A stretch of DNA of 64,000 nt, from positions 188,775-252,774 of the forward strand of contig NW_002060951.1 of NCBI RefSeq assembly GCF_000150275.1, in the 5' to 3' direction. Positions 1-64,000 of this stretch are shown piece after piece. Each line of letters begins with the position of its first letter. The first letter of the stretch is position 1. This DNA comes from Trichoplax adhaerens. Its lineage: Eukaryota; Animalia; Placozoa. A program made the position numbers and the translations under genes. The notes beneath the pieces are model-generated. The model saw only the letters and a list, made by a program, of their open reading frames with translations, searched no databases and had not been told where the DNA came from.

Positions 1-504
1 AATATAATATACTAAATATTGAAGTCAGCCAATCTTATTTCGTTATAAAATACCATTTTGCTTGTAAATTGCTGTTATCTGTTAATGATTAACAAGATAG
101 ACAAATTAATCCATATAAATAATTTTTCTGACTAAATCTATTTTAACTTATCTTAGATTTAAAGTCACTGCATTTCTAGAAAGAAAGCTCAGTACATGGC
201 CTAGCTGCTTCTGCATACATAAATCCCTCTTGATAAAATGTTAGTAATTTACCGAAGCTGTTGGATATCGAGCTAATCCTGACTATTGGCTATAAAAAAT
301 TAAGTTTCAACCACGTTTAAATTTTGTTGAAGACTACATGTATTGATTATACTTACATTCAAATCAGTCCGCAAATTGATTTACTTCCAATAAATTCAAT
401 ACCAATCCTATCTTCGCAGATAATCGAAAATAGATTCGATTGCAACTTTTCTATCGTTAATCAAGAGGGCTTTATCGCGATAATTACAACTGATCGAAAT
501 CGCG

Positions 505-3500
505 ATGTTTATTTCTAGTGTTGCCAAGATTCGGCCATCGACGGAAAATGAATCTCCACCTTCATTACAGATTGAGGAAGATTCTATAAAAAGTAAAGAA
601 ACTAATGCCACTCATACCTTCAGCCGAATATATGATGCTGACAGTCAACCCTATCATATCTATCGGGATGCTATATCACCTTTATTGGAAGACTTTATTG
701 CTGGTTATAATGTATGTATTTTACTATTTGGTGAGACAGGATCTGGCAAATCACATGCCTTCGCTGGTAATCATCATGGAGATTCAGTTGGTTTATTTCA
801 GCTCATCATTGATGAGCTATATCAAGAGATTGCCACTTTAAAAACCAATAAAATTCGCGCTAGCTACGATCATGTAGATGGTAATGAATTTTTAGATCAA
901 GCTAGGCCGTCATCAACAGCTAGTCAGCATCAACAATTACAACCCCCTTCTGATGAGTATCATCAACGTCGACGATTATCGCAACAACGCACTTTACCAC
1001 TTTCCCGATCCGGTCAGCGAGTTAAAGATGGATTTATTAAGATATCCATGCAATTTTGCGAGTTATATAATGAAAAAATTCATGATTTACTGCAGCCTAA
1101 ATCTACAACAGCTAAGACTTTGGAAATAAACGAGAGTGAACAAAAAGGGATCCACATTCGTGGTATAACCAGCACTCCCATTGAAGATGCAACCCAAGGT
1201 GTCACATTATTTGAAGAAGCTTGGGCTAGAAGAATCAACGTAGACACAGAATTTGGTCCAAGTAATATTCGCTCATCTGCTATTTTAACTATAACACAGA
1301 CTACGGTAAGATATTGGCGGTATATTCCCAGCTATCATAACGATACGACTAGAGTAAAGTGCAGTTTGATATAATATTTCAAATTCATGACTTTATTATC
1401 TTGTCAATTTATTATATCAATGCATTCACTCAAAATTCACAACTAGAAAGGAGATGCTAATACCATACCCCATAAATCAAAATTAATGTTGGTTGAATTG
1501 CCTGGTGCTGAAAAATTGGCATCAGATCCCAATCATTTGCAAATGAGGGAAGGGAGCAATTTAAACAAATCCCTTATCCACTTTGCATTAGTAGTTAAGT
1601 CATTACTGGATGTGCACCATGTTCCTAATTATAAGTAAGTTAGCTATCTCCATCGAATCTTTTGTAAACCTGATAAGGCAATCATCTACAATTAAGTCTA
1701 CTATGCTATTCTTCAATGCTATGGTCATAATTCGTTCTGAAAACGTTGTTTTCTTTGCCCATTTCTTTCCTCCACGCTGACTACGTAGCAAATCCAAATT
1801 AACTCATTTACTATCAGATGTTCTCGGCGGTAACTGCCAGACTTTGCTCTATGTGACATTGAAGCCTTATGAAACGCCCTATCTACCGACAATTTTGAGA
1901 GCGTGCAACAAAATTTGCAAAATTATTAATTATCCAGTCACCAATGACATCTACGCTCAGGTAGGGATTCAGTAAGATATAATCTCACGCTAGACTGTTA
2001 TTAATGATAATATAAGAGAATGCTGCAGGATTGAACTCTGATTTTACCTAATTTTATACCAAATAATTTATAATCTATTGCTTGGATACGCTATAATACA
2101 TGAGTAGTTAACAACATTCTGAAGTAGGAGCAGCAGGCATAGAAGTCCTCTATCAAAGATTGTTTTTAATATGAATAATCCTTCGTAGTACTAAGAATAT
2201 GACTTATCTTTCTCTCTCTATATATATATAAAACAGGGTCTTATTCGTCTATATCGATGCCAAATAATCAACTTGAGGGATAAAGTCCAAAATATAGAAC
2301 TATCATTAGCTAAAGAAGTTGCTAATGTCAGTCATTTGCAATCGATTGTTGATGAAAATGCAAAGAATAAGCGTTCTGAAAGCCGACAAAGTGATGATAC
2401 TTCTAAAATGGAAGAAATGAAAGAACATATTAAAAAACTAGATCAAGAAAATGTTAGTAATTTTTATTAGCTTAGAGATAATCTAACTCACAGTAAAAAT
2501 TAAGAAATAGTAAATCTATTAACTATAACACATTTGACAGTAGTGAATCTGTTAATAATCGCTATATTACATGCTACTGATTTGCAAAAAATGTTTCAAT
2601 TTTAATTTTACTATGTCAATCTCGAAATTTTGAAATAATATATCACGGTGTATATCTGTTATCCAGCTGCAGCTGCATGATCAAGTAGAAAAACTTACCG
2701 GTAAATTAGATCGCATGCAATCCAGGTATAATGAAGTTTTGAGAGCTAAATCTGTTATATCGTCGCAGTTAATGAAAAAGGATGAAGAAAAGAATAAGGT
2801 TAGGCATTAAATTATACAGCAAAAAATACAACGACAAGATTTCTACTATTTGCTAAATTTATTTTCTGAGTAAACTACTAACTGCAAATATAAACTTTAC
2901 TTGGAACAATGCAATGTGTAACGTAGTTTAAATACAAAGAAGCTGTTGATTAATGTCCTGTAGCAGAGATTTCAGGTGTAAAATCAAGTACCAATCAAAA
3001 CATTATCCGATATAACCTTGATAATTATTAAATCTATACTCGCTCCGGCAGAGATTCTTATGCTTCAATGCCAAACTTTCTTGAATAATTTACACGCGAT
3101 ATTAGGCAATTTGTTATTCAGTAACTTTATCTTTACTTTTAATAACACTTCATCATTAACCTTTAAACTTTATTTAACGTAAAGTATGCTTACTTTTATT
3201 ATGAGTTACAATAATTTTCATTTTATAATCTTAAGTTTACTTTAGACAGTACACATACTCATACAGTAACAGTCAATCGATAAATAACACTTATTAATTA
3301 ATCAATAATACAGATTTATCAAGCATTAATCGATACTAGGATAGAAGTAACCAATTTAAACGACCAAAAGGAAATAGAAGGATCTGCTGACAAGAAAATT
3401 CGTATCAATGAGTTACAAAATAAGTTAACGGATCAAACAACCAAAGCCGACAGGCTAGATAGAGAACTGCGTCATATTAAGCAAGAATTAAATCAAATAA

Positions 3501-6500
3501 AAGATGAACGAGAAGAATTAATAGACGAATATCGAACATTAAAAGCAAATTATCTTACTAAAGAAGCCAATGGGAGGTTAACTGAAGTAAGTAAAGACTT
3601 ATATAATATTATTCATTTAAAAAGTAAGACTTTGTTTTAAATGATGCTAATTAGTCTTTAACTAGTTTAGAAAGCGTTATTTAAAATTGAATCTGATACT
3701 TCTATTTAAAATAGCCCGAGAAAGTAAAAATTAAAGAACTACAAGAAAAAGATAGAACTCTAGAAAAAAGGGTCAATTAAATTTAAAATTGTTAAAGTCT
3801 AATTATTGACTATGAAGCAATAAGAAATGCTCAACTAATTTATTAATATTTCCTATCACGATATAGGTTCGTCAGTCCTATGAGAAAACTATTGAGAAAA
3901 TGCAAGATGAATACGAGGAAGATACTAGGATACTAAATCAAAAAATGTATGTAAGAGTAGCTGTTGAATATTTATATAGTTTTAAGATTAATAACTAAAT
4001 CGTGGATAAATGTCTACTGCGAAATCATATAGGTATTCAATTATGATGGTTTTACATAAAAATTCTGTAACATATTTTTCATGAGATATTATAGAATATC
4101 AATACTTATAAGAAGTATCTTTCTATTCAACCTATAAAACACTTACGAATGACAGGAAAATAAAATCTATATTACACGATATTGTTGATTTCAGTCTGAG
4201 CTTAGAAAGGGAATTAAGTCAGATTAAAAGAGATGTCGCACCCAATAATTCTCATGAAAAGGATAATCACAAGGACAATACTGTTATCGATTCCTCTGAT
4301 ATTGATGGCGACTCTAAAGATTATCAGCAGACTAAGGTAACTTAATGCAGCATATAAATGCTTTAACATCTACAAGACAAAAAAGTATAGATTGGCAATC
4401 ATTTCTTTATTTTTATAATCATTTTGGCTCTATGCAATTAAATCTTTATTCTCGCGTTTACATTTCATAAGTATCGTAAAATAACTAGAACTATTTCGAA
4501 GAAAAATCAGAAATAACCTCCTACTATATTACACGATTTATTTCGTATAGCGTACTTTTTAACTATTAATGAAATGAAATTTGGTCATTTCAGGAGTGGA
4601 TTGAACTAAAAAATCAACAAGAAGAATTACTTGCGAATAATCATCGTCTGAAAATTAAATTAGAAGAAGCAGAGCAAGAATATCGACAGCAACTAGCAAA
4701 ATATGCTGATAATATAGCAGTTAGTCAATACTATTTTGGACAGTGTAATGTAAAATTAATGATTAATCTCAGTTATGAATAGTAAATTTCTCTCACTTGG
4801 ACTAATCTCCTTCACCTAGAAATTAAGCAAGCGTTTAGACGAAGAAAATGGCAATCAAGCATCTTCAGCGACACTGAAAAATCACGTTGATCGAACTGTT
4901 AGTAAATTAGTTGAATCGTATGAAAAACAAGAAAGAGAGGCTAAACAGCACATAACCAATTTAAAGCAACAGTTAATTCGTGCCAACGACAAAAACCGAC
5001 AATTACATATAGCTTACAAGTAAGCCAGTACATCTAGATAGATTTTTCTATCAATCTGCAGACTAAAATAATCTACGATATACTCGTATTTATAATCTCA
5101 GTTTTACTCTTTATAATGCAGATGGATCCCTATAATATACTGCAGTTTGGCAGTCATTTGCATCACGCCAGCTTATAATTAATTCTAAAACTTGCTTCTA
5201 TCAATTAGAGCTGCCAAAAATTCACTGAAACAAAATGATTTGCCAAATGATCTCCCACAATTGGATGAAGAACAATATGCTGTACGTTAGAAAAGTCTTT
5301 TGATCTGTATAAATTACCTTTAGTACAGCTTGACTGGTGTCACAAAACAGCTTTGTAATAAAATAACGTAATGTACGATCAATAAGTCAATTCCTTGAAT
5401 CACGTATCAAGGAACGATATCTGCTCTATCAGAAACACTTTTGCTCTACTAGCAGACTACACAAAGACTGAAACGCCTCGTATTTTACGTTAAACACTAA
5501 GTTTGAGAATTCTCTTTATTGCACGATATACTGCTTTTATATACTACTCCTCAATAGTTCATGAGTCATAGTTAATACAATTAACCTCGGAATCATTTAC
5601 TGAATTAGATATTAAGTTTAGCTACTGCTCCCTTAATGCAGACAACAGTATTTAAGAATATAGACATGTAATGACTAATGCAGAATAGTCAGATTACGAT
5701 ATGTTCTATCACGGAACATTTCCATGATAATTTACAATCTACCATAAGTAAATTACAATCACAAGGATTCGAACTGTAAGTAGATGATTTGCATTCCCTA
5801 TTATAACTATTAATTTCAGTATGTGTATAAGTGTCGCTGTCATAGAAAGTCAGTGCTATATTAAAACACAGTATATCCAAATTAGAAGTTAACTAAATAA
5901 GGATAGTCTAACAGAATTATCCTAACATAGATATTTCTACTGTAATACAGTATTTAACACTGTAACAACTGGTGATTAAAATTTTCGTACATCTGCCGTA
6001 CCAGTATAACTATACTCGTGCAATTTTAAAATATCAGAAATACAAATATTTTAACTTATACCTTAATAAATTATTGCCTTAGATTATACTGATGACTATA
6101 TTAATACTGCTATTATTTAGCCCTATGAAATAAGGCTACTGACCCTCAGCTAGAGCATATCATGAAAGTTTGGATGTACTGTAATGATATCTCTTACCAA
6201 TTTTGTAGATGTTTATCAACATATTATCAACATAATTATTGATCCAATTAATATTTTTAGTTGATTTATATTATGATACACAAGCATTCAGGTTTAAATT
6301 ATCAGTCAATATTAAAATTAACATAATTTATATATAAGCAATGCAAATATCTACGATCACATATTTTATAAATCTTAATAAGTTAGATAGTTCAGTCCAT
6401 AGTGTTATTTAAGATTAATCGGTGTTTATCTGTATATTTTACCGGCTGTAAAGCTACAGTAATAATATATTCTGCAAGTCTTTGTACAAGGTAATTCATA

Positions 6501-7278
6501 AATTGAATTTCATATATTGTCGATCCTAGGTTTCTCCAGTTCCAGAAAGAGACGAAAATGATTCATTCGTTGGGTAAACTAGTAATCAATTAATATTTCA
6601 CTGTAGAAGTGTGAAGTAGGATGATAGGCAATAGATTGATGACGATGCTAGGACATTTAATAAGTCTTAGTCAATAACTTTTTCCATACCAATAGGCCAG
6701 GTTATTATGTAGAAGAAAGCTATTGGAACCTATTGAAAGAGCAAATTCACATTTTTACATCAACTGTCCTAACCGATCTAGAAAAAGAACGAGCAACCTT
6801 GCTATCGAAATATACTGTCGCCTCTGAAGAAGTTGAGCAATGTCATCAATACATTGAAACTCAATTAATCAAGTTAGTTAGCAGATATTTGAATACTTCT
6901 GTAGCTTTCTAGTAAAATAAATGTGCAATGTCCATTTCATTCTTTTACTATCAAAGTACTGCTACGTCTCCAGGCAGAAAGAAGCAAATATCATAGCAAT
7001 CGTCTTTAAACATATTGCTGATGATATAACTTACCATAATTAAGATATAGTAAGTTACTGAAATTTATATTTTATTTTAATTACGGTACATTTTCAGATA
7101 TCAGAAAGAAATTTTAAGGCTAAGGAAATTGATTAATGATTCTGGTGGTAACTCTGGATCGATAAAAGATTTTAATGAAACTCCTCGTCCACCAGGATAT
7201 AGATCTAACCGCCAAGTTAATCCTCATAGCCAAAAGAAACGGAATTTGTCTCCATCAACAACCAACTATGATAGCTAA
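505..7278 (+). CDS. CCDC78: Kinesin motor domain fused to a CCDC78-like (DUF4472) coiled-coil protein; 15 exons: 505-1305, 1447-1634, 1789-1960, 2237-2452, 2667-2798, 3314-3586, 3715-3771, 3867-3946, 4195-4336, 4594-4719, 4820-5019, 5209-5281, 6530-6573, 6696-6872, 7098-7278
   Basis: Kinesin motifs: GYNVCILLFGETGSGKS (P-loop), ELYNEKIHDLL, LVELPGAEKL, NLNKSL, SKLTHLLSDVLGGNCQT. All introns are GT-AG and phase-consistent up to TAA at 7276-7278. The C-terminal segments EEKNKIYQALIDTRIEVTNL and WNLLKEQIHIFTSTVLTDLEKERATLLSKYTVASEEVEQCHQYIETQLIKYQKEILRLRKL resemble CCDC78 as I recall it. The true start may lie upstream, since ttctag at 513-518 could be an acceptor. Confidence 0.85.
5338..5967 (-). 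mobile_element. Solo-LTR-like element family B, copy 1 (630 bp), in intron 12 of the kinesin gene
   Basis: TGTCAC...TGTAACA termini, 5-bp TSD ACTGG on both sides, inverted near-identical copy at 20959-21588. Confidence 0.85.
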
Positions 7279-7857
7279 TCTATAGTAAATAAATCTAAAA
7301 TATCAAAACTTCAGAGTAAATCTTTAACAACAATACCCTGCAATTAACTTTTAGCTGAACAATATAGAATTTTAATAATACGATTAAGCTATTCAGCAAT
7401 GAGAATCAATAAAATTTAAAATTTTAAATGTTTATGCAAGATTCTGACCAAATTTTTGATCAAAAAATTGGCTGATAAAAGAATTATTTCTTGTATCATT
7501 ACAACTATGTCTACTATAGCTTTCGTTTATCTACTTAAGCTAACTTCGATAAATCATTCTATAGTAATTTATTTAAATACATTTATTTAGAAATAGGATG
7601 AAATCGCTATTACGATCTTTATTGCTTATTGAATGCTTTTTACATAATATATGTTAAATAAAATAATCCATACACTAATTTTAGTCTAGTCGGCTTCTAG
7701 AAAAATATTTTATAATATAAATATACGCGTGCTTATCAACATGTATTTTACTAACACATTTGAGCTTTATAACAAAAATTACTAGAATTGAAAAACGATT
7801 AGAATTATTAGAATAAATGTTTTGATGTCAGATACTGGCTATAAATATGTTGGCGCT

Positions 7858-8298
7858 TGTCACGGTACGAACTACCGTGAAGAAATAGATATCTAAATTT
7901 GGTTAATATAATATAATGATATTATATTACAACTAGTTACTTACAATAGGAATTACTCTAATTATAAATGTGTTACAGTAAATTTAATGCTGTGCTGTAA
8001 TGTGCTCTGAAATGATTCTGTGAATGGACATATTGTAGTCCGACTGTGAAAAATTAGTTAGTAGATGTTCTCACCCAAGTATTTTTATAAGATGACTTGT
8101 GAATGTTAGCTGCTGTAGAAGGGTATATAAGCCCGTCAGATATCTGAATAAAGCAGTTCTCAATTGTATAGTTGTTTTAACGTAGAATTAAAGGCGTCTA
8201 AATTCTTGTGAGGTAGTTAAGGGATACTGAATCCCAGAGACTATAGTAATTTAGAGATTTGTTTTACGTTATCCTTGTCACGAAGCTGGTTTGTGACA
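7858..8298 (+). mobile_element. Solo-LTR-like element family A, copy 1 (441 bp)
   Basis: TGTCAC...GTGACA termini, 5-bp TSD GCGCT, internal TATATAA box (about 8124) followed by AATAAA (about 8147); two further copies in the window. Confidence 0.9.
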
Positions 8299-10599
8299 GC
8301 GCTACTTATAGAAGTTATTACAAAATTTTGTTTAAAAATCTATTGGAATTGTAGGAAATGATTGTATTATTTGAGTGATAAACATGTTATTCAACCTGTT
8401 AGAATTTTACTAGAAATTCGTACATTAGATCTATAGACTGTCCTTTTATAGCAGTTTTTGGTTACTTCATGCTGTAATTAGCCACATCTAACTCAAAGTA
8501 GCTAAGAAGAATCCAATAAAATATAGCAACGCGTTAATCTTTTAAAATTATTACTTTTAGCAGTGTTTTATAGACTTCAGAACTTGTTTTATTAACAAAT
8601 TTACTAATATAGGCATATATTACGGTCAAATTTACCCAATCGATTTTTATATTCTTAGAAATTTATCAACTTGCGAAGCTCAAAAATCCAGCAGCAAATC
8701 TCAAATATATAATCTGTCATTTTCTGAATCTATCGTTTCTCAAATGGTAAATAAATTTGCCAAATACCACTAAAGTAGAGATTGAAGCGTATCAAAATAC
8801 ATGCACCTCAGGATTCTTTTAAATTATTTGTATTATCAATACGCTTTAGTTCCAATGGATCCACAATATATATGGTAGACAACGTATTGCTATTACGCTA
8901 GTACACACCATGCAAGTTCTAAATATAATGATAGTACCTTTACTCTGGTGTTCACTTGAAAATAAATAAGCAGTTCATCTTCCTATTATTTACCAGTACA
9001 ATATTCAATTAACCTAGCACTCGATAATTAAGCTCGACAGAGACACTCATACAATTATTAATAGATGATACAATATATATTTAATACATAAATGAGCGCA
9101 ATAATTTTCAATATCACGTGGCTAAAGGATTATTCGATCTATTTAGACCAGAATAAACTCGTAACATCAGTTTAAATCTGAAAATTTCAGATATGGCTAA
9201 TGTAAGGTATTGATTTGTAATTACAGTCGCAGTAAATTTTCAACAATTTCAATCTAGCTCAATACTAAATTGATTCATTTTAGTAGCTATAATGCAAGTT
9301 TCAGGGTAAAAATTGACTTCTATTTAGTATGTTGCATCTTTTTATTATGGCAATACGACTATCAAATAGATAAATGGATATACTATAGCGGAAGATCTCA
9401 TATAAACTAGCACTGGCTATAAGATTAATCTTAAAACTGAAATGAAGACTCTACAATAGGGTAGAAATTTCATTTCCAGAATAGGATATAAATTTATGCG
9501 TTAATTAAATCGATTCTATCACCAGATAAAGCGCATAAGTTATAAAATTTTTGAAGTATCGACTTCAACTTGACAATTACATTTTTCGCTATTTCTACAT
9601 GTCATATCGACGATTAGTGCCTTGACTTTGAAGTAGATGACAGAATACAGTCAAGCATATGATGATAAAGTCATTAACCCTTTAACTAAGGCTAAGTTCA
9701 AATATGACCGCAACTTAATGATCGCAATCAATAAAATTAGGTTAAACCGGTATCCAACAGGCTCATCATAAATTTTAATTAATCGATTATTTTCAAGTAT
9801 GAGTATATGATAATCGATTTATATTCAATTAATTTTGAGCTCAAACAATCTTACTAAATGGGTTATTGATGTAAAAATTACAACTGGTATTTGTTTCCAT
9901 CAAATAAGTGTTATAACTCTATGCTCTTCAGGTTATACTTTTTGCCGGTACCAAATGGATTATTATTCTGTTGATAATAATCATCAGCAACGTATCTTCA
10001 TGAAATGGACTATTTATGTGAAAATAACATTAGAACTATTGATCATTATTTGTTAGCATGACTAGATTAGTATTCAATTTTCAACTAATTTAATTAAACT
10101 ATATTGTATTGAAAGTAAATTTCGATTCATGTTCCAATATCACCAATAAAGCTGAGCTCCAACTTATCTAATTCCAATAATATTTGAATGATGATAGTAT
10201 ATTAGTCCATTGATTAGCATATTTGATCCTTTAAAATATCGAATAAAGTTGTTTTAATCTACTAACTAGTATGAACTATAACCAAGATTGATCCTGGAAG
10301 ATAGATTAATTTATCAGGTCAACGTATGATACGGCTTCCACGATTGTATCATCGAAAACTTAAGAGGTAAAACTGAATAATTTTGCTACTGTACTATCCT
10401 AAACAAATTCATCACTAGAAGATTGTCAGATGGATAGTAAATATCGATTGCTTTGGTTATATCCAGCTTGAGTTAGTGGTACGGTATGAATTTTCTAAAT
10501 TAAAATTTTAATCATTTGAAATGGATGTGGATAAATCTATATGGGTTTAATGTCTTGATAGCTGCCAACAGGATAAAAAAGGTCATTAAACTATTATTT

Positions 10600-13500
10600 T
10601 TAATGATTTTGTACCACGTTAGGACGACAGGAGATAAAATATAAAGCATTATCTAACAAGTATTCGTCCCAAGTTAGTATCCTAGAAAAATTAGTTGAAG
10701 AGAAATCAATGTTAATAAATAATTACAGTTAGGATGGTATAATACCATCAAGGGGAATGACCGATTCCTCGGATTGACCGTAACAGTAAAACATTAATTT
10801 TATCATCATTTGACAAGAATAAGAAATCAGATGCTCGAACTTAACATAATTAGAGCACTCGAAAATAATTTTATCATGCATGACGTAGAATAGTGCACTA
10901 TTGATGCTAGAGGTCAAAATAGATACGTAACTCAGATATCAGGATATGGTTAGCTCATTATTCTTTGGTTGGTAGAGATAATGTCTATGTAAATACTACA
11001 ACTGTTACCATGCTGGGATACATATAATTATAGATGGTCCGCTGTAAACTTTGTTACTAATAATTTGAATAATCGCAAAATAAGGTGTAATGTTATCATG
11101 CTGATTGAAGCTGTATATATACTATAAAGAGTATAAAAAGTAGACAACTGTAGATTATTTAGTAGTTCTGTCTATGAGTCTTTGTAGTGGTTGTATTCGA
11201 GCTAAAGTAGAGCTATTTGTAGATTATCTTACTACAAAGGTCTAATAAAGTTCTAATTTTCAACAAATATTGGAATTTCATGAGCGGTTTTTATCACAAT
11301 ATGTTTATAATATTTGAAGATCTTAATGGAAAATAATCAATAATGAGAATATTAAAACAGTTTTCATTAAGCTGAAAACTAGAATAACTCTAGAAATGAT
11401 TCTAAAAGTAATAAATAATAGTTAAAATCAACCACAATAGATACAAATAAGTAATTAAAATTCTTACCCATTTCTATCAGAATCACCCAGCATCAAGTAA
11501 TGAATATGATATTCAACATGGCCGGGTAACTCCTGCTCCACCTTATCTACATTCCTAAATGATCATATCATGGTATAGGATCAGAATTTTAGTTGATATT
11601 AAATTATATAAAATGATCGAGACAGATTTACCAGTATTGCTTTCCTAATAGTTTAGAAAACCAATGTGAGAAAGTCCTTTTAGCTTCAACAACTGTAATG
11701 ACACCATCTTTATCGAGATCAATGGTTTGGAATGCATCTCGGGCACGCTCAACTTCTCGATTAGTTAACATGGATAGCAAGAATTCCTAATATTTATCCA
11801 AAAAAGACATTTGTAATCATTGATAAACAATGGAACTATAAATAGACGACGTTATATTAATGATTACCAGAACTAGAAATCTCATATTGTCTTATGGACT
11901 AACCTTATCTCGTTTTGCTAATTTCTTAACAGCTTCAGCATTAAGAAATTCCCACCAATCCAAAGTACCAGATGAATTCTTATCCATCAATCGAAACTAT
12001 AATAAATTATTAGCAAGACGAATCTAATTATCTGCAATCAAACAAGCAAACTAAAATAATTGAAACTTTATACGTGTATCAACAATCCATGAAGTAGAAA
12101 GTAGTAGCATTTACGGATTTAACCAATTCTCTAATTGATGGGATTTACTGTAAAAGCTGTAAAACTTGAATTATATTGCTTTTTAAGCCTCTTCTACATT
12201 ACTATTTATTTTACTTAATAGTGAATTACTTTTTCCTGATGATATTTCTCTTCTACTTCTGTCCATTTCTCTCTTTCTTTCTCGTATTGCGCTTTAGTTG
12301 CTTTCATATACTCTTCCAAAGTTACCGTGGAGTCTAGTTTATTGAGCATTAATTGAGAACAGTCTCAAATCTGTCTGATAATCTATACAAGCGCTTTAAC
12401 TTTGAAATACCTTGATCAATATCCAGTTGCTGAAAGTGATCAATCAATTCCTGCATCTCATCCTCTTCAAGCAAGAAATGGATATTCTCCTAAAGAGGAA
12501 TTTTTGATTGAAAATAGCTCAAAAATAAATTTAATTAGGGGAGTAAAAATAACCAATGGTGCCAAATTTTATCCTTCCTGTCTAGAAAAACTTGATAACT
12601 AATAACTGATCGAGAATTAAGAGACATTATAAAACTTACACATTTCGGACAACTCCAGCGAAAATTTTTGGCATTATATAATAATTCTGGAGTAGCTCCT
12701 TCTTTGCATTCTCCTAGTTTATTTAAGCATTGTTCGTGATAGACTCTTGTACATATCCGACACGGATATAATTCACTGTTGGCAACATTGTACACATTGC
12801 ATACGGCACATGAAGTATCTGCTAGAACCTATATCACATTTTTCATAAATAGGTGAGATAGATACCATAAAGCAGCGTTTCTGCAGACGATCATTTTCTA
12901 AAGTCAATTAATACAACATAGTGGACACTAGCGATCACACTANNNNNNNNNNNNNNNNNNNNNNNNNNNNNNNNNNNNNNNNNNNNNNNNNNCGATTATG
13001 TATGTCAAATTAGCTTTTGGAAGCTCAGTAGTAACACCGTGATCTAAGCATAAATCAAATGTGCCAATTTTTAATGATTTCTTCCTAGATAGCATGGCAG
13101 CCCTTAAATCATCGTCGAGAGTTGGATCATTTGCTTTCAGCCTAGCCCAAGCTTGATTAGAATCTTGATAAGTTACTTTATCGCCATTACTAGAATCGCG
13201 ATCGTTACCGTTATGATTACCGGCATCTAACAAATATCATGAACATAATTGCTGTATTAGTTTTACCATTTTTCTCATTAAAGTATCTTATCCGCGTTAC
13301 AAATTTATCAAATATCTCGGCAATTATTTTAAATTATACCACTATAGAAACTATTTAAACGTGATATATTAATTACATCGTTTCCATCAGCGAAATAGAT
13401 CATTCAGATTTCAAGTTATTAAACAACTTTTAATATTTAAATCGTTACTGGTACGACTCAAAGTATTTACGAATATCGTCATCTACAAGTAATATTATTA

Positions 13501-13980
13501 TTTCTATTGCCATCGGCATCAAGGCGTCAAGTGCAAATTATCAAACATCTCTCTATTTCAATTAGTATTACTAGAAAAGCTCTCGTATATTAGATTAGTG
13601 TTACTAATTTTCTTATCACCATAAATCATAAATTTCGCAAATTATTAAATATCTATATGACAGTTTCAAGCTATGCAGTAAGAATTTTTTAGATAGATCA
13701 CCCCAGCTTGTTTTTATCGTCATTAAAGATGATCAAACTCATAAGCAATTACAATATTTCGAAATGTAGTATTAACAGCAAGGCAGCCAAAACTGTTACA
13801 TAACTTGCCTTGATGAACATTCTCATCATGATGAGGTAAATGATCGTTATTTTCTTTGTCTTCTTCGCCATTGACTGGTAATTTACGATGAGATCCGCTA
13901 TTCTTCATATTGTTGGTCGCAACTGCAGTAGTAGCAGCCTGTACCATTTTATTGCGATTACGACCAAAAACTATTCCCAT
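10600..13980 (-). CDS. PHF24: PHF24/GINIP-like protein (N-myristoylation motif, PHD finger, four EF-hands); exons 13980-13809, 13226-? (3' end unresolved, next to gap), 12828-12640, 12489-12411, 12333-12230, 11996-11904, 11786-11632, 11554-11468, 10681-10600
   Basis: N-terminus MGIVFGR..KMVQAATTAVA; PHD CAVCNV..LYPCRICTRVYHEQCL..WSCPKC followed by ENIHFLLEEDEM; LLSMLTNREVERARDAF; HWF; terminal LTWDEYLLDNALYFISCRPN. All are colinear with PHF24 as I recall it. Exons 3-9 are phase-consistent up to TAA at 10600-10602. Confidence 0.85.
10880..11298 (+). mobile_element. Diverged LTR-like repeat family C, copy 1, in the last intron of the PHF24-like gene (5' boundary uncertain)
   Basis: Colinear similarity to about 40400-40804 (shared AGGATATGGTTAGCTCATTAT, GCTGTAAA, GAGTATAAA, GTTCTAATTTTC, TTTTATCAC end); TATA-like motif followed by AATAAA; no clean TSD. 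Confidence 0.55.
12943..12992. other. Assembly gap (50 N)
   Basis: Run of N inside the PHF24-like gene. Confidence 1.
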
Positions 13981-16900
13981 CTTTATGTTCAATCGACTTA
14001 CAACTAGAATGATGAGCTGTAATTACTGTATAAATTAGTATATCAAAAAGTACTCTAAATCAAGGGATTTTGAAATCGAAAAGAGTTAATCCAAGTGAAA
14101 AGCAGGAAGTTAAATCTGAGGGTGTTCTTTTCAATATTTAAAAATATCAGCGGGACAATAACCTAGTTATTGAAAAATAAAAAAAAATTGATATCAACAT
14201 CTTGTCAATGAAGCATTTTTCCCCTATTCTTTCATGGCAAATAAAATATAAAATATTTTCATTCCATTCACAATATCATTGTGTGTTTGCGCAGTAACTA
14301 CATTTTTGGGTGTCTACTTGTAACTAATACCGTAGTAATTTATGCTCTTATACAGAGTTAGAAGTCAATTCATTATATTATATCAGGATAAAACCATTAG
14401 TAAATAGACTAGGTCGAATATTCGCCTAGCCTATATTGCTCTACATGCCTGTATTACTTTTGAGAAGAATAGACGGCAAATGTCAGACGCAGTTAATACC
14501 ATTTAAAATGCTATCGATCAAAGTCATGAAAATTATTCACACATCGCACCGACTATAACTAGAAATACAGTATACTATTGACGATTATAAAAGAAAAATT
14601 ATAACTTGATTAAAGTACAAACTAATTATTTAGTTTTCAGATATCAAGTTTACACGTAATACTAGACAAATCGATTGTTTCAAATAGAATTGTAAATGCC
14701 TGATTATCGTCATAGCACTGTATTGTATTTACAAAGTCTAATATCTGTTGAACGATGAAAATTCGTTTTACATTTTAAGTAATTACAGTAATATTGCAGC
14801 GTAATGTATCCGAAATGCGCGTCAACATATATATGATGTCATGGTAATGATAGCTGATTAAATAACTTATTAAATCTGTATTGATACTCAGTTCAGTAAT
14901 AAATAGCAGAGGAGTTTATAAGATGGATAAATTAATAATTTATGTGCTCCATGTTGAATTTTCAGTAAATGTTTCAAATAGGCATGAAAAAATTATAGGA
15001 ATATAGCAATTAATCTATACAAATTTTTCATTATAATTGAAATTTACACACAGGAGGATTATATAAATAAATATACTAATGTTATTAGAATAAAAATATT
15101 ATTTGAGTAAAATTTCTTTAAGACGGTAAAATAAACGTTGGAAAAATTGGGGGAATATTATAGGTTAAATAAAATCCTATATTATACTGCTACAAGTTTA
15201 TAATAATGAGTAAGAGAGCCTTTGAACTATAGTAATTAGCTAGCATGAATTTTCCTCTAAAGTTGAGAACAGAAGGAGGATTATACAAGAAAACAATAAG
15301 GCAAATCAAATCCTATTTAAGGTATGTAACAAATATGTAGCAGACGTGAGAAAATTATTAAAGTCGAAATACCGTCATTAATTCAAGCAGATTTCCAGTA
15401 ACACAATTAATTGACGTAGAAAGATTTAGGGATACAGTAAGCTCAACCTAATCATATTCATAATATACCAGTCGGCAATAATGATACCATATTAATGACA
15501 TCCGATTTAATGGTCTATTTTAACTCTTGTAGAATTTGTGTTCAAGTAATAAATAGATAAGAAAGTACTACTCCAATACTGCAAAATGAAATCAAAAATT
15601 ACTTAATTTATAAAAATTATAAATTGTGATTGAATCTAATTTCAAAAGTGTATAATCATGATCGTTCAAATACGGCTACAGTATGTTATTTCTCACTCAG
15701 AATACGTTTCTTAAAATATAATAAAATGCGTATATTATATACAAGCTATTTACATATATTTATTATAATTAAATGACACTAATACTTACCGTAGGTAAAA
15801 TGTCCTGTCTTCAATAACTAATAATTAAGAAGAAAATTATGCTATACTATTTCTGGTATAAATAGACTAATCCTATAATACTAACGTTTTTCCATTACTG
15901 TGTATCTATGGATTTTGTAGGATATTGTATCAATGTAATGTCAGCATTTTATGATCTATTGCGCTATACAATAATAATATTACTTGCAAGTACTTTATCT
16001 AAATTATACATAACAGTCGAAGAGGAGAATGTAGTATGTAAGGCTATAAACTGAGACATAATTATTGTTAGCACAACTTGAAACTTTTACACACCTATAA
16101 ACGATGCTGTTACGAAGGACAGCTCTCCTAATAAAACACAGGATTAGAGAAATTCTGAGTTGTTTTCTCGCTACCCTAACAGTAATTCTGCATTTAGCGA
16201 TTATTAATCTACTCAATTCTGAATGGTTAATCTATTTCAAAGCCATGGTCTACTGCATGATTGATTTTTATTAGCAGTACATAATATCTGCAATTATATT
16301 ACTAAATAACTTACGTCACTTATGTATTTATCCAAAATTTACTATCAAGACATTAAGACTGGGTGCGCCTTCAAAGCTATAATAAACTAATTATTTTTCT
16401 TTTCTTACAGCTAAAATTAGTCGTATTTAGAAGACTGCAAGTTTCGTCATTCTCATGATATGTCTCTGCAATTTCTTTAAATGATAAAATGGGAAGAATA
16501 AAATAAAATAATTCCCTTAATAACGACTGAAATAGTCAGCAAAATATCGTAATAATAACATATTGGCAAGGTCTAAAAAATTTTATATTATTTAAATTCT
16601 TCGATAATTGTACCGTAACTAACTTTGTTCCTTTAAGTATCTTGCGAAAATTAGCTATGTTATTTTATTCACAAAACTATACACATAAAGCCAAGCAGGT
16701 GTTATTTTTAATATTAAGGGTCATTAAATGAATAATTAAACTATTCTACTAGCAAATGCTCTAAAGTGAATAGAATATGAGACTATACACGAATTATAAT
16801 GACAACTGACATCATAGTCTTTATTCCAATAAAATAGACATCCTTACTACCTAAATTTAATCGTCAATGATGTTATTTTGATATGATATTTCTATTTTAT

Positions 16901-19900
16901 TATGCCAATCAGTGTCATCTGTGATATTTATTTTTAGTTTTGTTTTCAACTTTCACCTAGCTACGATATTGATGAATGACTCGAATTTTTGAGCGATAAA
17001 CTCTAATTTCAGATAGAATATCATTTTATAATTGCCTCAAAAGAGAATTGTTTATAAAAATCGTATTAAAGTAAAAATATTGTCAACTCCTAAAATGACA
17101 GCTATAAATCCTAAAATGCTCATAATATTAAGTTTAATAGCGATTGTGAAAGTTTATTTTATTCATTGGTCTGATTTCCTTCTTAATTAACATATAAAAA
17201 GAATTAAAATAACCGTTTCTGTAGGTATTCTAGATTTAGGAGAAAATTTCTAATCCTTCGAAAATGAAAGCTGAATGCTAAGAAATCAGCTTAATAAATT
17301 TGATTTTAATTATGAAACTTCAATCTAATATGTCCATTACAGTTCTGTAATTGTAAAGTAGTAAAGTGAGATCGTTAAATCGATTTTACTCGTATTTTAG
17401 ATTATTAAACAGAAATAATTCTGTCCCGATAGGCAAAGCTAAAAGTAAATAGCTATTTAATTAAATTCAAATTGGTTACAGGGCTTCATTCAATATGCTG
17501 CCTTGTTTTTCTTTCCAATTCCATAATACAAAAGAGTAACATAAGATTGACGCTATCGTGCATAACTGTGCTATTCACTGTGTCTGAATGATTTGGCTAC
17601 CAAGATATACGATAAAAATCTTTCATTCCAAACGAAAAGTATTTTTAAAATAGTACAGCAATAGTCTAATTATGTAGAAAATTTCCGTAGTGAATGCTGT
17701 TGACAGATAAAAATAATATCAAATTATTTCACATACAATTTCTAACTAGTTCAATTAATACTATAGGGTAATTCAGTCTATTACTTGGTAATAACTCTAC
17801 GCATGAAATTTTCTTTGATAATGAATTAATAATTATTGTAATTTAGTTCCTCTTAACATTTACTGTTTTCGGATATCATAAAGAACGAATTAATATTCAG
17901 TGGCTGCTGCAAATAGTTATCCAACAACAATCTTAACTGAAGCAAATTACAGTTTTACATAACAATCCAATATCAATGTTTAATGTAATAGTCCGACCTT
18001 AACCTTACCCAATACTAAATTAAGCGTTATTATCTTCATACTAATGAAATTTTTAAAGATTTCTCTTAAGCATTGCAAGCGGATATGTTATCTGGCTTAA
18101 TTAATCTTACCGGAAAATAAAGATATTTCATTATCCCTATCCTAATTATTTTGGACAATATAATTATGGATGTAAATGGTTTGGACTTTATTCTTTGATT
18201 TTAAAATCTTTAGACTTATATTATTGTTATAGGAATAGGCTATTACGCTTTCGTGAATTATTTTAGGTTAATATGGAATATAAAATGAGCAGTTTGAACT
18301 TGAAAAATTTTCTTGGTACATGATAGAGCTGCGTAGAACCACAGTCTTATTACGTCTATGCAAAACTACAGAGTAGTTTATAAACTAAAGGGTATGCTTA
18401 GGAAGATCAAGAAATATTATCGCCATCGAGTTCTTGCAACTATATGAAACCAATCACAGCTTCTATGATCGGATATTGAATTTTTACGAATTAATAATGT
18501 TATCATCTTACTTTTTAGCTATATAAATAATGGTCACCTTACAGAATTAGACTGACAAATTTTAAAGAATTTATACCACGATTGTTAGTTACACCACCAA
18601 CATGATACAAAACAGATAGCTAGCTTAAAAATTTAGAACTTAATGAAGGGTAATACGTGTGCATTGTACAGTATACTGTTCCGACTATGAAATATAGTGA
18701 CGAGCTTACAAAATCGGACGGTGAAATTTTCTGGAGTAAACAGTATTATCGTTGATGTATTAGACTAGGCAAATCTAATAAGTATCGTATAAAATCAGAG
18801 CGCGAACTTCAAGTGCTCGGAGAACAATAAGCCGCAATATTATATCCATACAGAATTAATAGTTAGTTCATAAATTAGAAAGACAGTGAATTTTAAGGAT
18901 CGACAGTGCTAGTCTTGCACATTATGGTCATATACTCCCAGAAATCAATAAATGAGAGTTAGATAGAGATGTTTAAGACTAATGATTATTTTTTTAAATT
19001 CATATGGTACGGTATGAGATTTAAGGAATAAAGCTACTATTTCTGCGATGCTGTAACTACGTAACGTCAATAACTAGCTAACAAAATCAAAAGTGAAGAA
19101 TTTTAATGGATTAAAGGACTCGAATACTATTACGGCAACTATGTACGAGTCGTAAAATCTACTGACAGCTTATAAGATCAATTAGTTATCACTTAATCAC
19201 TGATAAACCTGCTATTACATTTCAATATAGAGAAAGGCATTTTAGGACGTATAAATTCATTCTGAATGTATACAAACTAGCGTAAGGACATGAAAGAGAC
19301 TATACCCATCAGTTGTATGTCCAACTTCTAAATGTGAATCTGAACGATTTTCAAAGTAGTGTACCGGGGTAGACTGAATTTATTAATTTATTTGTATCCC
19401 ATGTGTACATAATTTATTACTTCTTTGATTGTGATGATCCATAATATTGGATGCCGTTATTTTAATATCATACTTCACTTTCCTAAATTCCAAGTAGTCT
19501 ATCTGCTTTGATTAGTTAATTTAAGTATTAAGGCATTCAGAGAAGCAAAATAAACAGCAGAGAATAGAATAAACTATAGCACTGTCTGTATTATGTTTAA
19601 ATGGCTAAAAATTATCACTAGCAATGCTATTAATTTCGATCAGCTACCTAAGATGTAATTAATAGCTGAGTGAATTACGTGCAAATCAACCTCATCAAGG
19701 TTATGAATAGAAATTAATCATTTTTTTAATTTATAATTTATAATATTTTCATGTAATTGAGTAATAAATATATTGTAGTAAAAAGTAATTGATCAATTTT
19801 CTTCAATCATATTATGATAAAGAAATAAAGCCTGAACCGGTACTAGAAAAATTCAGAATATGCTTTATCAAATGAATATAATATGTTATGTATACTGTAT

Positions 19901-20958
19901 ATGTCATAAAACATTTTAACTCCATGATTGTTTAGCAGTTTCAGTTGATTTTGTGTCATTTCAAATTCTGGATAAGTTAAGAGTATTAGTAGGTACTGGA
20001 TTCTTGGTTCCCCACTAGACTTTCTAGGAAAATTACTTGAATAAAATCTTGTAAGTCCATCTCCTGGGACATCTAATTCAATAAATAGCACTAAGGTACG
20101 AAATTGAAAAGATGTCTGCTACAGTGAGTTACTACTTAATAAAGCAGACACTATCATAAATTTCGTACTTTAGTGTTATAATTTGATAAATTATATAAAT
20201 GATATTACAACATTTATGATTTAATATGATGGTATTTGACCAAGTAAACATGCCTGTTGTCAAATCTAAGTTTATAAATGGGTATATCTTATGCTTTATT
20301 TATGCCACGTACCGGCTATCTAAATAATAGCACTTGTGATACGGATACTTCGAAATGAAATAATTAAGAGAAGTAATAGCTTTTCATTTTTAATCACATC
20401 GTATCATAATTATAATAAGTCTGCTAGCGAATTCATGATTGTCTAAAAAACACCAAGAGCAATTCTAAACAATGAAATAGTAGATTACGCATAAGGTATA
20501 TTAGCTAGGCGTTTCTAAATAAGCCTATAACGTTTACCTTGTAATCAAGATAACGTTATCAAAATCGATGAGTTTATACATTTTATTAATGAAGATATAA
20601 TGCTAATATCACGAAAAATCTGACAATGTAATTTCACATTACGATAATAATTTACCCAATATTATTTCACCCTTGAAATCATACGTGTAAAAGTATATGA
20701 TTGTGCTCTGTATAAGTAATTCTAGCTTGAATAAAATATTTGCAATACTATAAATGTATATAATCCTTTAATATGCTAAATGTGCTGGTATAATTTGAAA
20801 GCCTTTTTTTCTCGTAAAGTATCATAAGGTAATCGAATAATATGAGATATATTGCATTATTACATAGTACATTATTAATTTAATCTACGAAATCTCAGTT
20901 TAAATTTCGCATCGATTCCTCTACTTATTTTCAGATAGTTAGCATTTAAATATATAGT

Positions 20959-21588
20959 TGTGACAGTGTTATATACTGTATTAGAGTAGAAATATCTATG
21001 TTAGGATAATTCTGTTAGCCTATCCTTATTTACTTAACTTTTAATTTGGATATACTGTGTTTTTATATAGCACTGACTTTTTATGACAGTGACACATATA
21101 CACATACTGAAATTAATAGTTATAATAGGGAATGCAAATCATCTACTTACAGTTCGAATCATTGTGATTGTAATTTACTTATGGTAGATTGTAAATTATC
21201 ATGGAAATGTTCCGTGATAGGACATATCGTAATCTGCCTATTCTGTATTAGTTATCAGATATCTATTTTCTTAATTACTGTTGTCTGCATTAAGGGAGCA
21301 GTAGCTAAAATTAATATCTAATTCAGTGAATGATTCCAAAGTTAATCGTACTAACTATGACTCATGAACTATTGAGGAAGAGTATATAAATGCAGTATAT
21401 CATGTAATAAAGTCGATTCTTAAATTTGGTGCTTAACCTTAAATTCGAGGCGTCTAAGTCTTTGTGTAGTCTGCTAGTAAAGCAAAAGTGTTTCTGATAG
21501 AGCAGATATCGTTCCTTGATACGTGGTTCAAGGAATTGACTTATTGATCGTACATTACGTTATCTTGCTGCAGAGCTGTTTTGTGACA
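20959..21588 (+). mobile_element. Solo-LTR-like element family B, copy 2 (630 bp)
   Basis: TGTGACA...TGTGACA termini (TG...CA), 5-bp TSD ATAGT, TATATAAA at about 21384 and AATAAA at about 21406; reverse complement of 5338-5967. Confidence 0.85.
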
Positions 21589-24500
21589 ATAGTCAACCAT
21601 TTAAATTCATAGCCACTATTCTTCTATCACAACAGTTAACTATTATCCGTCATTTGACTGTTTGTTAACTCTGGCATCCACCCATGAAAGTCAAACGAAC
21701 TCGTAAATATCACTAAATCGAATTTCACTTCAGATTTTAACAACGATTAGGAATCATTATTGCAACTATGTGATTTTTATTATCATTAACAGAAGCTTTC
21801 AACTTTAATTATAGTTATGATACTCGTATTGATTGTCACTAATAATTTCTTGAAGTATCTCGAAAAAATCTATGCTATAATAAATAAAGTACTATCTACC
21901 AACATAGGCTTAGGCGAAGACATAAATAAATTCTCCAAAAATACCTAAACTATATAGCAACTATTATACTATCCAAACAAAGACTCACTGTATCTTTTAT
22001 GCTGGAATAGTTTATGATAGCAGGCCTTCCATATAATGTGATTTGGTTATTTCTCATGTCTTATGCCTCGCTCTATCATATTGCTCATTGACTATTTCAA
22101 TGAATGACTGATACAATAAATAACGTACAAATACCGGATATGCGGCATATAGCTGCGAGGGCAATTTCGGCCGCGGAAACATACTTGAAATAGTTGATTT
22201 AAAAGTAGCAGTTAACGGCATTGTCTCCTACTTTGCCCAACAATAGAGGTATTTTAAATTTTTGGTAAGATAATATTTGGTAAACGTTAGGAAAAATCTT
22301 AGATATAATATATTAGCTATATCGGTTCAACAGATTTCTAAAGCTATTATGACCTTGTCGAATAAGTGATATTTATTACTGCACTTTTAATTTTACCGGT
22401 ATCTTAGCTAGGATGTAAGGGTAACCGAATTATAATAAAATCTAATTAGTTCAATGAATGTATATCTTGTTATTACCAATGATGATGAAGTTATCGTAGA
22501 AATTTAATTTGATAACTCTAAATTGGAATGCTATTTTGGGTTGTCATCTTACAGAAAATAACTAGAAATTTGATAACTCTATCTAATATGTTATATCAGA
22601 AGGTATATTTAATGCTTATTGCTAGTCTAAACTTACCTTCAGAATAGTAAATAATCAACTGGAAATATTGTAAATCATTGCTATTGCTAAATTACTAACA
22701 GCAACATTTTTAACGACTTTTCTTGTAATAAGAATAAAACTGTATGATAAAGCGAGACTTATTTAGAGATTACAAAGAATTGAAAATTTAATAAGCTGAC
22801 TGAGGAATCAGGTTATTTTTAACATATTTCTATTTCTTTTCTAACAGTAGATAAAATTTGACAGCGCCACTATATTTGAGCAATATTGCATTTACGTATA
22901 AACATGTAAATATACAAATATTACATTTAAGGAAACTTAAAACCAATGAGGAGAATATATTCACAGCTCAAATACAACGTTAATAAAACTTCAGTAATAA
23001 TTGACCTATGCCGCTCGGGAAAATGTTGTATGATTAAATGTTTGGTTGCTATGTACAAATTGAACATAACTAATTAATTAATCCTACCTTCGCTAGGTCT
23101 TAGTATTTGTATGACCTGTATAAAATGTGTCTGAATGTAATTGGAATAGTGATCTTTCAACCAGTATCATCGGTTTTTTAACTAGAATTGTGTAAATTTT
23201 GTTGTAGATATCAAATTGAAAAATGGTCATGATAAACAACCTCTGATAGGGCAAATAGTCGTCATACGATGTCAAATGTATGTGGAAATAATGAATAAAA
23301 ATCGTGAAAAGCAGTTTTAAGAGATTTTCATTAAAAATAGTCTGATAGTTTTTTGAAATCAAAAAAGTAACTAACATTTTTAAGTGCTACAATAATTGTA
23401 AGTAAAGATAAAATTAATCTATCCCATTTCGTGTATGGAAGTAGATAAAACGATAATAATGGCGATGTTCGACGCTAGTAGAACAAAAATTATTCCGATA
23501 GTCGAATATGAGTATTTGCGTATAGTAATTTATTAATCGTATCAGCATGCAAATTTTATATTATCAAATACCTTTTTGACGTGGGAAACATACGCGAGAA
23601 AAGTGTATAACGTCTCGTGTGTTATTAGTATCCATAAAATGTGATATAATTCAATTTTTCATTAAATAGCCACGATCAAATTAGCTTACGAGTATAGCAG
23701 ATGGAAATGATTTTCTATTTAAAGTATGCTTTATAGCAATATGAGTACTACAGTATTTTCATCTAAAGCATGGACGTTAGGCTGCCGTTCACTTTGTTAC
23801 GCATTTATAAACTACCAAGGTACCGGTACATTATATGATGTATCATGTATGAAAACCTCCATTTCAGTTAGGGAAATAAAGTCAGCTTAGAATTTTCGTT
23901 ACCAAAATCAAAACTTACAAAGTTGAACTCTTTGACAAATTTAGTGAATTAAATATGTGTTTTGATAATATTTTATATTATTGAGCTTACCACTTTTGAA
24001 GTTTTCTCCTTTATATGAGGTATTCGACTTGAAATAGAAAGAAAATTTAAAATTCTAATACGGTAATGATTTAATCAGATTTTATTTCTTGAATTTTTAT
24101 TTATCTTTTTAACCACCAAATAGAAATTGGAATAAAATGAAGAATGATAGCCACAAAACTCCACTCGGGCTATGTCAATATATCGGATACCCTTTAGGCT
24201 ATCATAGTTAGCAAAGTAGAAAAGTGGCAAATAGAATCGTCAATACAACGTATTAGGATGCCTAAGATGACATAATATTAAAGTATGTAATCAATAACAT
24301 AAAAGCAAGGAGTTTTTTTCGCCTTTAATCAATTGAATAAACTGAAAAACAAATAGCGCTACCTAGATTATAATGTAGCAAGTAGACGCTGAATCTACGT
24401 ATCATGGATGAAGATATACAATGTTTTGTATTGATCAGCATCTACAACTACTGTAAAGACTAGAATAGCTAATAGATTGTTGGTATACCTTTTTGAAATC

Positions 24501-27500
24501 GAATTGTACTACAGTATAGGGACTGAACGGATTGCCTATGGCTATAGCATGTAGAGTAATAGTAAAGGAAAAAGAAAGGAAGGGAGGGAGGGAGGGATAA
24601 ACGGGCGAAGACAAATAAAAAATGCTGTAGTATTAAACGATGAAATAAAGTTTATTTTTGCTATTTATTAGGGTTTTTATTTTAAGTGACTGTAAATTTG
24701 TGAAGATGTCTCATCCCAAGTATATTTCTACTGTTAATTGTACATAAGTTTTTAGGAAGTATGAAATCTAATTTATTACGCTATATTTTACTTACCAATA
24801 GATGACATGGCTAGCAAAAAAAGGTCTGATGGGAAATGTACCCCTAGCTAACACTCCGCGTTTTTCAACAAGCAAACTACACTGCTATTGTTTCAGAAAA
24901 GAAACGATTAATTAACGCTAGCAGTCAATTACCTTATTTGCTGTCTGTTGTTATTTTAGGCAGCATCGATGGCTCATGAAACAATATACACAAGGTAGAA
25001 TCAAGTAACTGATCTTTATTGTATAGTAGGCATTGATGGTGTCTCAGTATCGTAATATCAATGACTTGTATGTGTATTGTTAGCTTAGTAGCAGAGGCTA
25101 CAGGGCAGTTCCATTCAGTAGATACTAGGGAAGATATAAATGGAACATAAATGGTATTGTTACTTAGAAAGTAGAAATGGAAGAGAATAATTGCCTTGAT
25201 GTTATGTTTTCTTCGCTGAAGGCAATATTTTAATTTTCGAATACATGATGTTTTAAATACCTTAACGTAACAGAAGAATAATAGTAAGAAATGGAGAAAA
25301 GCTGTGAAAAATTGCCTTTACCTAACTTCAATTGTTCATATCTTAATGAAGAGAACTATAGAAATAAAATCTTGCATAATACTTACAAACTATTTTGCTT
25401 GAAAGGTTGAATCAAATCTATAACAATAGTTATTCTTTAGTTTGCAAATACAAGTCCTGTGATGTGGGGTCTGTTTCTATTTACCTCTATTTCTTTATTC
25501 TTCATATTTTTTTCTTTACTTTTTAAATTTTTTCTAAAAGGAGACTTAGCCTAAAAGTGAACGTTGATCAATGAGTTCTGACTGATTTTATAAAATCTAT
25601 TAGTCTAAAATTACTATTGTTTTTTTCAGTAGATTGCATGCCTCTATCAAATTTATTTTAAACATTATTACACCAATTCTATTACAAGAAACGTACATAT
25701 AAAATGCTGGAATATTTATTAATTCTATCATTACTAATTAATCACTTATGATGTAGCAGTCTAGTACTGTGATGCTAATAAAATGAAGATAATCTGCCAA
25801 TGCACAGCATATAGCATCATGTTCACATGCTATATATATTTATATTTATTAACATACTGTATATGTATATGTAGTTCTTTCCTTGCAACTTATCTATCTA
25901 TAGATCAGTTCATTAATATCTAATAAGCAGTTGGTAATGTCACCCATAATTTATATTCTTATTATTATTTTATTGCATTTTTCGGTAATCACAAAAGATC
26001 CTTACAATAAAGATATATATGTTACGGCGAATGTCATGCTGAAATGCCAATGAGTTAGCGAATGTATGTAATCTGATCAACATTATTGCAGTTACTTGCT
26101 ACTTTCTTACGCATAGAAATAGCTTAATTAATGATCTCTCATAAGCTGGACTCTACCACTAGATAATTCTTAATCGAACCCACTTAGACATACATATTAA
26201 TCTTATGCCTAAACTAGTATATTGTAAATCTATGCGGCTTTTTGATAATTTTTTTAAGGTTAAATAAAGATTTATAGTAATTAAACTTGCAGATGGCACC
26301 TAGTATTATTTTAAAGGTGCCAGGGAGGTTTGCAGTAGGTCGTTATTATAAGTCTTATAGTAACACGTCTGTTGCTATAGTAAATTTATCTCCATTAGCT
26401 GTTCTTTTAGTATGGTGTTGTATAGGAGGCCGCCTTCGGGTATTTTTAATGTACTATCATATGACAGATCACCAAGCTATCTGTTATCTACGGTAAGCTT
26501 GATCCAAAATAGTAAATAAAATTCTGTGAAATGTTATAGTCATCAATTTAATAACACGGTATCACTACTCAAATGTGATTCGCGATATGCTAATTCAAAC
26601 TGTCTGAAAGTCTGTAAAGTTTATTGTGCAATATGAAATTTTAACGATTGGTTGTCTCTGTTAACGATCATCCTATTATCTTCCGTTATGTTTCAGCTTT
26701 TTGTACAAACTATTATTACCAACAGGCGTTGCCACTCACTAGAGAATCCCGCAAGAAGCATATACTTCGCCAAATTCAATACAACGCTCATGTACAATAT
26801 ACTACTATATTTATGTAAAATATGTGTTTCCTTTACTGTTATCCTGTACTTAAATATTATCAGTCTACTCATATATTATACGAATATTTCAAGTACTAAG
26901 TCAACTGTTTACTCTACAATATATGCAGATAAGTTAGTATTTCTATTATTTATGCAAGAAGATTCGATACAAAAATAAATAATATTTATTTGCACAATAA
27001 TGTTAAAGAAAAACATATAATTATAGATACATTGCATTAGGTTGATGAAACACAGGAATTCCAGTAACTTTTAGTTGATATTAATAAACAAGGCAGAACT
27101 GTTAATATTAGGTATTACTGTATACCAGTATATGGCTGTTCATATAAAATGTATCATGACTATAGAATTAAATTAAAGCGCGTCGTCAACAGCAGTTATT
27201 ATGTTTCGGAAAGTTTAGGGTCCGTCATATTTGCAATTACGCTACCAGAGTCAAATTAGCAGAGAAGTAGAGTTTATTGGAATTAGTGAAAGAGGAAAAC
27301 CGTGTGAGGTTACAGTGTGTACAATGAGGTAACTAGTCGAATAGCTATAGTAATGTAGAATAGGTAAAGTGTGTAAGCTTACCGTGTAACCAGTACAACT
27401 AACTAACGAGATAGATGCAAGATTAGCGCTTTTATAATGTAAGAAGCACAGCAGGAGGAAATTATTCATAAAGCACGAATAACTATTAGGAACAGTTTAA

Positions 27501-28714
27501 TTCTATATTAGGGTAGTAAGATACAATCAAGCTAGAGTATAAAAGATTTCCACATTATGAATAGTTAAATTTATATTATATAAATAGGGAATTATGTTAC
27601 AGTCTATACGGAAATTAACTTTACTAAGAACAGACTATACCGTATTTAGAAGTATACACTACCGCAGTGATATATAGAGATAATCGTATACCGTATGTAG
27701 ACAACGTAACATCAGGCAAATGGCTGATTAGCTCTCAATGATAATCATCTTAATAACTTTGATCATGCTTGGATATTTTTACGGTCTGATTTTAACGTAA
27801 AAATAATAAATATTACCGTCTACAGTTGAATTAGATTATTCTTGGCTATATCTAATATTTTATAACTTGCAGTCCGCAGCGCTAAGCAGTTCACTAGTAA
27901 TATCACTTTATGATGTAGTTACAATCTCTTAATACTGCTAATCACGCTTGGATATAGACATAAGCCAGCAGGTACTTTTACACTTAACAGACCAGAAATT
28001 ACAGAGCAATTAGTATTGAATTTATTAAACAATTCAATGCACGAAGAATTTTTCAGTATTTCCTCACAATTTCCTAACTGAGACCGGCTAATAAATATGA
28101 AACAGTAAATGCAGTTCTCGAAATGTTTCCACTATTGATATAAATATACACGTATGATGATCCACATGTACTCATATATATGATAAAATTAAGTACAGTA
28201 AATACGCTTATCTTTTATGACAGTCCAAATATGCCGTCTAGCTTATACTAGTAGTTTTAAAATAAATTTACATCATATTCTATCACTTTGAAATACCTAG
28301 TAAACATGGCTAGTAGTGTTCTAGTTAAAGTCTCATTTTGAATATCATATATCCACTAGTGCTGTATGCACGTATATCAGCGTATACTAACTGTAGGGTT
28401 ACTTTCGTTTATCCTCTAACAAAAATAAAAAAAATAGCATCTAATTCACTGTATCTAAAGCTGCCAAGCTATGATGTACGCGTGAGATGCAAACAGATCA
28501 ATTTTCATAGTATTTATTACCATACAAACAAAAGATTTGTCCAGTTATATATTACTTTACAGGCGATACATTGTATCGGATTACTTTTAATATCATAATA
28601 ATTCTTCATTTTATTGATACTAGTCATAACAAAATTTCTTTAACAATCTTTCCTTGCGTACAACTACCCTAACGCATGCAATAACGTTCTAGATTAAGAA
28701 CCACGTTTACTGTT

Positions 28715-29157
28715 AGTCACAAACCAGCTTCGTGACAAGAATAACGTAAAACAAATCTCTAAATTACTATAGTCTTCCGGAATTCAGTATCCCTTAACTA
28801 CCTCACAAGAATTTAGACGCCTTTGATTCTACGTTAAACTCAACTAGACAATTGAGAACTGCTTTATTTAAATATCTGACGGGCTTATATACCCTTCTAC
28901 AGCAGCTAACATTCACAAGTCATCTTATAAAAATACTTGGGTGAGAACATCTACTAACTAGTTTTTCACAGTCGGACTACAATATGTCCATTTACAGAAT
29001 CATTTCAGTACACATTACAGCACAGCATTAAATTTACTGTAACACATTTATAATTAGAGTAATTCCTATTGTAAGTAACTAGTTGTAATATAATATCACT
29101 ATATTATATTAACCAAATTTAGATAGCTATTTCTTCACGGTAGTTCGTACCGTGACA
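28715..29157 (-). mobile_element. Solo-LTR-like element family A, copy 2
   Basis: Reverse complement of 7858-8298; 5-bp TSD CTGTT; one terminal base mutated (AGTCAC instead of TGTCAC). Confidence 0.9.
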
Positions 29158-32100
29158 CTGTTACATTTATACACTCCTCCTGAAGCAGCATTAGACCGCT
29201 ACTGGTGCATTTTCTATCTGCTATTCTCGATCTACTAAACGTATGTAATTTTATAGTAGATTATATGCAACACAAACTGAAGCGTACTGGTAATCATGAT
29301 AAATTCACCGGGGATAGCAACAGCTTTGCTCCAAATTAATACTTTTGGCCACGCTGCAGGTTATCAAAAGACATATTATTTTACCTAAACTATAAAACAC
29401 AGCCAATAATCAGTTTACATAATTCTGTAATTCAAATATTGTTCTTCAAATATCATGCTAACGGTTATAAAACGGTATGTTAACAGCTTCAGTAACACGA
29501 TCTTTATATCTCATTTTCCTAAACAACCACAAGATACTCGAACATATTAAATCAATTTATTCTCATATTGAATTACATCGTCATTTATTTAATTTTTTGT
29601 ATATAAATGCGTATTAATTTTTGCGCTATACTAAGACGTTAAATAAAAAGAGTTATAAATTTATTTCATCATCGATCTACGCAACCAGTTATGAACAGAA
29701 ATAATTGAATTCGGGATTACAGAAAATAGAGTAAAATTCACATCCCCCTTTTTATTACCTAATATTTAACTAGACATAAACCTCATAATTTCCTTCGTAG
29801 TTAAACCTAGCATGTTATAACGTTTAATTCTCGAAAGACAAGTTTATGTTGATAACGAACTACCACTATCTATTAAAAAAGCGTTTAAGGTGTTTAACTC
29901 TGTAATGATTATCAATAGATGATAACCGACGTCCCTTACGTATATAACATATATATATATTTACACTGTAACAATATTACAGTTCTTTCGAGTTACACAA
30001 AATGATATAAATTACTGGAAAGGATGATGTAATATTGATAATTAAATTATAAGTTATTTTTTCGTTGCATATTCTGTACATGGTGTCATGTAATTATTGC
30101 TGCATAAGTTCCTGTCAATCGTAATTTTTTATAATACAATTCGTTGACTGTATATTTGCATCATCTTAATAAATTTACAAGTGCTAATGTATAAGTGATA
30201 TAAAATACTAATTATTTCATTACATTATTAGTAAGATTGACGTCAAAGACTAATTAAAGGTATTAATGTTCAATTATGATTGCGTAATTATTTCAAAAAT
30301 ATCCTAGTAAATTCGTTTGCCGCTATAAATAAGCAGAAATACTTTTATATTGATCTAATATTTGGTCGTTTTCATTTCGTTATTGAACATAATCGTTCTG
30401 GCCTTGTTAATCTATGAATTATAAATCCTGAACTATTTCAACCTTTTCAAAAGTTATTAGTATTAGAATATAAGCGTATGATTCATGATAATACTGTATC
30501 AGTTAAAATGTAATTTAAAAGAAATCATTAATTTTTTTCTATGGCGGTATCGTTATTCATAATAATAGCAAATTATTCGATTTTGATGATTTTTGTAATT
30601 TCTTATGTAAGATGCGGTATTAGAACCTAAATCAGATATTATACTGATAAGTCCTAGTGTCCTCAATACTATTTTGATCGTGATACACGTAAGTCTATTT
30701 AAGGGAACTAATTAAAACATCGTAAATACTTACAAAGTTATTCTGATGATAAAAGAGCTTTTAGAAATAACATGAGTGTAATGTACGTGGGCCTGTGATT
30801 TATTCGTCTTCCGAATTTATTCGTTGCATTTCAATCTTATTATTACAGTGCCACTGACTGAATAAATTTATTAGAAATGATCAATATTTATTTATTCTTA
30901 CATTATTATATTACGTAAGGGCATCCCATTTTACGATTGTACTCATCGTAAAACAGTATTTTCTATTGGCAGTTTGAAATGGCAATCTAAGTAAATATCG
31001 GTCTTGATTCCAGAATCCATTTTGGGTGATATAACGTCCCTTAATTGCCCAGGAAAAACTCATTCACGAATATTGTACTTTTATTTTATCTCTTTCATTT
31101 AGGCTTAGCATATAAACAATAAGTAATTGTTCCATAATCTTAATATTTCTCAATTAATAATAGAAAAAATCTAAAATATCTTGCTATAAGCATAACAATT
31201 AGTTATTTTATCACTTACATCTATCTAAAGATGATCGTATACTAAAATATCGAAGAGAATTATTGTAGGAAACATCTGCTTATTATTAAAGTATAATTGT
31301 CTCTTCCTTCTTTTACGACTCGTTTTATCATCAATGAATATTATTCTAGATATTAATACTTCTGGTGTACGTGGAAGAAAAGGATTTGCTTTCTAATTCA
31401 TCAACATTTTCTGCATGAACGTTATTGTATTGAGACAGTATTTTATAGATTTTAGCTCATATTTTTTTCCATACACTTCTTATAGAAGTTTTAAATTGAG
31501 TAAAATCATTATGATAAATAAATTACTGGGCTAATATTATTTCATTGCTTTCACCATTATTTCTCAATCTCAAACTTATATCAAGATATGAAATATTTTT
31601 TGTTGATAGAAATAAATTTATAAATAAACAGTAATAATAAAAGTTATCAAATTTATTATATGCCTTTACTTCTTTTCGATATCAGTAGCATCAATGTTCA
31701 GCTATACTGATCAGTAACTCTAACAGTAATGTTTATATCATTGATTTATGCCGCTTACTGCTCTCGTATAAAGCTTATTGTCGATTTATTATACAGTTTA
31801 GCCTATTAAATGCCAGTAGTACTCAACCCATTTTAAGTTAAAATTCCTTAAACATAACAATTTGCTCTTACTTTATGTTTTCTAATAGTGTTCCATTTTT
31901 ACTCTACAATACACTAAAAATTATTCTTTGAAAGTACCATCTGATGGATAACAGTTAATATTCACAAGTCCTGTTTTATCATTGACGCTATATATTAGAT
32001 TGAGATATAATTAAGGTAGATAAGGCATGTATTTTTAAGATAATTGAGAATAGAATATCGCTCCTACAGTAATTTAAGTAAATTTGAAGTTGTAAGAAGT

Positions 32101-33912
32101 GACAGGAGTCACCAGCTCATTGAAATTGGATATGAATTATCGACTGAAAAAAATGTAATTAATTCAGCCATATTTGCGCATTATATTGCAATATCATTGG
32201 TACAACAAAATTTTGTAAATATAGTAGAACTTTCTGTATTTTATTCAAATATCAACCGTAAGCAATTCTTTTTAAATGCAATTTGTATAATTTGTGTACC
32301 ATATTTCGTTATTGATATTTCTTGTGTCGTCAATAACATTCAAGTTGTTCGGTAAAAGAATTGATTAATGACATGTAATACTGTATAACTCTAGCGTAGT
32401 TGTCATGTTAACAGTACATAATCTAATGAATAGGCCATGGCCTTTCACCTCTATAAGTTATTTTAATAAATGGCGCATTGCTAGTAGTTACAAAGATTAT
32501 AAAGTAAATGAACGCTAGATTTAAGATTAATTGTTTTTTAACAAACCTCTCTTATCATTTACCTACCATTATTACCTTTCCATCGTACCAGGCGTTTTTC
32601 TAATTCCAGTCGCAGTATCTTACTAATATATCTTCTATGTAATTTCAGATTTTATGAAATTTCTGAGTTTATTTGTAAATTATACCGAATAAACACTTTC
32701 GAGAAAAGATTTCGAAGTATCTTATGTCATTATCAAAATTTTTTAATATAATAACTTGAACATATCACGCCGATTGAGAAGATTTTTCTATTTTATAGAA
32801 AAAGTACGCATATGGGATTATGTTCATGTATTTCATAGATGAAGTTAATACTAATTCTAAATTATTGAAGCATCGTGAGTCGGCCTAACTGATCATTGAC
32901 TTCGAGAATAGAATTTGTTCAACATGATGTGTAGTGCAGCCCAAATATAGCTTAAGATTATATACAGTATGTGTGAATATCGTGCATGACGTAATTACTA
33001 GGCTAATTAAGATAGATACCCTTGTATAGGTGCTAGATCGTAGAGTGAGATTAAATATGTGAGGATTTGTATTAGTAATTGCAATACGGATTGTAAAAGT
33101 TATTAGTCATACTGCTTGGCACCTCCAGGTACGCTAGAGATGTGATGTTAGCCTTATTAAGGTAGATAATGATTTATGTGTCACGAAGATACTCTGTACA
33201 CAATTGTATATAAGCAGGAGATTTTATCGCCGAAGACAGAGTAGCCATAGATAATCTAGTCCTTGGTAGAAGACGTAATTATCGTAATAAAGTGATTTTC
33301 CTTCAAGTTGTGGAAGTCGTTGCGTTTCGATAGACACTTTATTACATGATGTTACTAATAGAAGTAATGATAGCAATTGTAATAATATCGACCGATCTAA
33401 ATTGAAACTAGATTCCAATAAAATCAGTATGTTGCTTTAATATCATTAAAATGATAAAATAACGGATTGAAAATTCATTTAAAGTTCTCAGCATACGAGT
33501 ATTAAAGGATTCATTTCATTATACAGTGGTTATTGAATTTGGTAATGTAAGATTGCCATGATGGTGAATACCAATAATGAACACTTAATCTGAGAAATAG
33601 CAGTTTATATTAAAAATTCAACTAGCAAAGCTGTTTGAAATTCGATACATTTTAAAAGTTATCCTTATTTAAAATGAAACTATTAATATAATAGTTATCG
33701 GTGCAATAAAGCCACTATAGTACAGATTTTACCAAAGGTTGTATGAGCAATTCCACATCATTGAAGTAATTATAAGCTGGTAGCATTAGTAACTAAATGA
33801 ATATTACTTCTAACTGTTGAACTTATTCTTATGATTAAGGATATTCTAGTGTTAAAACATGAGCTGCTATAAAGCATTGGCATCGAATTGTCTACGACTG
33901 CATACATGAAGT

Positions 33913-34354
33913 TGTCACGGTACGAACTACCGTGAAGAAATAGCTATCTAAATTTGGTTAATATAATATAGTGATAATATATTACAACTAGTTACTTATA
34001 ATAGGAATTACTCTAATTATAAATGTGTTACAGTAAATTTAATGCTGTGCTGTAATGTGTGCTGAAATGATTCTGTGAATAGACATGTTGTAGTCCGAAT
34101 GTGAAAAACTAGTTAGTAGATGTTCTCACCCAAGTATTTTTATAAGATGACTTGTGAATGTTAGCTGCTGTAGAAGGGTATATAAGCCCGTCAGATAGTT
34201 GAATAAAGTAGTTCTCAATTGTCTAGTTGAGTTTAACGTAGAATCAAAGGCGTCTAAATTCTTGTGAGGTAGTTAAGGGATACTGAATCCCAGAGACTAT
34301 AGTAATTTAGAGATTTTTTTTACGTTATCCTTGTCACGAAGCTGGTTTGTGACA
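33913..34354 (+). mobile_element. Solo-LTR-like element family A, copy 3
   Basis: Near-identical to 7858-8298; TGTCAC...GTGACA termini; 5-bp TSD GAAGT. Confidence 0.9.
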
Positions 34355-37293
34355 GAAGTCAGTATAAATAAGTCGTTGCAAAAATAAGTTCGTCGAAGAT
34401 CGTAATGCTAGTCTATAATGTCCTTCCGTCTAATAATACTACTGTCATACAAGGTAATACTTATTTCGATTTTTATCTTTATTGTGCTCTATATCCAGAC
34501 CCTAATTAATACCAATTTGAAACGTAGCTGAACCATATATCTTGACACGCAGTAAAATATAAAGTAAAGAATGCAATCTCGCAACGATTATAAAAGAACA
34601 TCTGGGGCCATTTGAAGTAGAGCTGTGATATATAATATCATCTACTTGATCCTAGCTTAAAATGGTCTAATTTAATCTTTCAGTTTTATAGCCTTCGAAA
34701 TTAAAGATAGAAATTCTGAATCCCTGAAAATTTCATTATTCAAGCGAATAATGCAATAATTAAATTACTCATCTTTTTATATCTTAAAATAATTATTATT
34801 TGAAGCAGAATTTGTTTTTGACTCCTTATAATGGCCTTCCATTAACATCTGGGTAGTATACAAACGAGTGAACAATTGAAATCTTAGATACTTTCTTAAC
34901 ATGAGTATATCGGATATTCGTTTTCATGTGGCATACTTACCTATTTTGTCTTCATGCTGTTCCCTATGCTTTTCATAAACGTCAAGCAGTAAATGAACGA
35001 TTTTCTTTCAGCCAATTTGTTATATAAATCTAACGATTATCATTGAACTATACGAATATACCGTAAATCATTAAAATTTGGTGAAAGGAATAAATGGATT
35101 TAATAAAACATACTGTCGTTTGGGTACTGAAAATATCGTGGCATTCAAGTTTAATTTTTTCCCTAATATATTAAAATTTTTAATCATTAGTGCTCCAGCG
35201 AATAAAATTCATGACTGGGTATTACAGAATTATTATTCATAAAGTGCCAAACTTGATAATTAATTAGCTCTAACTTATTTTAGTCATGAATTGACTATTG
35301 TTACTCGATCATTATCGTCGGCAATCCAAGTTTATCACTGATTAAAATTAAAAAATAAGTTAATGAAGGTCTGAATATTATACGTATCGATGAGACAGAT
35401 AAATTTATCTGTGAATTTAATCTACATATTAAATAGCCATTACTGTTCAGATAAACATAGCGATAGATTTGCAATAATAATTTAAATTGAACATACATTT
35501 AGTATTTTTTATTTTCTTATTATACAGCCCGTTAAATATTGTTCCGAAAATAGAAACCGAGTAATTCTATACAGTAATTTACCTTAATTTTGTATCCACA
35601 TCAAAGATGACTTATATTTTTGAATCTATTACATAATGGATATGGGATCATGGTAAAAATAAATTTTGACACTGCCCTGTAATTAACTATACTGTCCTAG
35701 TGAATTATTATTAAATTTTAAGTAATACTATATTTTAATTCAGGATTAAATCATATTTACAAATAATCTTTATGATACCTACCGTAAAACTACATTGAGG
35801 ATATGAGTCATAGCTAGAACAATTTATGAAATTTCTCAATAATGAGTTTAGTCACTTCAATTACTGCTAATTTAAAATTTAAGTAAAGCCATAGTTTTAA
35901 TTCAGTAATACAGCTATCTTGCTGAATCTGTAGCAAGTCTGAAGTTCATTAATGGAAAGTCTGGCTCACAATGAATATACTTTTGGCTTAGATCAGTTAT
36001 CGCTAAACTTCAAGATAGCTAATACCTTGATTTTTTCAGTATTACCATATGTCTTTTAACTTGGTAACCTTTCGGAGTATGAGTAGCAACATTAAGCAAG
36101 TTAGCTGGAATAAATGAGCGTATGGATCTAATAAGCTAGCTGATGACTTAAAAGTTTAAATTTTCAGAATTAGCTTCCTTAATTTAACTACAATATGTTA
36201 GTTCTATCGTTATTAATTTCATTGTCAATTACCTGTTTTAAAATTTGTGAAAATATAATTTATAATTAATTCAATCTTTTCGTTTTTACTCTGTAGGTCA
36301 ATAACCTGAATTATGCTCTCATAATATATTACAATAACAGTGAGGATATTCATCAGCTTCGGGATATAACACGAATTTAATTTAAATAAATGCATTTGTG
36401 GAGTAATTAACAGTCAGTTATCATTAATAGTATTACTGATGGCATGATTCAAATCGAATGGGGAAAAGAAATTTACACAAAATAGTGTCCTGCACATAGT
36501 TTTTATTATGATCAAATAATTAATTATACGGCATTATCACTTTCTATTTGATTACACAAATGCAAAAAAATTGATTAAACAATTATTAAAGATTTGACTA
36601 TAATCAAATGGAATTGCACTTTGCTGACTACAGAATGAGTAAAATCATGATAGTAAAAAATTTTTGTCCGTACCCGTATGGCTATAATGTAACTGCTTGT
36701 ACTTAATAAAAGTACAGCGAATTGTAGACATCAGACTAAATGACATTGTCTGATTAGATAAAAGCAATTTCTGAACTTATTTAGATATTTTACTTATTTT
36801 AAAGAAAGGACATACTAATTAGTTTGATTTTAATAATAGCTAATTCGAGAACTGCCTATCTTTATGAATTGAGGAAAGAAATAAAAACTAGAGATGAAAA
36901 GATATTTAAGTATTGCAAAACGTAGAATTGTTAAAAGTGTTGAACTTATAATAGAAACAACTATTAATATAGTACTATTCCTGTTCTGAGAATTAGATAA
37001 GAAAATGATATAATTAATTACTGTGATTGAAAATACGAGTATAAGCGATTTTAAGTGTGGAATGTATAACTGAATACCTAATCATCTTCTTTTTAACGCT
37101 AAGTATAGCAAACTCAATGATAAATTTCTTCCATAATGTTGGACAAGCGAATATTGAGATCAAATCAGATTTCTTTTCATATCGATAGCAATCGGTCCTT
37201 CTTTGGTCATTTAAGTCAATCAAATCATTCTGTAAGCCCAATTGATGTCATATTCATTCAAGTAAGCTCGATTTAAGCCCAAAAATCTATCGA

Positions 37294-38436
37294 TTATCCA
37301 TGATAACTAGCAACGGTTCGTCGACTCTCTATAACAGTTATTGTAGTAGAATTATTACTGCGGATTGATTCGGCCTTATTAATTACGGTCTTAGTTATAA
37401 GAACACAACAACAACATTGAAGGAAGTTGGTCAATTTTTGGGAATATAACTTTGCAAAGATGATATAAATGGTAGGATGGATAGCTGGACTAAGGTAAAA
37501 GAATATCATCATAATGGGTGATGTATCTTGCCATAATGCTGCCCTAACAAATGCTAAGGATAAGAGATCGCTTATCAAAGCAATTAAACCTGGTATCCAT
37601 GACAGTAGCTGGATAAGCATCATACAACTAGTTAACCAAACTATTTGCATCTCATATTGACGTCGACGCAAATGCTGATAGATTGGAGGACCGCGTAAAA
37701 AGATGATGCTATAAAGCAAAATAATAGCCAAAAACATGATTAAAAGTATACCAATAACAGTCCATATAATCACTTTTAATACTAAATCTGTATGATGGCC
37801 AATGTAACACAGGTTTTGCAATATGTGGCCGAGCTGTTTAGAATTTCCATTCGGTAACATTAAGAAACGTGTACTATATGTCAACGTCATCACAAATCCA
37901 AACAACCAACAGCTTAACATCATGATATGAGCTACTTTGAAAGTGATTCTATTCTTGCGTTTAGGATAACAAACACAAATAGTTCGATCGATGGCCATAA
38001 CTAAGGAAATCATCACTGATGCGGTTAAGGATATCATTGAAAAAAAACGCGCTATCGTACACGTTGAATTAATTACTGCTTCAATAGCTTGAGTTTTACT
38101 TAGTGTTAAGTTATCATGCTTTGATTGTCCTAGAGCAGAATAAGCTGTATCATAATTATTAATGAGGTATAAATCAGTATTAGCAATCATAAATAAATAA
38201 ATTGCGCCAGACATATTGGCCAGGCACAAATTGATCAAGAAAATTTGTGGGATTCGTAGAAATGTTTCATCAATGCGATAGTGCTGTGGGTGAATTTTTC
38301 GTGGCAGCAACTTAATTATCGTCAGTTTAAATGCCAACAAATATGCATTACCTAAAATGCCCATAATACTTAGTGCCCATGTAAGAGTGCGTATTACAGT
38401 TAATTGGACATTTGAGGTACTCGTTTGATCCAACAT
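37294..38436 (-). CDS. Single-exon rhodopsin-family (class A) GPCR with an LGR/GRL101-like 7TM core and no ectodomain
   Basis: Uninterrupted ORF with seven hydrophobic segments: TM1 GILGN, TM2 LINLCLAN, TM3 C..ARFFS..MAIDR (DRY variant DRT), TM4 W, TM6 SWIP, TM7 IHPTIY (NPxxY variant), and a Cys cluster after helix 8. The first ATG is at 38436; the ORF track starts at an upstream GTG. Confidence 0.9.
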   Translation of the reverse strand: MLDQTSTSNVQLTVIRTLTWALSIMGILGNAYLLAFKLTIIKLLPRKIHPQHYRIDETFLRIPQIFLINLCLANMSGAIYLFMIANTDLYLINNYDTAYSALGQSKHDNLTLSKTQAIEAVINSTCTIARFFSMISLTASVMISLVMAIDRTICVCYPKRKNRITFKVAHIMMLSCWLFGFVMTLTYSTRFLMLPNGNSKQLGHILQNLCYIGHHTDLVLKVIIWTVIGILLIMFLAIILLYSIIFLRGPPIYQHLRRRQYEMQIVWLTSCMMLIQLLSWIPGLIALISDLLSLAFVRAALWQDTSPIMMIFFYLSPAIHPTIYIIFAKLYSQKLTNFLQCCCCVLITKTVINKAESIRSNNSTTITVIESRRTVASYHG

Positions 38437-40227
38437 GATTGCAATAGAAGCGACTTTCAATTCAACTTTTAAAATATCCACAAAATAGAAAGTTACATAG
38501 GAATACTCAGGTTGAAAGAATTTCCAACGATGAATATTGTCAGGCTACACCTCAAATGACGATAAGTTTTACTAGCAATACCAGAGTTTAGGTGAAATTT
38601 ATTGTTATGAGCATTGCTCGTGGCTAGATGCTAACATAAAGCGTAAAGATGGAAGTTAAATTGTACTATCTTATCTATCAGAATGATCATTAGATAATTA
38701 TACCTCTGTCTATAATATTTCCTATTGTATCTTGGGATACTTATCTATCGTCGTCACTTCCATATCATTGTTTTGCTTGTTTACTCGAATAAGATATTAT
38801 CCAAGCATAACTCCCGGTCCGCTCCCTTTCATCTTCTGCATACCATTATCGGATTGTAAGGCTAAAGACATTAAGATGAGAAAACGAATTTTAAGCCATC
38901 CTTTTCATTGATAATATCCGTGTAATGCTTTTACATCTAATCTTTTGTAAATCATAAACCAAGGCCAACAGTAGATTAAACGAAAGCATAATACCAAAAT
39001 TCAATGATGATGAAACCTATTGTCTAGATTTGCAGACTTGATTGTAATCAATTTTCGTCTCAAAGTATGGGAAATTATTGAATACAACAGAAGTTGGAAA
39101 TAAAATATTAAGCTATTGTATAGTTATTCTAATGTACCTGAAGCTGAAGTTATCGTGACCATGTTGTTTGAATCTTAATAGTTCTACTGCTGTACTACCG
39201 TTAGAAGCAAAATTTGATATGCATGTTCCTATATTTAAATCAGGAATAGAAAAGGACGAAAGAAATGCTTCTTTAAGATGATTTTAGACGTTAAAAGTCT
39301 AAAATATTTTAGCAGACATCAATCAGAGTTAAATGAAGTTTAGCAGATTGTCTCGATCTTTAGTGGTTAAATGTTGTTTCATAATCATTTAAATATTAAT
39401 AAAGTTCTTAACTTTAAATATTACTGATTTATTCAGATATAAGTTTCCATGGAAAAACAACTAAAGAATCAAGTAGATACGGTTATACCATTATTTTCTT
39501 TTAAATTAGCCTACAATAAAAGTCACTACTACAGAAGGATTGTTTAATTAAAGCTAAGTTTTACGTGTATGTTGATTTAACAATGGCATTTTGCAGGATG
39601 TAAACAACGATAGTTATGGCAACGACGAAATATAAGCAAAAATTGACCTTAATCATCACATACTGAGTACCTTAATAAGTATTATTTGTATGAGTATGAA
39701 ATATATTTTTAGTTGCCATATGGATTACTCCAGGAATACATAAGTGATAAATAATTATGTAGCATATATATGGAAGGACGGTATTCTTCGCCTATAAGTA
39801 TATATATATATAATATAATTTAACAGGCACGAAATATATTATTCTCTTAGCATGGTATTACCGTAAAAGTTGCAAATGTTTGCAATATTTACATAAAGAG
39901 TAGTCATAGGTAAAGAATAGAGATAGGAAGTATAGATTGGCGAAGCTTTTAAAATAATTATCTTACGTTAGTACTTGCAGTTAACCAGATATAAAGCACT
40001 ATTGCTGATTACTAATTGACAATTTATTATCAATATTGATCTGCAGATTTATTATTATCATTTGAAATATTTATTCGCTTTAATCAATCTCTAGCCATTT
40101 CTTTTTGGCTCTCTTATCTTTCTTGCTGATATATTTTTCATGATAGTAAATATTTTAGATCTTGCATTAGTTCAATTCTAAGTAAATACAGTCGTTGCAT
40201 AGGATAGATTCAGATCATAATTAATAG

Positions 40228-40804
40228 GTGTCACGATCGGTATACGATCGATAAGATTGTTCGTAATTTATTTATCTATGCTTTACGAATGGATGACGTT
40301 AGTGTCGTTTATATATTTATCTTATGATATATTTAGTAGCCCATAATTATAGACTGTAATGATAGATGCTATGCTAGAGTGCGAATGACTATATACAGTA
40401 CAATAAGATGTTGAGCTACTAATAAGGTTAGAGGTAAAAATAGAACTGTAAATCATATATTAGGATATGGTTAGCTCATTATACTTTAAGTGGTAGAAAT
40501 AATGTCTTCAAAATCACTGTAATCGTTTCCATTTGGAATAATGGTGGTTCGCTGTAAAATAAAGTTACTAATAATAGCTTAATTAAATATAAAATAGGGT
40601 AAAATGTTGCTATGCTGATTGTAGCTGCGAAGGCTGCGGAGAGTATAAACAGGCGACATTAGATTATCTATTAGTTCTTTCTAGAAGTCTTTCAGTAGTT
40701 ATATTCGGCTAGAGTAGAGTTGTGTGTATCTAATCTTAGCATTAGATCTAATAGAGTTCTAATTTTCTACAAATTTTGAATTTTAGTGATTGGGTTTTAT
40801 CACG
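40228..40804 (+). mobile_element. Diverged LTR-like repeat family C, copy 2
   Basis: Begins TGTCACG like family A; its 3' 400 bp resemble about 10880-11298; TSD not preserved. Confidence 0.5.
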
Positions 40805-43800
40805 GAGGGTTTACCTTATTTTTCTACTATCTAAATTTATCTGACGAAATAAAACGTGTATCATATCTTTGCTTTCTTCTCAATTCTTTTAATTAATCCT
40901 ATTTAGAATTATTAGCTTAAACAAGCTTTAATGAAGGAGGTCGAATTCTCTATACTAGTATGCTAAGAAAAAATAATAAAATTTCCTGCTTCAACGTCTA
41001 AGTTAGTATTTGTTTTTGCCCTCCTATCAAATCATATTAAGGATTACGGAAAGCACGTTTATTAAACTCTTTTTATTACTGTTTTCTACTTTTCTTGATC
41101 TTTTTTAATATATAGTAGATTTGTGAATAGTATGATCATTGCATCAAGAAAACTAGTAATTGCTTGCTAGATTAAATGAGAGATAGCAGGATTACCTTAA
41201 TGCATTCATTTTGGTATCATTCATTTATACCTTAATTAATACTGTATTGCTTTTGATTATCCCTTATTCCGTATTTCACAACTGTAGGTATTTATAGGAT
41301 ATCAATTCGATAGCTTAAGGTACAAGTGAATTTTAAGTTTTGCAGCAGATTTACTTATCATGGTATATTTGCCTCTTGTAATATTATGCAGATGCTATTA
41401 AGGGTTGATGGTAACGCAAGCCTTATGAGAGAGGAGATGGCATTTGACGAAAGTAATTTTATCATCTATTCACAACTCAGATTAGAACCATAAATTAGTG
41501 GCATTGAAGAGGAACAAGAATCTACAGTGTTATTGTACTATACATACCATAATTATGCTGTATGATATCATTGTATGGATGCTAAGTTTTAACTTTTATC
41601 AGTCTGTATTTGCATAGTACAAAAGTAGTATTGGATCCATTAGTTGGTAATTAATCCTTTCAAAAAAGATCTTACACCACTAATTGTAGTAATGATGTAA
41701 TAGCTTTCTATTTGACAAGGATTGTTTCATTAACAATAGTATCTTTTACTGGTTCCAGCCAATACAAAAAGCAAATATAGTTCAAAGTGATACCAAAGAA
41801 CTGTAATAGCAGGAGACTATTACTCGGTCATTGCATTAATTTTTCATGAAGTATTACGCTATTAGATTGATGTCGTATAGTATTTCGGACATTTAAAATT
41901 TATTATTGTAAAAATGTTATTAGTTTAATTTGAGATCAATTAAGCAGTTTTTGTTATTTGCTGATAAGCTTCAGTTATTGCTACAGTATAGTGAACGCAA
42001 TCAGAAGCACATAGATAATAAAATTGCTATAGTCTAGACTTAAAATTGATATCTAACGGTGTTGTAAGAGATTGTAACGTAGTCATGAAATCGTAATCCT
42101 GAGATTTATGTCGATGTTGTGCAAAGCTTTAATAGAATAATCAAAATAGGAGGCGTAAAAATAAGAATACGTTTTATCGCAAATATCAAATAAACAATAA
42201 GAAATCGCTTTCAAATAATTCAATTTTGATTATTAAAGAAATCGAAAATTAGCGCGTGTCAATAATGACGCATGGTGAAAGCATAAGCCCTTATAATACT
42301 AAAAGTAAGCTTTTCTAAAAATTACATTATAATAATACAAAGTGCGGTCATGGCGTTATGTTAGAATCAAGTACTTTTGGACAGCATTGTATTTCCTTTG
42401 GTGAGCTTCAAAAGAGAAAAGAAAAAGTAGTATTAAAAATTTAACATTGTATGAGAAATTCCAATCTTTGATGAATGCTCAGTAGATTTATTTAGCAATG
42501 TATACTTTACATACGATATATACAGTACTCGTATTAACGTATTTAAAATCTGAAAAAATTAAAATGGTTTGTTCTCAATTACTAACCATAGCATACTGTA
42601 TAATTTAATAGCTATTTAACGTGATTAAATGCATACTTATTTCTTTACAAATCCTAGAAACACCTGCCATTAATGGTACATAAAGTTTTATGATAATCGA
42701 TAAAAATCATATTATTATTCATCACGAAAGAACAATCTATTTCATTATAGTTCTAATTTTTAAAGAATAATGCCTAAGATTCTTACCATCTTTAGACTTT
42801 ATTATATATTTCTCCATTTGCTGTTAAACGATTAATCTTGAAAGCATTTATTTGTTATTAAACAATGAAATGACACCCATTTTAGGTTGAATTAACCATG
42901 AATTTGTTATGGTGTCTTAATTTGGTACTATGATTACATAGTTAATAGATGGATTAGTTTGTCCGGATCTTAAATTCTCTTAAAAGATTATAGTATGACT
43001 AGATTTTCTACCCATAATTTAGTGTTGTTATAAGTCTTTAAAATCCCCGTCGTGCTGCTTATAAATTATAATTTTATAATAGTTGATGCATTATGTGAAA
43101 ATTAAAGCACCACTGTTTCTAAGTCTTCAATTAAAATTCCAATTTCTATGTTCCTGTGCCAAATTTACTGCGCTTATCCTTTGCAGCCGCTAAATTTGGT
43201 GCTATAGTATCTCTAACGCCTATTTGTTAGGAGGTTTTCTATATAAGTGAAATAAATACCTGATATTCATATATATTTATTGTCTTTGGGCTTGTATATA
43301 TAGTGATTCTAAATAGGGCCCAGATGTGAGGCTTAATCTCACTATTTAAGAAAGATTAGGTGATTAAGTCAAAAGCTGTCAGTGAGAATATATCAATTGA
43401 TCTGGCATTCTAAGTACTGTTTTAAGAATCATCAAAGAGAGTTTAAAGCGCAAATATTGCTTCTAGCTTTTATTTAGTCATACTAACTTATTGCTACTTA
43501 CAAACAAACATTGTCGCTAATTTCAAGCTACGGATTTGCTGTTTTGTAATTGTACCATCAATTAAATCTAGATAGGATCTGTCTTTCACTCACCTTTCAT
43601 TATCTAATTGCTTGTCAAATAGCGTCAGCAGTTTTAAAAAGCTTAATATGTTTATGCTCACGTGAAGGGAGCATTAATGACAAAGTTAAATGTAAGGTAT
43701 TGATTACGAAATTCTATATATTTAGGTGTTAATAGTTGCTGAATTCTGTGGATAATCCTCTTTATAAGATTAGACGTCTCAATCGGATACAGTAGGAAAC

Positions 43801-45573
43801 TTTTCTAGAAATGCTCTGATCCTTCCTTCTACATGGGTATATGCTAATTTTTTTAGCTAAGTTACGGGTGGTACTTACGAGCCAATTTGCCTGAAACAAT
43901 TTATCACAGTAGAAATTTGCTTATAATTTATTAAGTAGCAAGCCATAATCGATAAGATGGCTTTACATTAGTTGATCTCTATATTGATGGGAAATAATAT
44001 AAATGGTATCTTCGTTTTATTGACGATTAAAATATCTTAGACAGATGTTTTTTGCCTGTCAACTAATTTTATACCCAATGTCGATAGAATATCGACGTAA
44101 GCTGTAGTATGCTTGCGATATTGATACCAGTTGCGCGCGTTATATTAGTATTATATTAGTTGCCGATAGTAGGCCGTGCAGTCACTCTTTTTTTAGAGTG
44201 TAGAAGTACTTCGTAGTTTTAAGTTTTTTTTATATTTTATCAGGTCTGTTAGTTATCAAAGTTGCCTTATTATTATTTTGAGCATCGTTTAATTGATTAA
44301 ATTGATTTAAACTTAAATATATTTTATATTAAATTGATCTGAACTTAAAAAAATTTTATATTAGTTGACGTTTGAAATATCTCAAGAAAATAAGTTGGTT
44401 AGATCAGTATTACAATTGTTTACGTGTAGAGATTAATAAGGACTAATACAATTATTAATTAATTGTTAATTTATTAGTTTTAATATTTTACTTTCATATA
44501 TTAACTAATTTCTTAATTAAAAGAATTGAATTACTGATAGGAAATCTTCAATCAAAAGATTATACTTCTTGGCAATTTTCTCTAACTGACTAGAAAAGAG
44601 CCAGAATTGTGTTTGCTACGTAGTAATTTGCACAAATTTACTAATTTGGTGTTGATATGATATTACTTTACAAACTGTAACTGGTATAGTATTTTACCGT
44701 AAAACTGAACAATAAAAACTGCAAAATTGATTTACGTCAACGTAAAATTCGTTGATTCTTTTCTCTTGTTTTGCCCGGCCGTTATATTTTATGTACCTAA
44801 AGATAATATAAGCTTCTTATTATTCATTCAGTGGCTGATCTTTAACTAGGCAAGTGGGGAATTTGCTGTCTTCACAGTGTTATAATCCTGTTGCTTTTTG
44901 CCGACGGATTGATAACTATGAATGTATGGATACGTGTATTTCAGCGGTAGGTAGTGTGAAATACTAGTATTTCAAAAGCTTTGAATAGCGTATTGAGTAC
45001 ATTTGCATGGACCTTATTTTTTTGCTGATGCCAGAATTTTTTCGAATTTAAACAGCATTCATTTGATTTTATACTTTTTCTATTGCCTATCTCGTAGCTT
45101 CTGCTTGATTTTGATTCATGATGAGTCCATTATCTAGCTGAAGGACATATGCAATTTACCCTTAAAGGTAATGATTTGGTTAGATTGAAAAGAGGCAATC
45201 TTTTCTACTGTATTTGTTTCGAAATATGACACGTATTCATCTGGATTTGCTAACTGCGAACTGCTATGCTCATCGTATCAGCTTGATTGAATTTAATATG
45301 CCGGCTTGCTGAGGTTGTTCAGAACCGCAAGTTCATAAGTAAACAATTTTATAAAATATGAATGTTTATAATAAATAACGGCGTAGAATAACGACCATAA
45401 GATAATTCTGATATGGTAAGACTAATCTTTTTATTATGGTAAAATCATACCGTTATTCAATATATCAGCGTTAGATGTTGTAGACTATGTTGATATCATT
45501 TCTAAGCGTAAAACTTTTAAAAATCATACGGAATACACTTTTGACCTAGATGAACATATTATTTGTCTGCACG

Positions 45574-45640
45574 ATACAAATGTTCCAGCTTAATTTATCT
45601 GCGTCAGCAGTTTCTAGTTAAGCCATCATACAATATGAAT
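45574..45640 (-). promoter_or_regulatory. SECIS element (type II) in the 3'UTR of the DEP-PH-GPx gene
   Basis: Minus strand reads UGUAU-AUGA-U-GGCUUAACUAG-AAA-CUGC-UGAC-GCAG-AUAAAUUAAGCU-GGA-ACA. This gives an AUGA/GA core, upper stem GGCUUAA/UUAAGCU, unpaired AAA about 11-12 nt above the core and an apical mini-stem CUGC/GCAG. It lies about 150 nt after the stop codon. Confidence 0.85.
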
Positions 45641-45788
45641 TTCATCTGAGATCATATCAAGCATTAGACGGTATGATTTTAATACGTTGAGAAAGCTGAT
45701 TACATGCTACTTCATTTTTCTAATAAGAAAAAAAATCTAGGTAAAAACATCTGTCAAATTAAGCCAATGTTTAGCGATGTGCCGGCTA

Positions 45789-48700
45789 CTATTTCAATAA
45801 CTCTTTAATAGTTTCTTCGATTTCCTGTAACAGTCATGTTATTTAAAAAGTTAACTATGTACATTGCAGAGACGAAAACGAGAAATTTGATTCTATTAAT
45901 ACTAATACAATAAATTAACTAATAATTAAAGTTATTGCATTTTTGATGCTTACTCATATTTAAACAAGCAAACAGATTTATGAAGGGATTATATTTACTC
46001 ACCAATGGCGCAGTTCTTGGTGAGTATCGTTGAACCGGTACGCCCTCTTTATTGCAGAGAAATTTACTAAAATTCCATTTAATAAAATTTCCTAATGTCC
46101 CTGGTAAACGAGATTTCAAATATTTATACAGAGGGAGAGCCTCTGATCCATTGACTTTAATTTTACTGAAGAGCTGGAATTCAGCGTTGAAATTTTTTTC
46201 TGCAAATTCTTTTATTTCTGCGTTAGACTTAGGTTCCTGATGAAATTATTAATGCAACAGTTATCCAATATTGCAATGTAATAAGAATCGCAATATAATT
46301 TAAATATCTATTTCAATGTTACGAATGATTGATTGTACGAAGACGAGGTTAGGGCTGACAATGAGCACATTTAAGCTAATGACATAATCGACATCACTAA
46401 ATCAATTTAAGGGATATTTTAATCAGTTCAGTGAAAATCTACTTCAAGTCAGGTACGATAGCAGCGAATGTAACATATGACAGTGCCTAGCATAGTACCA
46501 GGCATAGCATTAGTATCTCCGTATCTATAGTTTTACTAGAGCGAATGAGACTTATCAATTATAATTATTCTTAATGGATACAACCAATCATTAGCTTTTG
46601 TAATTCATACACATTGCGGTTAGTTCTATAGTATATATTTTTATAATTAAAAGGACTATGGTTGGCTGTGCCATATCAAACTAACATAACGTACAACATT
46701 TTGGAAGTAGTGAGGTTAATGTTTTCGGATGATTTCTGAAAAGTTACTAATTTGGCGCTTTAATACAGTACTATATGCTTAATTAATTCTACCAGGATTG
46801 ACTTACTTGATTTCCGAACTGGTTACAAGGGAAGCCCAGTATACGCAGTCCAGACTTCGCATACAGCACGTGCAGTTGCTGCAGTTGAGTGTAGTTCTTT
46901 TCCGTTAGCCCTCAAAAAGACGCTACATTCACGATTAGCGTTACATATCCTCTACATTGAAAATTAAAGCTCTAAATCAATACAAATCATGATACGTAAG
47001 TGATAATGTCATACAATCTTTTGCTCAATATACGTACTTATACTTCTCCAAGCTAATTTCATCACCGTCGATGGTATTGGCTTTAAATGGGTAAATATTT
47101 GGGGACTTCCCGATCTCTTCATTGATTTCCTATATTAGGGATAAGGGCATACCACTCATAATTAATTAATTGTTTATTAAGAAATGAATCAATTAATTAC
47201 CAGTTTCAATAAAAGTAATTATATTGTTAATAATTATAAGTTAGCCTTATAAAAAGTATTTTAACATTTAATTTCATCATTTCTAGAAAAATAAAAGACT
47301 ACTTACTTCTTTACTTCTACCTATTTTTACACCCATTGCTTCTAATTTCTTCATCCAAGCTAGCTGATCATTTTCATTTGGCACTAATAGCATCATATCT
47401 ATTATAACAATAATGCATATATAATGCATAAATGAGTTACGCACAAAATTTAATCTACTAGCGTTCATTACCTTAATCGATTTTATGATCAGGCAATAAT
47501 ATGTGCAGTTGTAACGTATTGAATACGTATTTATACTCAACGTATAGTATTACAGTATACTAGCGCAAACGCCATATACATACTGCTAATTCGCTTTCCG
47601 TTTTCAACATTACCTTGGTACTGACTTCCTTCATCGAATGTAATTTCTATGGCAGTGTCATCATTACTAGTTACTGAAGCAACGGTCATTTCTTTCAGAG
47701 GAAATGCCCGCTTCGGATACGGGTCCTAATCCAAAGTTTTAAGATATTCAGTATCTGTACAATAATCTCATGCTAATTTGTCTAGTAGTATATCATGGTA
47801 TCTTACCAATTCTGATCCATATTTGAAAAGAAATTCCTGAGATGGAGCGACAACATAAAAAGATCTTGAGTTCATAAACATGCCTTTTCGTTCCATATAC
47901 ATACTGTAAGATCCACATTCTCCGGTGACGGTTTTAGCAGATGGCCCCGTATTACTATTCGGAGGGTCTGGATATGGATACATTAAACAAAATTTTAGTG
48001 TGGAGTATTGTANNNNNNNNNNNNNNNNNNNNNNNNNNNNNNNNNNNNNNNNNNNNNNNNNNNNNNNNNNNNNNNNNNNNNNNNNNNNNNNNNNNNNNNN
48101 NNNNNNNNNNNNNNNNNNNNNNNNNNNNNNNNNNNNNNNNNNNNNNNNNNNNNNNNNNNNNNNNNNNNNNNNNNNNNNNNNNNNNNNNNNNNNNNNNNNN
48201 NNNNNNNNNNNNNNNNNNNNNNNNNNNNNNNNNNNNNTAGCCGTCTTTGAAATTGTGATCATCGACGACGGGATGGATAATACCAGTGTCTAAGATTTGC
48301 TGAAATATATTGATGGCAAATGAACAATCAATTTCATAGGTAGGCATATTTTATAGAGTAAAATTATTAGCACAATTAATTGGTAGCACAATTATTTTAT
48401 AAATTTTAAGAGTAGCGTACAAATACGAATAAAAAGAATAGTAAATCCATTATTTTGTTGCATAGATTTGTAATGTCTTTGTGTTGTAATTTTTCCTACC
48501 TGGCCAACTTTGATAGCTTCTTTGCGATCATCCGCCAAGTTTTCTTTAACAAACCAATCAACTGCTTCACTACCTATTTTCATCGATTGAAGGTTTTATA
48601 GTTAACAGTAACCATAATATATTGTATGTATCTATTACGAGAACATTTTATTGTTCAAAGATTATGTTACTGTATACGTTGCAATGATACAAAAGAGTTC

Positions 48701-49031
48701 TGTCTAATTGCGAAAGATATTTCCGTAATAATTCACCTATAAAACATTTGGCGTATGTTCTGAAATGGTAGATCCTGTCTTTGATAGAAATACCACTGGA
48801 TCCCCTAAGACGTTTAGCAATGTCTTCAGCCTGTATGCATTCATTGTAAAAAATTTTGAACGTGATTATGTTCGTTAGTACTTAAATTAATAACATATAT
48901 TAGTGACGATACAGTACTAAGCAATCGTCATTTGATGTAAAAATGGATTACTATAATAGTTATAGATTACAAATTGTACTTAATTAGCGGCTGAATACCT
49001 GTTCAACACTTAAGGTACAGGATGAAGACAT
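45789..49031 (-). CDS. DEP domain + PH-like domain + GPx4/PHGPx-like glutathione peroxidase fusion selenoprotein; exons 49031-48999, 48830-48737, 48573-48500, 48299-(gap), about 47967-47807, 47725-47614, 47398-47307, 47129-47038, 46951-46807, 46236-46003, 45824-45789
   Basis: DEP: [56 protein letters not shown]-like: [44 protein letters not shown]. GPx: [16 protein letters not shown](TGA 46914-46912)-[30 protein letters not shown]. The PH-to-GPx junctions are canonical GT-AG and in frame. The DEP-to-PH link spans a 225-N gap. Confidence 0.85.
48013..48237. other. Assembly gap (225 N)
   Basis: Run of N interrupting the end of the DEP domain exon. Confidence 1.
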
Positions 49032-50709
49032 TTTGCTAATCTTTCTTACAGACGAAGAAAGGAAACGCAACAATTTGACAGAAGATGAGATTTTCTAATC
49101 TCTAGTACCGTTTTAAGGAGAATGTTAAAATATAAGTTATACGCATGAGTATTTCTATGTAAAAATTTACCCTGTAATGTAACTGCAAAACATTTACGAA
49201 TTAATCAATTATTTAATATGGTAATTATACAGTATTATAATTCATAATCATATATATATATACACTGTACATAGAATATATATAATCGATCTTGCAGATA
49301 ATGTTGTTAATATTACTAATGACCTCTTTCGCGAGTCATGACCCCTAGAGACCTGCCCACCAAGAAGTCATGATGACGAATAGGTACTGTACATTTAGGG
49401 TACCAGTGATACGAGTAGAACACAGCACTCTAAGTATACTACCGTACAGTATATAGCACTGTCCTGTATTGGGGGCTATATAGCACCGCAACGTCTGTCG
49501 CACAAAGCATACGGTATATCAATGCAGGACCATACAATGATCATGCGTTCTCGTGTAATATTAGAATTAGGGAAAATAAAATAAAATAAATTAAATTAAG
49601 ATTAAAAATTTGATTTTAAATCGATAGTGTATGCCCTTAATTTAGGTTCAGCGTGTACTTCATTATGGGGCTACTAAGAAAGGAATAGTGATAGTATCAC
49701 TGCCGTACATTTGATTTGACCTAAAATTTTTGTGCTAGCTACTAATGACTTGTATGAGGTTAAAACTTGTTCCAAGAAAATCGCTGACTCACTCGTGTCC
49801 TTTCTACCATACAATCGTGCTAGCATGTCAGTATTTCATTTCGTATTTTAGGTTGCAATATTTCTTATGGTATTAAGTTCCAATAGCCACTTGTGAAATA
49901 TGACAGAATGTTGTATTATAAACACTACATTACTATACAGTATAAGAATGAGTAGAATGGATAATAGTCACAACACTACAGTACTGTACTCCAGTATTGT
50001 TTTTACATCACTCTTAACACTCTTAAGAAGGTTTATATAATTGGTAACTCTTTTTAAGATTCGTAGATACATATACTGTACTGTATACTAGTGTAATTAC
50101 TAGCGAAGGCAATTCGCTCTGTGAAAACCAAAGTGCAGGTTTCGTCGTGGGTTATTAAGGTAAAATACTTTTAACGGTCCCTGGTTTTGCATGTGATTAT
50201 TATTCTTAGGTTAAATAATAATTAATCATTATTTATAATTATTAGTACTTACTGCACAAAAGTGTTTATGTTGATTTCCAAGCTTCTAATCTGCTTGTCT
50301 GAAAGCCACGACACTGGTTTCAATCCTGAAATATCAGTGCGACACGCTTAAAAGATTCTGACGTTAGTATGCGCATGTGTGCACGGTATGGTTTTGCACA
50401 GTACAGTATGATGAACTGTAAATTACAGTACAGTCTCTGCAATTTAAAGTGTCACCTCAGTCCGGTTTGCACTGTGGCACTGTGGCAGTTCTGTTCAAAC
50501 GACTTTAGGTACTGTACTGTACACTGTACTGTACTGTACTGTACAGTGCACAGTACAGCGGTAGCCGTAAAGTACAGTACAGTACTGTACAGTACTTGCA
50601 AAGACAACCACTACCGACTGCCGATCAGTGATTAATACAGTACTGTACTGTACTATTAAGGGTACTATTTAACTGGCGTGGTGAGCCTTATACTGTACTG
50701 TACACTGTA

Positions 50710-50904
50710 CAGTAGTCCCAGCCATAATAACCCCTATTACTCAGATACTCATGCGTAAATAGCTTAAACGATGATACATTATTGTAAGAGTCTATAACTC
50801 AAATTTCATGCGATTATTCAAAGAGTAAGAGAATAATGTATCATCGTTTAAGCTATTTACGCTGAGTATCTGAGTAATCGGGGTTATTATGGCTGGGCCT
50901 ACTG
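50710..50904. mobile_element. Fold-back MITE with about 74-bp terminal inverted repeats and CAG...CTG ends (Tc1/mariner/pogo-like)
   Basis: Left arm cagtagtcccagccataataacccc..gatgatacattatt is the near-perfect reverse complement of the right arm aataatgtatcatc..ggggttattatggctgggcctactg; preceded by TA. Confidence 0.8.
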
Positions 50905-50911
50905 CACAGTA

Positions 50912-50959
50912 CAGTTTTCAAACAGCAGTGCTGTACTGTACGCTGCTGTTTGAAAACTG
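50912..50959. repeat. Short palindrome or mini-MITE with perfect 17-bp arms
   Basis: ta-CAGTTTTCAAACAGCAG-tgctgtactgtacg-CTGCTGTTTGAAAACTG. Confidence 0.7.
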
Positions 50960-53900
50960 TTCAGGCATACAGTAAAGTAGTGTAGCTTAAGGATGTGCAA
51001 AGTCAACCCGAAGCCGTATTTAAACCCGGACTCGAGAGCGGGGTTCGGGTTAAGAATTTCTGTTATGATACAGTGGTCATAGCGATTTGACTCATTTCGG
51101 GTTAGAATATCAACAATCGGATCGGGTTTTATCGGGTTCGGGCTGCCTTTTCACTCCATTGCACAACACTGGACTGTAGCCCTTAGTTAGGTCTTTAAAT
51201 TTTTAAGGTATTTACTTTAAATTTGAGTGAAATTTTACGAATACAGATCACTACAACCTTGAGCAATGGCACTTAGTATTTTATTATTATTTTTACTGCA
51301 TTACTGAGTTTTTTTATTTCTTTGAAATTTCGAATACAAACTATCAGTCACTGGTACGTGTACGGTCGGTTCAACCAGTATACAGTACTAGTCATGCTGA
51401 ATAGTGGTTGCGAAACACTGGTGTCTGGTAGAGTAGGGTAGAGTACCGTACTGTACACTGTACAGTACTGTACAGTATTCACTAGTCACTACTCAGTGCT
51501 ACAGTCATATGAGTCCTTCTCTCTTTCTGTACCGTGCCGCAATACGGTACTGTACTGTATTGTACTGTACTGTACTGTACATACTGTACTGTACATACTG
51601 TACTGTACAGTACAATGTACAGTTGGCGTCGTTCCCATCGAATAGCTGCATAATTATAACTTATGGTTTAATATGGCGACGTCCTGTAGATGTACGCAGT
51701 ACGCGTATACAGAAGTTATTGGATTTGGTTGACTACAATTGTTATACATTGTAAATTGTCAGATGTGTTAGGACAATCATTCTCTGAGAGCCAAAAGTGC
51801 TTGCTTGTTTGATAATGTAGTGTAGTACAGTATTAATGTTTTATTATTCTTGGAATTGCCGCAAGCAAAATTAAAACAATACTGTAGAGAAAACAAGTTT
51901 AAGAATAGTCTGTCTACCGCTACAATTGACAGATTGAGACAGTAAGACGGTTACCATGCTAATATGATAATACAAGTAGTGTATACTGTATGTTACTTTA
52001 AGTGCATATGCGCCACCTTTTCGGTGTAGCATTATTCGTATTATTTTGTTCGTAGGCATTCATAATTTTACATTGGACAGTATGTGCTTAAAATACGAGT
52101 AGTTTAGTTTTGGACGAAATGTAAAATGAAAGGTTGCATTATTTTAGTTGTACACTTGATGAGGGTATTGTGTCCAATGTCTCATCAGGCACTTCTCGAG
52201 GTTAAGAAGTCCAGGATACTAGACAAGAAGCTAAACAATTGGTACTGTGTGATGGAGTATTAGTGTCTGTGACTCTGTAGTATCCTCGGCCGAAAGTCTG
52301 AGTAATTGATAAAGGATTAATCTCCATATGCGTACTCTGTGCTGAGCTTGATAGCGTCAAAGTAGGTCAAAAAAGCCGGAGTATAGTGCTGATTAAATAT
52401 TATTAACTTCGATATGCTATTATCGTAAGATATGATCAATTCCACTATACTGGACACATACAGTATATGATGTAGGACACTGGCAGATTCTATGTGCGGT
52501 AGCGTAGGGCTGTTGAGAAACATTGTTAGATAACCGTTTGTTTAAATATTTTGCCTGAAGGTGCACAAAGTCTGAAGGAAAATAGTAATTCATTCAGAGA
52601 CCCTAATTACCCCCCTAATCATCATCAGCTGTTTCACTGTTAGCCAAGGATTGATGTACTTGTATAGATATTTGAAAGGCGTTTATCTTTTAATTATAAC
52701 TATTCCATTCGAAAGTGGTGTAATATTACTTACTTACTATCAGTCTACCACCGATATAATGTTTAAATATATATAGGAGTTTTCGATGCAAAACTCAATC
52801 TTTCCCTCTAGTGAAAGATCATTTAGTTTTCACTATATTTTGCAATCTAGTACTTGACTGTCATTACAAAGGGCTGCCCTGGCTTCGTAATAATACTGTA
52901 ATAAGAATAATATTATTATATAATGATGCAAAAAGGTAGTTTTAGCCATTTAGGCAGAATCCAATCATGCATGAATTAAAGTGAGCAAATTTAAGTCAGT
53001 ACGACAGTAAGTTTTCAAAAGTGCCTGAACCAATATTGTAGGAAGCTGGACACTTCGTTCTAGAAAAGGTTAGGCATTAAAAAAAATGTTCGCTTTGTGT
53101 CGAACCGTAAATAAATAAGACTACATTTGCCTTCGGCAAGTTATTATAAGATTTCCCAAGCATGTATACGAAAGTAGCGTATTGAATAGTGCACTGCTAT
53201 GCAGTACACTGGTATGTACAGTAAATGTTTACTAATGTCGTTGGCTGTTTACAAACCAGTAGTCTTGGTGTCTCCTCATTTAAACCGTACGGCTTACGAT
53301 TATGATTACTGTACAGTACAGTACTGTACTGTATGTACACTACATTGTACTGTAAAGTACAGTACAATATGATGTTGAGTTTACAGTAAGTTACTGTAAT
53401 TCACTACAGTACAGTATACTGTACAGTACTGTACGGTACAGTATATCAGAAATACGGATTGCGCCCGTGCAAAAATTTTAGATAGTGTACAGTACTGTAG
53501 CTTTGCTGTACAACTGTACAGTACTGTAGCTCTGTACTGTACAGAATTTCTCAACAGAGTCATTGTACTGTACACTGTACAGTACGGTACAGTACAATAG
53601 GGTCTACCCGATCTACCGTAATATTTACTGTTTTAACTGCAAATCGGAAGACCCATTTTCTTCTCAGCGGCATGCCATTCATTTACTTTGCAAATTTTTT
53701 TGTAATGATTCACAAGTATCTTTTTATTTTGGTCATTGAATCACATATAGTATTCTAACAAAAACTGCAAGTAGCTTCGTGTTTTATTTATTGCTGTATG
53801 GGATACCGTATATTACTCTATTACAGTATTTAAACTATTACGAGAGTTGCAGCCAAAGCTTGCTAAGCTAAACGTGATTCATTTATCAGATTACTCATGC

Positions 53901-54591
53901 ATTTTGCCATCTAGAAATACATAAAAATAATACCCAATTGCGTAAGGTACAGTACAGTACTGTAGACTATATAGTGTACGCTGAATTTACTATATTTTAG
54001 ATAAAGTCAACTTGGCATAGGGTATCCTTCACCTCTTGATAGATATCTTGATATGAGTTAAACAATCTGTATGTACAGTAAGTACTCGTATACCCTTAAT
54101 AAAAAGTTAAAAAGTTTTCAATGTGTTAGATTTGTGTAATCGTGCGGAATGCAAAATTGGATGAGCATAAGATTATATTTAACTGATATGAAAATATGTG
54201 AGTTAGCCAGCACATGTAAAATCGTAATTCATACTGTTGTATGCACTGAAGAGTTAATGAGTGACGTCTAAATAACGCCTAGACCAGGATAGCAAAGGTG
54301 GCAAAGGAAAATGACTAAAGAACTATTACCAAATCTGCTATTATTATGCATATTAGGCTCACTATGCGGAATGGATAATTAGCTGCACAGGTCGAGGGGG
54401 GCAATCATCTCCGTCATCATTGTGCTATTATTATTACCATTATTAATGCCCTTTTTAGATATGCCAAAGCCGAGCTAAATATAATAAACAACAAGAAGGT
54501 AGAGGATGAAAGAGATTTTTTATTAAAAGGAAGAGAATAAGAAAGCGCACGCGCATACCTATTAATGTTTACAAAGCTTCAAGTCCGCTGA

Positions 54592-62692
<8,101 letters not shown>

Positions 62693-64000
62693 TGATTTGT
62701 GTATGAAATATAATTATTGATGAAAAGTAATATATACAATATAAAGTATGTTATTTGTATAAATTGGCGTCTTAACATGCTGTTGATCCCTGTTTAACGT
62801 TTGTATCATATATATCGATTACCGTAATAGAAAAATGGATATGACATGTCATTTGCCTCTATTTCATGTTTCCATAGAATGACTGTACTTTATTTATTAG
62901 TTATAATTATTGTTGAAGCCGGTCTTTATTGAGCTTGTTCGTAAACTAATGTGTATACGTGTGTTATTTATTATATTAGCTACAGTACATATTTATATCA
63001 TATAACGAAAGATTTCTTAATTATTTTCACTTTGGCCCACTATGTCATATCTATTACACTATTGATATAATTCTTGTCTGTCTTTTCTAAAGCAATCTTT
63101 GTTGCTTGTACTATTTATTGCGGCTTTATAAGTTATAATAGACGCGCATTTTGTGTTTATTTGATACCAATTTGTCAGCTTATACGGTAAGGTGAATATC
63201 ATTAGAAACAATTAAATTGCAGCTATAATGTTCCGTTTGTTAATTTCATCTATACCAACATATACATACATGTAGCTGTTACGCTTCCTTCATTGATTCC
63301 GTTTGAGTCGTTGCTTAAGTTTATGATCACATCTAAAGTAAATAACTGTATTACAATTGATGATCTGTAGCTATTCCTACAGTATTGATCGTGTGCGCTT
63401 TGTATAATGTATGCCATATTTTTGAAGTCTGTTTTATATCTGTTTATCATAATGCGACTACTACTAAAGATTGTACTAAACTGTGAGGATAGTTTGAACG
63501 ACGAAAAGTATTTTATATGACTGGTTTAAAATTCAATGATTTACGTTGTAACTGTTATGACATCATATGCATAAAAGCGATCTCGTTTAATATCGTGAAC
63601 GAAATCTAACCTCAATATTAAATTATATAATTTGTAATGTATTTTACCCATGGTTCGATTCCTAAAATTGCAATAAAGATCCTAAGTTTGATAAGAATCA
63701 TTACGTGTCACTATATCGGATTGTTGCTTTTTAATAATGCATAGAATTTCGTTGTATTCATTGCTCGCTATATTACTTTCACTCCTCACACAATTCCGTA
63801 CTCTCTTTAATACTGCACAGGAATACGGAACTTGAATATTTTTGATAGTGTCTAGTACTAGTAATGTAGTTATGAAGCAGAATATATCATAATACAAGTA
63901 TCGATTTCAAATACAGTGTTACCATTACACCTGACTCAATAAATGTGATTGAATTGGTTATAAAAATTGTGGAATTCTTATTACCTAAATGTCATAGACC

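Follow-up and report, generated by a model that had tools for sequence, protein, structure and literature searches.

GPx family proteins are, to our knowledge, almost always single-domain. The mammalian member GPX4 occurs as mitochondrial, cytosolic and sperm-nuclear isoforms, and ferroptosis research is actively asking how it is positioned on membranes. Mammalian GPX4/PHGPx and the PHGPx of S. mansoni (2v1m/2wgr) have a common monomer-type fold that contains a catalytic tetrad but neither an oligomerisation loop nor a resolving Cys, and mammalian GPX4/PHGPx carries a SECIS in its 3'UTR. In yeast, the GPx4-like fold of Orp1/Gpx3 (HYR1) is tied to signalling and relays oxidation to Yap1. Outside the GPx family, the closest architecture is that of pleckstrin (PH-DEP-PH), and known DEP domains bind to acidic lipids, to the tails of GPCRs or to SNARE-like anchors. 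For Trichoplax adhaerens, the selenoproteome of Jiang et al. 2012 lists two Sec-GPx genes, on scaffold_4 (-) and scaffold_9 (-), as GPx alone, and neither its text nor its supplement mentions DEP, PH or a fusion (PMC3473315).

Here, we show that one of the GPx genes of T. adhaerens encodes more than a peroxidase. Within the window, by which we mean the whole stretch of 64,000 nucleotides that was analysed, a sequence-only reading had proposed that DEP, PH-like and GPx4-type parts are joined by canonical introns in one frame of one transcript, and RNA contigs from three runs contain all of the joints. The minus-strand gene has 12 exons, one in the 5'UTR and 11 coding, from about 50336 to 45428 (Table 1), and all coding exon borders are AG/GT. 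Assembled from the exons and from RNA-derived letters in an assembly gap, the coding sequence is 1161 nt long and gives a protein of 386 aa with Sec at residue 262; DEP lies at about aa 12-93, the PH-like part at about 115-210 and GPx at about 229-386, with a linker of ~18 aa between the last two. In the known mRNA, no AUG precedes the ATG at 49031, which has an in-frame TAG upstream, while the donor of the 5'UTR exon (GTAAGT) begins at 50252 and the 5' boundary of that exon is undefined.

Table 1 Features of the fusion gene, in window coordinates.
Feature	Position	Strand	Evidence
Non-coding 5'UTR exon	50253..50336	-	84-nt loose 5' end of X18 contig 8; unique mapping at 50253-50282
Exon 1: 5'UTR 49101-49032 and start codon 49031 (MSSSC...)	48999..49101	-	RNA piece 48998-49101; coding part 49031-48999
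Exon 2: DEP, first part	48737..48830	-	PF00610 positions 1-19; RNA joints
Exon 3: DEP, middle	48500..48573	-	PF00610 positions 21-44; DEPTOR DEP top PDB match; RNA joints
Exon 4: DEP, third part; runs about 26 nt into the gap	48238..48299	-	PF00610 positions 46-65; bridging RNA
Assembly gap, 225 N; covers exon 4 end (YLFYRFKED) and next intron	48013..48237	.	Sequence, RNA contigs
Exon 5: linker and N-terminal strands of PH-like domain	47807..47967	-	RNA joints; weak hhalign, PH columns 5-14
Exon 6: mid PH-like domain	47614..47725	-	RNA joints; weak hhalign, PH columns 38-59
Exon 7: PH-like last strand, C-terminal helix (...LAWMKKLEA...), linker; phase 0 end	47307..47398	-	RNA joints; hhalign
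Exon 8: linker and first GPx strands; no ATG	47038..47129	-	Joint 47128/47306 in X16, X18, X19
Exon 9: GPx active site; TGA 46912-46914; catalytic Gln = final codon	46807..46951	-	PF00255, PDB
Exon 10: GPx C-terminal half; catalytic Trp and Asn (KWNFSKF)	46003..46236	-	PF00255, PDB alignment
Exon 11: last 11 codons, TAG stop 45789-45791, 3'UTR	45428..45824	-	RNA contigs to at least 45428; coding 45824-45789
SECIS-like hairpin	45573..45637	-	Rfam SECIS_1 21.9 bits, E 0.8; fold

The RNA data are Logan contigs of runs X16, X18 and X19 from three studies, that is, assemblies and not single molecules; they are 95-99+% identical to the window, and the fusion is thus seen in one species complex of near-identical strains. 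All predicted GT-AG joints are present in spliced contigs of each run (as CT..AC on the plus strand). The decisive one is the PH-to-GPx joint at 47307/47129 (47128/47306 in contig mapping), through which the ATG-less first GPx exon had been predicted to be entered in phase 0 from the preceding PH-like exon. It is spanned in X16, X18 and X19, and the main X16 and X18 contigs cross it without a branch. The gap at 48013-48237 is also bridged in frame, by 25 letters between 48238 and 47968 that are identical in all three runs (...KDG-YLFYRFKED-DPPNS...) and complete the DEP domain. Separate DEP/PH and GPx mRNAs were not seen in these runs; a single X18 contig (record 8, 1676 nt) runs unbroken from 49101 to 45428, from the 5'UTR through the 3'UTR. 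No start for a separate GPx appears either: exon 8 has an in-frame TAG immediately upstream in the intron, reading through intron 7 ends in a stop after 9 codons, the 177-nt intron upstream of exon 8 holds no ATG-initiated mini-exon with a donor, and no other 5' exon is joined to the first GPx exon in the three runs. The fusion gene is real, and the original observation is confirmed.

The C-terminal part is, by sequence, a GPx of the monomeric GPx4-type (PHGPx) subfamily, and phospholipid hydroperoxidase activity is predicted. Pfam, PDB and homology searches were run exon by exon rather than on the joined 386-aa model. At a cut-off of 27 bits, PF00255 (GSHPx) matches exon 9 after the TGA with 45.8 bits (positions 34-67) and exon 10 with 42.8 bits (positions 68-108), and an own-genome scan gives 65.2 and 47 bits. 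Exon 10 aligns without gaps over 77-78 aa with the PHGPx 2wgr/2v1m and GPX4 chains (E 1e-26 to 1e-20), and the GPx1, 2, 3 and 6 chains match it only partially. Human GPX4 is the top PDB match of exon 9, whose final Gln aligns with GPX4 Gln81, and exon 8 aligns with residues 10-29 of S. mansoni PHGPx. The tetrad, described earlier as intact around an active-site UGA, proved complete in these alignments, with Sec at NVASF-U-G followed by Gln, Trp and Asn, and KWNFSKF aligned to the same motif of 2wgr. The domain lacks the oligomerisation loop. It also lacks a resolving Cys, and hence it is not a GPx of the thioredoxin-type 2-Cys class. GPx homology runs on for 124 aa beyond the UGA, and the TGA is unchanged in the contigs of the three RNA runs; with an in-frame UGA kept in the mRNA and the conserved domain continuing after it, insertion of Sec262 is predicted. 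A hairpin 152 nt past the stop shows the AUGA...AAA...GA features of a SECIS, with an apical AAA and a small extra stem that give it a type II look. Its SECIS_1 score is below the Rfam gathering score of 35, and it folds, yet with a stability no greater than that of shuffles (z -0.66).

In the N-terminal part, PF00610 (DEP) matches three consecutive exons with 15.4, 20.4 and 17.3 bits, each below the cut-off of 32.7; the matches are collinear and sum to 53 bits, and we regard a DEP domain as present. The middle domain of ~100 aa, encoded by exons 5-7, may have a PH fold, which is weakly suggested by hhalign against a profile of six PH sequences from the same genome: the three exons match in order, with P of 0.011, 0.046 and 0.0078 at a probability of 1-5% each, and the match of exon 7 (PH columns 78-93) includes the conserved Trp. 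No PH match at E<=1 was obtained with Pfam for exons 5-7, which are also not among the PF00169 matches in the own genome, and PDB sequence searches with exons 5, 6 and 7 singly returned nothing PH-like. For exon 5, exhaustive phmmer against 1.84 billion representative proteins found no homologue, a word-index search that used the gap-spanning ORF as the carrier of this exon gave no candidate, and a feature search of the ESM Atlas gave no usable match. By inspection, the beta1-beta2 region has one Lys and one Arg at the relevant positions and does not fit the phosphoinositide signature K-Xn-(K/R)-X-R. Several other matches were discarded: a glyoxalase (Pfam), a xylanase and an outer-membrane protein are at chance level for exons 5-7, the sole phmmer match of exon 5 (a MAM-repeat protein) is spurious, and a Rfam lysine-riboswitch match within exon 6 (15.7 bits) is due to chance.

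Compared with its closest relatives, the gene is a variant of a known enzyme, and the DEP/PH fusion is the new part. As in mammalian GPX4, the core begins in an exon that is given its N-terminal part by splicing, and the 3'UTR carries a SECIS-like hairpin where mammalian GPX4 has its SECIS. The N-terminal part differs, with ~220 aa of DEP and PH-like sequence in the fusion versus a short targeting peptide or Arg-rich tail in mammalian GPX4, and the fusion form appears to be the dominant and perhaps the only form, unlike in mammals. The order of DEP, short linker and PH-type domain equals the C-terminal two thirds of pleckstrin, a likeness of architecture only; no sequence similarity was detected past the DEP family level. 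In contrast to pleckstrin, the fusion carries an enzyme and lacks an N-terminal PH domain, as just 11 codons of the ORF precede the exon in which DEP begins and the ORF itself is preceded by a stop in frame. No pleckstrin-like paralogue, and indeed no paralogue of the DEP or PH-like exons, was found in the own genome, which leaves a recently duplicated pleckstrin-like gene unsupported as the source of the fusion. Orp1 is a single-domain protein that relies on Cys and carries a resolving Cys, whereas the fusion is Sec-based and joined to other domains.

We consider it probable that the locus holds a single gene whose one dominant mRNA yields a single selenoprotein of 386 aa, in which the DEP and PH-like module tethers a GPX4-like peroxidase. 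The module would fill the place of the alternative first exons of mammalian GPX4 (mitochondrial leader, nuclear Arg-rich exon) and would act as the localisation part that keeps the peroxidase on the surface of a membrane or on a partner that binds DEP. There, Sec would be oxidised by a phospholipid or other hydroperoxide and re-reduced by glutathione or protein thiols, as in GPX4, making peroxide removal local and not diffuse. The interpretation given in the sequence-only reading, a signal-recruitable peroxidase with local control of ferroptosis-type damage, is supported in part, by the gene structure, and its functional side is a hypothesis. A stronger version, in which the sole GPx4-type enzyme of an early-branching animal obligatorily sits on this module, is possible but rather doubtful; the control of membrane lipid peroxides would in that case be wired directly to a docking site of the DEP type (acidic lipids, GPCR or G-protein complexes), or the protein would serve as a peroxide-to-signal relay. 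If true, the gene would be a natural experiment on how strongly GPX4 function depends on the place of anchoring. A naturally tethered GPX4 would offer a testable model for localisation-dependent control of lipid peroxides, and the fusion would bear on how peroxidases came to link with signalling.

Other readings of the same gene differ in what the GPx domain does or in which products are made. It could be a redox sensor that hands the oxidation on to a cysteine, either in the DEP/PH-like module or in a partner bound by it, creating a peroxide-gated signalling protein. GPx4-type enzymes do oxidise protein thiols, HYR1/Orp1 is among the PDB relatives of the GPx exons, the domain is fused to two signalling-type domains and the translated N-terminal module contains cysteines. 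Nevertheless, we think such a relay unlikely: Sec and the full tetrad are retained, a typical trait of peroxidases with high turnover, the fusion as the sole GPx4-type gene presumably carries the bulk of lipid-peroxide repair, and there is no known partner. We give similarly little weight to a housekeeping short form containing GPx only, which would arise through an alternative first exon that escaped detection, through a promoter within intron 6 or through an AUG inside exon 7. Mammalian GPX4 has alternative first exons and start codons, exon 7 has Met codons in frame some 20-30 aa ahead of the GPx fold, and a low-depth X16 contig spans intron 6 into exon 7 (47391-47597; depth 8.4 versus 577.7). 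However, unspliced pre-mRNA explains this contig equally well, the main X16 and X18 contigs are unbranched at the junction, and exon 8 has no alternative joint or loose end in the contigs of any of the three runs, from which rare variants are dropped and in which they could be hidden.

Returning to the tethered selenoprotein, the product would be different again if the fused mRNA were real and the UGA acted mostly as a stop, so that either a DEP/PH-like protein of 261 aa ending in a GPx stub is made or the mRNA is degraded. The SECIS score under the Rfam threshold points in this direction, but the GPx4 domain continues past the TGA in fully conserved form, its Gln, Trp and Asn included, and this makes it very improbable, as do the synonymous nature of six of the nine coding differences between runs, the canonical AUGA/AAA/GA features of the hairpin and the fact that a SECIS-based screen had counted the locus among the Sec-GPx genes (PMC3473315). 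An artefact, in which chimeric contigs or a mis-assembly near the gap fuse two neighbouring genes, is conceivable given that Logan contigs are assemblies and that the gap lies within the gene. We hold this to be extremely unlikely, since the same ten joints and the same bridging letters recur in three runs from three studies, every joint is canonical and in frame, and the bridge encodes exactly what the DEP domain lacked.

A profile scan of the genome, 105.6 Mb in 1414 pieces, finds two GPx loci only, on C1411 (-) and C1406 (-); one is the fusion and the other a GPx1-type locus with a long loop and its own ATG. Because the latter is GPx1-type, the genome has no GPx4-type gene besides the fusion. 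The two Sec-GPx genes listed by Jiang et al. match these two loci, both on the minus strand, and the fusion is therefore most likely Ta.Gpx_b on scaffold_9 (-), which means that a GPx selenoprotein gene was already known here (PMC3473315). The DEP-PH-GPx architecture had been thought undescribed, and no description was found in the literature searched. In the one genomic relative examined, the GPx4 locus L011 of an unrelated eukaryote, the frame opens four codons before the fold, the intron positions differ and no DEP or PH exons lie within 8 kb upstream; this stand-alone GPx4 shows the normal state. The case is one of a selenoprotein gene listed as a plain GPx whose N-terminal two thirds went unnoticed, and automatic gene models fail at both the assembly gap and the UGA. 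Protein database entries for this genome are exon-sized ORFs, and the absence of the fused protein there is thus meaningless; an early guess that automatic annotation fragments the gene fits these entries, which consist of single-exon pieces only (P0002, 76 aa).

One dominant mRNA encodes the DEP domain, the PH-like domain and the GPx4-type selenocysteine (Sec) enzyme. Contigs of one DNA run (X1) and of three RNA-type runs, each from a different study (X16, X18 and X19), were aligned to positions 45400-49200, and all predicted introns were seen as contig joints with CT..AC ends on the plus strand, equal to GT..AG on the gene strand. All of the RNA-derived sequences match the window at 95-99% identity or more, covering one species complex. 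The 47307/47129 joint from the PH-like to the GPx part, predicted by the sequence-only reading, is transcribed, with spliced contigs carrying it (47128/47306) in X16, X18 and X19. A single X18 contig of 1676 nt runs unbroken from 49101 to 45428, and a further 84 letters at its 5' end, which map uniquely to 50253-50282 adjoining a GTAAGT donor, are a non-coding leader exon.

The reading frame is intact across the assembly gap (48013-48237), over which the gene had been read as continuous: all three RNA runs bridge it with the same 25 letters (ATCTTCTTTAAAGCGATAAAATAAG, plus strand), which lengthen exon 4 in frame to give …FKDG-YLFYRFKED-DPPNS…, the expected end of the DEP domain. The 11 coding exons on the minus strand are separated by introns of 81-570 nt; including the bridging letters, the coding sequence is 1161 nt (386 aa), with the GPx exon beginning at residue 219 and Sec at residue 262. 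A TAG lies in frame upstream of the ATG at 49031, and no further ATG occurs in the leader sequence known so far.

Coding exons of the fusion gene in window positions (borders by sequence reading and script check).
Feature	Positions	Strand	Borders
Coding exon 1	49031-48999	-	AG/GT borders
Coding exon 2	48830-48737	-	AG/GT borders
Coding exon 3	48573-48500	-	AG/GT borders
Coding exon 4	48299-48238	-	AG/GT borders; extends into N gap
Coding exon 5	47967-47807	-	AG/GT borders
Coding exon 6	47725-47614	-	AG/GT borders
Coding exon 7	47398-47307	-	AG/GT borders
Coding exon 8	47129-47038	-	AG/GT borders
Coding exon 9	46951-46807	-	AG/GT borders
Coding exon 10	46236-46003	-	AG/GT borders
Coding exon 11	45824-45789	-	AG/GT borders

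Domain searches of the spliced model were run per exon, not on the joined protein, and of the three domains named from sequence, Pfam recovered GSHPx above its cut-off and DEP in pieces below it, but not PH. Exons 2, 3 and 4 match DEP profile positions 1-19, 21-44 and 46-65 at 15.4, 20.4 and 17.3 bits, each below the 32.7-bit cut-off but collinear and summing to 53 bits, and the closest PDB relatives of exon 3 are DEPTOR DEP domains. Exons 5-7 were not recognized by exon-wise queries of Pfam, PDB sequences or Atlas. Against a small profile of six PH domains from the same genome, hhalign placed them in the correct order at columns 5-14, 38-59 and 78-93, the last taking in the Trp that is invariant in the C-terminal helix (P = 0.011, 0.046 and 0.0078), but with probabilities of 1-5%; hence we call the middle domain PH-like with moderate confidence. 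The phosphoinositide binding that the sequence-only reading had attached to it is not carried over, because on sequence reading the basic signature of such PH domains is incomplete. No paralogues of the DEP and PH-like exons were found elsewhere in the genome.

The GPx4-type assignment and its U/Q/W/N tetrad stand. The GSHPx cut-off is passed by the portion of exon 9 that follows the TGA and by exon 10. Gapless alignments match exons 8, 9 and 10 to residues 10-29, 44-78 and 79-155 of Schistosoma PHGPx (169 aa) and equally well to the human GPX4 structure, with Gln, Trp and Asn conserved; GPx1-, 2-, 3- and 6-type chains gave only partial matches in the PDB comparison. Where thioredoxin-type GPx enzymes carry their resolving Cys, the alignment shows an Ala, as it does for GPX4. 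The TGA is unaltered in the RNA contigs. The proposed 3'UTR SECIS is a candidate: the sole SECIS-type match in the region (45573-45637, 152 nt past the stop) is a hairpin with AUGA core, AAA and 3' GA, but scores 21.9 bits, below the Rfam threshold of 35, and is not unusually stable.

Scanning the 105.6 Mb (1414 pieces) of the window's own genome gave two GPx loci only, on pieces C1411 and C1406 (both minus strand), the latter being the fusion gene. Since the C1411 locus starts from an ATG of its own within the active-site exon and carries a long GPx1-type oligomerisation loop, the fusion gene is the only GPx4-type gene in the genome. The 2012 Trichoplax adhaerens selenoproteome lists two Sec-GPx genes, on scaffold_4 (-) and scaffold_9 (-) (PMC3473315), to which C1411 and C1406 correspond provided that numbering of the pieces runs from smallest to largest, the reverse of the scaffolds; from these coincidences we infer that the fusion locus is Ta.Gpx_b. 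In another eukaryote, contig L011 carries a stand-alone GPx4 whose GPx exons are 62-69% identical to those of the fusion gene; its reading frame starts four codons ahead of the fold, and its intron positions differ. No DEP or PH exons were found in the 8 kb upstream. The sequence-only reading knew of no such architecture, and a full-text literature search likewise found no description of a DEP- or PH-linked glutathione peroxidase. The silence of protein databases is uninformative, because this genome is present there only as exon-sized ORFs (such as P0002, 76 aa). The fusion is real and expressed, gives a known enzyme an unusual domain architecture, and merits experimental follow-up.

Mammalian GPX4 has alternative N-terminal exons, of which the DEP and PH-like module may be a functional analogue: by localising or tethering the phospholipid hydroperoxidase, it would hold this enzyme at a membrane or a DEP-binding partner. 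Less probably, the protein might instead sense peroxide and relay the signal, as Orp1 does, or its Sec might be poorly decoded at the UGA. A short isoform could also perform the housekeeping role undetected, and the transcript contigs, being assemblies that drop rare variants, leave room for a minor one. However, a separate GPx mRNA was looked for, and no alternative joint or loose end occurs at exon 8 in the contigs of X16, X18 and X19; the main contig crosses the junction unbranched in X16 and X18, and the X19 contig breaks within exon 7, away from it. As the sequence-only reading had it, exon 8 lacks an in-frame ATG. A TAG lies directly upstream inside the intron, and translation continued from exon 7 into intron 7 meets a stop after nine codons.

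Nine coding differences separate the runs, six of them synonymous; the others (window 47351, 47365 and 46857) are K204E and Q199L in X16, in the PH-like helix region, and K281E in X19, in the GPx domain. Short stretches of introns 7 and 3 (47225-47245 and 48392-48409) match a 6280-nt contig common to X1 and X16 and resemble a piece of a dispersed repeat. Directly upstream of the leader exon (50253-50336), and thus in the presumed promoter region, lie dense arrays of short TACAG/TACTG-type repeats (50380-50700), and a further assembly gap (50 N, 12943-12992) is distant from the gene. The C1411 GPx1-type locus (about 5.379-5.381 Mb; L004 1540-1719 and L001 1273-1722, both minus strand) has in-frame TGA codons and a possible presequence in its active-site exon. 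Downstream of the stand-alone GPx4, L011 carries a tandem array (11300-15200, period ~858 bp) with a 56-aa ORF in each unit and weak GPx-exon-like matches once per unit.
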